From Alphaproteobacteria bacterium (GTDB taxonomy: Bacteria; Pseudomonadota; Alphaproteobacteria; MPNO01; UBA830): a DNA stretch of 64,000 nt. The position numbers and the translations under genes were made by a program. How positions within the stretch are numbered: the stretch's first letter is position 1; each line of letters opens with the position of its first letter. Under the pieces are notes generated by a model. The model was given only the letters and a program-made list of their open reading frames with translations, did no database searches and had not been told where the DNA came from. Location of the stretch: the NCBI GenBank assembly GCA_965243135.1, contig OZ251539.1, positions 3,840,001-3,904,000 on the forward strand, read 5' to 3'. Of this stretch, positions 1 through 64,000 are shown piece after piece.

Positions 1-410
1 GCACAGCGCCCGAACGACAGCGAGGTCGTGGCTGATGAACAGCAACGCGAGTCCCATTTCCTCGCACAGCCCCCGAAGGAGGTCGAGAATCCGGGCCTGA
101 ACGGAAACGTCGAGGCCGGAGACGATTTCGTCGGCGACCACGAATTCCAGCTTCGCCGAGGTCGCGCGGGCGATGCCGACGCGCTGACGCATGCCGCCCG
201 ACAATTCGTGCGGATATTTCCGCAACGCCTGCTCCGGCTCGCGTATGCGGACGGCTTCCAGAAGCGCCCGCTTCCGCGTCGCGCCCCGGGAAAGGCCGAG
301 ATGCTTCCGCAGGACGTCGGTCGTCTGCGTTCCGATGCGGAGCACGGGATTGAGCGCCGCCGTCGGGTCCTGCAGGATCATGGAAATTTCGCGGCCCGGC
401 AGGCCGCCGG
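1..410 (-). pseudogene. Degenerate chimeric duplicate of the ABC ATPase genes (dppD-like 5' part joined to dppF-like 3' part); runs off the window start
   Basis: 1-190 matches 2859-3048 and 191-410 matches about 3914-4139. The junction lies in the shared ABC signature (LSGGxRQRV). Substitutions and small deletions are present. Confidence 0.8.
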
Positions 411-559
411 GCCGAGTTCCCGGCTGCCGCGGGGCATCCCGTCAAGCTGTCGGCGCGCATGGCGACGAGCCGCCCTCGACGAGGCGCTTGCCGACCCGAA
501 CCTGGACGGCCTTTCGCGGAGGCGGCTGCAGAAATGTCCGAACGGGATCTCGTCCGGCT

Positions 560-2092
560 TCAGGCGGCCTCGCAATCGAACCCGACGACGTTGCGCTCCT
601 CGCGGCTGAACTCCACCAGGTGCACCGAACGACCGAAATGGCGGTACTTGTCCGCGTAGCCCTTCTCCCGCAACTGCGCGAGCGCGGTCCCCTCCCGTCC
701 GCGCTCCACCACCTTGAACTCGAACAGGTAGACGCGCCCGCCGGCGCGGATCGCCATGTCGGCGCGCCCCCGGCTGCCGCTGTCCTCGGCGACCGGCTCG
801 AGGCCCTCCATCAGGAAGCAGCTGTGGATGACGCTCGCGTAGTGGGCCTCGTACTTCGCGACCGGGCTGCTCGCGTACCATTGGTGCGGGATGGCGGCGA
901 AAATGCCGCGGAACAGGGTTTCGAGACGCTTGAAGTCGTTCGCCTCCAGCAGTTCGCCCAGCCGCAGGCGCGCCGTCTTCTTGCGCGCCTCGACCGGGAG
1001 CAGCTCTCCCAGCAGGGCCTCTCCCAGGCTCCGGCGCACCTCGAGGTTCGGGTAGTCCAGCCTGTAGCACCCGTCCTCCTCGCCCGCGATGGTGAGGTAG
1101 CCGGTCTGGAACAGAAGCGCCTCGACCGAGATATTGTCCACGTCGAAGGTCGAGAGCAGGCTCTCGCTGCCGATCATGCCGTCCAGGTCGGGAGTGGGCA
1201 GGTCGCGGCGCGTCAGCGTCTCGACCAGGAAGGTCGGCGTGCCGCTCTGGAACCAGTACGGGCGGAACTCGCGCCGCCGAAACAGCAGCAGGACGCCGAA
1301 CGGGTTGTAGAGCCTCTCCGGCCCGCACCAGTTGTAGCCGTTGTACCAGCACCGGATCTCGTCCCGGTCCAGGCCCTCGAGTTCCGGGGCGAAAACCGCG
1401 TCCAGCTCGTCGTCCGTGTAGCCGCAGATGTCCGAGAACTCCGGCTCCAGCGTGACGTCGATCAGGTTGTTCAGGCCCGAGAACAGGCCCGCCTTCGAGA
1501 ATTTGCTCACCCCCGTCAGGAAAACGAAACGCAGCTGCCTGTCGCAGGCCTTGATCACCCCGTACAGGCTGCGCAGAAAGTCGCGGTTGGCCAGCGCCAG
1601 CTCCCGGTCTCCGAGCGCGTCCAGGATCGGCTTGTCGTACTCGTCCACCAGAACGACCGCCCGCTGTCCGGTGCGCTCGTGCAGCGTCCTTATCAGGCGC
1701 CGGAAACGGACCGCCGCCCCGGCGGGACCCGGTTCGAGGCCGGCCTGCATCTCCGTCTCTTCCAGCTGCGCTTCCACGGTTTCCCGAACCCCGTCCGGGC
1801 CGTCGAAGCGGCCCACGCCGCTGAAATCCAGCCGCACGACCGGATGGTGCGCCGACCAGTCCCACCTGCCGTGCACGGCGAGGCCCCGGAACAGCTCCTC
1901 GCTTCCTTCGAACAGCTCCTGCAGCGTGTCCACCAGCAGGCTCTTGCCGAACCGGCGCGGACGCGACAGGAAATAGTACTTGCCCCCTTCGACGAGGCGG
2001 CGCACATGGTCCGTCTTGTCGACGTAGTAGCAGTTCATCCCCCGGATCTCCCGGAGGGAGGAAAAGCCGATCGGAAGCATGCGTTTCGTCAT
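560..2092 (-). CDS. AAA-ATPase-like / PD-(D/E)XK nuclease domain protein (copy 1)
   Basis: LPIG..YYVDKT, Walker A SRPRRFGKS, Walker B LVDEYDKP, C-terminal GRADM..YLFEFK nuclease motif. Confidence 0.9.
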   Translation of the reverse strand: MTKRMLPIGFSSLREIRGMNCYYVDKTDHVRRLVEGGKYYFLSRPRRFGKSLLVDTLQELFEGSEELFRGLAVHGRWDWSAHHPVVRLDFSGVGRFDGPDGVRETVEAQLEETEMQAGLEPGPAGAAVRFRRLIRTLHERTGQRAVVLVDEYDKPILDALGDRELALANRDFLRSLYGVIKACDRQLRFVFLTGVSKFSKAGLFSGLNNLIDVTLEPEFSDICGYTDDELDAVFAPELEGLDRDEIRCWYNGYNWCGPERLYNPFGVLLLFRRREFRPYWFQSGTPTFLVETLTRRDLPTPDLDGMIGSESLLSTFDVDNISVEALLFQTGYLTIAGEEDGCYRLDYPNLEVRRSLGEALLGELLPVEARKKTARLRLGELLEANDFKRLETLFRGIFAAIPHQWYASSPVAKYEAHYASVIHSCFLMEGLEPVAEDSGSRGRADMAIRAGGRVYLFEFKVVERGREGTALAQLREKGYADKYRHFGRSVHLVEFSREERNVVGFDCEAA

Positions 2093-2098
2093 CCGAAG

Positions 2099-2127
2099 AG
2101 GGTAGGCCGCCGCGCCGGAACCGTCAA
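2099..2127 (-). promoter_or_regulatory. Putative sigma70 promoter, probably leaderless, of AAA/PD-(D/E)XK copy 1
   Basis: TTGACG-17 nt-TACCCT, 6 nt before the ATG; same layout upstream of copy 3. Confidence 0.55.
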
Positions 2128-2708
2128 GGATGAGGCGAATTGCGAAGCGCCGCGGCGACTCCTGCCAGGGCAGCGGACCTTCGCGGGAGACCCGGCGCGC
2201 CATCGGCGGCGGACGGGGCGTCACGGCGCGTCTCCCGCGGCAACGTTTTCTCGCCAGCCCGTGGCGCGCCCCTTTCGCCCGGCTTTCGCCCGGCGCGTCC
2301 GTTCGCCGCAGGGGCGGCGTTCGGGCGGAGGCAGCGAAAACGGCGGTTTGCCGCGCCCGGGGCAATGGCTCAACTCGCGTTGCGCCGACGATGGGCGAGA
2401 GGCCGCCTTTCCGCGGAAATCTTCCCCGCTGAAATGGATTTTCTCGCCCTCTTGAGTTTCGCCTCCCAGGCCGGCCCCGGCAATCCCGCCCGCTCTTCGG
2501 CGACAACGTCTGCAGGCGGAACGCTGCGGTCCCGAAACCGGCGCCGAGCGGGAAGTTCCTGCGGCCCGCCGCCGCGGCTACCTCGCCTTTCGTCCTGAAG
2601 ATTGATCGTCCGCGCGGCCCTGTCGGCGGGCGGCCGGAGCGAATTGCGGGGCGCCGGCCGGGCGCCCGGCCGACAAAAAATGGTGCAGCGCAAACGTCTC
2701 GAGTAGCC

Positions 2709-3515
2709 TCAGTCGCGGTCGAGCCAGCCCGGCTCCACCCGCGGCAACGGTATCGCGCCCAGCAATTCGCGGGTGTAGGCGTGCCGCGGCCCGGCGAACA
2801 GGTCGGCGCAGGCGCCCTCCTCGACCACCCTGCCCTCACGCATGACGAGAACCCGGCCGCACAGCGCCCGAACGACGGCGAGATCGTGGCTGATGAACAG
2901 CAACGCGAGTCCCATTTCCTCGCACAGCCCCCGAAGGAGGTCGAGAATCCGGGCCTGAACGGAAACGTCGAGGCCGGAGACGATTTCGTCGGCGACCACG
3001 AATTCCGGCTTCGCCGAAATCGCGCGGGCGATGCCGACGCGCTGACGCTGCCCGCCCGACAACTGGTGCGGGTAACGCGCCGCGCAGTCGGCCGGCAACC
3101 CGACGCGTTCCAGCAGTTCGTCCGCGTGCTCGCGGGCTTCGCGCCTCGACGCCGCGAGTCCGAAGGCGAGCGGCGGGTCCGTCAGAATGCGGGCGATCCG
3201 ATGCCGCGGATTGAGCGCCGAAAGCGGATCCTGAAAGATCATCTGCATGTGGCGGCGCAGCGGCCGGAGTTCCCGTTCGGGAAGGCGGGTGATGTCGCGG
3301 CCGCGGAAACGGATCGTTCCGCCGACGGGCGTGCACAGGCGCATGACGGCGCGGCCGAGCGTGGTCTTGCCGGAACCGGATTCCCCGACCACGCCGACCG
3401 CCTCGCCGGCCGCCACGTCGAGATCGACGCCGAACAGGACCTGCGTGAGCGGCGGCGGCCCCGCCAGGGGCTTGCGGCCCGGATAGGCGACTTCGATCCC
3501 GCGCGCTTCAAGCAC
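2709..3515 (-). CDS. Dipeptide/oligopeptide ABC transporter ATP-binding protein (DppF/OppF-like)
   Basis: [23 protein letters not shown]. Confidence 0.92.
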
Positions 3516-4371
3516 CGCGGCGCGCCTCGTCGTAGGCGAAAGCCTCCTGCCACAAGCGCCGCGCGAGTTCGTCCGGCACCGGACGGAGCGCGGCGGCCGG
3601 ACGGTCGTGGCGCGGCGTCGCGGCGAGCAGGGCGCGGGTGTAGTCGTGGCGGGGAGCGTCGAACAGTTCCGCGACCGGCGCGGTTTCGACGATCCTGCCT
3701 GCGTGAATGACGCTGACCTCGTCGCAAATCTTCGCGACGACGCCGAGATCGTGGGTGATGAACAGCACGGCGGCTCCGGTTCGCGACTGCTGTTCCTTGA
3801 TGAGCCGCAGGATCCTTTTCTGCACGGTCACGTCGAGGGCCGTCGTCGGTTCGTCCGCGATCACCAGCTTGGGATCGCAGGCGAACGCGATCGCGATGAT
3901 GACGCGCTGACGCATGCCGCCCGACAATTCATGCGGATATTTCCGCAACGCCTGCTCCGGATCGCGTATGCGGACGGCTTCCAGAAGCTCCCGGGCGCGC
4001 GTCCGCGCCGCGCCCCGGGAAAGGCCGAGATGCTTCCGCAGGACGTCGGTCGTCTGCGTTCCGATGCGGAGCACGGGATTGAGCGCCGCCGTCGGGTCCT
4101 GCAGGATCATGGAAATTTCGCGGCCCGGCAGGCCGCCGGACGGCCTGCCCGAAAAGCGTATCGCGCCTCCGGTGACGGTCGCGGCGGCGGGAAGGATGTC
4201 CAGCACCGCTCTGCCCACCAGGGTCTTGCCGCCGCCCGACTCGCCGACCAGGCCGTGGACCGCGCCGCGCGGGATGTCGAGGCTGACGCCCCGCAGGACG
4301 GGCCTGCGGCCGCCGCGCTCCCGGATTTCGAGATGCAGATTTTCGATCGACAGGACGGGCGGCGCGCTCAT
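3508..4371 (-). CDS. Dipeptide/oligopeptide ABC transporter ATP-binding protein (DppD/OppD-like)
   Basis: GESGGGKT, YPHELSGGMRQRV, ADEPTTALD; start MSAPPVLSIENL overlaps the upstream stop. Confidence 0.92.
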   Translation of the reverse strand: MSAPPVLSIENLHLEIRERGGRRPVLRGVSLDIPRGAVHGLVGESGGGKTLVGRAVLDILPAAATVTGGAIRFSGRPSGGLPGREISMILQDPTAALNPVLRIGTQTTDVLRKHLGLSRGAARTRARELLEAVRIRDPEQALRKYPHELSGGMRQRVIIAIAFACDPKLVIADEPTTALDVTVQKRILRLIKEQQSRTGAAVLFITHDLGVVAKICDEVSVIHAGRIVETAPVAELFDAPRHDYTRALLAATPRHDRPAAALRPVPDELARRLWQEAFAYDEARRGA

Positions 4372-5183
4372 TTTCGCGGATCGAGCGCCTGGCGCAGTCC
4401 GTCCCCCAGCGCGTTGAGGCCGACCACCGAGACGACGATGCAGCCGATCGGCAGGGTCATCGCCCACCAGGCCTGGTGGACGTATTCCCGGCCTTCCGCG
4501 ATCATGCCGCCCCAGGTCGCGATATTGGACGAGGAGAAGCCGACGAAGCTGAGGATCGCTTCCACGACGATGGCGATTCCCATTTCGAGCGCGAAGAGAA
4601 CGAGCATGAGCGGCGCGACGTTGGGCACGATCTCGTCGAACAGGATGCGGCGGCGGCTCTTGCCGACGGTCACGGCGGCGGCGACGAAATCCTGCTCCCG
4701 CAGCACCAGGACTTCGGAACGGACGACGCGGCAGAAGCGCGTCCAGTCGATGACGACGATCGCGAGGATCACGGCGTGGAGCCCGGCTCCGATCACCGCC
4801 ACGAGGACGATCGCGAGCAGGACGGGCGGAAAGGACATGAAGGTCTCGACCGTCCGCGAAATCAACGCGTCCACCCAGCCGCCGTAAAACCCGGAATACA
4901 GGCCGAGGAAGATGCCGATGGCGGCCGAGAACAGGGCGCCGAGCAAGGCGACGGCGACGGCCGGCCGCGCGCCGTGGATGAGGCGCGACAGCACGTCCCG
5001 CCCGAGCGAGTCCGTCCCGAAGGCGTGATCGGCGCTGCCGCCGTCCGACCAGGCGGGGGGCAGATACTGCGCCATGAGGTCCTGGTCCAGGGGATCGTGC
5101 GGAGCCAGCGCGGGCGCGAGCGCCGCGCAGGCGATCAGCGCCCCGAGAACCGTCAGGCCGAACGCGAGGCGCGGATTACCCAT
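4368..5183 (-). CDS. Peptide ABC transporter permease (DppC-like)
   Basis: FGTDSLGRDVLSRL, hydrophobic helices, GLNALGDGLRQALDP. Confidence 0.92.
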   Translation of the reverse strand: MGNPRLAFGLTVLGALIACAALAPALAPHDPLDQDLMAQYLPPAWSDGGSADHAFGTDSLGRDVLSRLIHGARPAVAVALLGALFSAAIGIFLGLYSGFYGGWVDALISRTVETFMSFPPVLLAIVLVAVIGAGLHAVILAIVVIDWTRFCRVVRSEVLVLREQDFVAAAVTVGKSRRRILFDEIVPNVAPLMLVLFALEMGIAIVVEAILSFVGFSSSNIATWGGMIAEGREYVHQAWWAMTLPIGCIVVSVVGLNALGDGLRQALDPRK

Positions 5184-6177
5184 GCCGCACCCTGGGGTTC
5201 AGCAGCGCATAGGTCGCGTCGATGACGAAGTTGAGCAGAATGAAGAGGATCGCGAAGGTCAGGGTGATTCCCTGGATCAGCGGCAGGTCGCGGTTTATCA
5301 CCGCTCTCACCGCCATGTTGCCGATCCCGGGATAGGCGAAGATCAGTTCGATCAGCACGGTGCCGCCGAGGAGAAACATGAACTGGACGCCGCTCAGCGT
5401 CACCGCGGGGATGAGGGCGTTGGGAAGCGCGTGGCGCGTCAGGATCCGCGCTTCCCCGAAACCCTTGACGCGGGCGAGCAGGATGTAGTCCTGACCGACC
5501 GCTTCGAGCAGGGAGGACTTGAGCACCCGCGAGATGACCGCGGCGAGCGGCAGGCCGAGAGCGAGAACCGGCAGCGTCATGTGCTTCAACAGGACGCCCG
5601 CGGCGGCGAAATCGCCGCGGACGACGCTCTCCGCCAGGTAGAACCCGGTGTCGAAATCGACCGCCAGCGTGGGGTCGAGCCGCCCGGAGACCGGCAGAAC
5701 CGGGATCAGAACGCCGAAGAACAGGATCAGCAAGAGCGCCCAGAGAAAATCGGGCACGGCGATCATCGTTCCGTTGACTCCGTCGACCAACGCCTCCGGC
5801 CAGCGGCCGCGCCAGTAGGCGGCGGCGAGCGCCAGCGCGATTCCGAGGGCGACCCCGACGGCCATCGCGACGACGGCGAGCTCGAGGGTCGGCGGCAGGC
5901 GCTGCAGAATCAGATCGGCGACGTTCTGCTTGAAACTGATCGACGTGCCGAAATCGCCGGTCGCGACATTGCCGAGATAGATCAGAAACTGCTCGAGAAT
6001 CGACCTGTCCAGCCCGTAGAATTCCCGCAGGCGCCGAACGTCGTCCGCCGTCGCCTCCGGGCCGATCATCATCGCGACGGGATCGCCCGGCACGATCCGA
6101 AGCAGCACGAATACGACCACCATTACGCCGAAAAGCGTCGGCACGGCCGTCCAGAGCCGCTTCAGACTTCCCGACAT
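5176..6177 (-). CDS. Peptide ABC transporter permease (DppB-like)
   Basis: PGDPV, GDFGTS, DYILLARVKG (EAA region), RDLPLIQG. Confidence 0.92.
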   Translation of the reverse strand: MSGSLKRLWTAVPTLFGVMVVVFVLLRIVPGDPVAMMIGPEATADDVRRLREFYGLDRSILEQFLIYLGNVATGDFGTSISFKQNVADLILQRLPPTLELAVVAMAVGVALGIALALAAAYWRGRWPEALVDGVNGTMIAVPDFLWALLLILFFGVLIPVLPVSGRLDPTLAVDFDTGFYLAESVVRGDFAAAGVLLKHMTLPVLALGLPLAAVISRVLKSSLLEAVGQDYILLARVKGFGEARILTRHALPNALIPAVTLSGVQFMFLLGGTVLIELIFAYPGIGNMAVRAVINRDLPLIQGITLTFAILFILLNFVIDATYALLNPRVRHG

Positions 6178-6219
6178 GCGCTCTCCCCCGCGCCGTCGGG
6201 TCCGGCGCGGGAGCGCCGT

Positions 6220-7749
6220 CTAGTTTCGGCCGATCTTCGCGGGCAATACGTAGTTGGCGACATGCGGCGTGAAGGACAGTCCGGACTTGTAGATCACCGG
6301 CTGGTGAAACTGCCATAGCGGCAGGACCAGAGCGTTGTCGGCGATGTACTTGTTGGCGTCGTCGTAGCCCGCGATCCGGCGGTCGTAGTCCCGCTCCTGA
6401 AACAGCTTCAGGAGCTTGGCGGACAACTCTTCGCCGTCCCATACCGAGTGCGGGCTGGGGCCGAACATGGCGTGGCCGGTCGAGTTCTCCGGATCGGCGG
6501 AGGAATTGCCCCAGCTGTAGTAAGCCGCGGGCGCGAGCTTGTCCTGCGCGCGCAGTTCGAAGTGCTTGGCGATCTCGTACACCTCGATTTCCGCCTGAAT
6601 GCCGACCCGCCGCCACATGCCGACGATCGCCTGAACGGTCTCGTAGTCCTTGGGCTTGTAACCGCGGGTCGTCTGAATCGTGAACTTCACCGGGTTCTCG
6701 CGCGAGTGCCCGCTGGCGGCGAGCAGCTTCGCGGCCATATCCGGATCGTAGGGAGTCTTGATGCCGGGGTTGTAGCCGACGTACTGCTCGGTCAGCAGCG
6801 TGTCGATCGGCGTGGCGAGACCGCCCATGAGGCGGTCGACGATGGCCCGCTTGTCGATCGCGTGCACCATCGCCTTGCGCACGTTGGCGTCCTTCATGGG
6901 GCCGACGTCGTTGATGAAGATCATCGCGATGTCGCTCACCGGATGCGCGACGCCTTCGAGGCCGGCCTTGTTCTTGAGTCTCGTGAACTCCTCGTGCGGC
7001 AGGTCGAGCGTGAGGTCGGACGAGCCGCTTTCGATTTCGGCGACGCGGCTCGACGAGTCGGTGACGAACTTGAACACCACCGTCTCGAAGGCGGGTTTCG
7101 GCCCCCAGTAGTTGGGGTTCCGCTTGAGCCGCGCGAACGAGCCGCGGGAATACTGGTCGAGCTGATAGGGTCCCGATCCCATCGGCGCCTTTTCGAAGCC
7201 TTCCTTGCCCACCTTCTCGTAGTAGTGCGGCGGGAGGAGATAGGCGCCTAGGAAGCTCAGCCACGTCAGGATCGTCGCCCGGTAAGGCTCGAGATCGGCG
7301 GTGACCGTGTCGCCGTCGATCTTGAAATTCTTCAGGCTGGCCCAGACGAACTGGATTGGATTGCCGGTCTTCGGGTCGCCGAGCCGCTTGAGATTCCAGA
7401 CGATGTCCTCGGCGGTGATCGGTTTGCCGTCCGCCCATCGCCGTCCGGCGCCGAGCTTCAGGCGGACCCCGGTCCCCTTCGCGTCGTAGGACCACTCGGT
7501 CAGCACGCCGGGTATCTGCTTCAAATCGGGCGCCTGATCGACGTACTGGTCGAAAACCGATTTGTAGATCGACGCAAGCGCCGGATTGACGGCGGAGGTC
7601 CCCGTCGTCGGATCCCAGGAGGGCACCGGCAGGTTGTAAGCGATCGTCAGCGTGTCTCCGGTCGCGGCCCGGGCCGCTCCGAGGATGGGCGAGATAGTGC
7701 CGAGCGCCGCGGCGCCGGCCAGGAAGTCCCTTCGATGCAAGCTGCCCAT
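6220..7749 (-). CDS. ABC transporter substrate-binding protein, family 5, with Tat signal
   Basis: N-terminal RRDFL twin-arginine motif; DGKPITAEDI, PMGSGPY, NPNYWG, VRKAMVHAID. Confidence 0.9.
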   Translation of the reverse strand: MGSLHRRDFLAGAAALGTISPILGAARAATGDTLTIAYNLPVPSWDPTTGTSAVNPALASIYKSVFDQYVDQAPDLKQIPGVLTEWSYDAKGTGVRLKLGAGRRWADGKPITAEDIVWNLKRLGDPKTGNPIQFVWASLKNFKIDGDTVTADLEPYRATILTWLSFLGAYLLPPHYYEKVGKEGFEKAPMGSGPYQLDQYSRGSFARLKRNPNYWGPKPAFETVVFKFVTDSSSRVAEIESGSSDLTLDLPHEEFTRLKNKAGLEGVAHPVSDIAMIFINDVGPMKDANVRKAMVHAIDKRAIVDRLMGGLATPIDTLLTEQYVGYNPGIKTPYDPDMAAKLLAASGHSRENPVKFTIQTTRGYKPKDYETVQAIVGMWRRVGIQAEIEVYEIAKHFELRAQDKLAPAAYYSWGNSSADPENSTGHAMFGPSPHSVWDGEELSAKLLKLFQERDYDRRIAGYDDANKYIADNALVLPLWQFHQPVIYKSGLSFTPHVANYVLPAKIGRN

Positions 7750-7893
7750 GACCGTTGTCTCCTCCGTTTGTCGACCGGCCGCAGTGTGCATGCGTCGCCG
7801 CTTTCTGTCAAAACCGGCCGCGTCCGTTCGGTTCTCCTCGGACGAGCCGAAACGACCTCGCAGAAAAGGCCTTGAAGGCGCCGGAGACGCTCC

Positions 7894-8814
7894 ATGCCCT
7901 TGCCGACTCCCGCTGCCGTTTACGCCGCCGTTCCGCCCTCCGTTCGCGGCGTCGTCCTGATGATGACGTCCGCCTTGTGCGTCGTCGGCATGAACGTCTC
8001 CGTGCGCCATGTCGCCGAGGATCTCCACCCGTTCGTCATCGGCTTCTTCCGCCACGTCATCGGCGCGGCCCTGCTGGCGCCCTTTTTCCTGAACGGCGCG
8101 CCCCTTCGCACGCGGCGATTGCCTCTGCACGCCTTGCGCGCGCTGCTCAACGTGGCCGCGATGCTCGCCTATTTTCTCGCGCTGACGCTGGTGCCGCTCG
8201 CCAAGGTCGTCGCCCTGTCGTTCTCCGCGCCGCTGGTGGCGACAGCGGGCGCGATTCTGCTTCTCGGCGAGAAGGTCACGTTGCCGCGCGCCCTCGCGCT
8301 CGCGGTCGGTTTTTCCGGCGCCCTGATCATCCTGCGGCCCTGGACCGTCGAGATCGGTCCGGGATTGGCGCTGGTGTTGTTCTCGGCCGTCCTGTGGGGA
8401 GCGACCCTGGTCGTCATCAAGCTTCTTTCCCGCACCGAAACGCCGGTGACCATCACGCTTTACGCGTCGCTGCTGCAGGTGCCCTTCGCGCTCGTCGCCG
8501 CGTTGTTCCATTGGCAATGGCCGACGCCCGGACAACTGGCGTTCATCGCCGTCGTCGCCCTGTTCGGCGCAGGCACCCAGCTCGCCCTGTCGCAAGCGTT
8601 CCGCGAAGCCGACGCGACCGTCGTGCTTCCGGCGGACTTCACCAAGCTCGTCTTCGCGGGCGTCGCCGGCTGGATCTTCTTCGCGGAGTTGCCGGAGCTC
8701 TGGGTCTGGATCGGCGGCGCCGTGGTCTTCAGCGGCGTCATGCTCAACGCCTGGCTCGACAGGAGGAACCGTCCCGTTGCGCCGACAGGCAATTCGCCCC
8801 ACACTCCCGCTTAG
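7894..8814 (+). CDS. DMT/EamA family transporter
   Basis: About 10 hydrophobic segments; LLGEKV, GWIFFAELP. Confidence 0.88.
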   Translation: MPLPTPAAVYAAVPPSVRGVVLMMTSALCVVGMNVSVRHVAEDLHPFVIGFFRHVIGAALLAPFFLNGAPLRTRRLPLHALRALLNVAAMLAYFLALTLVPLAKVVALSFSAPLVATAGAILLLGEKVTLPRALALAVGFSGALIILRPWTVEIGPGLALVLFSAVLWGATLVVIKLLSRTETPVTITLYASLLQVPFALVAALFHWQWPTPGQLAFIAVVALFGAGTQLALSQAFREADATVVLPADFTKLVFAGVAGWIFFAELPELWVWIGGAVVFSGVMLNAWLDRRNRPVAPTGNSPHTPA

Positions 8815-8833
8815 GAGAAGGAAGGAGTCCGGC

Positions 8834-9694
8834 ATGAAGGTCTGGCGCGACTACACGCAGGAGGAACTCGACGCCAATTACAATCAGGCGTCGCTGGTTC
8901 CCGACGTGGAGGCGTACTCGCAGAGGAACCTCGACCGCAGCGCAGAGGTCCGGGCCGCGACGGAATATGTCGCGGACGTTCCGTACGGCCCGACGCTGGA
9001 CGAGAGACTCGACATCTTCCCGGCCGAACGGAAAGGGGGCCCGGTCGCGGTGTATTGCCACGGCGGCGCCTGGACGCGGACGCGCAAGGAGCATTACTCG
9101 TTTCTGGCGCCGCCGTTCGTCGCCGCGGGCGTGACCTTTCTTGTGCTGGATTTCAGCCTCGCTCCGAAAGCCTCGCTGGACGAGATGGTTCGCCAGTGCC
9201 GCGCCGGCCTCGCTTGGGTCTGGCGCAACGCCGACGCGCGCGGCTGGGACCGGGACCGGATCCACGTGCTGGGGCACTCGTCGGGCGGGCATCTTTCGGC
9301 CATGACGCTGACGACGGACTGGGAAGGCGAGTACGGGCTGCCCGCCGATCTGATCAAGAGCGGCGCCCCGCTCAGCGGCATGTACGATCTCGAACCCGTC
9401 CGACTGAGCCACCGCAACGCCTATCTCGACCTTACCGAGAAATCGGCCCTGCGGAACAGCCCGATCCATCGCATTCCCGAGCGGGCGATCCCGATCGTGA
9501 ACGCCTGCGGCGACGGCGAACTTGCGGAGTTCCAGCGCCAGAACCGGGAATTCGCGCAAGCCTGGCGGGACGCGGGGCATCCGGTGAACGAGATCGCGAT
9601 GGAAGGCTTCAATCATTTCGAGGTCTGCATAGAAGTCGCCAATCCGGAAGGCCGGCTCTTGCCTGCGATTCTCGCCAATATCGTCCCCGGATAG
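8834..9694 (+). CDS. Alpha/beta hydrolase (arylformamidase/esterase-like)
   Basis: HGGAW, GHSSGG nucleophile elbow, NHF; RBS GGAG upstream. Confidence 0.88.
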   Translation: MKVWRDYTQEELDANYNQASLVPDVEAYSQRNLDRSAEVRAATEYVADVPYGPTLDERLDIFPAERKGGPVAVYCHGGAWTRTRKEHYSFLAPPFVAAGVTFLVLDFSLAPKASLDEMVRQCRAGLAWVWRNADARGWDRDRIHVLGHSSGGHLSAMTLTTDWEGEYGLPADLIKSGAPLSGMYDLEPVRLSHRNAYLDLTEKSALRNSPIHRIPERAIPIVNACGDGELAEFQRQNREFAQAWRDAGHPVNEIAMEGFNHFEVCIEVANPEGRLLPAILANIVPG

Positions 9695-10059
9695 TCGCCC
9701 TGAGCAGTAACGATGTCCTCCTGGCGTCGTTCTGGCAACCCGTGACGAGAGGTCTTGCCGGAGAGACGACTCGACCAAGCTCCGTTATCGGATTTTGCCT
9801 ACCGTCAGCGGCAATGCGAGCGCGGTGCTTGCGCATCCGACAACCGAAGCGCCGGAGCAACGTGTCGCTCGGACGGCAAGCCGACACTCACGACATGTTC
9901 TTGACCTGCCTACTCGGCACCCGTGCCAACCCGTTTCCGACCGTCGTCTGGCACCGCCCGGAGATCGAGTCAGAAAGAGCAAAGGCGGGGCATTCGATCG
10001 TGCGTCCGCTCCGGGCGATGAGCGAGAAAACGACGAAGCGCGTCTACGCACGGGGCGAG

Positions 10060-10666
10060 GTCCGGCCAACCGGACTCTTGGGGCGCTGACATTCAACTTG
10101 ACGGAAATTCGGGGTCTGCGCCCGGACAGCTCGGCCCTGCCGGCGCACCAGGCTTTTCCGCGAGATGAAGCGCAAGCGGTTTCTTTCCGATACGCCGACG
10201 CCTCGGCAAGATGCGAGATCGAGCCGAATGGCTCGGAGACGCCCTTGGCCGCCGCTCCGTCTGCCTGCCGGCCGCCGACTCCCGGAAATCCAGAGGCCGC
10301 GTTGGGAGCGTATCGACCTCGATGGGCTCCGGCTCCCCGACACTAAGACCGTCGCCACCGTCGCGCATTCGGCCGATCCGGCCATCGCGGTGCTGCAACT
10401 CTCGATAGGCGGGACGGCAATGCCTCGGTCATCGCCGGGCCAGGATGCCGCCCGACCAGCCAAGCCCTAGCGGCGCATCCGGGATCTACGATATGCGAAT
10501 CCACCACGCACGCCGCACGCGAAAACTTCGCCAGCGGTGGTCCGACAAGTTGCTCGGCCATACCCGGGATACCCGGGGCACCGCTCGCTGCGGCCATATT
10601 GCCGACGATTCCGTCAAGACCGCCGACCTCACCGCCACCGCGAAAATCAACTGGATGGCATCTTGA
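10060..10666 (+). pseudogene. Tyrosine recombinase/integrase remnant
   Basis: Fragments in shifting frames: ANRTLGAL..FNLTEIRGLRPD, EMKRKRFLS, GRRLPEIQRPRWERIDL..LRLPDTKT, DMRIHHAR..KLLGHT..TARCGHIADDSVK (decayed R..HxxR..H..Y catalytic set). Confidence 0.75.
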
Positions 10667-10713
10667 CAAAAGATGACGGCTAGCTTTTTTTGTACGCATG
10701 TATACGTCGTTCC

Positions 10714-10926
10714 ATGATCGGTGACGAATTTGTACGGCGAGTCCGAAGGCTTGGCAGGGAGCGGGGCATTGCGGTGCGCTTCGAATCCCGAAAAGGCAAG
10801 GGAAGCCATGGTCGCCTTTACTACGGGGACCGTTTCGCCACGGTCAAGGATCGCCGCAAAGAAATTAGCCAAGGTCTCCTCGCGGCCATGATCCGGCAAC
10901 TCGGGATATCCCGAGAAGACATCTGA
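10714..10926 (+). CDS. hicA: Type II toxin, HicA family
   Basis: 70 aa basic protein with KGKGSH motif and EI..GLLAAMIRQLGI. Confidence 0.85.
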   Translation: MIGDEFVRRVRRLGRERGIAVRFESRKGKGSHGRLYYGDRFATVKDRRKEISQGLLAAMIRQLGISREDI

Positions 10927-10943
10927 GGGAACGAAAGAATCAC

Positions 10944-11384
10944 ATGACGATACAATCGATGCGGCTGGCGTATCCTGTCAGACTGAAGGCGGAGGAAGGG
11001 GGAACGGTGCTGGCGTCGTTTCCCGACATCCCGGAGGCCTTGACGGAAGGCGCTACGGAGCGGGAGGCGCTAGCGGAAGCTGAGGATTGCCTTGTCGCCG
11101 CTCTCAGCGGATACGTTGAGTGCCGCCGCGACATTCCACGGCCGTCGCCGGAGAGAGGGCGCCCACTCGTTTCGTTGCCCGCGCTAGTCGCCGCCAAGGT
11201 CGCTCTCTACCGCGCGATGCGCGATTGCGGGATCGGCAATGCTGCGCTGGCCAAGGAATTGGGAACCGTGGAGGGGACGGTCCGGCGCTTGCTCGACCTC
11301 GACCACCGGTCGCACATCGGGCAAGTCGAGGCGGCGCTTCATGTCTTGGGACAGCGCTTGGTGGTGGCGACACGGGCTGCATAG
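10944..11384 (+). CDS. hicB: Type II antitoxin, HicB family with C-terminal HTH
   Basis: YPVRL..VLASFPDIPEALTEG..EALAEAEDCL..IPRPS; directly after hicA. Confidence 0.88.
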   Translation: MTIQSMRLAYPVRLKAEEGGTVLASFPDIPEALTEGATEREALAEAEDCLVAALSGYVECRRDIPRPSPERGRPLVSLPALVAAKVALYRAMRDCGIGNAALAKELGTVEGTVRRLLDLDHRSHIGQVEAALHVLGQRLVVATRAA

Positions 11385-11436
11385 TGATCCCGAAGCGTGC
11401 GCTTGCCCCGCTTCGGTCATGATCTTTATTAGCAGA

Positions 11437-12230
11437 GTAGAGTCGAGGACTGGCGCGTTAGCGTTAGGGTCCGGTGGATGTTTCGTCGCTTTCGCTCCGG
11501 GCCTCAGTCCGGCTTCCGTGGCCACGTGTCCCCGCTCTCCGAACCAGACGTGCGGATCTCCCGCGCCTCCAGCCATGCGTCTCGCCCACGGATGATTTGG
11601 CAGCGTTCCCGGAACGGCCGGTCTTCCGGACCCGGGAGTTGCACCGTCTCCCATTTCCGCCTGTTCCCGCTTTCCGTCGCCGAGCCTGTTTACGCCTCGA
11701 CGGTCCCGGCCTCTCGACCGGGTTCCTTCGCTTCTGCATGCGGCGCTTCCGGGATCTCCGACATGTGGCCGGTTGTTAGGCATAGCCCCTTCTCCCTTGC
11801 GGCACCCTTCCTCGCGCCCCTTTCCTCCGCCGACGTTACCCGGCTTCTCCGGTACTACGGGCCTCTCCGCCACCCGCCGGCCTGCCCCTCGCGGGGTTCC
11901 GGTTGACTCGTGCGCGTCACCGACAGGGTTTCCCGTGTTGCTGCTTCCTTCATCTTCCATGCGTGCCGACACCCCGGCGGAAACGGTCGGTGCTTTTGTC
12001 GTTCTCTTCCCGACCGTCGGCCGCTTTCCCCTGGTTTCCAGAGAGTCAGCTTCCTCATGGCATGTTTCGAGGCCTGGTTTACTCGCGTTTCGGCCCGCAT
12101 GTTCGCTGAGCGGCCTTCGCCGCCCTTTTTCCAGAGTGCTTCAGCCTACGCTCCGTAAGCCGCCCCGGCTGACCGGAACGACAGTTGTTGAGTCGCACCC
12201 ACCAGAAGAAAGCGCCTTTCCACGGCGCAC
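11437..12230 (-). mobile_element. Group II intron with internally deleted RT ORF (about 794 nt)
   Basis: 5' end GTGCGCCGTGGAAAGGCGC at 12230. Domain V-like GCGGGAGATCCGCACGTCTGGTTCGGAGAGCGGGG and 3' end ..CCTCGACTCTAC at 11437. Only vestiges of the RT start (..HAEAKEP) and end (..LPNHPWA) remain. Confidence 0.8.
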
Positions 12231-12258
12231 GGAAACAATCAAGCAATGAAGCAGAAAC

Positions 12259-12471
12259 TTACCCCAACATGTATCGATCTTCGTACTCGGCGTGAACGGT
12301 CATCGCGAACTTCTCAAGCTGCTTGAAGGTAAGCTAGAAATCGCCGCTCTCCCATTCACGGTATTTTGGGAACTTGCGAACCAGCGAAGCGACAACCGCG
12401 CCGACGCGCTCGCATTCCCGACGCAGCAGTTCCTGCTTGACGTCGACGCGAAAAGTTATCGCCGCTCCCAT
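12259..12471 (-). pseudogene. N-terminal HTH remnant of an ImmA/IrrE-family Zn-peptidase protein
   Basis: FRVDVKQELLRRECER..RKFPKYREWESGDF*LTFKQLEKFA with in-frame TAG at 12334-12336; peptidase domain absent. Confidence 0.65.
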
Positions 12472-12729
12472 GCCTAGAAATGCTGCAACCTGTCGTGCGG
12501 TTGCTCGTCATAGTGCCACCCTTCGTGAAAAGTCTCGAAGAAATGGATGCGCTACCATTCGTCGAGACCGTAGATGCCGGCGACACGGCATCAAGTTCAT
12601 GGATCATATCTTGCCAACCTATGCCGCCGACGGGTCCATTGGAGAGGTCCATGGATCTAGCCAAAATGGCGGCGCGTTCATCCGGAAAGGTGAAGCGTCC
12701 GGCAAGCTCAACGACTCGCCATTCTCCAA

Positions 12730-14592
12730 CTAACCGCAGCGACGACCGTGGCACTCCTTGATGGGACCGTGATTATCTATCTGATACTGCGTACGACCAC
12801 AGTACACACAGGTTTCGTAGTACATTTGTTCCTCACGCTGTATATTGGTAGATTCCCTTGATCTTTTTTCGAGGAAATTTGGTCTCCAAATACTCACCAA
12901 GTCGCCCGGTATCAATCGCCAATCTTCGTCCATCGAGATATTGGACCGTAACGTAACCTTGAACTTGAACGAATCAGTCATTGTATGTTGAGTTTCACTT
13001 TTGGAATTCTTTTTTTTTGAGCCCGATTGGACGAATTTATTGTCGTATCTCGCTTCAGAATCCCTACCATTCACATTTGACAAATTCAGACAGAAATCAA
13101 GATTGTGTATCTCGGTTTCAACCATTTCTCGCCGACCTTTAGAGATCAACCTTATATGTGCCACATAGTCATGGTCAATTTGGATTTCACATTCTAGGCG
13201 TTCCAGAAAAGGACGTGCCTTCGGGTCGACAGGTAAATTAAGAGAGGCAAGCTTTACCCTCTCATCATTTTCCTGTAAAAGTCCGACTTTGCGTGGTTTA
13301 GCGAACTCAAACACCGCGGATCCGTCTCGCGGATCAATACAAAAGAAGCGTTTGCTGCAAACAGGAATAATTTCATTCTCCACAGGTAGGATTTGGGTTG
13401 TGTCGACCAAGGGCAAACAACTGCCACGTCCGATTCCGTCAGATACCAATACCTCAAGCGGCTTCGCCAAGGTAAGCCTTAATCCGTCGTGGGCAATCCA
13501 AGCAGCTCCTTCCGCGATTATCCTGTCACGATTGGAAAGGTCAGGTACGCGAGTACCAAATCGTTCGACCAATCCATTCCAAATTGCCGGCATGTTCACC
13601 ATCCCACCGGTTGCTATGCAGAGCTCAATATCGCTACGATCAAGAAGCGCTTCCTCAAGAAGCTGATCAATTTTGGAAAGACCTCGTTGGACCAAGTCCT
13701 CGGAAAGAAGTTCAAGTTCATTTCTTGTTATGTCCACGGAAAGATTTCGTTCAGGACCACTACTACGGAGATAGTCTTTAGCGATTACCGTAAAGAGGTC
13801 TTCGCTCGAAAGAGCTATCTTCGCTTGCTCGCATTGTGTTAACAGTTTGGCCGACGAACCTGGCTGCTCAAGAGCGTTAACGTCCTTAATACCATACGGC
13901 TCTGTGTGTTTGTTCCTAATTTGATTACGAAGCCGCTCGTCAAATCGATCCCCGCCTATTTCATTATTCCCTAGATTAGCAATTTGCATAATGGTTCCTC
14001 CCAATACCCGGCAAACGGTCAGGTCAAGGGTGCCGCCGCCCCAATCAAAGACAAGAACGACCTTGTTCTCCAGTCTAGAAAGTTCTTGACTGAAGTTTGG
14101 TTTCGAACGCACGTAAGCGTACAGTGCTGCCGCGGGTTCTTGGACGAACTGAAGCACACCAATTCCTGCTTTTCTAGCGGCAGCACGCAAGGCGCGACGT
14201 TGAGGTCCGGCGAAATCTACCGGGATAGTCATTACGGCACGCGAAATTTCGTATCCATCCGTATCTCGATCAGCCGCATTTCTCCGAATATATGAAAGAA
14301 CTTCCGCAACAATATCAATCGGGTCAACAGCTTTGCCGAGAATATGTACCGCCCCTTCCCTTCGCAAACTCATTTTTGGGGAGCGGACGAAGCCATGCGC
14401 GGCGTCGGTTTCCAACGATTGAAGATGCCCTTTCGCCTCCCGCCCAACAATTATCTCGGCACCCCGGTACCAAACGACTGAAGGATGTGGTTTGTCGTCT
14501 TCATCGGTCAGAGTCTGAACCTCATCTCCGATAACGAACGCCGCAAGACTGTTGGTCGTGCCGAAATCCACCCCAAAGGTCAAGTCACTCAT
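12730..14592 (-). CDS. Atypical Hsp70/DnaK-family protein, 620 aa
   Basis: GVDFGTTNS (phosphate 1), VFDWGGGTLD (phosphate 2), TGGMVNMP, AEGAA; divergent C-terminal half with a Cys-rich tail. Confidence 0.88.
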   Translation of the reverse strand: MSDLTFGVDFGTTNSLAAFVIGDEVQTLTDEDDKPHPSVVWYRGAEIIVGREAKGHLQSLETDAAHGFVRSPKMSLRREGAVHILGKAVDPIDIVAEVLSYIRRNAADRDTDGYEISRAVMTIPVDFAGPQRRALRAAARKAGIGVLQFVQEPAAALYAYVRSKPNFSQELSRLENKVVLVFDWGGGTLDLTVCRVLGGTIMQIANLGNNEIGGDRFDERLRNQIRNKHTEPYGIKDVNALEQPGSSAKLLTQCEQAKIALSSEDLFTVIAKDYLRSSGPERNLSVDITRNELELLSEDLVQRGLSKIDQLLEEALLDRSDIELCIATGGMVNMPAIWNGLVERFGTRVPDLSNRDRIIAEGAAWIAHDGLRLTLAKPLEVLVSDGIGRGSCLPLVDTTQILPVENEIIPVCSKRFFCIDPRDGSAVFEFAKPRKVGLLQENDERVKLASLNLPVDPKARPFLERLECEIQIDHDYVAHIRLISKGRREMVETEIHNLDFCLNLSNVNGRDSEARYDNKFVQSGSKKKNSKSETQHTMTDSFKFKVTLRSNISMDEDWRLIPGDLVSIWRPNFLEKRSRESTNIQREEQMYYETCVYCGRTQYQIDNHGPIKECHGRRCG

Positions 14593-15631
14593 TCGGTTTC
14601 TCCAATCGAGACCGTACCGCCTTCATGGCCATATTAATACGTTGAACAGCTGCCGTTGCATTGGGCGGTATAAACTCCAGTGCATCTAACGCATCGGAAA
14701 GCGGCGGCTTTAATCGATCTTCCAAGAAGCCTCGAAATTGCCCGTTTCGTGTTCTTTCATCGAGCTCCCGCAATTTTTTTTGTTCATCCAATTGTTTTTC
14801 AACCTTGCAGAGTTGATCGGAGAGACGGATTCGTTCTCTTTTCGCAATTTCCAAATCGCTAGTGGTCGCGTTCAGTTTCATCTCCATAAGATTCATATCT
14901 TCTCCGAGCTTCGATAACTGGGCGAAAGTTTGCCGCGCATCCTTTGTTTTCTCCTCGACAATAGCCTCAAAATAATTGGCAATCAACGCCAGATCATGGA
15001 GGTGATTTAATTTAGCAATTTTGACTAGCCGAACTGTGGCAGCATGGACGCCAGTATTCGTTACTGGCGCTTTTTTAGATTTAATTTTTCTCACAGATAA
15101 AAGTGCATCATCAGGTTTCAAATTACGCTCATCCACCAGCCAATTCAGAGCGAGACGCAAGAAGTTTTGCGCTTTTGTTCGACGGGCTTTATCTTTATCA
15201 GAAAGGTGTTCAGAAAGCGTCTGTACGATCCGGCCGAATAACTCATTAGGAGACATATCCTCGTTCGATGACGCGCCCGGCATATAGTGATCTAGCGAAA
15301 TCTTTGTTGCTCTCGCAATCCATTTGTTGATTGGATCCGGTCCCTTTCCCACAAGCGACACAGTTCGAACTAATGTTGGATCAGCGACTTCAAGTTCTTG
15401 GATAGCTTTCGACATGTCATCCGCATCGAAGATCTTGATCTTCGCTTTCCGCACGCATTTACAGAAGGCCAACGGCTTAATCCGAGGATCGGAGTAGTAT
15501 AGAGAAATCTGAGGTTCTATGGGGATCTCCCTCTGTTCATCTCCGTTGACGTTTGGTTTCATGGCGTTCATACTCTTTCGACTAAGATCATTCTGCAGCT
15601 GGACGTCAGGTTCAGTCTCTTCGGTTGGCAT
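14585..15631 (-). CDS. Hypothetical protein with long C-terminal coiled coil
   Basis: Open frame of about 348 aa; GAGGAG RBS 8 nt before ATG at 15631; heptad-rich C-terminal third; overlaps the Hsp70 start. Confidence 0.78.
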   Translation of the reverse strand: MPTEETEPDVQLQNDLSRKSMNAMKPNVNGDEQREIPIEPQISLYYSDPRIKPLAFCKCVRKAKIKIFDADDMSKAIQELEVADPTLVRTVSLVGKGPDPINKWIARATKISLDHYMPGASSNEDMSPNELFGRIVQTLSEHLSDKDKARRTKAQNFLRLALNWLVDERNLKPDDALLSVRKIKSKKAPVTNTGVHAATVRLVKIAKLNHLHDLALIANYFEAIVEEKTKDARQTFAQLSKLGEDMNLMEMKLNATTSDLEIAKRERIRLSDQLCKVEKQLDEQKKLRELDERTRNGQFRGFLEDRLKPPLSDALDALEFIPPNATAAVQRINMAMKAVRSRLEKPNE

Positions 15632-15633
15632 CG

Positions 15634-16818
15634 TCAAAGCTCCTCTATATCCTCAAGGCAACTGGTTGCCCATTCCCCGAACGGATATGTCGAACTCAAT
15701 AGCCTTAACGGATCGATAGCATCCGCAGCAACATCCAATCGCAGACTCGTCGACGCCCAAAGTGCATATATTTTCAAGCGATCGCTCATCGTCAGTGTCG
15801 TTTCATTGGCGTATTTATTGCACTTTTCCCGTAATGCCGTTTCCCATCTCGTCGAGGAACCGAGTTGCACGAAAAAATCAAGAATATGATCTGTTGCTTC
15901 ATCAATCGGGCAGATTGGGATTACCCCCTCAACTCCGAAGTGCAACGCAGGCGGGCGGATCAAAATTTTTGATGACTTATCGGGATCTACTTTCGAGGCT
16001 TCAGCCTCGTTTCTAAGCAGTGCAGCGAGCATTGAATTACACCAATCAAGCCTCCTAAAACCCGAGCGCGATTCGACAGCGCTAAAATCATTGAAGGTAA
16101 ACCGCACAACTGCGCTGATCACCATGGCTAACGGCCGCGTAAAATCCTTCAATCCGTCAAGCGCTTTACCATAAAGGCTGTCAGCCTCGGAAGGCGGCAA
16201 GGTGACGCCAGTCACCTGATCCTTCACGAGCACAGCTCGGACATACGATCCTAATGCGTCGGCGTAATCTCGAACGACGCCGTGGCAACGGCTATCCTTT
16301 AAAAATGCAGCGACCTGTTGCATGCTGGGTTCGTCGTGCGTCAAGTGTTCCTTGAACGCTAGGTCGACTTCGTCCAAAGACGTTTTGTCGGGTATCCGAA
16401 GCTCAAAATAATATTGTTGATAAACTGGGCTTGCCACATTATCGAAACGATTGGCAAGTTGAATTTTGATATTTGCATCTGTCTTTTGGGACAGTAGTTT
16501 CGGAACATCGTGCGGAGACACTTCTTTCTTCGCCAACCCATTAACTTCGATATACGCTGTTGAACTGTTCTTTATGCCAATCTGCGCAGCTGCCAACGGC
16601 TGGGTAAACCTCGAAGATTGATCCGGTTCCCGTCCGCTAACCATTAATATTGGTCGTTCACCCACATGTTTCAAAGATAAATGGTCATTCAGAGAACGCT
16701 GGTCATCAAAGCGTTCACCGCAAAACGGACACGGTAGAAGCTGTTTCCCCGGTGTCAAAGGTAACGGTAGCGGCGAAGAACGAAGCATGTCGTCTTCATA
16801 GTATGAAGCGAATCCCAA
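15634..16818 (-). CDS. Hypothetical protein with N-terminal C2H2 zinc finger, 394 aa
   Basis: TTG start after GGAG; CPFCGERFDDQRSLNDHLSLKH; first gene of a tightly packed 3-gene operon. Confidence 0.78.
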   Translation of the reverse strand: MGFASYYEDDMLRSSPLPLPLTPGKQLLPCPFCGERFDDQRSLNDHLSLKHVGERPILMVSGREPDQSSRFTQPLAAAQIGIKNSSTAYIEVNGLAKKEVSPHDVPKLLSQKTDANIKIQLANRFDNVASPVYQQYYFELRIPDKTSLDEVDLAFKEHLTHDEPSMQQVAAFLKDSRCHGVVRDYADALGSYVRAVLVKDQVTGVTLPPSEADSLYGKALDGLKDFTRPLAMVISAVVRFTFNDFSAVESRSGFRRLDWCNSMLAALLRNEAEASKVDPDKSSKILIRPPALHFGVEGVIPICPIDEATDHILDFFVQLGSSTRWETALREKCNKYANETTLTMSDRLKIYALWASTSLRLDVAADAIDPLRLLSSTYPFGEWATSCLEDIEEL

Positions 16819-17407
16819 GTGCTTATCACTCCAATCAATCTACGGAATTGGCTAGCTACACAGAGCTTCAGAACAGCGCGGCATGACCAAATCAATAGTT
16901 CGTTTTGAATGGCTCAGAAAGTTGCGGTTCACTGAGAGCCCTTGACCGCTCGGAAAGCCGCAACAAGCGGACTGAAGCCCGCTCAGCCGAAGTATATGCA
17001 CAAAACTTCGCTCGGCGCAAGTCATCAAAGGTGATGGCGAGGTCCTTTGACCGGATTTCTCAGACGCGGTCGTTTGCGGCAGGGGCGGAGTCTGGGCGGA
17101 TGGACATCGTAACGGCCCTTCCGCGATACGCCGAACTAAATGACTTCAGGTGCGGATTTATCGATAACGTTGCCTCTGTCAGCGGCTCAGACCGCAGTAT
17201 TGCCGGCCGTCAAGAGAAGTCGTCGGAAAGAAGATAGCCGGCGTCGGCGATGGTCGGGCCTTGCTGGTTTTCGGTTCCGGGGCGTCTGGCACCGGGACGG
17301 AGCGCCTGCGGGACCCCTGCCCGACGAGAGGTTTACAGGAAGGCGCACAGCCGAAAAAGAAAAACGCACGGCTTGACGCCAAGCAATACGTGTACTATAT
17401 ACGACAC

Positions 17408-17761
17408 ATGACGCACTTCGGCGATACGGCCCGCGAAATCCGCGAACGCCTTCGCGGCGACGATCGGCGCTATTCGCTCCGCCAGGTCGCGGGACGGGTC
17501 GGAATCGAACCGGCCTATCTGAGCAAGATCGAGCGCGGCGACGTGGCGCCTCCGTCGGAAGCCACGACAAGGCGACTGGCGGAGGAACTCGATCAGGACC
17601 CGGATGTGTTCCTGGCGCTGGCGGGAAAGGTGTCCCGCGATCTGCAGGACATCATTCGCAAGCGGCCGGAACTTTTCGCGGAGCTGATCCGGCAGCTGAA
17701 GGACGCGCCGGACAGCGCAATCCTCCGCGTGGTGCGCGAGGTGCGGGACGGCGAATGGTGA
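17408..17761 (+). CDS. XRE-family HTH transcriptional regulator
   Basis: SLRQVAGRVGIEPAYLSKIERG; TTGACG-17-TATATA just upstream, possibly leaderless. Confidence 0.88.
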   Translation: MTHFGDTAREIRERLRGDDRRYSLRQVAGRVGIEPAYLSKIERGDVAPPSEATTRRLAEELDQDPDVFLALAGKVSRDLQDIIRKRPELFAELIRQLKDAPDSAILRVVREVRDGEW

Positions 17762-17776
17762 AAGGGAGAAATTGCC

Positions 17777-18772
17777 ATGATCACGCTCGAAGCCGACAGG
17801 CTGGAATTCCGTTTTCCGGAGGTTCACGAGGACGCGCGTTGCGTCATCGAATTTCAGCGCACGCTGCGCATTCCCGACGACGGCGGAACTTATCCGTTGC
17901 CGCCGGGCCTGGGGAGGTTCCCGTTGCGGCATCTGGACGACCATGCGGAGAGGCTGCCGGAGGACTGGCTGCGCCGCGGCGGAGTGATCGCTCCCATGCA
18001 CCAGGCGGAGGCGCTTTGGATCAACTTCAGCTCTTACGATTACCCGTGCGCGGTGAAGATCGCGACCGGCAAGATATGCGCGGTGACGGGCGACAACTGG
18101 ATCGATCACCTGAACGGCGATCCCCAGGACTACGTCGTCGTCCCCGAACAGCCGTGGCTTGACGGTTACTGCGTCGAAAAGGGCGTGATCCGGCAGTTCG
18201 TCGCCATGCCGCTCGGCGAGGGCTACACGGCGGAAGAGCAATTGACGGGCGCTGCGCGGCACGGCGGATTGCAGCTTCTCGTATGTCCCATGAAGAGGGA
18301 ACGATACGAGGCGATAACGGAGGACAATGCGGTTTTTAGCGTCAAAGCGCTCTATTGTGCGTCGCCTGCCATGGGACTGGCGCCGGGCGGGCGCATGAAG
18401 CAGGAAATTTACGATGACCCTCACGGTCTGGACGCTTGGGATCAGCGCCAGGTCCGTCGCTGCTTCGTCACCATCGCCAATTCCGCTCAGTGGACGGATA
18501 TCACCGGCGAACGGCCGCCGACCGAACCGCCGACTGCGAAAAGCTACGCGGAGGCGGGGCTGCCGTGGTTCGACTATTACGGCGGCGACCTGAAAGTTCG
18601 TCCCGGAGCCGAAAAGCTCGCCGGACTCGCAAGCGTCGCGGAAACCGCGTCGAAAAAGGGCGACCCGCCGCCGGCCGGCAACGAATCGCTCGACGTGACC
18701 CTCGACGTGACCAAGGTGCTCCCGATTCGAGCGCCGGGCGCGAACCGCGTGAGGGAACCCGAACCGATCTGA
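17777..18772 (+). CDS. Conserved hypothetical protein (FQRTLRIPDD..PLPPGLG family)
   Basis: Motifs FQRTLRIPDD, LPPGLGRFPL, QDYVVVPEQPWLDG, IRQFVAMPLG, MGLAPGGRMKQEIY; good RBS. Confidence 0.8.
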   Translation: MITLEADRLEFRFPEVHEDARCVIEFQRTLRIPDDGGTYPLPPGLGRFPLRHLDDHAERLPEDWLRRGGVIAPMHQAEALWINFSSYDYPCAVKIATGKICAVTGDNWIDHLNGDPQDYVVVPEQPWLDGYCVEKGVIRQFVAMPLGEGYTAEEQLTGAARHGGLQLLVCPMKRERYEAITEDNAVFSVKALYCASPAMGLAPGGRMKQEIYDDPHGLDAWDQRQVRRCFVTIANSAQWTDITGERPPTEPPTAKSYAEAGLPWFDYYGGDLKVRPGAEKLAGLASVAETASKKGDPPPAGNESLDVTLDVTKVLPIRAPGANRVREPEPI

Positions 18773-18829
18773 GGCTTCAGCCTCGTTGCCGGCCTGAGCC
18801 GGCGCGCGCGGAGAACTGCGCACGCCGGC

Positions 18830-19768
18830 TCAGGCGGCCTCGCGGCCGTAGCGGTGAAGTTGCGTCCCGTGATCCCGCAGCCATTGACGGGAACCCTCGA
18901 ACCCGGGGCAAATTTTCCCGACCAGCGCCCAGAAACGGGGTCCGTGATTGAGTTCCCGGAGATGCGCCATCTCGTGGGCGATCACGTAGTCGAGAACGTG
19001 CTGGGGCCCGAGCACGAGACGCCAGCTGAGGCTGATGTTGCCCTCTCTCGAACAACTCCCCCAGCGCGAGCTCATATCCCGAAGGGTCACTTGCCGCGGC
19101 TTGCGGCCCACCCGGGTCGAGGCGGCGCGGATGCGCGGCTCGATTTCCCGGCACGCCTGATCGACGATCCAGTGGTGAACGCGGTCGGACAGCGTCTCCT
19201 CGCGGCCTCCGACGACAAGGATGTTTCCGTCGAGAACGGGCGGGGCGGATCTTCCTTGGTCGCGCCGGATCGTGACGGTTTCGCCGAGCAAGGGAAAGGT
19301 TGCGCCGTCCCTGAAAGGCGCCGGCCCGCCGACTTCAGCAAGCCGTCGCGAGATCCAGGCCGTCTGTCCGCGCGCGAACTTCATTCCCTCTTCGAGCGTC
19401 ATTCCCGGCGGCAGAACGAGTTCGAGCTCGCCGTCATGCGGACTTATGCGAAGCGCCACGCGGCGCGCGCGAGCGCTGCGGCGAGGCCGCACCGGGACGG
19501 TCCGTCCGTCGCGCAACGTGATCGACACCGCTGCGACGCCGCCGTTGTCGGGCGGCGCGGTTGCCGAATCGATCTGCCGAGCGATCCATTCCGCTTCGCG
19601 CTGCGCGAGGCGCATTCCTTCTTCCAGCGTCGCGCCGGGCGGCAACACGATCACGAGCGCGCCGCTGCGGCGATCCACGCGAAGCGAGATGCGCCGCGCC
19701 CTTCGACTGCGCCGCGCATGCGCGGGGACGGTTCGTCCGTCGGCCAGCGTAACTGTCTTTTCCCTCAA
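18830..19768 (-). CDS. YgjP/DUF45-like (M48/SprT) metallopeptidase with duplicated N-terminal module
   Basis: SRWGSCS, DYVIAHEMAHL (HExxH), NHGPRFW; TTG start overlaps the MFS stop. Confidence 0.82.
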   Translation of the reverse strand: MREKTVTLADGRTVPAHARRSRRARRISLRVDRRSGALVIVLPPGATLEEGMRLAQREAEWIARQIDSATAPPDNGGVAAVSITLRDGRTVPVRPRRSARARRVALRISPHDGELELVLPPGMTLEEGMKFARGQTAWISRRLAEVGGPAPFRDGATFPLLGETVTIRRDQGRSAPPVLDGNILVVGGREETLSDRVHHWIVDQACREIEPRIRAASTRVGRKPRQVTLRDMSSRWGSCSREGNISLSWRLVLGPQHVLDYVIAHEMAHLRELNHGPRFWALVGKICPGFEGSRQWLRDHGTQLHRYGREAA

Positions 19769-21165
19769 GTTCTCACTCCCGGTTGGAGTTGGTGCATTCG
19801 CATGACGCACAGGCTGCCGGCGAGCGCCATGGCCGCGCAGGCGCCGAAGACCCAGAACAGCGCGCTTCGGACGATCTCCGGTTCCATGCCGGCATCGAGT
19901 CCGGTCGCGTTGGCGATCAGCCCGGCCGCCGCGGCGCCGTAGGCAATGCCCACGGACCGCATCGCGGGCGCGGCCGAAGCGGTGATCTGCGCTTCCTCGG
20001 GGCCGGCGGCCGCCAACGCCCATGAAATCGCGTGCACGTTGGTCATGCCGACGCCGATTCCCGCGATCGCGGTCAGCGCGGTCAGCGTCCAGAGCGAGAC
20101 GCTCCCGACGGCGAAGGCGATCGCAAGGCAGGCCGCCGCCGTGATCGCGAGTCCGCTCGCGCAGACGACTCGCGTCCAGCGGTCGCCCCATCCTGCCGTT
20201 CCGACCGAACCCAGCGTCCAGCAGAGCGAGAACACCGCGGCGACGTATCCGATCCAGAGCGCGTCGAGGCCGTACAGGAAGCTGAGAGCGAGCGGCAAAA
20301 ATATGGTGAGCGGCGTATGGCAGGCGGAGAGCAGCAAAAACACCCAGTACGCCGTGCCGATCGGCGCGTACAACGAGAGAACGCGGCTCGGGAACAGTGC
20401 GCCGTCGCGTCCCCGGCCGTCCAGTCTCAGGGTCTGCCACAAGCAAAAGACGCCCGCTGCGACCAGCGCGACCCGCAAGGGAAGCGCGTGAAGTTGCCCG
20501 GAGACGCCGACCAGGAGAACCGAAAGACCCAGAAGCGCCAGCCGGCGGACCGGCAGTCGATGGCGGTTTCCCGGCCGTTCCTGCGGTACGACGCACGCGG
20601 CGGCGACAATGAACAGCGTCGTGAGAACGCATGTGGTCACGAAGGCTCCGCGCCACCAGCCGAAGGCGCCCCAGATGCCTCCGATCAGCGGTCCGGCGAT
20701 CGACGCGACGCTCCATGTCGTCGTGATCGTCGCAAGAATCCGCGTTCTCAGGCGTCCCGAATACAGATCGGCGACCAGCGTCATGGACTGCGAGATCAGC
20801 AGCCCTCCGCCGACTCCTTCGACCGTTCGGAAGGCGAGGAGAAAGGCCATCTCCGGCGCGGCCGCGCATCCGGCCGCGCCGGCGAGAAAGATTGCGCCGC
20901 CCGCAACGTAGCCCCCTCGGCGGCCGAGGAGAGAGCGTACGTAACGGCCGCTGGCGGCTCCGACGATGGTGCCCACCATGTACAGCATCGTCGTCCAAGC
21001 GTAGAACTCGACGTTGCCGAGGTCTTCCACGACGACCGGCATGATGGTCACGATGACGAAGATGTCGATCGCGTGCACTCCGATGCCGAGGTTGAGCAAC
21101 AGGGTGTGAACCCCGCGTACGCCCCGGAACAGTTCGGACCAGCTGTCAGGTGCCTCTTCCTTCAT
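19765..21165 (-). CDS. MFS transporter
   Basis: About 14 hydrophobic segments; FRTVEGVGGG, AGPLIGG. Confidence 0.88.
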   Translation of the reverse strand: MKEEAPDSWSELFRGVRGVHTLLLNLGIGVHAIDIFVIVTIMPVVVEDLGNVEFYAWTTMLYMVGTIVGAASGRYVRSLLGRRGGYVAGGAIFLAGAAGCAAAPEMAFLLAFRTVEGVGGGLLISQSMTLVADLYSGRLRTRILATITTTWSVASIAGPLIGGIWGAFGWWRGAFVTTCVLTTLFIVAAACVVPQERPGNRHRLPVRRLALLGLSVLLVGVSGQLHALPLRVALVAAGVFCLWQTLRLDGRGRDGALFPSRVLSLYAPIGTAYWVFLLLSACHTPLTIFLPLALSFLYGLDALWIGYVAAVFSLCWTLGSVGTAGWGDRWTRVVCASGLAITAAACLAIAFAVGSVSLWTLTALTAIAGIGVGMTNVHAISWALAAAGPEEAQITASAAPAMRSVGIAYGAAAAGLIANATGLDAGMEPEIVRSALFWVFGACAAMALAGSLCVMRMHQLQPGVRT

Positions 21166-21243
21166 GGATCGGTTATAGGAGCGTGGGAAGAGAATCGTTA
21201 GCTTTGCGCCGGGCAGGCCTGCCCGGAACTTGAGGAGTGCGAG

Positions 21244-22251
21244 ATGGTGCGGCTCAGCGTTCTCGACCAAAGCCCGATAAGAGCCGGCTGCGCGCCTGCC
21301 GACGCTTTGCGGGAAACGCTCGAACTCGCGAACTTTTGCGACCGGATGGGCTATCATCGCTACTGGCTCGCCGAGCACCATTCCACGGGAGGGCTTGCGG
21401 GATCGGCCCCCGAAATCATGATCGGGCAAGTCGCGCAGCGGACGCGCAATCTGCGGGTCGGTTCGGGCGGCGTGATGCTGAACCATTATTCGTCGCTCAA
21501 GGTGGCCGAAGCGTTCCGCGTGCTCGAAGCCCTATTTCCCGGACGCATCGATTGCGGGATCGGTCGCGCGCCCGGTTCCGACGGCCTGACGGCGAACGCG
21601 CTGGCGCACGGTCCGGGAGCGCTGGGCATCGAGCATTTTCCCGCCCAAATCCAGGACCTTCGTGCGTGGCTGACCGGCGAGATGCCGGAAGACCATCCGT
21701 TTCGCCAGGTCGAGGCCATGCCGACCGGCGCGACGGCTCCCGAACTCTGGCTGCTCGGCTCGAGCGATCAGTCGGCGGCCTACGCCGCATGGTTCGGCTG
21801 CGCGTTTTCGTTCGCCCATTTCATCAACGCGCGCGGCGGCGAGCAGGTGATGGAAGCCTATCGCCAGCATTTCCGCCCGTCTCCCCAATTCGCGCGGCCG
21901 ACCGGATCGATCGGCGTCTTCGTCATCTGCGCCGATACCGAAGAGGAGGCGATGAACCTCCGCTGGAGCCGCGATCTGTGGCTTCTGCGCCTCTACGCCG
22001 GGCGAACGTCGCCGGTGCCGACCGTCGACGAAGCGAAAAACTACCCGTACAGCGAACGCGAGAAGGCGATCGTCCTTCACAACCGCCGGCGCACGGTCGC
22101 AGGCGACCCGGAACAGGTGCGGGAAACCATCGTTTCGCTGGGCGAGGCGTACGGCATCGACGAGTTCGTCGTCGTCACGATCTGCGACAGGTTCGAGGCG
22201 CGCCTCAGATCGTACGAACTGCTGGCCGACGCCTTCGCCTTGGCGCCTTGA
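21244..22251 (+). CDS. LLM-class flavin-dependent oxidoreductase (luciferase-like)
   Basis: LSVLDQSP, GYHRYWLAEHH, RVGSGGVML, GRAPGSD. Confidence 0.92.
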   Translation: MVRLSVLDQSPIRAGCAPADALRETLELANFCDRMGYHRYWLAEHHSTGGLAGSAPEIMIGQVAQRTRNLRVGSGGVMLNHYSSLKVAEAFRVLEALFPGRIDCGIGRAPGSDGLTANALAHGPGALGIEHFPAQIQDLRAWLTGEMPEDHPFRQVEAMPTGATAPELWLLGSSDQSAAYAAWFGCAFSFAHFINARGGEQVMEAYRQHFRPSPQFARPTGSIGVFVICADTEEEAMNLRWSRDLWLLRLYAGRTSPVPTVDEAKNYPYSEREKAIVLHNRRRTVAGDPEQVRETIVSLGEAYGIDEFVVVTICDRFEARLRSYELLADAFALAP

Positions 22252-22317
22252 ACGCGGCCGTGCGGGCTTTCGTTGCCGCCCGCAAGGGCGTATCTAGTTA
22301 CCGAAAGGAAGGGTGAC

Positions 22318-22794
22318 ATGGAAGAAAACCTTATTTTCGCCGCCGTAATCGGCGTCACCGTCTATCTTTTCGTGCGCCGCATCCGGCTTCTGAAGGAGCA
22401 AAGGCGCGGGGGGCCCGTCGAACTGGACGACGCGGCGAGCATGCCCCGGCTGGGCAATCCGGGCACGATTACCCGCGAGCAGATGAGGTTGCTGAAGGAG
22501 AACCATTTCCAGCCGTCGCGCCTCTGGAGCCGGGAAGAAGCGCAGCTCGTTCTGGACGCGGTGATCTATCTCAGAGCCGTGATCCACGAAACCACGGGGG
22601 ACGGGGATCCGCCGACGGAAATCCAGAATGAACTGCTCAAGCTCATCCTTACCGACGAGCATTTGCGCGACTACGTCCTCGAATGGGGACTCAATCGAAC
22701 GCACGACGACATGGAAGCCGAATGGCCGACGCTCAATCGAGACGCCGCGTTCGCCGCGGTGGAGAAAGCCGTCATGGAACTGTGGGAAGATTGA
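22318..22794 (+). CDS. Hypothetical protein with N-terminal membrane anchor
   Basis: RBS, one TM segment, stop overlaps the queA start. Confidence 0.7.
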
Positions 22795-23831
22795 GAGCGG
22801 ACGCGGCGCGAACCGACGCCTTCGATTTCCACCTGCCCCGCGACCGGATCGCGGCGCAACCCGCCCGCCCGCGCGACGCCGCGCGCATGCTCGAAGTCGG
22901 CGATCGTCTCGTCGACCGCTCGGTGCGCGACCTGCCGGCGCTCCTGCGGCCCGGCGACGTCGTCGTGCTCAACGACACGCGCGTGATTCCCGCGCGATTG
23001 CGCGGAACGCGCCGCGGCGCGAAGGTGGAGGTGACTTTGCACCGAGCGGAGGCCGACGGCCGGTGGCGGGCGTTCGCCCGGCCGGCCCGAAGGCTTCGCG
23101 AAGGCGACGCCGTGGAATTCGCCGACGGGTTCCGGGGGCGCGTGACGGCGAGGGACGGCGGGGAGGTCACGCTCGCCTTCGACCGGCCGGACAGCCTGTT
23201 CGCCGATCTCGAGCGGCACGGCGAATTGCCCTTGCCGCCCTATCTGTCGCGGCCGGCGAACGCTGCCGACGCGGCTGACTACCAGACGGTCTACGCCGTT
23301 CGCGACGGCGCCGTGGCGGCGCCTACGGCCGGGCTGCACTTTACCGAAGCGCTGCTGGAAGGCGTGCGCGCCGCCGGCGCGGCCGTCGCGAAGGTTACGC
23401 TGCATGTCGGGGCGGGCACGTTTCTGCCGGTAACGGCCGAGCGCGTGGCCGATCACCGGATGCACGGCGAATGGGGCGAGATCGACGCGGCGGCGGCCGA
23501 AGCGGTCGCCGCCGCGCGCGCCGACGGCGGCCGCGTGGTGTCCGTCGGCACGACGCCGTTGAGGCTGCTCGAAACCGCGGCCGCCGAGGACGGCGCGGTC
23601 CGCCCCTTCCGGGGCGAAACCGACCTGTTCATCACGCCCGGCTATCGGTTCAGAGCGGTCGACAAGCTGATGACGAACTTTCATCTGCCGCGCTCGACGC
23701 TGTTCATGCTGGTGGCCGCGTTCGCTGGACTGGAACGGATGAAGGCGGCCTATTCGCACGCGATCGCGGCGGGCTACCGGTTCTATTCCTACGGCGATTC
23801 TTCCTTCCTCCATCGATTCGACGCCTCGTGA
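22791..23831 (+). CDS. queA: S-adenosylmethionine:tRNA ribosyltransferase-isomerase
   Basis: [48 protein letters not shown]. Confidence 0.95.
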
Positions 23832-24955
23832 CCGCATTCCGTTTCGAGCTGCTGAAGACGGACGGCGACGCCCGCCGAGGACGGTTGACCACCGCGCACG
23901 GCGTCGTCGACACGCCGGTCTTCATGCCGGTGGGCACTGCCGGAACCGTCAAGGGAATGACGTCCGAAGCGTTGGCCCGCACGGGCGCGCGGATCGTGCT
24001 CGGCAATACCTACCATCTCATGTTGCGTCCGGGAGCCGAGGTCGTCGCCGCATTGGGAGGGCTGCGCGCCTTCATGGATTGGGATGGTCCGGTGCTCACC
24101 GATTCCGGCGGGTTTCAGGTGATGTCGCTGGCCGGCCTGCGCGAGTTGAGCGAAAAAGGCGTTTCCTTCCGTTCGCATCTCGACGGCGCCCGGCATTCGC
24201 TGACCCCGGAGCGGTCGGTCGAAATCCAGAGGCTGCTCGACGCGACGGTCACGATGGTTCTCGACGAATGCACGCCCTGCGGCGTCGACGAGAGAACCGC
24301 GGCGGAGTCCATGCACCTGTCGATGCGCTGGGCGCGGCGTTGCCGCGACGCTTTCGCCGCCCGCGAGGGCTACGGGCTTTTCGGGATCGCGCAGGGCAGC
24401 GTCTATCGGGATCTGCGGCTGGAGTCCGCGGCGGCGCTTTCGGAACTCGGTTTCGACGGCTACGCCGTCGGAGGGCTCGCCGTGGGGGAGGGGCAAACGC
24501 GGATGTTCGACGTTCTGGATTGCACCGCGCCGGCCCTGCCGACGAACCGTCCGCGCTATCTGATGGGCGTCGGCGCGCCGGCCGATATCGTGGGCGCAGT
24601 GCAACGGGGAATCGACATGTTCGACTGCGTGCTGCCCACCCGGTCCGGGCGGACCGGACGCGCCTTCACGCGCCGCGGCGCGATCAATATCCGCAATTCG
24701 CGCCATGCCGCGGATCCGCGGCCGCTGGATCCCGGCAGCGGCTATCCGAACGTCGGCGGAGTCAGCCGGGCTTATCTGCACCACCTTTTCAAGGCGGGCG
24801 AGATGCTCGGCCCGATTCTGCTGACCATGCACAACCTGCACTACTACCAGGAACTGATGCGCGGTCTGCGCGAAGCCGTGGAGGCAGGCTCTCTGGCGGC
24901 GTTCGCCCGGGAGTTCCATGCGCAACAGGCCGCGGGCGATCTCGAACCTTTATGA
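23828..24955 (+). CDS. tgt: tRNA-guanine transglycosylase
   Basis: [33 protein letters not shown]. Confidence 0.96.
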
Positions 24956-25292
24956 TCCCGGTCGCGGACAAGTTCGGCCCGGCGTTACCGGAAGCGTTCC
25001 GTTCGCGCGAAAGAAAACGAGGGCGCTGCGGCCTCCGGCGTACGGGAACGCCGCGTTCCGTCCAGACGGAGTTTTCCGCGACGCGTGCGGGGTTTTCCTG
25101 TTTCCGGGTTCGGAGAACGGCGGGGCATGCCCGGGGGACGAACGGTCGCACGACGCGCGCTTTCTTTCCCGCCCGAGCGGATGAACCTCTTTCGCCCGGC
25201 AAGCATTCTGCGGCTTCTTCAAGGCTGTCCAAAAAATGATAAGTTCGGTCGCGCGCTCGGCGCAGAGACGCGAACCCTTCCTTCAGGAAAGC

Positions 25293-26813
25293 ATGGCTGA
25301 CTATTTTTTCGAGTGGCTGGCGCGCAACGCCCGCGACGTTCCCGACAAGCCGGCGATCCGTTCGCTCGATCAGGGGACGGAGATCACGCACGGAGAGTTG
25401 TTTCGCGTTTCCAACCGCATCGGACGCCACTACGCCGCGCTCGGCATCGGACGCAACGACCGCGTGGCCCTTCTCTCGAACAACTCGATCGAGCACATGA
25501 TCGTCTATCTTTCTTCTCTGGCCTACGGATGCACCATCTGCACCATTCACGTGGAGATGAATGCGGCCTATCTCGGGGAGATGCTCGAGAGCGTCGGGGC
25601 GAAGCTCGTCCTGTGCGAGGACGGCCTGCCGGAGCTGGAGGCGGCGGGGGTGTCCGGGCGGCCGCTGGGAAGGTGGGAGATCGTCGGCGGAACCGGGCTG
25701 TTCGACGAACTCGACGATCACCCCGACACGCCGGGAGAGCGCCCCGCCATTCGGCGGAGCGACGATGCGTCGATCTTCTACACCTCCGGCACCGCGACCC
25801 GACCGAAGGGCGTCGTCTGCAGCCTCGCCGAGCTTTACGACAACACGCTGCCCACCGCGGACGCGTTCGGCATGACGGCCGACGACCGGGTGCTCGATTA
25901 CCGCTCCATGAACTGGATGTCGGCGCAGGTGCTGTCGGCGCTCTCCCCTGTCGCGAAGGGCGCGACCCTGCTGCTCGCCCGGAAGTTTTCCGCCAGCCGC
26001 TTTTTCGATTGGGTAAACGACAACGGGGCGACGATCGCGGCGGGCAATCCCACGATTCTGAACATGTTGGCGAACCGGGAAGCGGCGCGGGGCAGAAACG
26101 CGGCGCCGACCTTGCGCTTCATCACGTCGAGCTCCGCGCCGCTGCTGATGTCCGAGTGGCGAAGGTTCGAGGAGACGTTCGGGATCCCGATCTGCCAGGG
26201 CTACGGCACCAGCGAAACGGGATGGATCGCGGGCAGCTTCGAAGCGACCCGCAAGCCGGGCTCGGTCGGCAGGCCGCATCCCTACCAGAAACTTCGGATC
26301 GTCGATGCCGACGGCAAGCCGCTGCTCGCCGACGAGATCGGCGCCATCCAGGTCAACGGCAATCCGGCCGGCCGCTATCGGTACCTCGACGTCGACGGAT
26401 CGGTGCGCGTCAACTCGGAAGGCGGGGTCCTCACCGGCGATCTGGGATTCGTCGATTCCGACGGCTTCCTGTTCGTGACCGGACGCGAGAAGGATTTGAT
26501 CATCCGCGGAGGGGTGAACATTTCGCCGCTCGAGATCGACAACGTCGTCCTTCAGATGCCCGGGGTCGCCGACGTCGCCACCGTCGGCGTTCCCGACGAC
26601 GTCTACGGCGAGCAGGTCGTCGTCTACGTCGCTCCGCGCGAGGGCGTGCGCGTGGACGCGGATTCGGTGCGGGATCACTGCGCCCGCCATCTTGCGGAGT
26701 TCAAGATGCCCGGCGCGATCGTCTTTCGCGACGACCTGCCCAAGACGGCCCGCGGCAAGATGGATCGCAAGGCGCTTGCCGGAGAATGGACCGCCGCGCA
26801 CGCTGTCGGCTGA
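25293..26813 (+). CDS. AMP-dependent synthetase / acyl-CoA ligase
   Basis: YTSGTATRPKG, QGYGTSE, TGDLG, GREKDLIIRGG, GKMDR. Confidence 0.9.
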   Translation: MADYFFEWLARNARDVPDKPAIRSLDQGTEITHGELFRVSNRIGRHYAALGIGRNDRVALLSNNSIEHMIVYLSSLAYGCTICTIHVEMNAAYLGEMLESVGAKLVLCEDGLPELEAAGVSGRPLGRWEIVGGTGLFDELDDHPDTPGERPAIRRSDDASIFYTSGTATRPKGVVCSLAELYDNTLPTADAFGMTADDRVLDYRSMNWMSAQVLSALSPVAKGATLLLARKFSASRFFDWVNDNGATIAAGNPTILNMLANREAARGRNAAPTLRFITSSSAPLLMSEWRRFEETFGIPICQGYGTSETGWIAGSFEATRKPGSVGRPHPYQKLRIVDADGKPLLADEIGAIQVNGNPAGRYRYLDVDGSVRVNSEGGVLTGDLGFVDSDGFLFVTGREKDLIIRGGVNISPLEIDNVVLQMPGVADVATVGVPDDVYGEQVVVYVAPREGVRVDADSVRDHCARHLAEFKMPGAIVFRDDLPKTARGKMDRKALAGEWTAAHAVG

Positions 26814-27069
26814 AAGCCGGATTGTCGGACGAGCCGTCCGACCTCCTGCGGCGGGTCGCCGTTTGCGCGGCGTGTTGCTCAAGCGCAACAGGTTCTTGTT
26901 TTTTTGATATACGCATTATGTCATTTGCCATCTCTCTATCACCATGATAGGCAAATGGTGATGATGAGTTCTCAGGGAGCGGTGTCGCGTCAGGCTGTGC
27001 CGGCCCGTGGCCTCCGGGCCGGGCAACGAATACTGTCCGACGGCGAGCGTCCAATGAGGCGTTCAGCAT

Positions 27070-27235
27070 TCATTGGACGAAGCACGCCAAGGGGATTGTG
27101 CAAATACAAGATGGAATGCACGACGCCGAACTCGGACAACAAAACTGTAAGGGTTGTGGTCAGACCGCCGCCATCGGCGAACGAAGCGAAGATTGTCTCG
27201 GTGGGTAAATCAACCCTCTGGTTGGATAATATTGA
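27070..27235 (+). pseudogene. C-terminal remnant of a probable DUF4258-like toxin
   Basis: ..GLCKYKMECTTPNSDNKTVRVVV..AKIVSV directly upstream of an HTH antitoxin; no credible N-terminus. Confidence 0.45.
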
Positions 27236-27255
27236 CAGAATGATGGAGCACCACC

Positions 27256-27717
27256 ATGCAGGGACGAGAGCTGGACGCGTATCGGTACACCGAATGCGGT
27301 CTGGACAACGTGTACATTCAAGGGTTCGATCCTGTCGTTGACGATCAGGGGGAAGAAGTTTTCCATATTCCCAACGTGAATGGCCTGCACAAGCTGATCG
27401 CGCACGGCATTGTGCATTGCGATGCCGCAATGTCGGGGCGGGAACTGCGCTTCCTTCGGACCGAAATGGGTCTTACCCAAGCCCAATTGGCCAAGCATGT
27501 CCATCGCGATACGCAGACGGTTGCGCGATGGGAGAAAGGTCAGACTCCCGTTCTGGAAGCGGCCGAGGTGATCATTCGCGTACTTGCGGTCGAGAAGCTC
27601 GGTTTGGAGGTCTACACTTCGATCGAAGACATTGCCGCCAAGTGCGTGCCGAGTGCGATCGTCAATTGCATTCGTATCGACGGCAGCAATGCCGGCGAAT
27701 ACAGATTGGCCGCATAA
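27256..27717 (+). CDS. XRE-HTH antitoxin-like protein (YxYTECGLDNV type)
   Basis: YRYTECGLDNVY; ELRFLRTEMGLTQAQLAK..TVARWEKG. Confidence 0.82.
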   Translation: MQGRELDAYRYTECGLDNVYIQGFDPVVDDQGEEVFHIPNVNGLHKLIAHGIVHCDAAMSGRELRFLRTEMGLTQAQLAKHVHRDTQTVARWEKGQTPVLEAAEVIIRVLAVEKLGLEVYTSIEDIAAKCVPSAIVNCIRIDGSNAGEYRLAA

Positions 27718-27816
27718 TGCCGCGCCGCTTTCGGCGTTAGGCTGCTTCTGCGTTGCCCGCACGGCAGAATTGCAGGGTGGAGCGCCGAGTGCGAGTTCAG
27801 CGAACGTCGACCCTTT

Positions 27817-28065
27817 GCGCTCAGTGCATGACCATGCCGCCATCCACGACGATAGCCTGCCCCGTCACGAAATCCGAATCGGGCGAGACGAGGTAGATCG
27901 GCGCGCCGATCAGGTCGTCGAGCGCCTGTTCACGGCGCATGGAGCGTCCCGTCAGACTCAGGTTAACGTAGAATTCCAGCTTTTCGCGTTGCGCCTCGAT
28001 CCTGTCGCTCATGGTGAAACCCGGCGCGATCATGTTGACCCGGATGCCGGAGGCACCCAGTTCGC
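27817..28065 (-). pseudogene. Duplicated 3' end of the SDR gene (direct repeat of 32112-32360)
   Basis: 249-bp near-identical copy with a few substitutions; lacks the 5' two thirds. Confidence 0.88.
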
Positions 28066-28240
28066 CCGGAGTTCACCGTGCGGCACCGGGGCAGCCGGAT
28101 AATTCGTTTCCGTACCGAAGTCGCCCGCCTGCACAACCTTGCGGGCTTGTCGACGGGCCCCAGCCGATAAAGAACGGCACGGCGCAAACGTCTTGAGGTC
28201 TGAAATTAATTGACCGTTTCCGCTGCAGCGGCCTATTCTA

Positions 28241-29741
28241 ATGGAAAGACGCCTGCTTCCGATCGGCATGTCCTCCCTCCGGGAAATCTGGAAAATGGAC
28301 TGCTACTACGTTGACAAGACGGACCATGTGCGCCGCCTCGTCGAAGGAGGCAAGCACTATTTCCTGTCGCGTCCGCGCCGGTTCGGCAAAACCCTCCTGG
28401 TGGACACGCTGCAGGAGCTGTTCGAAGGAAGCGAGGAGCCGTTCCGGGGCCTCGCCGTGCACGGCAAGTGGGACTGGTCGGCGCGCCGTCGTCCGGCTGG
28501 ATTTCAGCGGCGTGGGCGATTTCGACACGCCGGACGGGGGAACCTTGTAAGGGCAACCGGCGGCGACGGAGAGGCGCGCCGGCCTCGAACCGGGCCCCGC
28601 CGGGGCGGCGGTCCGTTTCCGCGAGTTGATCGAGGCCCTGCACGAGCGCACCGGGCAGCGAGCGGTCGTGCTGGTGGACGAACAAGCCGGTCCTGGACGC
28701 GCTCGGCGACCGGGAACTGGCGCTGGCCAACCGCGACTTCCGGCGCAGCCTGTACGGCGTGATCAAGGCCTGCGACGGGCATCTCCGTTTCGTTTTCCTG
28801 ACGGGGGTGAGCAAGTTGGCGGGCCTGTTCTCGGGTCTGAACAACCTGCGTCACGCTGGAGCCGGAGTTCTCGGACATTTACGGTTGCACGGACGACGAT
28901 CTGGACGCGGTCTTCGCCCCGGAACTCGAGGGCTTGGACCGGGACGAGGTCCGCCGCTGGTACAACGGCTACAACTGGCGCGGGCCGGAGAGGGTCTACA
29001 ACCCATTCGGCCTGCTGCTGCTGTTTCGGCGGCGCGAGTTCCGCCCGTACTGGTTCCAGAGCGGCACGCCAACCTTCCTCGTCGACCTTCTGGCGCGGTG
29101 CCGGGTCTCGGAGCCGGCCCTGGAAGGCGTGTTCGCGGACGACGACCTGCTGTCGGCCGTCGACCGCATCCTCGTCGAGACGCTGCTGTTCCAGACCGGC
29201 TACCTGACCATCGCCGACGAAGAGCAGGACGAGGACGCGCCCCTCTACCGGCTGGACTACCCGAACCAGGAGGTGAAGCGCAGCCTGAACGCGCTCCTGC
29301 CGGAGGCGATGGCGCCGGACGTTCCGATCGAGGCGGAGAGTCGGGAGCTGCGCCGCCTGGGCGAACGACTTCGCAGGCCTCGAGAATCTGTTCCGGGCGT
29401 TCTTGGCGAGCAACGAGTGGTACGCGAACACGGGCATGGCGGGCTACGAGGCGCACTATGCGAGCGTGTTCTACTCTCACTTCGTGGCGGCGGGTATGGA
29501 CGTCCGCGCCGAGGAGAGCACGGCGCACGGCCGTTCGGACATGGCGGTCCTGGGCGGCAGCGTCTACCTGTTCGAGTTCAAGGTCGTGGACGGAAAGCCG
29601 GAAGGGCGGGCGCTGAAGCAGATCCGGGAGCGCGGCTACGCGCACAAGTACCGGCGTCCGGACGTGACGATACACCTTATCGGGATCGAGTTCGGCCGTG
29701 AGGAGCGCAACATCGTCGGATTCGAGTTTGAGACCGTCTGA
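28241..29741 (+). pseudogene. AAA-ATPase-like / PD-(D/E)XK nuclease protein (copy 2), multiply frameshifted
   Basis: Homology to copies 1 and 3 is spread over several frames (28241, 28759, 28934, 29403 ORFs) by short deletions. Confidence 0.88.
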
Positions 29742-30169
29742 AACCGGGAGCCGCCGTCCGGCGACGGGAGCATGTCCCCGTGCCGGTTCAAGAGCCTCGG
29801 AGGTCTAAATTTCCGACCTCCCGACGTGGGGCTTGGATCGTTCTCATTAAATCTTTGCGCCGTGGCCGCGTTTCGCCTTCCCGCGCGACAGTGCGCCGCA
29901 TTGTCTCGGAGCCGCGCTGACCGTCGGCAGCGCGAGGGCATTATCGGGAGGAGGACCGATTGACAAAAATGCGGCATTACGCATTTCCGGCGACATCGGA
30001 AAATAATTCTATTCTTGCGAAATATCGAATTGATTTTTCACCCTATTCCAAACGGGGACCGAAAGCCTTCTTGCCGTAACTCCCGCTTCGCCGATGTCCG
30101 CTACACATAAATTACCGTCTACCGCCGCCGGGTTGCGCCGTGTCATCGTGGATAACCGAGACCTTCACG

Positions 30170-30895
30170 TCATCGCGGTTTCGCGCCCTTTTGTCGAACA
30201 AATGCTGCGCGAACATTCCGCTCAATCCGGTTGGGCTTTACTTCGTATTCAACGAAATCACCAATGCTGTCGTGCCTCATGTGCAATTGACCTTCGCCTA
30301 TATTCCCACGGTGCTGGCCTGTCGAATAGCGAGGATGCTTTGCTACTTCCCGCGACGAAAGGACCCAATACCGAATAAGGTCGCGCCACACCGCGATCAA
30401 TACAAAGATGTCGCAGCAGTCGCACTTCACCTGCTGAAAATTCATCCAGAATTCTTTTCCCGAATCCGAGTGCAAAGCCTTGATGTAGAGAGGTTCATCC
30501 GAATTCGCATCCACCGCTCTCGACGCTTTGACTTCAATGCGAATGTTATCCAACAATAGGTCGTATTGTCCGGAATATTGCGGATCTTCGCTTTTGGTTG
30601 GTTTTTTTAGATTTGGAACCAAGCTTTTTAGATGGCCCTGCGCCCAAGATTCGCCGAAAGAACGAGGTGCGCTAATCTCAAAAATATAAAGGAAAAGATT
30701 CCTATTTACGTAGTTATTCCGAAGTTCGTAATAGTCATCTAGAGTTAGTATTTTCATTGCGAGAAGTGTGCAAATAATGTATTCGTACTCATTGAATGGA
30801 TAAACTGAAACGAGAGACTCAACTCTTTCCCGAATTTCCTTTTCTTCAGGTATGTTTTTCAACAAATTATCGAGTTCTTCCTGAAGACGTTCCAT
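30170..30895 (-). CDS. Putative type II restriction endonuclease, PD-(D/E)XK fold
   Basis: YDLLLDNIRIEVKASR; TGATG-coupled to the methyltransferase; AT-rich. Confidence 0.75.
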   Translation of the reverse strand: MERLQEELDNLLKNIPEEKEIRERVESLVSVYPFNEYEYIICTLLAMKILTLDDYYELRNNYVNRNLFLYIFEISAPRSFGESWAQGHLKSLVPNLKKPTKSEDPQYSGQYDLLLDNIRIEVKASRAVDANSDEPLYIKALHSDSGKEFWMNFQQVKCDCCDIFVLIAVWRDLIRYWVLSSREVAKHPRYSTGQHRGNIGEGQLHMRHDSIGDFVEYEVKPNRIERNVRAAFVRQKGAKPR

Positions 30896-31875
30896 CAGAA
30901 CAATGTTTCTTGAGTGGACGGCGCTATCGGCTGGACTACCCCGACGTCCGCGAGGTCGTTTTCGAAGGGATGTCCATTTTGCCATCCGGTTCGCCCTGCT
31001 GTACGAAATCGTTCAAGACGACGAATGGAGATTTCAGCGTAGACAGGATCAATATCGATCGTGAAGCATTTTCTGTTAAGGATTTCACACGCCAGCAAAG
31101 TCGTACCGGAATGGGCAAAAAAATCTACTACCAAATCATCTGGTTTGGAGCTCGCTTGAACAATTCTTTCAATGGATTTCATTGGTTTTTGAGCATAGCA
31201 GCCAGAAACATTTTCCTCCATTCTATAAAATATTTGCTGAATATCGACCCAGACATTTCCTGCACGAATTGTATCCGATTTGCTCCTTTCCATATTCTCC
31301 ATTTTTCTTCCGTTTATTTCTTTATAGTATCCGCGCAGGATTTTAGGAATGTCAGTGTATTCCGCATCGACATTGAAACTCGGATTTCCTTTGGTATAGT
31401 AGAGCAGCTCTTGGCGAACCGCCATCCAGTTTTTTGGGGTTCCGTATCCACGCTGGTTTCTCATGGTGATATGGCTTCGCGCACGAAACGGTTGGTCTCT
31501 CATCATGATTATGAAGTCCGGGAACGGTTGGAAATCGTTTTTTTGATCCGCGCCTATCCAGACATAAAGAGATGAATCTGGAGTCAAAATACCGTATGTA
31601 TTAGATATCCATGTTTTGCACCATAGAATAAAATCCGGGATAGAACGGAATTCGAATGCCGCAAGGTTATATGGTGGATCGTGAACAGCGAGTTGTGCAC
31701 GTTGTCCGTCCATTATTTCTTCGATTTCCTCGAAATTACCCGCATCCAGGCATCCGACGCGGTGACCGTGAAGGCTGTCGGTCCAGATTTGCCCGGGCTC
31801 GAGCCGGCAATATGGAAGCAGCTTGCGGCGCAATTCTAGAGAGGTGTCGAGCCTCGGCAGAGGATTGTTTTTCAC
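30895..31875 (-). CDS. Site-specific DNA methyltransferase (N4/N6, beta class)
   Basis: HDPPY precedes QKP and DFFAHSGTT (SAM-binding motif variant). Confidence 0.9.
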   Translation of the reverse strand: MKNNPLPRLDTSLELRRKLLPYCRLEPGQIWTDSLHGHRVGCLDAGNFEEIEEIMDGQRAQLAVHDPPYNLAAFEFRSIPDFILWCKTWISNTYGILTPDSSLYVWIGADQKNDFQPFPDFIIMMRDQPFRARSHITMRNQRGYGTPKNWMAVRQELLYYTKGNPSFNVDAEYTDIPKILRGYYKEINGRKMENMERSKSDTIRAGNVWVDIQQIFYRMEENVSGCYAQKPMKSIERIVQASSKPDDLVVDFFAHSGTTLLACEILNRKCFTIDIDPVYAEISIRRLERFRTAGRTGWQNGHPFENDLADVGVVQPIAPSTQETLF

Positions 31876-32115
31876 GGATAGCGCCCCGTATGCTCCGGCG
31901 GATAATCAGGCGCTCGAGAGAGACCGCCCAAGTTTTGAGCTGTTAGATCGGAGGAACGCATTGCGTGCGGGCAACCTTGGGGAAGCCTGCAAAATCTGTC
32001 TTTCGACGTTGCAACCATTTTACGGGCAGCGTCCTTTCCTGGCTCCAGAGAACGGGAACCTGTCCATGTCGCGAGCAAGGTGCCGTCCGCCCGGCGAGCG
32101 CGCTCCGCCCCGCGC

Positions 32116-32874
32116 TCAGTGCATGACCATGCCGCCGTCCACGACGATGGCCTGCCCCGTCACGAAATCCGAATCGGGCGAGACGAGGTAGATCAGCGCG
32201 CCGATCAGGTCGTCGGGCGCCTGTTCCCGGCGCATGGAGCGTCCCGTCAGACTCAGGTTAACGTAGAATTCCAGCTTTTCGCGTTGCGCCTCGATCCTGT
32301 CGCTCATGGTGAAACCCGGCGCGATCGTGTTGACCCGGATGCCGGCGGCGCCCAGCTCGCGCGCCAGAGCCCGCGTCATCGCGTCCACCGCGCCCTTGGA
32401 TGCGACGTAATGCAGCATCAGCGGCACCCCCGAATAAACGGTGCTGGACGAAATATTCACGATCTTGCCGTAACCTCTCTCCCGCATCGTCGGGGTCGCG
32501 GCCTTGATGCAGTTGAAGACGCCCCGCGTGTTGACGGCCATGAGCCGATCCCATTCGTCGCCGTCGATTTCCTCGAAGCCGCGCCGTTCGATCTCCGCGA
32601 ATATGGCGGCGTTCGTCACCAGGATGTCCGCGGATCCGAAGGCCGAGACGGTTTCCGCGACCATTTTCTCGCACGCCGCCATGTCGGTGACGTCGGCCGG
32701 CACGCCGATGGCCTCGCCGCCCGCAGCGCGTATGCGGTCGACCGCGCCGCCGGTATCCATGATATCGGACACGCAGACCGCTGCGCCTTCCCGCGCCAGA
32801 GCGGCGGCGTAAACGGCCCCGATGCCCTGCGCAGCGCCCGTGACGATCGCGGCCTTTCCATCCAGCCTGCCCAT
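32116..32874 (-). CDS. SDR family oxidoreductase
   Basis: TGAAQGIG, YVASKG, VDGG. Confidence 0.92.
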   Translation of the reverse strand: MGRLDGKAAIVTGAAQGIGAVYAAALAREGAAVCVSDIMDTGGAVDRIRAAGGEAIGVPADVTDMAACEKMVAETVSAFGSADILVTNAAIFAEIERRGFEEIDGDEWDRLMAVNTRGVFNCIKAATPTMRERGYGKIVNISSSTVYSGVPLMLHYVASKGAVDAMTRALARELGAAGIRVNTIAPGFTMSDRIEAQREKLEFYVNLSLTGRSMRREQAPDDLIGALIYLVSPDSDFVTGQAIVVDGGMVMH

Positions 32875-32957
32875 TCTCTTTCCTCCTGTTGCATCCTTAC
32901 GAAGGCGCGAGCATACATCAGCGGCGCCGGCCGTGCGCGTCGAAGCGGGAGAATGCT

Positions 32958-33836
32958 ATGTCCAACCCTCGCGTTGCCGTAAGGGAAACCTGCATTCTCG
33001 GCGAATCTCCGATCTGGTCGGTTGCGGAGCAGGCGCTTTACTGGGTGGACATCCGGAATCCGACGATCCACCGCTTCGAACCTGCGACCGGCTCCCGCAG
33101 GAAATGGCGCGTTCAGACAGAGATCGGCTCGATCGGGTTCGCGTCCGGAGGCCGGCTGATCGCCGGCACGAGGATGGGGTTCGCGCTTGTCGATCTCGAT
33201 GACGGCGCGTTCGAGGAACTTGCGGATCCCGAAGGCGACGGACGGCTCAACCGGGTGCGCATGAACGACGGCAAGGTGGATCGCCGGGGCCGCTTCTGGT
33301 GCGGTTCCATGCAGGATCCGGGCAACGCCCGGATCGGATCGCTCTACCGCTTCGATCCGGATCGCGCGGTGCGCCGCATGGCCGGGCCCGTGAGCATTTC
33401 GAACGCAATCTGCTGGAGTCCCGACGACGCCGTCATGTACTTCGCGGATTCGCTGCTGCGCACCGTCTGGGCCTACGACTACGACGCCGAGGCGGGGGAG
33501 ATCGCTAACCGGCGCGTCTTCGTCGAGGTTCCCGAAGCCGAGGGCGTTCCCGACGGCGCGACGACGGATGCCGACGGTTTCGTCTGGATCGCGCATATGC
33601 GGCGCGGCGCCGTCAGGCGCTACGATCCCGACGGGAAGATGGAACGGGAATTCGAGTTCCCGGTTTCGCTGACGACCTGTCCCGCCTTCGGCGGTCCGGA
33701 CCTTTCCACGTTGTACGTCACGACCGCATCGACGAGGTTCGGTCCCGCGGATTTTGGGCGCGAGCCTTATGCCGGGTCCGTGTTCTCGGTGGAAACCGAC
33801 GCGAAGGGGGTGCCCGAACCGATTTTCGGAGCGTGA
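32958..33836 (+). CDS. SMP-30/gluconolactonase family protein
   Basis: LGESPIW, RMNDGKVD, SNAICWSPD, PDGATTD, FGGPDLSTLYVTTA. Confidence 0.92.
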   Translation: MSNPRVAVRETCILGESPIWSVAEQALYWVDIRNPTIHRFEPATGSRRKWRVQTEIGSIGFASGGRLIAGTRMGFALVDLDDGAFEELADPEGDGRLNRVRMNDGKVDRRGRFWCGSMQDPGNARIGSLYRFDPDRAVRRMAGPVSISNAICWSPDDAVMYFADSLLRTVWAYDYDAEAGEIANRRVFVEVPEAEGVPDGATTDADGFVWIAHMRRGAVRRYDPDGKMEREFEFPVSLTTCPAFGGPDLSTLYVTTASTRFGPADFGREPYAGSVFSVETDAKGVPEPIFGA

Positions 33837-35038
33837 CGCGCTTGGCGCCATCCGCTACCCGATGGGGCGCGATCGGCCTGATCCTGTTCGCCGGAGCGGT
33901 GGGCGCCGCGCAGATCGGGAAGCTTCCGGGCGCGTTGCCCGCCATCCGCGCCGAGCTGGGCATCGGGCTGTTCGTTGCCGGTCTCGTCATTTCCGCCATC
34001 GTGGCCGTCGGCGCGGCGGGCGGCATGGCTGCCGGCGCGATCTCCGACAGGTTCGGACATCGCAGAATCGCGCTCGCCGGCACGGCGCTGATGGCGCTGG
34101 GCAGCCTCGCCGGCGCTCACGTCGACGATACGAGCGCGCTGATCGCGACCCGTGTCGTCGAGGGCGTGGGCTACATCGCGCTGATCGCGGCCGCCCCGGC
34201 CCTTATCGTTCGCGCCGCCCGGGATGCCGACCGCGGCGTCGCTTTCGGTATCTGGTCGTTCTACATGCCGTTCGGCATGGCGGCGATGGTCGCGCTTTCG
34301 CCGTTGCTCATGGCGGGCGGATGGCGCGGCCTGTGGACGATAAACGGTTGCCTGGCGGCCGCGGCCTTTCTCCTTCTCCTTCGGGCGCTGCAAGGACAGC
34401 GCTTCGAAAAGCGGCAGGCCGCCGCACCCTTCGGCCGGCAGGGGGTCGCGGCGACGCTGTCGCGGCCGGGGCCCCTCGTCCTTGCCTTGTCGTTCGGCGC
34501 CTATTCGCTGGTTTACCTGTCCGCGATGTCCTTTCTGCCGACCTTCCTGATCGAATCCAGAGGAATGGCGACCGGCACCGCCGCGGCGCTGGTGGGCCTC
34601 GCCATATTCATGAACGCGCCCGGCTGTCTTGCCGGCGGCTGGATGATCAAGAAGAACGTCGCGCCTTGGGCGGCGATCGGAGCGGGCTATGCCGGGATGG
34701 CGGTCTGCGCGTTCGGCCTGTATCTCGAAGACATTCCGTTCGGCCTGCGATACGCCTTGGCGCTGGCGCTTCCTTTTTTCGGCGGTTTCGTCCCGCCTAC
34801 GGTGCTCGCGCGCGCGGAAGCGCATGCGCCGTCGCCGGCGCTCTACGGGATGACGGTCGGGCTGATTGTCCAGGTAATCAGCATCGGCCAACTGATCGGG
34901 CCGCCAGCGCTTGCGGCGCTCGTCGCGCGGTCAGGGAACTGGCAGTCGGGGGCGTGGCTCACCGTAGGAGCCTGCGCGACGGGTTTTCTGACGGCGCTCG
35001 CGCTGCGCCGCCTGGACCGGCGAGTGGAAATGGCATAG
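33833..35038 (+). CDS. MFS transporter (CynX/NimT-like)
   Basis: About 12 TM segments; SDRFGHRR, TRVVEGVG, GQLIGPP. Confidence 0.85.
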   Translation: MTRLAPSATRWGAIGLILFAGAVGAAQIGKLPGALPAIRAELGIGLFVAGLVISAIVAVGAAGGMAAGAISDRFGHRRIALAGTALMALGSLAGAHVDDTSALIATRVVEGVGYIALIAAAPALIVRAARDADRGVAFGIWSFYMPFGMAAMVALSPLLMAGGWRGLWTINGCLAAAAFLLLLRALQGQRFEKRQAAAPFGRQGVAATLSRPGPLVLALSFGAYSLVYLSAMSFLPTFLIESRGMATGTAAALVGLAIFMNAPGCLAGGWMIKKNVAPWAAIGAGYAGMAVCAFGLYLEDIPFGLRYALALALPFFGGFVPPTVLARAEAHAPSPALYGMTVGLIVQVISIGQLIGPPALAALVARSGNWQSGAWLTVGACATGFLTALALRRLDRRVEMA

Positions 35039-35040
35039 AA

Positions 35041-35895
35041 ATGACCATGCTTGAACACCGTCCGCGCCGAAGCCTGCTTTTCGTTCCCGGCCTGCGTCCG
35101 GATCGCTTCGAAAAGGCGCTCGGCTCGGGCGCCGACATCGTTTGCGTCGATCTCGAAGACGCCGTCCCGCTTGCGCGCAAGGAGGAGGCGCGCAAGCTGA
35201 CGCTGCCTCTGTTCGCCGGGCCGCCGCATCCGCAAGTGGAAACCATGGCGCGGATCAACCCGCTGTCGACCCCCGAAGGGCTGAAGGACATCCTGGCGCT
35301 TCTCGACTGTCCAGCGCCGCCCGTCGCATTGATGCTCGCGAAGCCCGGGTCAGGCGCGGAGATTCGCCTGTACGACGATCTGCTGCGGGGCCGCTGCGCG
35401 GAGACGCGCTTTCACGTGATTATCGAATCCACCGACGGTCTCGCCAACGTGATGGAGATCGCCGCCGCGTCGCCGCGCATCGACTCGCTGCTTTTCGGCG
35501 CGGTCGACATGTCGGCGGACTTGAGAGCCGACAAGACATGGGAGACGCTTCTCTGGGCCCGGTCGCAGGTCGTTCACGCCGCCGCGCGGCACGACCTCGA
35601 CCTCCTGGACGTACCCTGGCTCTCGCTGGACGACCGGGACGGTTTGGCGAGGGAAGCGGAACTGGCGCGGGCGCTCGGCTTTACCGGCAAGGCGGCGATT
35701 CATCCGAAGCAGATCGCCGACATCAACCGGGTTTTCTCCCCCGCCCCGGAACTCGTGGAACGCGCGCGCCGGATCGTCGCCGAATTCGAAAAGGACAGAA
35801 CCGGTTTGCTGGTCGTCGACGGGGAACTCGTCGAACGTCCGGTACTCCGCTCTATGTCGCGCGTTCTCGCCGTCGCCGATTATCTCGACCGATAA
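35041..35895 (+). CDS. HpcH/HpaI aldolase / citrate lyase beta (CitE-like) CoA ester lyase
   Basis: RRSLLFVPG, DLEDAV, GFTGKAAIHPKQ. Confidence 0.9.
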   Translation: MTMLEHRPRRSLLFVPGLRPDRFEKALGSGADIVCVDLEDAVPLARKEEARKLTLPLFAGPPHPQVETMARINPLSTPEGLKDILALLDCPAPPVALMLAKPGSGAEIRLYDDLLRGRCAETRFHVIIESTDGLANVMEIAAASPRIDSLLFGAVDMSADLRADKTWETLLWARSQVVHAAARHDLDLLDVPWLSLDDRDGLAREAELARALGFTGKAAIHPKQIADINRVFSPAPELVERARRIVAEFEKDRTGLLVVDGELVERPVLRSMSRVLAVADYLDR

Positions 35896-35913
35896 AGGCG
35901 ATCTGCCCGTCGA

Positions 35914-36708
35914 TCAGCGCGTCCAGCGGGTGACTGGCCGCTCGGTCTCCTTGCCGTCGACAAGGACCGCGTCCACGTTCTCGGCATAGAAGCAAACGAG
36001 ATCCTTGATCCCGGGACATTCGGGAACCGGATCCTCGTAGGACCAGGCAATGTCCTTCCAAGTGCGGCCGCCCGCGGAGACGGACCAGTAGCGGGCGCGT
36101 CCCTTGTAGGGGCAGCGCGTGGTCGTATCCGTTGCGGCAAGCAATTCCATTCGCACGTCTTCCCTGGGAATGTAGTGGCGAGTGGGAAGTCCGGTCTCGA
36201 ACAGGAAACGGGCGCGGGCGGTCTCGGCGACGATCTCGCCGCCCAGAAGGATCTTGACCGGTCGCGACGAGACGAGAACGTCGACCCGCTTGTAGGGGTC
36301 GCGAGGGTGCACGAAGATTTCCTCGTCTTCCTCGTACCAGTGGTCGACGCGATCCCAGTAGAAAGCGCGGTAATTCTGCAAGCCCAGAGCCGCCATTTCG
36401 TCGTATGGCGACCGATAGGCCCAGACCGCGTCGTCCGCCCGCTTGCCTCCCGCCTCGATCGTCCAGTACGAGGCCTCGCCCTTGTACGGGCAGTGAGTGG
36501 CATGGTCGGTCGGTCGAAGAAGGTCGTCGCGAACGTCCGCAACCGGGAAGTAGTACACCGGAAGATGACGTGCCTCGAGCATCAGCATCATGTTCGTCGA
36601 GTCCGCGACCCATTCGCCCCCGAACCTTACGCGGACGCGCCGCGGCGAAGGCTCCAGCCGGATCTGGTGGTCGGGATTTTTCCGGTACCCCGGCGCCGGA
36701 TTGGTCAT
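35914..36708 (-). CDS. DUF427 tandem-domain protein
   Basis: Two CPYKG.A.YW repeats; HPRDPYKRVD. Confidence 0.88.
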   Translation of the reverse strand: MTNPAPGYRKNPDHQIRLEPSPRRVRVRFGGEWVADSTNMMLMLEARHLPVYYFPVADVRDDLLRPTDHATHCPYKGEASYWTIEAGGKRADDAVWAYRSPYDEMAALGLQNYRAFYWDRVDHWYEEDEEIFVHPRDPYKRVDVLVSSRPVKILLGGEIVAETARARFLFETGLPTRHYIPREDVRMELLAATDTTTRCPYKGRARYWSVSAGGRTWKDIAWSYEDPVPECPGIKDLVCFYAENVDAVLVDGKETERPVTRWTR

Positions 36709-36973
36709 CTGTCGCTCCCTCTCTCGATCATTCCTGAGCGCATCATCGCGCCGGGACGTGCCGCAGGCAATCCGGCGCGACGGCAGATGTCCGCACGGAA
36801 CCTGCCTGTGCACCGCGCCTCGGACCGTTATCCATGAGAACGACCGGCGAGCGGTTCCCGCTCACGTTGCCGCGTCGCCGGAAACGACGTTGGCGCCCAT
36901 GCTCGCGCTTCAGGGGGAAACCCGACCGGCGAGAGCCTCGGGCGCGCCCCGTTTTTCCTGGATGCACGCCGGC

Positions 36974-37237
36974 TCAGCTGCGCTTTCGCTCCGTATTACC
37001 GGGCCATTCGGTTCGGCCGGGATTCGAAGTGTCGGTCGTCGCGATTCGTCCAGCCGGCCTCGTCGCCGCGCGATAGGCATCAAGGCCTCGATCCTTTTCT
37101 CGCCAGCCGCCGTAGATCTGCATGACCTCGCGAAAGCCTGGACGGGCGAGCGCCGCCTCGAGCATTGCAACGCGTTCCTGTTCGCGACTGGAGACCCCGC
37201 GCCCGTCGGCCTCCTTCTTGGTTGGCTTGGTCATCAT
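36974..37237 (-). CDS. Small hypothetical protein
   Basis: 87 aa ORF with AGGA RBS and protein-like composition; no family recognised. Confidence 0.45.
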   Translation of the reverse strand: MMTKPTKKEADGRGVSSREQERVAMLEAALARPGFREVMQIYGGWREKDRGLDAYRAATRPAGRIATTDTSNPGRTEWPGNTERKRS

Positions 37238-38038
37238 TTCCTCTCTCCGCGGCCTCGCGAACCGCCGATACTCTCTTGCGGTCTCCGCGCATCGACGCGA
37301 CGCGAACCGCGACCCTCGCGTCGCATGAAAGCAGGCCGGAAATTCCTGCGCAACCGCCTCGACCCGACCCGAAGGACGTGACGTCCGTGGGTTGTCGGGA
37401 GATCATGCATGCTGTCGGAATCGTAGCTGCGTTCTGGTCTTCCTTCTTCGCCGCGGCGGAAGCGCGGCTCCTGCCGTAACTCCGCCGCGTCGCGAAACCT
37501 GTCTTCCGCCCGCGCTTGCGGGAGCGCCGTCGCCGCTGCGAGCGTCCGCCGTTCTCGCGAACGGCATCGAGCGGGAACGCGCAGCCGAAAAACGATTTCA
37601 AGTCCAGACGGCAAGCGGAAGAATCTGTCCGACCTGCCGGGCGCATCCCGACTCCCGGCGCCAAGTTTCCGCCGCAACGGATTCAGCGCTGACTTGAAGT
37701 CGAAGCGCTTCACGGTCCGTCGGCGCAACTGGCGAACCGGCGCTCAGGGCGAAGAGCGCTTTTCCGCCGCGCCCAACGGGCGGACGCCGCGCTCCGGCTT
37801 CGCCGCATCGCTGTCGGAATCAAGTCTTTGCGCAACCAGCCAGCGCCGGAGTTGCCTCGAAAGGCTCGTTCGCGTTCGGTTTCTTGCTCTCCGCTCCAGA
37901 CGCCTTGACGAAGTTGAAGTTCACCGGGATCTCGTACCGGGTCTCGGCGAGCAGCGGAACCACGGCTATTGCCTTTCCTTCGGAAATCGCCCCCTCTTGC
38001 GCCGCGCATTGGCCGGCGCCGCCCCTGCGCAGCGCCGC

Positions 38039-38908
38039 TCAGAGAATCCAGTGCTCTACGGACCGCGAAAGAAACTCTTCGACGGCGATGCCGTCAGCGC
38101 CGACAAGCAACGTTCGCGCTGGACGAAAGGCCTCCTCGAAGGCCGCCGTTCCTTGCAGCGACCGGCGCGTTCGCCCGCTCTTGACTTCGATCGCCGTTAC
38201 CTTGCGGCCGGCCCGCACCACGAAATCCACTTCCCTGTTGCGCTCACGCCAGTAGAACAACTCGCACGCGCCTCCGGCGGCGGCGTTCGCCAGATGCGCG
38301 CCCACTGCGGATTCGACCAGCCGCCCCCGGAATTCGCGATCCTTTCGGACTTCGTCCATCGCAAGACCCGAACCCGCTGTCATGAGGGCGGTATTGAGAA
38401 CCTGCAACTTCGGACTGGAACTTCGCCGCCGCGCCGCATCCGCGGCAAATTTCTGCAGGCCCGTGAGCAGGCCCGCGTCCGACAGCAGATCGAGGTAATG
38501 GGCGAGGGTCGTGGTATTGCCTGCATCCTGCAACTGGCCCAGCATCTTGTTATAGGACAAAATCTGACCGGAATAGGCGCAGCCGAGTTCGAACAACCGG
38601 CGCAACAGCGCTGGTTTATCGACACGAGCCATCAACAATACGTCGCGCGCGATCATAGGCTCGACGAGCGAATGACGGATATAGTTCGACCAACGAGCGG
38701 GCTGGCCTGCCAAAGAGACCGCTCCAGGATAGGCGCCGTAGAAGAGGTAGCGCTCCAGAGACCAGCCGAAGGCCGCCTGCATCTCGGAAAAACTCCAGTG
38801 CGGCAAGCGCAGAACCTCGAAACGGCCGGCAAGGCTTTCCGTGAGGCCCTGCGCCAGCAACAAGGGGGCCGATCCCAGCAGCACGACCTTGAGTTGCCGT
38901 TCGGCGCG
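38039..38908 (-). pseudogene. 5'-truncated AAA ATPase + DUF4143 protein
   Basis: LKVVLLGS..ESLAGRF, GRLVESAVG, EVDFV, IEVKSG; the Walker A/B region is missing and AAA/PD-(D/E)XK copy 3 lies in its place. Confidence 0.82.
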
Positions 38909-38915
38909 TCCGGCT

Positions 38916-40433
38916 TCAGGCTACCTCACAATCGAACCCGACGATGTTGCGCTCCGCCCGGCTGAACTCCACCCCGATCAGGTGCACCGAACGACCGAGG
39001 CGGCGGTACTTGTCCGCATAGCCCTTCTCCCGCAACTGCGCGAGCGCGATCCCCTCCCGCCCGCGCTCCACCACCTTGAACTCGAACAGGTAGACGCGCC
39101 CGCCGGCGCGGATCGCCATGTCGGCGCGCCCCAGGCTGCCGCTGTCCTCGGCCACCGGCTCGAAGCCCTCCATCAGGAAGCAGCTGTGGATGACGCTCGC
39201 GTAGTGGGCCTCGTACACCGGGCTGTTCATGTACCACTGGTGCGGGGCGAAGACGCCGCGGAACAGGGTCCCGAGGCGCTCGAAGTCGTTCGCCTCCAGC
39301 AATTCGCCCAGCCGCAGGCGCGCCGTCTTCCTGCGCGCCTCGACCGGGAGCAGTTCTCCCAGCAGGGCCTCGCCCAAGCTCTGGCGCACCTCGAGGTTCG
39401 GGTAGTCCAGCCGGTAGCGCCCGTCCTCCTCGCCCGCGATGGTGAGGTAGCCGGTCTGGAACAGAAGCGCCTCGACCGAGATATTGTCCACGTCGAAGGT
39501 CGAGAGCAGGCTCTCGCTGCCGATCATGCCGTCGAGGTCGGGAGTGGGCAGGTCGCGGCGCGTCAGCGTCTCGATCAGGAAGGTCGGCGTGCCGCTCTCG
39601 AACCAGTAGTTGCCGAACCTGCGCTCGGCGAGCAGCAGCAGGATGCCGAACGGATTGTAGAGCCTCTCCGGCCCGCGCCAGTTGTAGCCGTTGTACCAGC
39701 GCCGGACCTCGTCCCGGTCCAGGCCCTCGAGTTCCGGGGCGAAGACTGCGCCCAGTTCCGCGTCCGTACAGCCGCAGATGTCCGAGAATTCCGGCGCCAG
39801 CGTGATGTCGCGCAGGTTGTTCAGGCCCGAGAACAGGCCCGCCAACTTGCTCACCCCCGTCAGGAAAACGAAACGGAGATGCCTGTCGCAGTCCTTGATT
39901 ACCCCGTACAGGTCGCGCAGGAAGCCGCGGTTGGCCAGCGCCAGCTCCCGGTCGCCGAGCGCGTCCAGGATCGGCTTGTCGTACTCGTCCACCAGCACGA
40001 CCACGCGCCGCCCGGCGCGCTCGTGCAGTTCGGAGATCAGATGATGAAGGCGGTCGGAGGCGTCCGGGTAGCCGCATTGGACGCCGGCGCGCTTTTCGGC
40101 GGCGTCGAGCTGCATCATCGCGTTCCTGTGCAGCCGGTCGGGGACGACGAAATTGCGCCCGCCGAAGCTGAGCCGCACGACCGGATGGCGCGCCGACCAG
40201 TCCCACTTGCCGTGCACGGCGAGGCCCCGGAACAGCTCCTCGCTTCCCTCGAACAGCTCCTGCAGCGTGTCCACCAGCAGGGTCTTGCCGAACCGGCGCG
40301 GACGCGACAGGAAATAGTACTTGCCCCTCTCGATGAGGCGGCGCGCATGGTCCGTCTTGTCGACGTAGTAGCAATCCATCCCCCGGATCTCCCGGAGGGA
40401 GGAAAAGCCGATCGGAAGCATGCGTTTCGCCAT
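38916..40433 (-). CDS. AAA-ATPase-like / PD-(D/E)XK nuclease domain protein (copy 3)
   Basis: Same motifs as copy 1; open frame with several small in-frame deletions. Confidence 0.88.
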   Translation of the reverse strand: MAKRMLPIGFSSLREIRGMDCYYVDKTDHARRLIERGKYYFLSRPRRFGKTLLVDTLQELFEGSEELFRGLAVHGKWDWSARHPVVRLSFGGRNFVVPDRLHRNAMMQLDAAEKRAGVQCGYPDASDRLHHLISELHERAGRRVVVLVDEYDKPILDALGDRELALANRGFLRDLYGVIKDCDRHLRFVFLTGVSKLAGLFSGLNNLRDITLAPEFSDICGCTDAELGAVFAPELEGLDRDEVRRWYNGYNWRGPERLYNPFGILLLLAERRFGNYWFESGTPTFLIETLTRRDLPTPDLDGMIGSESLLSTFDVDNISVEALLFQTGYLTIAGEEDGRYRLDYPNLEVRQSLGEALLGELLPVEARRKTARLRLGELLEANDFERLGTLFRGVFAPHQWYMNSPVYEAHYASVIHSCFLMEGFEPVAEDSGSLGRADMAIRAGGRVYLFEFKVVERGREGIALAQLREKGYADKYRRLGRSVHLIGVEFSRAERNIVGFDCEVA

Positions 40434-40439
40434 ATAAAG

Positions 40440-40468
40440 AGAGTAGGCCGCCATGGCGGAATTGTCAA
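40440..40468 (-). promoter_or_regulatory. Putative sigma70 promoter, probably leaderless, of copy 3
   Basis: TTGACA-17 nt-TACTCT, 6 nt before the ATG; no SD sequence. Confidence 0.6.
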
Positions 40469-40668
40469 AAGCAGGCGCTTGCAAGGCGTTTGCGCCGTTC
40501 CGTTCTTTGTCGGCCGCCGTCCGCTCGACGCCCCGCTCCGGCCGCCCGTCCGCAGCTCCGCGAGGGTTGCGCAGACGGGCAACCGCGGAACGAAAAAGCG
40601 CGCCCATTCAAGTTTGAATGTACCTCGACCACATGCACCGAGCTTTCCAAAATGCTTGCGTCACCGGG

Positions 40669-40810
40669 GGCGTCCGTACATGAAGTGCAACATGCGTGGT
40701 GGCTGACCGACCGCTTGCGGCAAGATGTTGCGGAAAGTTCAGGCGATAGTGAGTTCAAAAACGGGGGCCAACGCCTACCATCACCTGACCCGCGACGAAC
40801 GTTGGCAGAA
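40669..40810 (+). mobile_element. IS30-family left-end remnant
   Basis: GGCGTCCGTACATGAAGTGCAACA resembles IS30-family IRs and is followed by YHHLTRDERWQ, like an IS30 transposase N-terminus. Confidence 0.55.
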
Positions 40811-40897
40811 GGAAAGCGGCGAGGCCGCGATAGCGAGGCGGCTCGGCCGGAACCGCTGTCGCCGCCGTTTCTTTCGGGCGGACGAGCCGCGCGGGCC

Positions 40898-41704
40898 TCA
40901 CTTGCCTCTGAATACGGGGTTGCGCTTTTCCATGAACGCGGCGCGGCCCTCCGCGTAGTCCTCGCTCGCGAAGCAGGCATCGATCTCGGCCTGCACCCGC
41001 GACATGTCGCGGTCCTCCGCGTCGCGGAGCGCCGCACGGATCGACGTCTTCACCGAACGCAGGGTCAACGGCGCATTGGCGGCGATGGTCCGCGCGATTC
41101 CGGTCGCCGTGTCCCGGAGTTCCGCGGCCGCCGCGACCCGGTTGACCAACCCCATCGCGAGGGCTTCCTCGGCCGAATACCGGTTTCCGGTGAACAGCAT
41201 TTCGGCGGCGCGAGCCGGCCCGACGAGATCGATCAGACTGGCGACGGCCGCGTACGAAAACCCGAGCCCGAGCCTCGCGGGCGGCACCCCGAAACGCGCG
41301 TTGTCGGCCGCGATCCGGATGTCCGCTCGCATGGCGGTCATGACCCCGGCGCCGAGACAGTATCCGTTGATCATCGCGATCATCGGCTTCGAAAGCGCCG
41401 CCATTGCGCGGTCGGCGCGTTCCGACGCCCTGTCGTACTCCTTCCGCGCTTCTTCCGATGACCGCTTCTCGCCGAACTGCGAAATGTCCGAGCCCGAGAT
41501 GAACGCCCGGTCGCCGGCGCCCGCGAGCATCACCACGCGGATATCGTCGTCGTCTTCGAAATCCGCCAGGATGCCCGGGATCGCAACCCGCATGTCGTAG
41601 GTGACCGCGTTGCGCTTCGCCTGGTGGTCGTAGATCATCCAGCCGATCCCGCCTTCCTTGCGGGCCGTCATCTTGCCGGAGGCCTGTTCGGTGGGAGCCG
41701 TCAT
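40898..41704 (-). CDS. Enoyl-CoA hydratase/isomerase family protein
   Basis: AFISGSDIS, KPMIAMINGYCLGAG, EGRAAFMEKR. Confidence 0.92.
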   Translation of the reverse strand: MTAPTEQASGKMTARKEGGIGWMIYDHQAKRNAVTYDMRVAIPGILADFEDDDDIRVVMLAGAGDRAFISGSDISQFGEKRSSEEARKEYDRASERADRAMAALSKPMIAMINGYCLGAGVMTAMRADIRIAADNARFGVPPARLGLGFSYAAVASLIDLVGPARAAEMLFTGNRYSAEEALAMGLVNRVAAAAELRDTATGIARTIAANAPLTLRSVKTSIRAALRDAEDRDMSRVQAEIDACFASEDYAEGRAAFMEKRNPVFRGK

Positions 41705-41736
41705 GTCGCGATTTCCTGCGTCAGGGCGTTCGAAGG

Positions 41737-42912
41737 CTATATTGCGCCATCTTCGCGCAACCCGGCGACCGCCCCGTCATCGTATCCAAGGCCGGCGAGG
41801 ATGTCTCGCGTGTGCTCTCCGCGCTCGGGAGCCGCGCTGCGAATGCCGCGCGGCGCGCGGCTCATGTTCAACGCCGGGCCGACGACCCGCATGTCTCCGC
41901 GGGTCGGCGAGCGCACGGGCGCGGCGAGTCCGAGATGCCTGACTTGCGGGTCGGCGAAGACCCTGTCGATCGCGTGAATCGGCCCGCAAGGCACGCCGGC
42001 GTCGTTCAGGAGCTCGACCCACTCGGCGCCGGTCCGCCGCCGGGTGTATTCGGAAATCGCGGCGTTGAGGGCGTCCCGGTTGTCCGACCGCAGCCGCCCC
42101 GTCGCGTAGTCGGGATTGGCGGCAAGTTCGTCCGCGCCCAGCGCGCGGCAGAGCCGCTCGAACATATTCTGCCCTCCCGCCGCGATGTTGATGTGCCCGT
42201 CGCTGCAAGGATAGACGCCGGTCGGGATCGAGGTCGGGTGATTGTTTCCGGCCTGGGGCGGCACCTCGCCGCCGATCAGCCAGCGCGCCGCCTGGAAATC
42301 CAGCATGGAGACGAGCGACTCCAGAAGCGACGTGTGCACCCATTGCCCTTCTCCCGAGACCTCGCGTTCGAGAAGCGCGACGAGAATGCCCACGGCGCAG
42401 TAGAGGCCGGCCGAAAGATCTGCCACCGCCGTGCCGGCGCGAACCGGTCCCTGGCCCGGCAGGCCGGTGACCGACATCAGCCCGCCCAGGCCCTGGGCGA
42501 TCTGGTCGACGCCGGGACGGTCCCGGTAAGGGCCGTCCTGTCCGAACCCGGAAATCGACCCCAGAACGATTCCCGGATTGACGGCCCGGAGCGTTTCGTA
42601 ATCGATGCCGAGACGGCGTTTCACGTCGGGCCGGTAGTTCTCCACGACCACGTCGGCCTCGCGGACGAGCCGGAGGAAGATTTCGCGGCCCGCGCGCGCC
42701 TTCAGATTGAGGGTGAGAGAGCGCTTGTTGCGATGAAGATTCTGGAAATCCGGGCCGTGCCGGTCGCCCGTGACGCCTTCCTTGCCGTCGGCCGGCATCT
42801 CGATCATTATGCAGTCCGCGCCCCAGTCGGCCAGTTGCCGTACGCAGGCGGGACCTGCGCGAACCCGCGTCAGATCGAGAACCCTGAAGCGGGCGAGCGG
42901 CAATGGCGACAC
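41737..42912 (-). CDS. CaiB/BaiF family CoA transferase
   Basis: RVLDLTRVRAGP, RNKRSLTLNLK, ENYRP, SGFGQDGP. Confidence 0.93.
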   Translation of the reverse strand: MSPLPLARFRVLDLTRVRAGPACVRQLADWGADCIMIEMPADGKEGVTGDRHGPDFQNLHRNKRSLTLNLKARAGREIFLRLVREADVVVENYRPDVKRRLGIDYETLRAVNPGIVLGSISGFGQDGPYRDRPGVDQIAQGLGGLMSVTGLPGQGPVRAGTAVADLSAGLYCAVGILVALLEREVSGEGQWVHTSLLESLVSMLDFQAARWLIGGEVPPQAGNNHPTSIPTGVYPCSDGHINIAAGGQNMFERLCRALGADELAANPDYATGRLRSDNRDALNAAISEYTRRRTGAEWVELLNDAGVPCGPIHAIDRVFADPQVRHLGLAAPVRSPTRGDMRVVGPALNMSRAPRGIRSAAPERGEHTRDILAGLGYDDGAVAGLREDGAI

Positions 42913-43057
42913 GGAACGAACCTCCGGCGGCGATGTTCGATCAAGGTGAAACGCCGCGGCGCCCGTGTCAATCGGCGCGACCGCTTCGCCTCGAGCCTCG
43001 GTCGAAAAGGCCTTGCGGAACGAAGCGAAGCGCGTTATCTTCTCTTCCCGTTCCGGT

Positions 43058-43134
43058 CGGAGTGTAGCTCAGCCTGGTAGAGCACTGTCTTCGGGAGGCA
43101 GGGGCCGGTGGTTCGAATCCACTCACTCCGACCA
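43058..43134 (+). tRNA. tRNA-Pro(CGG)
   Basis: CGGAGTG acceptor stem, anticodon loop TTCGGGA, GGTTCGAATCC T-arm, encoded CCA. Confidence 0.96.
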
Positions 43135-43232
43135 GCCGTATCCCGCAATTCGCATTTTCCTCGACTCGCGGTCCGCGCCGAGACCCGTTCTCGTCCGCCG
43201 CCTCGCGCAACTTCCGCATGCCCGAACGGCCG

Positions 43233-44591
43233 TCAGCCGCCGACCTCGACGAGCCGAACCTTCCCGCTCTCGCGGGGAAGCGCGCCGGGCGGCAGCCACC
43301 GTATCTCCGGCGAAACCCGCAGGGTGCGACGGCAACGGGCGACGATTTCTCCGGCCAGCGCGTCGAGACCGTCCGCGGATTCGCCCTCCCCGAACTCCAC
43401 GCGCAGGCGAAGCGGCGGCGGCGCCAGCGGTCCCGGACGGTCGAGCGCAATCCGGAAGTGTCCGGTGACGCGCGGACGAAAAGCGGCGACGACGTCCGCG
43501 ATCGCCGACGGATACACGTTTACGCCTTTCACGATCAACATGTCGTCGACGCGACCGACAATCTTGAACAGCCGTCCCGGCGTCGGGAGGTTCGCCGGCT
43601 CGTCCCAGACCTGGATGAGGTCGCCGAGGGCGTAGCGCATGAAGGGCGTCCCTTCCCAGTCCAGGAAGGTGAAGACCATTTCGCCGATCGCGCCGTTCGT
43701 CTGCGCGACGGGTTCCCGGCTTTGCGGATCGATCAGTTCGAGCAGGCAATGGTCCTCCGAAACGAACTGCATGCCCGAGCAGCGCTCCGGCGGCTCGTCG
43801 GGAGAGATGCCGTGAAAGGCGTGCCCGCCGCCCGTATGGTCGAAGATCCTCGCGCCGAAGCCCTCGGCGAGGGCCTTCCGGACTTCCGGCATGCCGCCGC
43901 CGGGCTCGCCGGCGCAGAAGAACGTCCGCAGGCCGAGCGCCGCGGCCGGCTTCCCGGCGCGCTTCGGGCTTTCCTCGATCAGGTAAAGGCCGAAAGACGG
44001 CGTCGCGATGATCGCCCGAGGCCGGGTGAGTTCGATGAACCGCAACACGCGCTCGGTTCCCCCCTCGATGCCGACCGGAACGATGCAGGCGCCGAGATGC
44101 TGCACGCCCTGGGACACGGGAAGCCCGCCGGTGAACATGCTGAGCGAGACCGCCTGGATCATGACGTGGCCGGGACGAAGCCCGGCGCGCCAATACTTGC
44201 GCCCGTTCATCTCGTTTATGACCGCGACGTCGCGGGCGGTATGGGTGTAGAGGGTCGGAACGCCGGTCGTTCCGGAGGTCGAGACGATGCGCACGATCCT
44301 CTCGGCCGGCGCGCACGCGAGCAGCGCGTAGGGATTCCCGTACCGTTCGAGCGATTCCTGCTGCGACGCCCTGTGCTCCTCCTTCCCCATCAGCGGCAGC
44401 TTCGCGAAATCGTCGAAGTCTCCGATGTCCTCGGGGCGCGCGCCGACCGAGGCGAACTGGCGCCGGTAGAACTCCGAATTGTCGTGGTTGTACGTCAGTT
44501 GCCTCAGGAGGCGCCGGAGCTGCAAGGCCCGAATTTCGTCGCGCGACAGGGTCTCGACATCCGGATTCCACAAGAGGCGTTCGGTCGTCAT
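43233..44591 (-). CDS. Phenylacetate-CoA ligase family protein (PaaK-like)
   Basis: STSGTTGVP, AGEPG, RYALGD, GRVDDMLIVKGVNVYP. Confidence 0.88.
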   Translation of the reverse strand: MTTERLLWNPDVETLSRDEIRALQLRRLLRQLTYNHDNSEFYRRQFASVGARPEDIGDFDDFAKLPLMGKEEHRASQQESLERYGNPYALLACAPAERIVRIVSTSGTTGVPTLYTHTARDVAVINEMNGRKYWRAGLRPGHVMIQAVSLSMFTGGLPVSQGVQHLGACIVPVGIEGGTERVLRFIELTRPRAIIATPSFGLYLIEESPKRAGKPAAALGLRTFFCAGEPGGGMPEVRKALAEGFGARIFDHTGGGHAFHGISPDEPPERCSGMQFVSEDHCLLELIDPQSREPVAQTNGAIGEMVFTFLDWEGTPFMRYALGDLIQVWDEPANLPTPGRLFKIVGRVDDMLIVKGVNVYPSAIADVVAAFRPRVTGHFRIALDRPGPLAPPPLRLRVEFGEGESADGLDALAGEIVARCRRTLRVSPEIRWLPPGALPRESGKVRLVEVGG

Positions 44592-46891
44592 CCGCCGGTC
44601 TCCAAGCTCCCCGCGGAAGCGCCCGGCCGCGGGTTCGTCGCCGCCAGGACCGCCTCCGGCCGGAGCGGCAGACTGTAGAGCGGCTCAAGATCGGCGCGCG
44701 GCCCGGCAATCCGCGAGACGGCGTTGACGACGGCCGGCGGCGCGGGCATGACGCCGCCTTCTCCCACGCCCCGCACCCCGAGCGGATTGGTCGTCGGCGC
44801 CGAGCGTACGTGGTCGAGCCGGACCCGCGGCGCTTCGGCCGCCGTCATCACGAGGTAGTCGGCGAGCGTTCCGGTCAGCAACTGTCCGTTCTCGTCATAG
44901 AGGATTTCCGAAAGCGCCGCGCATCCCATGCCTTCGACCGCGCCGCCGACGATCTGGCCCTCGACGATCATCTCGTTCAGCATCCTGCCCGCATCGTGCA
45001 AAACGTAGTAGTCGACGATCCTGACGCGGCCCGATTGCCGGTCGACGGCGACCCTTGCGGCGTGCACCGAGAGCGCGAACGTCAGCGCGCCCCGGCTATC
45101 GTGCACGAACTCCGCCTCCAGGGCCGCGGCGCCCGCGTGAAGCTGTCCGCCGGGCGAGACGGCGCGGGCAATCTCGGCGAGCGACAGTCCGGTCGTTTCG
45201 CCGTCGCGACAGGCTATCGCGCCGCGCCGCATCTCTAGCTCTTCGGGCCGGCGCTGCAGGAGCGCGCCGGCGCATTCGAGAATCTTGGCGCGAAGCCGGC
45301 GGGCCGCCCCGGCAACGGCGTTGGCGCCGACGACGGCGCCCCGGCTCGCGAACGTGCCGTGCCCGAACGCAAGGGCGTCGGTGTCGCCCAGCCACACCTG
45401 CTCCGGGGCGACGCCGAGTATTTCCGCGACCACGCTCGCGCAGGCCGTCGCCTGCCCCTGGCCCTGGGTCGTCAAACCCGAGCACAGGGCCACATTACCC
45501 GCCCCGTCGACCCTTATTCTTGCGGCTTCGAGGCCGACGAACCCCGTCGCCTCGATCCCGCAGGCAAGGCCCCACGCGGCCCGCTCGCCGGAGGGCAACG
45601 TTTCGACGCTTTCGTCGTACCCGCTGCGATCCGCCGCGCGGCGCACCATCGCGGGAAAGTCGCCGCTCTCGAAACGCGCTCCCGGACCGGCGTAGGGTAT
45701 GGAGGGCGCGTAGGGCATGTCGCGGGGCGCCACGATGTTGCGAAGCCGAACCTCGCTCGCGGAGATCCCCAGGTCCGCGGCGACGAGATCGAGCATGCAT
45801 TCCAACGGGAACGTCGCTTCAGGTTGGCCTGCGCCGCGATAAGTGGCGGCGGGCGTCTTGTTGGTGCCGACGCAAAGCGCGTTCACTTCGACATTCGGAA
45901 TCCCGTAAGGGCCGGCGCATTGTCCGGCGGCGACCTCGGCCGCAAGAACCCCGCTGGCGGCGACGTAGGCGCCGATATCGACGATCAGTCTCGCGCGCAG
46001 CGCATGAATTCGGCCGTCGTCGTCGTAGCCGACTTCGATCCTGGTGTCCGTCGCGCGCGAATGGGTCGTCGCGCGAAGGCTTTCCGCCCTGTCTTCTATC
46101 CACTTGACGGGCCGTCCGAGCAACCGGCTCGCGTAACTGACGACGATTTCCTCGGGGTAGGGTCTCGATTTGGCGCCGAACCCGCCGCCAACGTCTTCGG
46201 CGACGACGCGCACGGCCTGTTCGGGAAGGTCGAGCAATTCCGCCAGGTTGGCGCGAACGCTGTAATGAGTCTGCGTCGACACCCAAGCCGTCAACCTGCC
46301 GCGGCCCGCGTCGAATTCCGCGACGCAGCCGCGAGGTTCGAGAGGCAGGCCCGACTGGCGGCCGAAACGGAAGCGGCGCGAGAGCCGCCTTGGGCACCTG
46401 TCCATGACGTCGGCGGCGTCGCCCGCCCGGTTGACGAGTTCGGCCGCCACGTTGTCCGTCCATTCGTCGTGAAGCCCGATCGCTCCCGGCGCCATCGCGG
46501 CTTCCGCCGTCGCGAGAACGGGCAAGGGCCGGTAATCGACCTCGACCAGAGGCGCCAGATCCTCGGCCCGGTACCGGTCGTCGGCGACCAGCAAAGCGAC
46601 GGGCTCGCCCACGTATCGGACCCGGTCGACGGCGAGAAGCGGCGGCTTGCCGCCGCGGATGTTCGGATTCCAGTAACGGGCCGCAAGCCGCCGCTCGATG
46701 AAGGGCAGGTCGCGGGCGGCGAGAACCGCCCGCGCGCCGGCGGACAGAGCGCGGGACGCATCGATCGAAACCACCTTCGCGTGCGCCATCGGGCTGCGCA
46801 GAAAGACGCCGTGAACCATCCGGTCGAGATGAATGTCGTCGGCGAACCGCGCCCGCGCCCTAAGAAGTCTGGGATCCTCGCGCCGGCCCAT
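44588..46891 (-). CDS. Xanthine dehydrogenase / CoxL-like molybdopterin-binding subunit
   Basis: RREDPRLL, RSPMAHA, DVGGGFGAK, YRGAGQP, QGQGQ, GVGEGG. Confidence 0.88.
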   Translation of the reverse strand: MGRREDPRLLRARARFADDIHLDRMVHGVFLRSPMAHAKVVSIDASRALSAGARAVLAARDLPFIERRLAARYWNPNIRGGKPPLLAVDRVRYVGEPVALLVADDRYRAEDLAPLVEVDYRPLPVLATAEAAMAPGAIGLHDEWTDNVAAELVNRAGDAADVMDRCPRRLSRRFRFGRQSGLPLEPRGCVAEFDAGRGRLTAWVSTQTHYSVRANLAELLDLPEQAVRVVAEDVGGGFGAKSRPYPEEIVVSYASRLLGRPVKWIEDRAESLRATTHSRATDTRIEVGYDDDGRIHALRARLIVDIGAYVAASGVLAAEVAAGQCAGPYGIPNVEVNALCVGTNKTPAATYRGAGQPEATFPLECMLDLVAADLGISASEVRLRNIVAPRDMPYAPSIPYAGPGARFESGDFPAMVRRAADRSGYDESVETLPSGERAAWGLACGIEATGFVGLEAARIRVDGAGNVALCSGLTTQGQGQATACASVVAEILGVAPEQVWLGDTDALAFGHGTFASRGAVVGANAVAGAARRLRAKILECAGALLQRRPEELEMRRGAIACRDGETTGLSLAEIARAVSPGGQLHAGAAALEAEFVHDSRGALTFALSVHAARVAVDRQSGRVRIVDYYVLHDAGRMLNEMIVEGQIVGGAVEGMGCAALSEILYDENGQLLTGTLADYLVMTAAEAPRVRLDHVRSAPTTNPLGVRGVGEGGVMPAPPAVVNAVSRIAGPRADLEPLYSLPLRPEAVLAATNPRPGASAGSLETGG

Positions 46892-46963
46892 CGGCTACGA
46901 ACGGGCCTGCAGGGCCGGACGGTCCGGCCGAGGGCGAAAGGCGGAAGGCCTGCGGTCCATCGC

Positions 46964-47749
46964 TCAGAAAAGAGGTCCCTTGTTGACCATGCCGCCGTCC
47001 ACCGTGACGATCGTGCCGGTCGTGTAGGCTGACAGGTCCGACGCGAGAAAGATCGCCATGTGAGCGATTTCGTCCACCGTCGCGGCGCGGCCGAAGGCGA
47101 ACGGATCGAGGAATTCCTCGTAACGGCTCTCGTCGTTCCACTTGTCGCGCGCCGCCTTCTTCATCATGCTCACCAGCTTCTCGGTCGCGACGGGACCCGG
47201 ATTGAGGCCGACCACCCTGACGCCGTCCTTCGGCGAATCTCCGCCCAACGCCCGCGTGAAGGCCATCAACGCCGCGTTGCCGGTGCTGCCGCAGATATAG
47301 TCGGAAACCGGTTTCTCGCCGCCGTTGCCGATGACGTTCAGTATCACGCCGCTCCCCCGCGCCTTCATGGCCGCGTAGAAGTGGCGGCAGAGATTGATGG
47401 CGCCGAATACTTTGAGGTCCCAGACCTCCCGCCACTGCGTCTCCGCGATTTCGTCGATCTTCCCTTTTGGAATCGCGCCGGCCGAGTTGACGAGAATGTC
47501 CGCGTCCGGACAGGCGGCGAACAACGCGCGCTGGTTTTCGCTTTTGCCGAGGTCCAGCGGGCAGCACGTCACCGACACGCCGCGAGCGGCTTCGAGCTCC
47601 GCCTTCAGTTCGTCGAGCCGCTCCGCATTGCGCGAGGCCACGAACAGGTTCGCGCCCTGAGCGGCCAGGCCGGAGGCGATGGCGCGCCCGATGCCTTCGG
47701 AAGCGCCGGTGACCACGGCGCATCGCCCTTCAAGCCCTGTATCAAGCAC
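46964..47749 (-). CDS. SDR family oxidoreductase
   Basis: TGASEGIG, NPGPVAT, VDGG; GTG start after GGAGG. Confidence 0.9.
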   Translation of the reverse strand: MLDTGLEGRCAVVTGASEGIGRAIASGLAAQGANLFVASRNAERLDELKAELEAARGVSVTCCPLDLGKSENQRALFAACPDADILVNSAGAIPKGKIDEIAETQWREVWDLKVFGAINLCRHFYAAMKARGSGVILNVIGNGGEKPVSDYICGSTGNAALMAFTRALGGDSPKDGVRVVGLNPGPVATEKLVSMMKKAARDKWNDESRYEEFLDPFAFGRAATVDEIAHMAIFLASDLSAYTTGTIVTVDGGMVNKGPLF

Positions 47750-48861
47750 CGTTCGCCTCCCTTGCGGACGGACTCTCCGCTTGCCCGCCTCGCTTCGCGA
47801 CGCCTGCGTCCCCGACCATAGTTCGCCCTTCCAGTCCGGAAGCAAGGACAGTATGGATTTTTCCTCTCGTTCGCGGAAGGTCCAGGCTGCGGCCTGTCGT
47901 CCTGCCGATTTGGAAGCGTCCGGCGAACGCGCACGGCCCCGTGCCGCGAAGCCCGCGCGTCCGGAAACGGACTCTCGCCGACACGCCGCGGCGCGACGAG
48001 AAGTCGAGGCTGCCGTCTCCGTCAGCCGCAGGTCGGCTTCTCGCGGCGACGGCAACCGTTCTCGCGGATCTTGCGGAAGGTGCCGACGGACGGCTCGCGT
48101 CTCGTCGCGCCGCAAGCGCCGCCCGAAAGGACGCGCGGCGTCATGCTCCACGGCGTCGACAGCGAACAACACGAACGAGCTTGCGCTCCGGAACGCCGTC
48201 GACGCGCGACATGGCCGGCGAAGCGCCCTATGTTATCGTCGGAGTTCAGTATGGATGAGGCGGCAATTCGTGCTTCGGGAAAGCATTGACGCTCCGTCCG
48301 GCAGACAGCCGGCATCGAGAAGACGAGCCGCGGCCGGTCGGCGGCGGCAATGAAAGCATCGCGAACCGGATACCGCCTCGGCGTCGACGTAGGCGGCACG
48401 TTCACGGATTTCCTGCTGGTCGACGACGAGGGGAAAAGCCGCGTCTTCAAGACGCCCTCCACGCCGCGCGATCCTGCGGAAGCGGTGCTCGACGGCCTCG
48501 CGGAGATCGCCGCCGACCTCGGGCTTCCGGATTTCCTGGAACGGGTGGAGCGGATCGTCCACGGCACCACGGTGGCCACTAACGCGATACTGACCGGCGC
48601 GGCGGCGCGAACCGGCCTTCTGACGACCCGCGGTTTCCGGGACGCGCTGCAGATGAGGCGCGGCATTCGCGAAGAACGCTACGACAACAAGTGCACGGCG
48701 CCGGAACCCATCGTGCCGCGCTGGCTGCGGCTGCCGGCGCGGGAACGGATCGATCACCGCGGCAAGGAGGTCGCGCCGCTCGCGCTCGAAGACGTGGAAG
48801 CCGCCGCCAGGCTGTTCGACGAGGCCGGCGTCGAAGCGGCCGCCATCTGCTTCATGCACGC

Positions 48862-50510
48862 CAGCAATTCCCGCTAAGGCTCGAAACCCTTGAAAAATAT
48901 GGGGCCGGAAAAAAGTCTTTCGTGGACTTTTCGAGGTGATTCGGGGCTATTTGCCTTCGAGCGGAGCATTTTTCTCTGGAAAGTGGTCCGAAGGCGAGGC
49001 GGGATTGTAACCAAAATGGCCAGAATGCCAGGCATGCGCAAGACGCTCAGCGCTCCGGGATTGCTGAAGGAAGTGCGAGCTTGTTTCGACCGTATCGAAG
49101 ATCCGATCGCGAGCAGGGGGCTGAACCAGACGGACTGTCTGATGTCGGGTCTAGCGGTGTTCGGTATGAAGTATGCGTCGCTTCTGCAATTCGACGAGGC
49201 CGCGCACGCCGACGAAGTGGTTCGGCACAACCTCGCGACCTTATACGGCGTCAAGCGCGTGCCGTCGGACACTGCGATGCGCGAACGGCTTGACGAAGTC
49301 TGTCCGCGGCAATTGCGGCGTTGTTTCACGAAGATGTTCCAGGTTTTGCAACGAGGCAAGGGATTGGAAGAATACACTTGTCTGAACGGGCATTACGCTC
49401 TTTCGATCGATGGAACGGGATACTTCTCGTCGGACAAGGTGCACTGTAAAAATTGCTGCGAGAAACACCACCGCGACGGTACGATTACCTACTACCACCA
49501 GATGTTGGGAGCCGTTCTGGTGCATCCGGAACAAAAGGAGGTTTTTCCGTTTGCACCGGAACCGATCCTGAAGGAAGACGGCGCAAAAAAGAACGATTGC
49601 GAACGCAACGCAGCGAAACGGCTTCTGAAAGATGTGCGTCGCGAACACCCGCACCTGAAGCTGGTTGTGTTGGAAGATGGGCTGGCCTCGAACGGACCGC
49701 ATGCCAATCTTCTCAAGGAGTTAGACATGCGTTTCATACTGGGGGCGAAGCCCGGCGACCACAAGTTCCTGTTCGAGTGGGTCAACAACGCGCCGTCCGT
49801 GGAGCGCCGGGAGTTCACGGACGGTGACAACATACGGCACGAATTCCGGTATCTTAACGGAGTGCCTCTGAACGATACGCACTTCGACCTCAAAGTGAAC
49901 TTTCTCGAATACTGGGAGAAGCTCCCAAACGGCAAGAAACAACGTTTCTCCTGGGTCACGGATCTGCCAATTGACGAAGGGAACCTGATGGAGTTGATGC
50001 GCACCGGGCGGGCGCGCTGGAAGATCGAGAACGAAACTTTCAACACCCTGAAGAACCAAGGCTACTGCTTTGAGCACAACTTCGGTCACGGTAACAAGAA
50101 TCTGTCGACGGTCTTTGCGTTCCTGATGATGCTGGCGTTCCTGATTGACCAGATTCAACAGCGATGTTGCAAACTGTTCCAACAGGCGCAAACGAAGGCC
50201 AAGCGGCCCATTTACTTCTGGGAAAAGGCGCGGGGATTGTTTCTCGAATACTTCTTGAAGGACTGGGAAACACTCTACCGAATGATCGCGTTTGGATACC
50301 GGAAAGCAGAGGGAATTCCCTACGACACCTCCTGACCTGGCACCGTGACCGAATGTGCTAAAGCAAGTTTTTCAGGGGAAACAGGATGGTCAAGGCTAAG
50401 TCGGCACCAAGCCGAAGCGGGGAAGGTGCGTCGCGGCGGCTGGTCCCTCGGTAACGACGCTATCTCGACGCGCCTTTCGCAAAGGGCGGCCACCTTAGCG
50501 GGAATTTCTG
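48862..50510 (+). mobile_element. Complete insertion sequence, 1649 bp
   Basis: 18-bp IRs CAGCAATTCCCGCTAAGG / CCTTAGCGGGAATTTCTG (1 mismatch); 9-bp TSD CATGCACGC at 48853-48861 and 50511-50519. Confidence 0.95.
49016..50335 (+). CDS. DDE transposase (IS4-like/ISNCY-type; family not firmly assigned)
   Basis: SIDGTG, EDGL, RARWKIENETFNTLK. Confidence 0.9.
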   Translation: MARMPGMRKTLSAPGLLKEVRACFDRIEDPIASRGLNQTDCLMSGLAVFGMKYASLLQFDEAAHADEVVRHNLATLYGVKRVPSDTAMRERLDEVCPRQLRRCFTKMFQVLQRGKGLEEYTCLNGHYALSIDGTGYFSSDKVHCKNCCEKHHRDGTITYYHQMLGAVLVHPEQKEVFPFAPEPILKEDGAKKNDCERNAAKRLLKDVRREHPHLKLVVLEDGLASNGPHANLLKELDMRFILGAKPGDHKFLFEWVNNAPSVERREFTDGDNIRHEFRYLNGVPLNDTHFDLKVNFLEYWEKLPNGKKQRFSWVTDLPIDEGNLMELMRTGRARWKIENETFNTLKNQGYCFEHNFGHGNKNLSTVFAFLMMLAFLIDQIQQRCCKLFQQAQTKAKRPIYFWEKARGLFLEYFLKDWETLYRMIAFGYRKAEGIPYDTS

Positions 50511-52085
50511 CATGCACGCCTACGCCAACGATGCCCACGAGCGCGCCGCCGCGAAGCGGCTGCGGGAATTTCTGCCCGAACTCTACGTCTCGATTTCCTC
50601 CGAAGTCCTGCCCCAGGTGCGCTTCTACGAACGCGTCAGCACGACGGTTCTGAACGCCGCCGTCGGTCCGATCCTCGAGGCGTACATCGACCGCCTGGCG
50701 GCGCGGCTCGGGCAGGCGGGTTTCTCGGGCGCGCTGTGGATCATGCAATCCAACGGCGGCGTGTGCGCGCCGGAAGCGGCGGCGCGCCGGCCGGCGCACG
50801 CGCTGCTGTCGGGGCCCGCCGCCGGACCCGTCGCGGGACTCTCCTGCGCCGGGCGCAGAAACGAAAACAGCTTCATAACCATCGACATGGGCGGAACGAG
50901 CTTCGAGGCCTGCCTCGTGCGGGACGGCGCGCCGACGATAACGACGGACGCCACCGTCGGACGCTTCGCAATGGCGCTGCCGTCCATGGACATCAAGAGC
51001 ATCGGCGCGGGCGGCGGCTCCATCGCCTGGATCGACAGCGGCGGCCTTCTTCACATGGGACCGCAAAGCGCCGGCGCCAGGCCCGGCCCCGCTTGCTACG
51101 GTCTCGGCGGAAACGAACCGACCTGCAGCGACGCCAACCTCCTGCTGGGATATCTTTCGGCCGGGCGGTTCGCCGGAGGCCGCCTCCCTCTCGACGCGGA
51201 TCGCGCGCGCGACGCGATCGAGAAACGCATCGCCGTCCCTCTCGGCTGCGACGCGACCGAAGCGGCCGCCGGCATGTACCGGCTCCTGAACACGGCCATG
51301 GCGGCCGCGATTCGCGAGATTTCCGTCGAGCGCGGCGTGGACCCGCGCGACTTTCCCATGATCTGCGCGGGAGGAGCCGGCGCGATCCATGCCGCGATGA
51401 TCGCCCGCGAAGTCGGCATCCGGCAGGTGCTGGTTCCCTGCGACGCTTCGGTCTTCTGCGCCGCGGGCATGATGCATGCGGATCTGCGGCACGATTTCGT
51501 GCGATCGTGCGCGGCGCCGCTGGCGAACGGCGCGCTGGACCGCCTGCCCGTCCTGATGGCGGAGATGGAGGACGAAGGGCGTCGCGCGCTCGCGGGCATG
51601 ACGGAAATGCGGTTCGATCATGCGCTCGACCTCCGCTATGTCGGCCAATACCATGAAGTGCGGGTGGATCGGATTCCCGAAGAGGCGATCGAGGGCCCCG
51701 ACCCCGAGATCGTCCGGAAGTCGTTCCACGAGGCGCACGAACGGCTCTACGGCTACGCGCTCGAAGACGCGCCTGTGGAACTGATCAACGCCAGGCTCGC
51801 CGCGGTGGGGATTACGGAAAAACCCGCGCCGACCGAGCAACCCGAAGCCGGAGACGACCCGGAACCCGCCTTCCGCGAGCGGCGCAGGATCTTTCTGCCC
51901 GAGGGCCGGCGTTTTTCGGAAGCGCCGGTCTACGACGGCGACAGGCTTTCTCACGGCAACCGCCTCGCAGGACCGGCCGTCGTCGAAACCGCGGTGACGA
52001 CCATCCTCGTGCCCGAGGATTTCGCGCTGTTCGTCGATCGCTTCGGAACCGCGGTGCTCACCGACGAATCCCGGAGCGCCGGCCC

Positions 52086-53822
52086 TTGATCGATCCGGTT
52101 CTCGCGTCGGTGATTTCGCGCCGCCTCAAGTCGATCACCGAAGAGATGGGGCTGACGCTCTTGCGCACCACGCGGTCGCCGATCCTGAACGAAGCCCGCG
52201 ACTTCGTGACGGGGCTGTACGACGCGAACGGCGACATGCTGGAGCAAACCGAATACATCCCGGTGCTCGCGTTCGCCCTGGAACCGGTCTGCAAGGAGAT
52301 CGTGTCGTTCTTCGGAGACGAAATCCATCCGGGCGACGTGATTCTGCACAACGACGTGTTCAGCGGGGGCAACCAGAACAACGACGTCGCCGTGTTCCGG
52401 CCGGTCTTTCACGACGGAACGCTCGTCGGCTGGGCTGCCTGCAAGGGTCATCAGGCCGATATCGGAGGCGCGCAAGCGGGCGGCTACAACCCCGACGCGC
52501 GCGAGGTCTGGCAGGAAGCGCTCCGCATTCCGCCGCTCAAGATCCACGAGCGCGGCGAACTGCGCAGGGACGTCTGGCGGATGGTGTTCGCGAACATCCG
52601 CTACCCCGTCGTCGAAGAAGACATAAAGGCGCAGATCGGCGGAACCCGGATGGGCGAACGCGGGCTGCTGGATCTCGTCCGGCGATACGGCCTCGAGTCC
52701 TTCGCCGCCCACAAGAACCATTTGTTCGACAGCGCCGAAGCGATGGTCGCGCGGGAGATCGAAGCCATCCCCGACGGCATCTACCGCGGCGAAAGCACCG
52801 TTTTCTACGACGGCGTGACGGACGGCTCGGAAATGCGGATTCGGCTTGCGGTCACGGTCGAGGGCGGGCGCGTGACCTTCGACTTCACCGGCTCTTCGCC
52901 GCCGACCCCCGGCTTCGTCAACGCGCCCGCCGCGGCCACCGCGTCGGCGACGATCCTGACCTTCCTGATGCTGATAGATCCCCGCATCCCGCATAACGCA
53001 GGCCTGTTGCGGCGGATCCGGATCGTCAATCCCGAGGGATCGTTCCTCAACGCGCCGTTCCCGTCGGCGACGACTTTCGGCAACTCGATCACGGGGCCGA
53101 CGTCCGACGCGATCATGAAAGCCTTCGCCGAAGCGGTTCCGGACAGGGTGACCGCGGGCTGGAACCGCTTCCTCGGCTTCGCCGTCACGGGCCGCGACCC
53201 CCGCAAGGACCGGCCCTACGCCGACATCCTGTTTCTCGCGCTGAAAGGCGGGTCGGGCGCGACCCGCGGCGCCGACGGCTACGACCACATCGGCCTCATC
53301 AATTGCGCCGGCGGCATTCTGGCGCAGGACTACGAGATGTTCGAAATCCAGAACCCCCACTTCCTGACGAAGCACGAATACGCCACCGACTCCGCCGGCG
53401 CGGGGCGCTGGCGAGGCGGCCTCGGCGTCGACACGGAGTTTCGCATCGACGGAACCGATGTGACCGCGGTCGCTTTCGGCGACGGAACCGAGGAAGGCGC
53501 GCGGGCGTTCGGCCTGTTCGGCGGAAGGAGCGGATCGCGCAACCACGCCGCGCTGCGCAGTCCCGACGGCGCCGAGACCGTCGCGAAATCCAAGCAGATC
53601 CTGCGCGGAATCGCGCCCGGCACGATTCACCGGCAGACCGCCGGAGGAGGCGGCGGCTACGGCGACCCGTTCGAGCGGCCGGCAGCCCTGGTCGCCGACG
53701 AGGTGCGCGACGGCGTCGTATCGCCGGAAGCTGCGGAACGGGACTACGGCGTCGCCGTCGATCCGACGACCCTGGCGCTCGACCGCGACCGGACGGACCT
53801 GCTGCGAAAGGCGCGAAACTAA
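52086..53822 (+). CDS. Hydantoinase B / oxoprolinase family protein
   Basis: PGDVILHND, HQADIGG, DSAGAGRWRGGLG, GGGGYGDP. Confidence 0.93.
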   Translation: MIDPVLASVISRRLKSITEEMGLTLLRTTRSPILNEARDFVTGLYDANGDMLEQTEYIPVLAFALEPVCKEIVSFFGDEIHPGDVILHNDVFSGGNQNNDVAVFRPVFHDGTLVGWAACKGHQADIGGAQAGGYNPDAREVWQEALRIPPLKIHERGELRRDVWRMVFANIRYPVVEEDIKAQIGGTRMGERGLLDLVRRYGLESFAAHKNHLFDSAEAMVAREIEAIPDGIYRGESTVFYDGVTDGSEMRIRLAVTVEGGRVTFDFTGSSPPTPGFVNAPAAATASATILTFLMLIDPRIPHNAGLLRRIRIVNPEGSFLNAPFPSATTFGNSITGPTSDAIMKAFAEAVPDRVTAGWNRFLGFAVTGRDPRKDRPYADILFLALKGGSGATRGADGYDHIGLINCAGGILAQDYEMFEIQNPHFLTKHEYATDSAGAGRWRGGLGVDTEFRIDGTDVTAVAFGDGTEEGARAFGLFGGRSGSRNHAALRSPDGAETVAKSKQILRGIAPGTIHRQTAGGGGGYGDPFERPAALVADEVRDGVVSPEAAERDYGVAVDPTTLALDRDRTDLLRKARN

Positions 53823-54886
53823 GTGTCGAACAGATCCGGCTGATCGCCCCGGGGCGGCCTGAAGCGGGCGGTATCGAGGGAGAACCCGGGCAGGACGAGT
53901 CCGAACCGCCGGCGCGCCACGAGAAAGCGTTGCCGAATCAGATCGGCGTAGGGCCCGCTGCCCCGCATGCGATCACCGAAACCGGATTCGTACATTCGGC
54001 CGCCCCGGGTCTCGCGCACCGCGGCCAGGACATGCTTCGCCCGCAACGGCGCATGCAGTTCCAGCCATTCGCGAAACAGGTCCTTCAGTTCCAGCGGCAA
54101 TCGCAGCAGAACGTAGCCTGCGCTGCCGGCGCCGGCTTCGCCGGCCGCCTCGAGAATCGCTTCGATCTCGTGATCGTTCAGGGCCGGGATCACCGGCGCG
54201 ACCATCGCGCCGGTCGGAATCCCCGCCTCGGCGAGCCGCCTGATCGTTTCCAGCCGGCGCGACGGCGACGGCGCGCGCGGCTCCATGTCGCGCGCGAGGC
54301 TCCGGTCCAGGGTCGTCACCGAAACGCAAACCTGCACGAGATTCCTTTCGGCCATCGGGGCAAGGATGTCGATGTCGCGGGTGACGAGGCCGGACTTCGT
54401 GACGATCCCGACCGGATGATCGCAAGCGGCAAGCACTTCCAGCACCTGCCGCGTGATTCCGAGCTTGCGTTCGACCGGCTGGTAAGGGTCGGTATTCGCG
54501 CCCAGCGCGAGAACGTCGCAGACGTAGCCCGGCGCGCCCAGCTCCTTTTCCAGCAACGCTCCGGCATCCGCCTTGAAGAACAGCCGGGTCTCGAAATCAA
54601 GCCCTGGAGAAAGGCCGAGAAAGGCGTGGCTCGGCCGCGCGAAGCAGTAGATGCAGCCGTGCTCGCATCCGCGATAGGGATTGATCGAACGGTCGAACGG
54701 CACGTCTGGAGAGTCGTTGCGCGCGATGATGCGGCGCGCCGCGTCCGGCGTCAGCGTCGTCCGCGGAGAGGACGGGACCTCGTCGGAATCCCATCCGTCG
54801 TCCACCGCCTCGACCCGATAGGCCTCGAAACGGCCCGTCGGGTTGGTGGCCGCGCCGCGGCCCTTGCGCGCAAGAGGAATGGTCAT
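53819..54886 (-). CDS. PA0069/Rv2578c-family radical SAM protein
   Basis: GRGAATNP, SINPYRGCEHGCIYCFAR (CxxxCxxC), NTDPYQP. Confidence 0.92.
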   Translation of the reverse strand: MTIPLARKGRGAATNPTGRFEAYRVEAVDDGWDSDEVPSSPRTTLTPDAARRIIARNDSPDVPFDRSINPYRGCEHGCIYCFARPSHAFLGLSPGLDFETRLFFKADAGALLEKELGAPGYVCDVLALGANTDPYQPVERKLGITRQVLEVLAACDHPVGIVTKSGLVTRDIDILAPMAERNLVQVCVSVTTLDRSLARDMEPRAPSPSRRLETIRRLAEAGIPTGAMVAPVIPALNDHEIEAILEAAGEAGAGSAGYVLLRLPLELKDLFREWLELHAPLRAKHVLAAVRETRGGRMYESGFGDRMRGSGPYADLIRQRFLVARRRFGLVLPGFSLDTARFRPPRGDQPDLFDT

Positions 54887-55300
54887 GGCGCCATTATGGA
54901 CCGCGTTTCGGAACGAAACAAGATTCTCGGAGGCTTGCGCGCCGCTCTCTCGGGGAATGCTTTCGGCCCCTTCTCCGCCGCAGCGAAGAACGCTTCGGCG
55001 AACCTTGCGAGCCGCCGTCGGGCGGTCGCCGACTTGCGCCATCGACCGCAGCGGTCGCGCCTTTTCTCCCGCCCCTGACTGGTCGCTGGGGCACGGTCGG
55101 GCACGGTCGGGCTCGCTCCGGGTCTGCGGCGTCGCGCCCCGGTAGCCGGAAATTCGCCTCTTGTCTTGAAGAAAGCCGTCCGCGCCGCCCTTGCGGATCT
55201 GCCGACGGGCGGCCGGAGCGAGGCGCGGACAGCAGCCGGGGGCAACGCATTCGCCTCTCCACTTGACTGCATCGTGCAATATAGAGTATGGAGGCGCATT

Positions 55301-55567
55301 ATGAACGGAACCACATTCGACGCTCTCGCCGCCGCCCGCAACCTTGAAGCAGCAGGCCTCGGGCGCGAACAGGCCGAAGCCATCGCTGCCGCATGCAGAC
55401 AGGCGGCCGGCACCGATCATCACACGCTCGCCACCAAGGCCGACGTCGCCGCCGTGAAAGCCGACGTCGCCGCCGTGAAAGCCGACGTCGCCGCCGTGAA
55501 ATGGGTCCTCGGCTTCGTCGCCGTTTTCGTTGTCGCCATGTCGGCTCGTCTGTTCGGCATAATCTGA
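55301..55567 (+). CDS. DUF1640/CCDC90-like small coiled-coil membrane protein
   Basis: FDAL..LEAAG..EQAEAI, LATKAD, heptads, C-terminal TM; GGAGG RBS. Confidence 0.8.
   Translation: MNGTTFDALAAARNLEAAGLGREQAEAIAAACRQAAGTDHHTLATKADVAAVKADVAAVKADVAAVKWVLGFVAVFVVAMSARLFGII
55439..55501 (+). repeat. Perfect 21-bp x3 coding tandem repeat (ADVAAVK)
   Basis: GCCGACGTCGCCGCCGTGAAA three times. Confidence 0.95.
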
Positions 55568-55814
55568 CGATAGGGTTGGTCGTCAACCGACCCCGAAAGA
55601 TTTCGCGAAAAACGTTTGCGACCGCTTGACCTCGATCGGCGCATGAACGCCGACGGAACCTGCGGCTAAGGCTTTACGCCGTTGAAAATACAGGGTTCGT
55701 CTTCGCGGACATTTCGGGGTGATTCCGAACCCCTGTCAACTCTGAAGCGCAATGGATGCTGTCGGCAATCTCCGCCGGGCAAGCCGAGGTTCCCCGCAAC
55801 CCCGAGCCGCGCTC

Positions 55815-56963
55815 TCACGGCTGGCCCGCGCGCTCCTTCGAAGCGTCGAATTCGGCGAGAAAGCGCGCGGCGGGCTCGATCCGCAGACCGGACGGGTAGG
55901 ACTTGCTTTGCCCGAGCTCGCCGACGACCTGCGTTCTGCCGACCGGTTCGTCCGCGAGGAGCCGCGCGAAATTGCGGCTCGGCGACGCGTCGCGCCATTT
56001 TACCTCGAACATCCGCCACGGGCGTCCGTCCCGCGTGACCAGGAAATCGATTTCCCGCCCCTCGCGGTCCCGCACGTAACGCAGATCGACATCGCAGCCT
56101 TCGACGTCCTGAGCGCGGTGCAGCTCCTTGAGCAGCGCGCATGCGACAAGATTCTCCAGTCGCGACCCGGGGTCTCCCCGCACCATCGCGTTGTCGAAAA
56201 AGTAGTACTTGGGCTCCTTGCTCAGCGCGCGCGCAACGTTCCTGTGGAAGGGCGGCACGCGGAAGATCACGTAGAGGTCCTCCAGCAGGCGCAGCCAATG
56301 CTGCACGGTATTGCGCGACTTCTGCAAATCGCGGGCGAGCGAATTCGCGGAAACCGGGCTGCCGACCCGGGAACGAAGCAATTCGATGAGCGTTTCGATG
56401 GACTGAATGTCCCTGACTGCGGAGAGAGCGAGCAGATCCTCCTTGAGGATAGCGTCGACATGAGCGCGCTTCCATCGGTTGTACCAGGATCTCGACCCTC
56501 GAAGAAACGGCTCGGGAAAGCCCCCGAGCTGCATCAGGCGGTCGAAGATATCGTCCGCGTTCAGATCCGTTCGATTCAGCGCCTCCTTCATGTCGACCGG
56601 ATGCAGCCGGAAGTGGAAATAGCGGCCCGCGAGGGAATCTCCGGTCTTGCGGAACGCTTCGAGCCTGGCGCTGCCGGTGACGATCAGCGCCGGCGGCAAC
56701 CCCTCGACGTCGTATATTCCCTTGAGCCAGGCTCTCCAGCCTTCCATCTTGTGAAGTTCGTCGAGAACGATCAGCGCCTTGCGACGATCCCAGCTCTTCT
56801 CTCGCAGCAACAATCGATGTTCGGCGAGATCGTGATTAATGCATTGATGGTCCGGATGCAGCATCCGAGCGAGCGTGGTCTTGCCTGATTGCCGCGGCCC
56901 CGAGAGCAGCACGATCTTGCAACGGAGGTCTGCGGCGATCGCCGACTGAAGGTATCGTTCCAT
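55815..56963 (-). CDS. AAA ATPase + DUF4143 protein
   Basis: GPRQSGKTT, LDELHK, VTGSA..SLAGR, GGFPEP, EIDFLV, FEVK. Confidence 0.9.
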   Translation of the reverse strand: MERYLQSAIAADLRCKIVLLSGPRQSGKTTLARMLHPDHQCINHDLAEHRLLLREKSWDRRKALIVLDELHKMEGWRAWLKGIYDVEGLPPALIVTGSARLEAFRKTGDSLAGRYFHFRLHPVDMKEALNRTDLNADDIFDRLMQLGGFPEPFLRGSRSWYNRWKRAHVDAILKEDLLALSAVRDIQSIETLIELLRSRVGSPVSANSLARDLQKSRNTVQHWLRLLEDLYVIFRVPPFHRNVARALSKEPKYYFFDNAMVRGDPGSRLENLVACALLKELHRAQDVEGCDVDLRYVRDREGREIDFLVTRDGRPWRMFEVKWRDASPSRNFARLLADEPVGRTQVVGELGQSKSYPSGLRIEPAARFLAEFDASKERAGQP

Positions 56964-57079
56964 GGTCGGGCACCAAGATTCTGACTCCGCATTTTTTCAC
57001 GAAACTGACGAAATGTCGAGTCTTTTCGTCAGTCCGATGACGAAATGTCGGGTCGCGAAACCTCGCCGGACCGGTCTCG

Positions 57080-57685
57080 CTACACAGGGCGGCGCGCCTT
57101 CAGCGCCGTGGTCAGCGTTCCGTCGTCGAGGTAGTCGAGTTCGCCGCCGACCGGCACGCCGTGGGCGAGGCGGGAGATCTTCGGCCTGTCGCCTTGCGGC
57201 AAATCCTCGAGGCGGTCGGTGACGTAGTGCGCGGTCGTCTGGCCTTCCACCGTCGCGGACATCGCGAGGATGACCTCCGCGACGCCGCCGCCTGCAACCC
57301 GCTCGACCAGTTCCGAAATCCTGAGATCCTCCGGGCCCCGTCCGTCCAACGCCGACAACGTCCCGCCGAGAACGTGATAGGCGCCCCTGAACGACGCGCT
57401 GCGTTCGAGCGCCCACAGGTCGGCGACTTCCTCGACCACGCAGATCGTCGTCCGGTCGCGGCCGGCGTCGCAACACAAGACGCACGGATTCTCGGTATCG
57501 AGATTGCCGCATACGCGGCAGGCGCGCACCGTCCGCGCCACTTCCTCCATAGTCCGGGAAAGCGGCTCCAGAAGAGTCTCGCGGCGCCTGACGAGATGCA
57601 GCGCCGCGCGGCGCGCGGATCGCGGTCCCAGTCCCGGCAACCTCGCAAGCAGCCGGATCAGATCTTCGATTCCGGACGAAGGCAC
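57080..57685 (-). CDS. recR: Recombination protein RecR
   Basis: [12 protein letters not shown]4 zinc finger, [19 protein letters not shown]. Confidence 0.96.
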
Positions 57686-57713
57686 CGGTCCGAAGGCGGC
57701 GCGGCGGCTTCCG

Positions 57714-58031
57714 TCAGAAACGCAGTTCCGGAGGAAAGGTCAGGCCCCCGGTGGCTTTGGACATCTCTTCCTGGCTGCGGTCGTCGGCCTTGGTCTTGGC
57801 GTCGCCGTAAGCCGCGACGATCAAGTCCTCGAGGACGCCCACGTCTTCGCTGTTGAACAGGGACGGATCGATTTTGATCCGCAGCATTTCGCATTTGCCA
57901 TTGAGCGTCACCGACACCATGCCCCCTCCGGACGCGCCGGAAATTTCCATTTTTCCGAGGCGCTCGCTCACCTCCTGAAAACGGACTTGGACGCTCTGGG
58001 CCTGCCTCATCAAGTTCCCGAAATTCTTCAT
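57714..58031 (-). CDS. ybaB: YbaB/EbfC nucleoid-associated protein
   Basis: [22 protein letters not shown]; between dnaX and recR. Confidence 0.93.
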
Positions 58032-58033
58032 GA

Positions 58034-59794
58034 CTATCCCTCGGCTGCGCCGGCGAGCGCCCCGAAGGGCGCGTCGGCAGTTCGGATTTTTATCTTGGCG
58101 CCGGGAAAAGCGTCCAGCGCCTTCGCGACCGCCGGATGAGCGAGCGCCGCGGCGCGCCGCTCATCTTCCTCTCTTTTCCGCTGTTGCCGCAAAGTGGGCG
58201 ATCCTTCTTCGTCGCAGTTCTCGACCGTCCAGCCGGCGCCGGTCCAATCGCTCAGACGCTCGGCGACCCGACTCGGGAGATCGCGCGGCGCTTCCTCGGT
58301 CAGTCGAAGCGCGATGTTGCCGGCCTCGAACCGCACCAGATGCGCATTGTTGACGAGATAGGCATGCAACAGCGGCTCGCCGCGAGCTTCGAACAGGTCG
58401 ACGGCTTCCACGAAGCTGGCGGGCGAGGCCGCAGGCCTTTCTGCGATCGGGGCGGGCGCAGGCGAAGCTGTCGGCTCAGGCCTTTCGACGACCGGCGCAG
58501 GCGAAGTTGCCGTCGCAGTCCTTTCGACGCCTGGGGCGGGCGAAGTTCCCGCCGCAGTCGCAGGCGAGGCTGCCGACGTTTCGCCGGACGCCGCCGAGGC
58601 CGGGGTTCCCGGCGCTCCGGAGGCAGCGGCAGATTTCCCTCTCAACGCGGCCGCCAGATCCGCCGGAGTGGGCAAGTCGGCGACATAGGCGATGCGAACC
58701 AGCACCATCTCCGCGGCCTGCGCCGCCGACGGCGCGTTGCGCGTTTCCTCGATCCCCTTGAGCAGCATTTGCCAGGTTCGCGCCAGCGCCGCCATGGGCA
58801 GACGCTCCGCAAGGCCGCGGCCGCGCTCCATGTCGAATGCCGGCGCGATGCCCGCCGCGCCCGGCGCGGCCTTCAGCCGCGTCAGCCAATGGGTCAACTC
58901 GGCAAGATCCCTCAGAATCGTTACCGGATCGGCGCCGGCTCCGTACATGGAATCGAACAGTTCCAGCGCCTGGGCGATCTCGCCCTTCATGAGGCGTTCG
59001 AAGAGCTCCACGACATGAACGCGCTCCGCGACGCCGAGCATCTCGCGCACGGCTTCCTCGCCGATCTCCGCGCCGGGCCCGCCATGCGCAACCGCTTGGT
59101 CGAGCAGCGACAGGCCGTCGCGCACCGAGCCGTCCGCCGCCCGGGCGATCAGGGCGATCGCGCCTTCGGAAACGCTGGCGCCTTCCTTGCGCGCGATCTC
59201 GGAGAAATGCCCGGCGAGGACCTCAAGGCCGACGCGGCGCAGGTCGAAGCGCTGGCAACGCGACAGCACCGTGACCGGCACCCGGCGTATTTCCGTCGTC
59301 GCGAAGATGAACTTGACGTGCTCCGGGGGCTCCTCGAGAGTCTTGAGCAACGCGTTGAAAGCGTTGCGCGAAAGCATGTGCACCTCGTCGACGATGTATA
59401 TCTTGAAGCGTCCCGTGACCGGCCGGTAGAGCACCCCGTCGATCAGATCGCGAATGTCGTCGACCCCGGTGCGGCTGGCGGCGTCCATTTCAAGCACGTC
59501 GACATGGCGGTCCTCGGAAATCGACGCGCAGTGCTCGCAAGCGCCGCACGGATTCGGCGTGGGGCCTCCCTGCCCGTCGGCGCCCACGCAATTCAGGGCG
59601 CGGGCGATGATCCGGGCGGTCGTCGTCTTGCCGACGCCGCGCACGCCGGTGAGGATGAACGCGTGCGCGAGGCGGGCGGACTCGATCGCGTTCGACAGCG
59701 TCCGCACCATGGCCTCCTGGCCGATCAGCGTCGAGAAATCGACGGGCCGGTATTTGCGAGCCAGAACGCGATAGGGCTGTGGGGCGTCTGTCAT
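58034..59794 (-). CDS. dnaX: DNA polymerase III subunit gamma/tau
   Basis: YRVLARKYRP, GVRGVGKTT, DEVHML, LKTLEEPP, SRCQRF; Ala/Pro-rich linker. Confidence 0.96.
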   Translation of the reverse strand: MTDAPQPYRVLARKYRPVDFSTLIGQEAMVRTLSNAIESARLAHAFILTGVRGVGKTTTARIIARALNCVGADGQGGPTPNPCGACEHCASISEDRHVDVLEMDAASRTGVDDIRDLIDGVLYRPVTGRFKIYIVDEVHMLSRNAFNALLKTLEEPPEHVKFIFATTEIRRVPVTVLSRCQRFDLRRVGLEVLAGHFSEIARKEGASVSEGAIALIARAADGSVRDGLSLLDQAVAHGGPGAEIGEEAVREMLGVAERVHVVELFERLMKGEIAQALELFDSMYGAGADPVTILRDLAELTHWLTRLKAAPGAAGIAPAFDMERGRGLAERLPMAALARTWQMLLKGIEETRNAPSAAQAAEMVLVRIAYVADLPTPADLAAALRGKSAAASGAPGTPASAASGETSAASPATAAGTSPAPGVERTATATSPAPVVERPEPTASPAPAPIAERPAASPASFVEAVDLFEARGEPLLHAYLVNNAHLVRFEAGNIALRLTEEAPRDLPSRVAERLSDWTGAGWTVENCDEEGSPTLRQQRKREEDERRAAALAHPAVAKALDAFPGAKIKIRTADAPFGALAGAAEG

Positions 59795-59815
59795 TCGTCC
59801 GCGCCGGTGATGAAC

Positions 59816-59909
59816 GGAGACCGGCCTGACGACCCGGAAACATCCCGCTGCGGCTGCTTCCTTCCGGACCTGACCGGGTTCACGGGCGATCCGTCCGCCG
59901 CCGGCCTCC
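59816..59909 (-). ncRNA. ffs: SRP RNA (4.5S)
   Basis: GTCAGGTCCGGAAGGAAGCAGC core with complementary ends; canonical position upstream of dnaX. Confidence 0.93.
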
Positions 59910-59987
59910 TGCGGGCAGTATACCAGACGCCGCGCCTCGACAAAGCCGCCGATTGCGTCCTGCCGGGGTCTGTGCGACTCTTGCCGC

Positions 59988-60884
59988 ATGCACAACCACT
60001 ATGCCGACGTGACGCTGGATCGGGTTGCGCATCTTCGCGCCGACGAAGCTTGGCTGCGGACGCGGCTGGAGGCGCCCGAAACGATCTTCGTCCCGGTCTG
60101 GCGTTCGAAAAACCTGGTCGTCCGGCGGGAAACGCCGCAGGGGGTAATGATGCGCGAGGGCGAGGCCAGAGATCTCGTCGACGCGGCGCGCACAACGGTA
60201 CTGCTGGGCCTGCGCGGCGAAATCGCGCATTTCGCCGTCGACATATCCCATGTCGAGGAAAAGGATCTCGACTCGCTGCGAGGCGCCGCCGAGTTCGTCG
60301 ACCTGCGCTCGGTCGGCGCCGTCATGGACCGAGGCGAGGCGTCGATTCTCGCCTACGCCAAGGGCATCATGCACTGGCATGCGCGCCACGGGTTCTGCGG
60401 CGCGTGCGGCGCGCCCACCCGGATTCGGGAAGCCGGCCATCTGCGGGAATGCGGGCGCTGCGGCGCGCTTCATTTTCCGCGCACGGATCCCGCCGTCATC
60501 ATGCTGGTCGCCAGGGGCGACCGCGTTCTCCTCGGGCGCAAGGCGGAATGGATGGACGGCATGTATTCGACGCTGGCCGGCTTCGTGGAGCCGGGAGAAA
60601 GCCTCGAACATGCGGTCGCCCGCGAAGTCATGGAGGAAGCGGGGGTCGCGGTTTCGAACATCCGGTACCATTCCTCCCAGCCTTGGCCGTTTCCGGCGTC
60701 GCTGATGCTGGGCTTCCACGCCGACGCCGACACCGACGCGTTCACGCGCAACGAAGAGGAACTCGAGGACCTGCGCTGGTTCACGCGGAAAGAACTGGCG
60801 GAGGGCGGCGCGGGAATCTCGCGGCGGCCGCGGTCCGACTCGATCGCGAGGCGATTGATCGACGAGTGGATCCGGCGAGGTTAA
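59988..60884 (+). CDS. nudC: NAD(+) diphosphatase
   Basis: FCGACG..CGRC, FPRTDPAVI, Nudix box, SQPWPFPASLM. Confidence 0.94.
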   Translation: MHNHYADVTLDRVAHLRADEAWLRTRLEAPETIFVPVWRSKNLVVRRETPQGVMMREGEARDLVDAARTTVLLGLRGEIAHFAVDISHVEEKDLDSLRGAAEFVDLRSVGAVMDRGEASILAYAKGIMHWHARHGFCGACGAPTRIREAGHLRECGRCGALHFPRTDPAVIMLVARGDRVLLGRKAEWMDGMYSTLAGFVEPGESLEHAVAREVMEEAGVAVSNIRYHSSQPWPFPASLMLGFHADADTDAFTRNEEELEDLRWFTRKELAEGGAGISRRPRSDSIARRLIDEWIRRG

Positions 60885-61753
60885 GCGCCGGCGCCGCGTC
60901 CTTTGCCCGGCCGCGTTTTACCGCTTCTGAAGGGATCCGCGGGATAGGTGCCGAGAAGGCGCACCTCGCGGGTGAAGAAATCGAGCTCCTCCAGGGCCAG
61001 CCGGACGTCGCGGTCGCGAGGGTCGCCTTCGATGTCGGCGTAGAACTGCGTCGCGAAGAAATCCCCTCCGAGCATGTAGCTTTCCAGCTTGGTCATGTTG
61101 ACGCCGTTGGTGGCGAAGCCGCCGAGCGCCTTGAACAGCGCCGCCGGCACGTTGCGCACCCGAAAGACGAAGGTCGTGATGACCGGCGTCGCGTCCCGCC
61201 GGCGCCTCAACGGGGTGCGCGCCAGGACGAGGAAGCGGGTGGTGTTGTGCTCGGCGTCCTCGATGTTGGCTCCGAGGGAATTCAGGCCGTAGACCTCGCC
61301 CGCCAGCTTCGACGCGATCGCGGCTTCGGCGGGGTCGCCGGCGGCCGCGATGTCGGCGGCGGCTCCCGCGGTATCCGCGTGGACGACGGGCTCCAGTTCA
61401 TGCCGCCGAAGAAAATCGCGGCATTGGCCGAGCGCGTGCACGTGACTGTGCACGCGCTTGATCGTCTTCAGCGTGGCGCCTTCGGGCGCGAGAAGATGAT
61501 GGTTCACCCGCGCGAAATGCTCGCCGACGATATGCAATCCGGATTCGGGCATCAGCCTGTGGATGTCGGCGACCCGGCCGGCCAGCGAATTCTCGATGGG
61601 AATCATGGCGTAGCGCGCGCGCCGGTCGCGCACCGCCGCGAGCGTGTCCTCGAAAGCGCGGGTCGCGAGCGCCCTCAAGTCCGGAAAGTAATCGCGGCAG
61701 GCCAAGTGCGAGTAGGCACCCGGCCGGCCCTGAAATGCGATGGATGCGGGCAT
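60881..61753 (-). CDS. pheA: Prephenate dehydratase
   Basis: IAFQGRPGAYS, PIENS, NTTRF, NMTKLES. Confidence 0.93.
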   Translation of the reverse strand: MPASIAFQGRPGAYSHLACRDYFPDLRALATRAFEDTLAAVRDRRARYAMIPIENSLAGRVADIHRLMPESGLHIVGEHFARVNHHLLAPEGATLKTIKRVHSHVHALGQCRDFLRRHELEPVVHADTAGAAADIAAAGDPAEAAIASKLAGEVYGLNSLGANIEDAEHNTTRFLVLARTPLRRRRDATPVITTFVFRVRNVPAALFKALGGFATNGVNMTKLESYMLGGDFFATQFYADIEGDPRDRDVRLALEELDFFTREVRLLGTYPADPFRSGKTRPGKGRGAGA

Positions 61754-61767
61754 GCAGTTGCGAGCCG

Positions 61768-62505
61768 TCAGAAAGAACCGGCCGCGAGCAGCGCCCGCGC
61801 CCGGTCGAGATCCGCCGGAGTATCGACGCCGATCGGAACCGTGTCAACGAGCGTCACGTCGATTCGCATCCCGGCCTCGAGCGCGCGCAATTGCTCGAGC
61901 CGCTCCGCGATCTCCAGACGGCCGGGAGGCAACGCGACGAAGCGGTCGAGAGCGCCGCGCCGGAAGCCGTAGAGACCGAGGTGGTGATAATGCGGACCGG
62001 CGGGCGGCACCGTCGCCCGGCTGAAATAGAGCGCCCGCCCGGTCCGCTCGTTCCCGCAAAACGCGATCACCGCCTTGACGACGTTCGGGTCGGCCCGCTC
62101 GCGATCGTCGGAGATTTCGACGGCGAGGGTCGAAATATCGACGGCAGGCTCGGCGAACGGCGTCAGCGCCTCGGCGATCGCGCCGGGATCCACCGTCGGC
62201 AGATCGCCCTGCACGTTGACCACGACGTCGTGCCGTCCTTCGGGATCGATGCGGCGCACGGCCTCGCAGACGCGGTCGGATCCGCTCGCGTGACCGGGTT
62301 CGGTCATCACCGCCCGCCCGCCGGCGGCCTCCACCGCAGCGGCGATTTCGGGATCGCCGCAGGCGACGACGACCGGGCCGATGCCCGCCGCCGCCGCCCG
62401 CCGCCAGACATGGACGATCATCGGCTCTCCCAGAAGATCCGCCAGCGGCTTGCCGGGAAACCGCGTGGCGGCCAGGCGCGCAGGAATGACGAGGACGGGA
62501 TTCAC
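61768..62505 (-). CDS. kdsB: 3-deoxy-manno-octulosonate cytidylyltransferase
   Basis: IPARLAATRFPGKPL, SGSDR, NVQGD, ERLEQLRALE. Confidence 0.95.
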   Translation of the reverse strand: MNPVLVIPARLAATRFPGKPLADLLGEPMIVHVWRRAAAAGIGPVVVACGDPEIAAAVEAAGGRAVMTEPGHASGSDRVCEAVRRIDPEGRHDVVVNVQGDLPTVDPGAIAEALTPFAEPAVDISTLAVEISDDRERADPNVVKAVIAFCGNERTGRALYFSRATVPPAGPHYHHLGLYGFRRGALDRFVALPPGRLEIAERLEQLRALEAGMRIDVTLVDTVPIGVDTPADLDRARALLAAGSF

Positions 62506-62627
62506 GGGCGCGGCGTTCTCCGGAAAGGCTGGCGCGACATTATACCCCTTGCGCGGCGCGGCCGGGCAATGGACAGGCGGGCGCGCTGCGGATAGACTCG
62601 CTTCCGCTCAGACTAGCGGATAATCTC

Positions 62628-63164
62628 ATGTCGTCACTGGAACTCAACAAGATCGCCGGAGCGATAATTCTCGCGACCCTTATCGTGTTCTCGATCGGCA
62701 AGATCGGCGACAATCTCGTGGCCCCCGGCGGCGGGCATGCGCCCGTCGCCGCCGTCAAGGCGACGCCCGAGCCGGCGGTCCGGCCTTCGGCCCCGAAAGC
62801 GCCGGAGGTGCCGTTCGCCACCCTCCTCGCCAATGCCGATCCGGCGCGCGGCAAGAAGGTCTTCAACAAGTGCAAGGCCTGCCATACGGTGACCGACGGC
62901 GGAAAGGACGGAATCGGCCCCAATCTCTGGAACGTGATCAATGCGGAACCGGCGTCCAATTCGGGGTTCAAATATTCCGCCGCCCTCGAGGGGCTGAAGG
63001 AAAAGCCGTGGACCTACGACAACCTCAACGCGTTCCTCACGAAACCGAAGAACTACGCGAAGGGCACCAAGATGACGTTCGTGGGGCTCAAGAAGCCGAC
63101 CGACCGGGCGAACGTCATCCTCTATCTGCGCAGCCTGAGCGCAACGCCAGCGCCGCTCCCTTAA
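62628..63164 (+). CDS. Membrane-anchored cytochrome c (c2/CycM-like)
   Basis: N-terminal TM, CKACH, GPNL, GTKMTF. Confidence 0.92.
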   Translation: MSSLELNKIAGAIILATLIVFSIGKIGDNLVAPGGGHAPVAAVKATPEPAVRPSAPKAPEVPFATLLANADPARGKKVFNKCKACHTVTDGGKDGIGPNLWNVINAEPASNSGFKYSAALEGLKEKPWTYDNLNAFLTKPKNYAKGTKMTFVGLKKPTDRANVILYLRSLSATPAPLP

Positions 63165-63241
63165 TCAACTCCGAAACGCAACGCAGGCTGTCGGCAATCT
63201 CCGTTGCGAGGGCGAGCCAACCGCAATGTTCGAGCGAAGGT

Positions 63242-64000
63242 TCAGAATTCTGCGTCGTGCAGCGCGCGCCAAGACAGGAGAGTCGCCTCCGAGTGCCGCT
63301 GCAACTGATCGCCGCCATAAACTGCGACGATTGGTTGCGCAGCGAACTGCCGCCGGACACGCTGAAGGCCTTTGTACAGGCTCGATGACGGGGTTTGCGC
63401 AGCCTTGATCTCGACGAGCGTATCGCCGGACGGGCCGGAGACGACGAGGTCAACCTCGGCTCCGCCGCGGTCACGATAGAAAAACAGGCCGCCCGTTTCT
63501 CCTCTGTTGCTCCGTTGCTTTGCGATTTCCGAAACCACCCAGGTTTCGAAAATCGGACCGCGAAGCGGATGCGTGCGCAGCTGATCGGACGTGCGAATGC
63601 CCACGAGCCAGCAAACGAGGCCGGTGTCGTAGAAATGCAGCTTGGGCATCTTCACGAGGCGCTTCCGAAAGTTCGCGCGATACGCGGGCAGGCGGAAAAC
63701 GACGAAGCTGGCCTCGAGCAGGCTGATCCAAGCTTTCGCGGTGGGCTGCGAAATGCCGCAATCGCCAGCCAGCGAGGAGTAGTTCAGCAACTGCGCCGTA
63801 CGTCCGGCGCACAGTTCCACGAATCGCTGGAAGAGCGCGAGATCTCCGATATTGCTGAGCGCTCGCACGTCGCGCTCGATGTAGGTGGCGACATAGGAGC
63901 GGAGCCAGTCGGCCGGATCGAGGCCGCGATCGAATATGGCGGGATAGGCGCCAGTGAACAGAGCTTCTTCGAGACCCTCGGGATACCGGCTGAAACGCTC
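63242..64000 (-). CDS. AAA ATPase + DUF4143 protein (5' part beyond the window)
   Basis: TYIERDVR, KMPKLHFYDTGL, FETWVVSE, EVDLVV, EIKA. Confidence 0.88.
   Translation of the reverse strand, partial: ERFSRYPEGLEEALFTGAYPAIFDRGLDPADWLRSYVATYIERDVRALSNIGDLALFQRFVELCAGRTAQLLNYSSLAGDCGISQPTAKAWISLLEASFVVFRLPAYRANFRKRLVKMPKLHFYDTGLVCWLVGIRTSDQLRTHPLRGPIFETWVVSEIAKQRSNRGETGGLFFYRDRGGAEVDLVVSGPSGDTLVEIKAAQTPSSSLYKGLQRVRRQFAAQPIVAVYGGDQLQRHSEATLLSWRALHDAEF

Follow-up and report, generated by a model that had tools for sequence, protein, structure and literature searches.

The window analysed here, a 64,000-nt stretch of an alphaproteobacterial genome, carries a genuine, mobile, and undescribed Hsp70-based candidate defence system composed of three genes, which are referred to as A, B, and C. 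As originally predicted, the three genes are co-oriented, all being open reading frames on the minus strand with abutting or overlapping ends. Gene A (15634..16818) is translated into 394 aa from a TTG start. Gene B (14585..15631), supported by an AF2 model and homologues, encodes 348 aa when read from the ATG at 15631, just after a GAGGAG Shine-Dalgarno sequence; a longer frame starting from TTG spans 14585-15637 and gives 350 aa. Gene C (12730..14592) encodes a lidless Hsp70-family ATPase of 620 aa, recognised by its Pfam HSP70 match. The stop of A and the ATG of B are separated by 2 nt, and the ATG of C is overlapped by 8 nt by the stop of B (ATGAGTGA). The three genes make up an obligate unit in which the reading frames are coupled. 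A, B, and C match no PADLOC-DB v2.0.0 family at E≤0.1, and no description of the triad was found in the literature searched, so that its placement outside the named defence systems is upheld.

The triad occupies a low-GC islet (12100..17000 in the GC profile, with a core at 12700-16900 and a transition zone on each side). GC content is 0.46-0.50 over 13-17 kb versus 0.62-0.70 in the flanks, and the 46-50% of the islet compares with 65-69% for the host genome, in agreement with the AT-richness noted at the outset. The triad's own flanks in the window hold only a HicAB pair and the XRE gene, with housekeeping genes beyond. Specifically, a HicA-like toxin gene (10690-10926) and a HicB-like antitoxin frame (10944-11384) lie on the plus strand, both with Pfam matches just below gathering (E = 1.1e-5 and 1.4e-3, respectively), and the XRE-type HTH gene (17261..17761, plus strand; Pfam HTH_31, E 4.5e-10) is divergent from the triad. 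The triad had been thought to sit in an island with toxin-antitoxin, integrase, intron, and ImmA/IrrE remnants. The toxin-antitoxin part stands. PF00589, PF00078, and PF06114, searched in six frames across the whole genome, matched 25, 6, and 8 times, respectively, always outside the window; the closest M78 match lies 1.9 kb past the window end. Rfam has no match between 8000 and 34000. The absence of dnaJ and grpE from the vicinity was confirmed by a genome-wide six-frame search in which every DnaJ or GrpE match fell outside the window, and the grpE-dnaK-dnaJ cluster of the host is ca. 875 kb from the triad.

Protein C has the hallmarks of the Hsp70 superfamily in its nucleotide-binding domain (NBD): an actin-like fold, the phosphate-1/2 and adenosine motifs, and the catalytic D, K, E, D, and T residues. 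The Pfam HSP70 match (PF00012) covers residues 6-368 with an E value of 1.2e-52, and the NBD (residues 1-370; 13483..14592, minus strand) is aligned by the family profile to DnaK NBD structures (E 5e-57). Asp9, Lys73, Glu152, Asp183, Thr188, and Gly329/Gly330 are invariant among 46 homologues. The NBD is followed by a conserved hydrophobic interdomain linker, just before a substrate-binding domain (SBD)-β-like domain at about residues 375-505 (13078..13470, minus strand), which was located by profile alignment and a conserved block extending to residue 505. The family profile continues through the DnaK SBD, with profile positions 4-528 matching residues 3-500 of 2v7y and positions 4-499 matching residues 35-509 of 4rtf, and it reaches DnaK residues ca. 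500-546 (2v7y, 4rtf, and 6w6e); at the level of sequence, C thus appears to possess an SBD-β-like domain. The conserved region stops near residue 505 and is succeeded by a variable linker and then an optional Zn-ribbon tail (about residues 545-620; 12733..12960, minus strand; CxxC ... CxxxxC); of 73 complete C genes, 63 have this tail and 10 do not. We considered whether C is a canonical DnaK, HscA, or HscC. It lacks the helical lid and falls far below the NCBIfam equivalog cut-offs for DnaK, HscA, and HscC (167.8 bits versus 648 for DnaK, 162.3 versus 620 for HscA, and 55.9 versus 331 for PRK11678). A canonical DnaK system is likewise rejected, as no J-domain protein or GrpE adjoins C and A and B stand there instead.

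Protein A, with an AF2 model of pLDDT 82.4, carries a C2H2 zinc finger near its N terminus, followed by an Ig-like β-sandwich (ca. 55-141) and a TPR-like helical domain (ca. 145-394). The finger (residues 28-52; 16663..16737, minus strand) has Cys30, Cys33, His46, and His51 as ligands and fits the classical pattern C-X2-4-C-X12-H-X3-5-H as C30-X2-C33-X12-H46-X4-H51. As a single sequence it matches Pfam zf-C2H2 families below gathering (E 8e-4 to 2e-3), and the family profile matches solved C2H2 fingers with an E value of 1.6e-13 for 2i13, a multi-finger protein in which the match was summed over five stretches, each of them a separate finger. Among 52 homologues, all four zinc ligands are 96-100% conserved, and so are Tyr185, Lys199, Asn243, Asp306, Asp346, and Lys349. 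Over residues 306-394, the best VIA-align hits of A (Z 8.2-8.4) are TPR and helical-repeat chains, at a level that counts as noise for helical repeats, and no Pfam TPR match was obtained.

Protein B, modelled by AF2 at pLDDT 90.7, has in the numbering of the 350-aa TTG frame a helical N-domain (44-207), a single 112-residue helix (210-321), and a terminal helix (327-346). It has 145 representative homologues at E≤1e-3. B shows no sequence match to GrpE or another exchange factor and no Foldseek match at E≤1e-3; its best VIA-align hit (Z 7.1) is a helical hairpin of the histidine-kinase DHp type, within noise. The structural matches of both A and B are all within noise, and a search of the two for effector domains with Pfam, NCBIfam, PADLOC, PDB profiles, Foldseek, and VIA-align found none. 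Neither protein has a DnaJ or GrpE match in Pfam or NCBIfam, and the triad has no recognisable nuclease, protease, pore, or NADase domain. Over 21 loci, the median identity to the window proteins is 52% for C, 33% for A, and 26% for B; the faster divergence of A and B is the pattern expected of recognition subunits. Complex prediction for B and C gave a median score of 0.60 (0.61, 0.60, and 0.00 in three runs), compared with 0.00 for the best of three controls. Of 80 solved complexes, 58 attained the mark applied to this pair, as did 2 of 110 mismatched pairs; those attaining it at scores of 0.60 or below were only seven of the 80 solved complexes and both passing mismatches. The runs had a contact agreement of at least 0% and partner pLDDT of 73 or more, and no interface was obtained. 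The prediction is a faint hint that B and C may form a complex.

The homologue search shows that the gene order is kept wherever it can be read. A-B-C is found at every one of the 51 metagenome loci that have 2400 nt or more of upstream DNA, the unit being exactly three genes, and among the 63 loci with 1100 nt or more upstream, B adjoins C at 62. This order is shared by five genome loci, three from Alphaproteobacteria (L001, L002, and L005) and two from Pseudomonas (L003 and L004), and by a Paenarthrobacter plasmid (L015). As a position control, we scanned 4276 open reading frames: all 65 A-profile matches share the strand of C and are found 0.8-1.7 kb upstream of it, and 79 of 80 matches to a B profile built without Pseudomonas rows lie directly upstream of C. 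The hosts, which are alphaproteobacterial MAGs, Pseudomonas, and Paenarthrobacter, represent Proteobacteria and Actinomycetota, and there are at least 516 metagenomic relatives. The triad was found in none of 60 relatives and in two of 401 genomes of the class, one being the window's own. Two conjugative plasmids carry it, and no flank is common to the window and any other triad locus. Together with the low-GC islet, these observations demonstrate horizontal mobility. The window triad was acquired horizontally, and the original prediction of a transferred Hsp70-based module is supported.

We then inspected the neighbours of the triad, which are overwhelmingly defence or mobile genes. The triad moves between phyla and ends up in defence islands. 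BREX adjoins or encloses it in 13 of 57 unique metagenome loci with flanks; the other 44 have no BREX gene, and most neighbours there are not named individually. Hence, the BREX link is facultative. In L003 the triad lies within BREX, with PglX on one side and PglZ on the other, and in L004 it is placed between Wadjet JetC/JetD and a TOTE system. The neighbours are integrases and type I R-M in L001, HNH and an SMC-like ATPase in L005, and two DUF262 genes with a methylase-helicase-GIY-YIG set in L015, while the upstream flank of L002 holds the housekeeping genes AsmA and ATP12. In L068, L072, and L088, C is followed by a probably GmrSD-like gene and then PglZ and BrxL, and in the latter two PglX lies upstream of A. 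Among 98 flanking frames from 42 loci, the commonest families are PglZ (6), GmrSD-like (5), PglX (3), and ResIII (3), followed by BrxL, TOTE, integrase, and M78 (2 each); an McrBC neighbour occurs at one of the 42 loci. The anticipated association with defence genes is therefore seen for BREX, Wadjet, TOTE, type I R-M, GmrSD, and McrBC. No conserved client gene travels with the triad.

By guilt by association, the triad is a strong candidate for defence, and we lean towards a mobile, self-contained module for anti-phage or anti-mobile-element immunity around an Hsp70 engine. C would act as an ATP-driven clamp or as the switch that had been proposed. A would be the specificity or sensor subunit with three binding modules, namely the C2H2 finger, the Ig-like sandwich, and the TPR-like domain, and may hand a protein or nucleic acid of the invader to the SBD of C, which has no lid; such delivery is normally the job of a J-protein. 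B would dimerise via its very long helix and scaffold the complex, and it may also serve as the exchange factor. As no effector domain is recognisable, the triad would most likely act by capturing or remodelling an essential phage component directly; alternatively, A could have an unrecognised catalytic site in its invariant polar cluster. A specific and rather doubtful version is effector-free chaperone immunity, in which the lidless Hsp70, aimed by the fast-evolving A on a dimeric B scaffold, would spend ATP to trap or unfold a phage protein or nucleoprotein and so stop infection without killing the cell, or would be a DnaK decoy that detects phage hijack of the host chaperone.

Other explanations were weighed against immunity of this kind. 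The A finger and the C tail could bind DNA or RNA while the Hsp70 remodels nucleoprotein, in which case the triad would not stand alone but would add an accessory layer to systems that target DNA, BREX for example. The conserved zinc ligands (96-100%), the tail in 63 of 73 C genes, and the 13 of 57 flanked loci at or within BREX, often plus a GmrSD gene, are in line with this, and the authors of CoCoNuT argue for RNA binding by the Hsp70-like CnuD (PMC11090510). We nevertheless consider it unlikely, since most loci, including the window, have no nearby BREX gene, 10 of the 73 C genes have no tail, a lone C2H2 finger could equally make protein contacts, and the triad has no nuclease. Slightly less likely again is a non-immune role, in which the triad would be a specialised chaperone set that mobile elements carry to maintain themselves or to help the host tolerate stress, and A and B would be its dedicated co-chaperones. 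In favour of this, C is an almost complete Hsp70 whose ATPase looks active from its residues, and TPR-like domains are classic Hsp70/Hsp90 co-chaperone modules; the triad also occurs on conjugative plasmids, beside integrases and transposases, and next to housekeeping genes in L002. However, repeated BREX insertion and the Wadjet-TOTE placement are hard to square with plasmid maintenance, no conserved client gene accompanies the triad, and the genome already has grpE-dnaK-dnaJ.

The least probable reading invokes a toxin-antitoxin-chaperone (TAC)-like circuit, acting as guard or decoy, in which C would keep A or B inactive as a latent toxin until phage hijack or saturation of the Hsp70 frees it and infection aborts. 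Lidless Hsp70s bind clients and let them go quickly, which would suit such a guard, as would the tight coupling of the three frames and the invariant polar cluster in A. Phage defence is reported for TAC systems with a SecB-like chaperone (10.1101/2024.02.24.581848). Against it, a toxin fold is found in neither A nor B, and neither is small or antitoxin-like.

Compared with known systems, the triad resembles DnaK-DnaJ-GrpE in that C has an Hsp70 NBD with all catalytic residues, a hydrophobic linker, and an SBD-β-like domain, and is one of three cooperating genes. Unlike DnaK, C has a variable linker and Zn-ribbon tail in place of the helical lid, its partners have no J or GrpE domain, and the triad is sporadic, horizontally moved, and located in defence islands. 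The CoCoNuT paper describes CnuD and CnuCD as Hsp70-like NBD/SBD proteins of type III McrBC systems, and there, too, an Hsp70-like NBD and SBD are recruited into a predicted defence system with long coiled coils (PMC11090510). However, CnuD is tied there to McrB-like NxD GTPases, McrC DUF2357, HEAT repeats, and HEPN RNases, and has degenerate Walker A-like motifs (PMC11090510), whereas the ATPase residues of C are invariant. The triad unit, unlike CoCoNuT, has no McrB, McrC, or HEPN; membership was rejected as neither an McrB-like NxD GTPase nor McrC DUF2357 occurs in A, B, C, or the window frames scanned. Kaur et al. 2020 describe GTPase-centric conflict systems with Hsp70 (DO-GTPase/tubulin/Hsp70, and GAP1-N2 with Hsp70 and GrpE), in which Hsp70-family NTPases are similarly proposed as switches or assemblers of multi-gene conflict systems (PMC7159879). 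Those systems, mainly from actinobacteria and firmicutes, are built round TRAFAC GTPases, tubulin, GrpE, and DnaJ-fused FNIII proteins (PMC7159879), whereas the triad has none of these components. A DnaK-like domain without lid helices, as in C, is fused to an EACC1-protease module, in which a cysteine protease is paired with an EACC1 pore effector; the domain is ca. 50% identical to DnaK and is suggested to be the sensor of a death-effector module (PMC12642450). In contrast, C is encoded as a protein of its own, has two dedicated partners, and comes with neither a protease nor a pore.

Hsp70-like domains have turned up computationally in a few conflict systems, each time as appendages of GTPase, McrBC, or protease machinery, while here Hsp70 is the sole enzyme of a compact three-gene triad. 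If the triad defends, it would represent a mechanistically new class of immunity with a chaperone engine as sensor or effector, and a tractable three-gene system for re-aiming the Hsp70 cycle without J-proteins or GrpE; should the effector-free or DnaK-decoy reading hold, bacteria would be using Hsp70 as a primary immune sensor-executor. Even if it has no part in defence, the triad reveals a previously unrecognised Hsp70 subfamily and its two novel obligate partners. BREX membership of the window triad was rejected, as PglZ, BrxC, PglX, and BrxL are absent from the window frames scanned. Some defence genes, e.g. BrxU/GmrSD and PARIS, are embedded in type I BREX with pglX on one side and pglZ on the other, and the L003 triad has this same insertion site. 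The proteins of these embedded genes are unrelated to those of the triad, which also occurs far from BREX, as in the window.

The triad is composed of three consecutive minus-strand genes, referred to as A, B, and C, which encode a C2H2 zinc-finger protein, a long-helix protein, and an Hsp70-family ATPase, respectively. Gene A (15634-16818, 394 aa) has a TTG start behind GGAG. The longest ORF of gene B covers 14585-15637 (350 aa from a TTG, the numbering used here). Translation probably begins at the ATG at 15631, behind GAGGAG, for a product of 348 aa; a homologous record also starts there. Gene C occupies 12730-14592 (620 aa). The stop of A lies 2 nt from the ATG of B, and the stop of B overlaps the start of C by 8 nt. 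GC content is 0.46-0.50 across the triad in 1-kb windows, with a minimum of 0.385 in 200-nt windows, and 0.62-0.70 in the flanks; the three genes occupy the whole low-GC islet. Coordinates and GC contrast agree with the core of the original prediction, namely three consecutive, co-oriented, AT-rich ORFs. No convincing direct or inverted repeat bracketing the islet was found. The promoter and terminator scan returned 7 and 12, where 4.1 ± 1.8 and 6.5 ± 2.9 respectively would be expected, and no transcript ends were drawn from it. A terminator-like hairpin is located on the minus strand at 12212-12228, about 500 nt past the stop of C, and the stretch between them (12229-12729) has an intermediate GC content of 0.52-0.57 and no recognisable gene.

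A, B, and C form an obligate unit of three translationally coupled genes. In a genome scan, this gene order recurred in two Pseudomonas genomes and in three MAGs of Alphaproteobacteria. Metagenomes were scanned with a C profile, and the best 80 of at least 516 relatives were taken, 76 of which are unique. Conservation of the gene order was a check named with the original prediction: in each of the 51 loci that have 2400 nt or more upstream, A-B-C lie in this order on one strand, and among the 63 that have 1100 nt or more, B is adjacent to C in 62. As a position control, the A profile was run against 4276 six-frame ORFs, and all matches (65/65) sit at the A position. With the Pseudomonas rows removed from the B profile, 79 of 80 matches lie directly upstream of C, and the metagenome loci L087 and L095 are then left without a B match. 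The sole B-profile match out of place is in L055, where B is seemingly split into ORFs 329-679 and 743-1411. Besides BREX genes, no fourth gene common to triad loci was found. Over 21 loci, C has a median identity of 52% to the window, A of 33%, and B of 26%; the partners A and B diverge faster than the engine C.

The unit is also carried by two Paenarthrobacter conjugative plasmids, in which an IS3 element cuts A and is followed by B-like and C genes, as examined in one of them (L015). At this locus (5463-12112 of the Paenarthrobacter ureafaciens plasmid), the A homologue is 242 aa long, covers profile positions 28-233, and ends just before the IS3 transposase; an extra 446-aa coiled-coil gene is located after the Hsp70 gene. 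C is present in 2 of 401 sampled genomes of the class, the window's own included, and in none of 60 relatives, four of which belong to the same genus. This patchy distribution, the GC contrast, and the plasmid carriage together show that the unit was acquired horizontally. When the window flanks were compared with all loci by tblastx, matches came only from loci of the XRE module, and no triad locus shares the window's flanks.

Protein C has an intact ATPase, an interdomain linker, and a beta substrate-binding domain (SBD-beta), but no lid. Residues 6-368 match Pfam HSP70 (E 1.2e-52), and the scores are far under the NCBIfam cut-offs for DnaK, HscA, and HscC. Across 46 aligned homologues, the catalytic residues Asp9, Lys73, Glu152, Asp183, Thr188, and Gly329/Gly330 are invariant, and a conserved hydrophobic linker stands behind the nucleotide-binding domain (NBD). 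The family profile aligns to solved DnaK chains past the NBD into SBD-beta (2v7y: profile 4-528 to chain 3-500). Conservation ends near residue 505 and is followed by a variable linker and a tail of about 80 residues with CxxC...CxxxxC, which is found in 63 of 73 complete genes and missing from 10. By these features, C is a lidless Hsp70 whose engine looks intact. Among PHROGs, C matches phrog_22485 through its NBD only, and a tblastn search of 50,697 phage records at E<=1e-40 returned no match. Seven of the 12 loci of the genome-contig scan (L006-L012) were set aside as Chloroflexota/Anaerolineae Hsp70s of 24-27% identity. Some tail-less C genes have a separate small ORF directly downstream (8536-8835 in the alphaproteobacterial L005, 4965-5486 in L057, and 2348-2962 in L058). 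The L005 ORF matches the window's C over residues 539-620, which means that the tail has been split off or frameshifted there; those of L057 and L058 are related to each other.

Protein A contains one classical C2H2 finger, C30-X2-C33-X12-H46-X4-H51. The finger is weak on the single sequence and clear with the family profile (2i13, E 1.6e-13), and its ligands are 96-100% conserved among 52 homologues. The AF2 model (pLDDT 82.4) places an Ig-like sandwich at 55-141 and a TPR-like helical domain at 145-394. The latter hosts the polar residues Tyr185, Lys199, Asn243, Asp306, Asp346, and Lys349, which are conserved to 96-100% in the same homologues. In the model of B (pLDDT 90.7), a helical domain (44-207) is followed by a continuous 112-residue helix (210-321) and then by a terminal helix. 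The 145 representative homologues of B equal it in length, and B hence represents a real family, not mere coiled-coil composition. Neither A nor B gave a recognisable enzymatic or toxin fold with Pfam, PADLOC, NCBIfam, PDB profiles (for B), Foldseek, VIA-align, or BFVD (for A). Specifically, NCBIfam gave nothing above noise and PHROGs nothing for either protein, Foldseek against PDB gave no match for either at E<=1e-3, BFVD gave none for A at the same threshold, and the PDB profile search returned generic coiled coils alone for B. The best VIA-align Z scores, 8.4 for A (TPR-like) and 7.1 for B (helical hairpin), are inside the tool's stated noise, and the best ESM Atlas values, 0.82 for A (an archaeal cluster named C2H2 with TPR) and 0.78 for B, fall below 0.9 and serve as leads only. 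A PD-(D/E)xK nuclease was considered for A and rejected, since the invariant Asp306 and Asp346-x-x-Lys349 misfit the motif spacing and the secondary structure. A J domain was likewise rejected for A and B, with no conserved HPD motif in the consensus lines and no Pfam match. Both proteins are unrelated to J-proteins and GrpE.

We then inspected the neighbourhoods of the triad in other genomes, a check also named with the original prediction. In Pseudomonas iridis (L003), PglX and PglZ of a type I BREX operon enclose the triad; a BrxC fragment is located upstream of PglX, and PglZ has BrxL downstream. In the second Pseudomonas locus (L004), the triad has JetC/JetD of Wadjet on one side and a TOTE system on the other. 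Among the alphaproteobacterial loci, L001 has two integrases, a NUDIX gene, and a type I R-M system as neighbours, L005 has DprA/SLOG, an HNH nuclease, and an SMC-like ATPase, and L002 has housekeeping genes upstream. At the plasmid locus, the flanking genes are two of the DUF262 family and a methylase-helicase-GIY-YIG set. BREX genes, called by their clustering with annotated L003 proteins in BLAST and by PADLOC PglZ/PglX matches, occur in 13 of the 57 unique metagenome loci with any flanking ORF. A scan of the flanks of 42 loci, covering 98 ORFs of 180-1000 aa that lie no farther than 3.5 kb away, found PglZ (6), GmrSD-like proteins (5), PglX (3), and ResIII helicases (3) as the commonest families, then BrxL, TOTE, integrase, M78, and Eco57I-type methylases (2 each), single transposases, and an McrBC component. 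The association with defence genes is strong, as a qualitative observation and not a statistic. The triad is mobile and resident in defence islands. In three metagenome loci (L068, L072, and L088), A-B-C is followed by a 561-579 aa gene, PglZ (777 aa), and BrxL, and L091 has the same series without the 561-579 aa gene; PglX is upstream in L072, L088, and L091. The 561-579 aa gene is probably one of the five GmrSD-like matches, and the arrangement suggests that the triad and a type IV restriction gene use the same BREX insertion site.

Hsp70-like proteins have been described in other conflict systems. CnuD of CoCoNuT type III systems is tied to McrB/McrC and HEPN (PMC11090510), GTPase-centric systems contain Hsp70 with tubulin, GrpE, and DnaJ fusions (PMC7159879), and lidless DnaK-like domains are fused to EACC1-protease modules (PMC12642450). 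The partners that define each of these systems are absent from the triad. A 2026 preprint returns to the idea of Hsp70-like NTPases standing in for STAND NTPases as switches (10.64898/2026.10.19.760177). The triad composition is not described in the searched text of these four sources or of a 2026 BREX survey (PMC12839542), the main text of which does not contain Hsp70, DnaK, chaperone, actin-like, C2H2, or ASKHA. Searches of the open literature gave no description of the triad; an earlier mention in supplementary tables or subscription journals is possible. PADLOC v2 has no triad model and matches none of A, B, or C. The view that no named defence system has this composition thus stands for PADLOC v2 and the searchable literature. 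The triad falls within the known theme of Hsp70-containing conflict systems and is a member of no named one. It is a compact, widespread, and strictly conserved unit that recurs inside BREX and other defence loci and is directly testable.

In the proposed working, C would act as an ATP-driven clamp or switch. A, with three binding modules and fast evolution, would pick and present the target, and B would dimerise via its long helix and scaffold or regulate the cycle. Prediction of a B-C complex gave a median score of 0.60 (runs 0.61, 0.60, and 0.00; best control 0.00), with a run agreement of at least 0%, a partner pLDDT of at least 73, and no interface reported. Of 80 solved complexes, 58 reach the mark for this score, as do 2 of 110 mismatches; only 7 of those 80 reach it with a score of 0.60 or under, and so do both passing mismatches. 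The prediction weakly suggests a B-C complex. As the triad contains no effector domain, direct capture or remodelling of a phage component is the favoured output. Rival explanations take the triad as a nucleic-acid-directed accessory, as a chaperone-guarded toxin or a DnaK decoy, or as a non-immune chaperone carried by a mobile element. The triad is real, and the original prediction of an Hsp70-based operon, plausibly anti-phage or conflict-related, holds as far as computation reaches; its mechanism is one that we infer.

Around the triad, the window contains HicA-like (10690-10926) and HicB-like (10944-11384) ORFs beside it and a divergent XRE HTH gene (17261-17761). Farther out are an MFS transporter, a luciferase-like oxidoreductase, QueA, and TGT. 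When all 6.1 Mb of the genome were searched in six frames, 25 integrase, 6 RVT_1, and 8 Peptidase_M78 matches resulted, none within the window, and an Rfam scan of 8000-34000 gave nothing. The island originally proposed is hence only partly confirmed: its TA part agrees with the HicA/HicB-like ORFs, and no integrase, intron, or ImmA/IrrE remnants were found in the window by these searches. The reported lack of a nearby dnaJ or grpE is correct, the grpE-dnaK-dnaJ cluster being about 875 kb away. The segment 17385-18590 recurs in 5 of 60 relatives at unrelated positions with 73-75% nucleotide identity, and none of the five has the triad. It spans part of the XRE gene and most of a 331-aa ORF (17777-18772) with no Pfam or PHROG match; the two genes look like an independent mobile cassette. 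A second low-GC islet (GC 0.467) is located at 30-32 kb. It hosts an N6_N4 DNA methylase gene on the minus strand (30895-31875, Pfam E 1.8e-31), which is overlapped by a minus-strand 271-aa ORF (30170-30985) with no Pfam match, and the two (30170-31875) may form a small restriction-modification pair.
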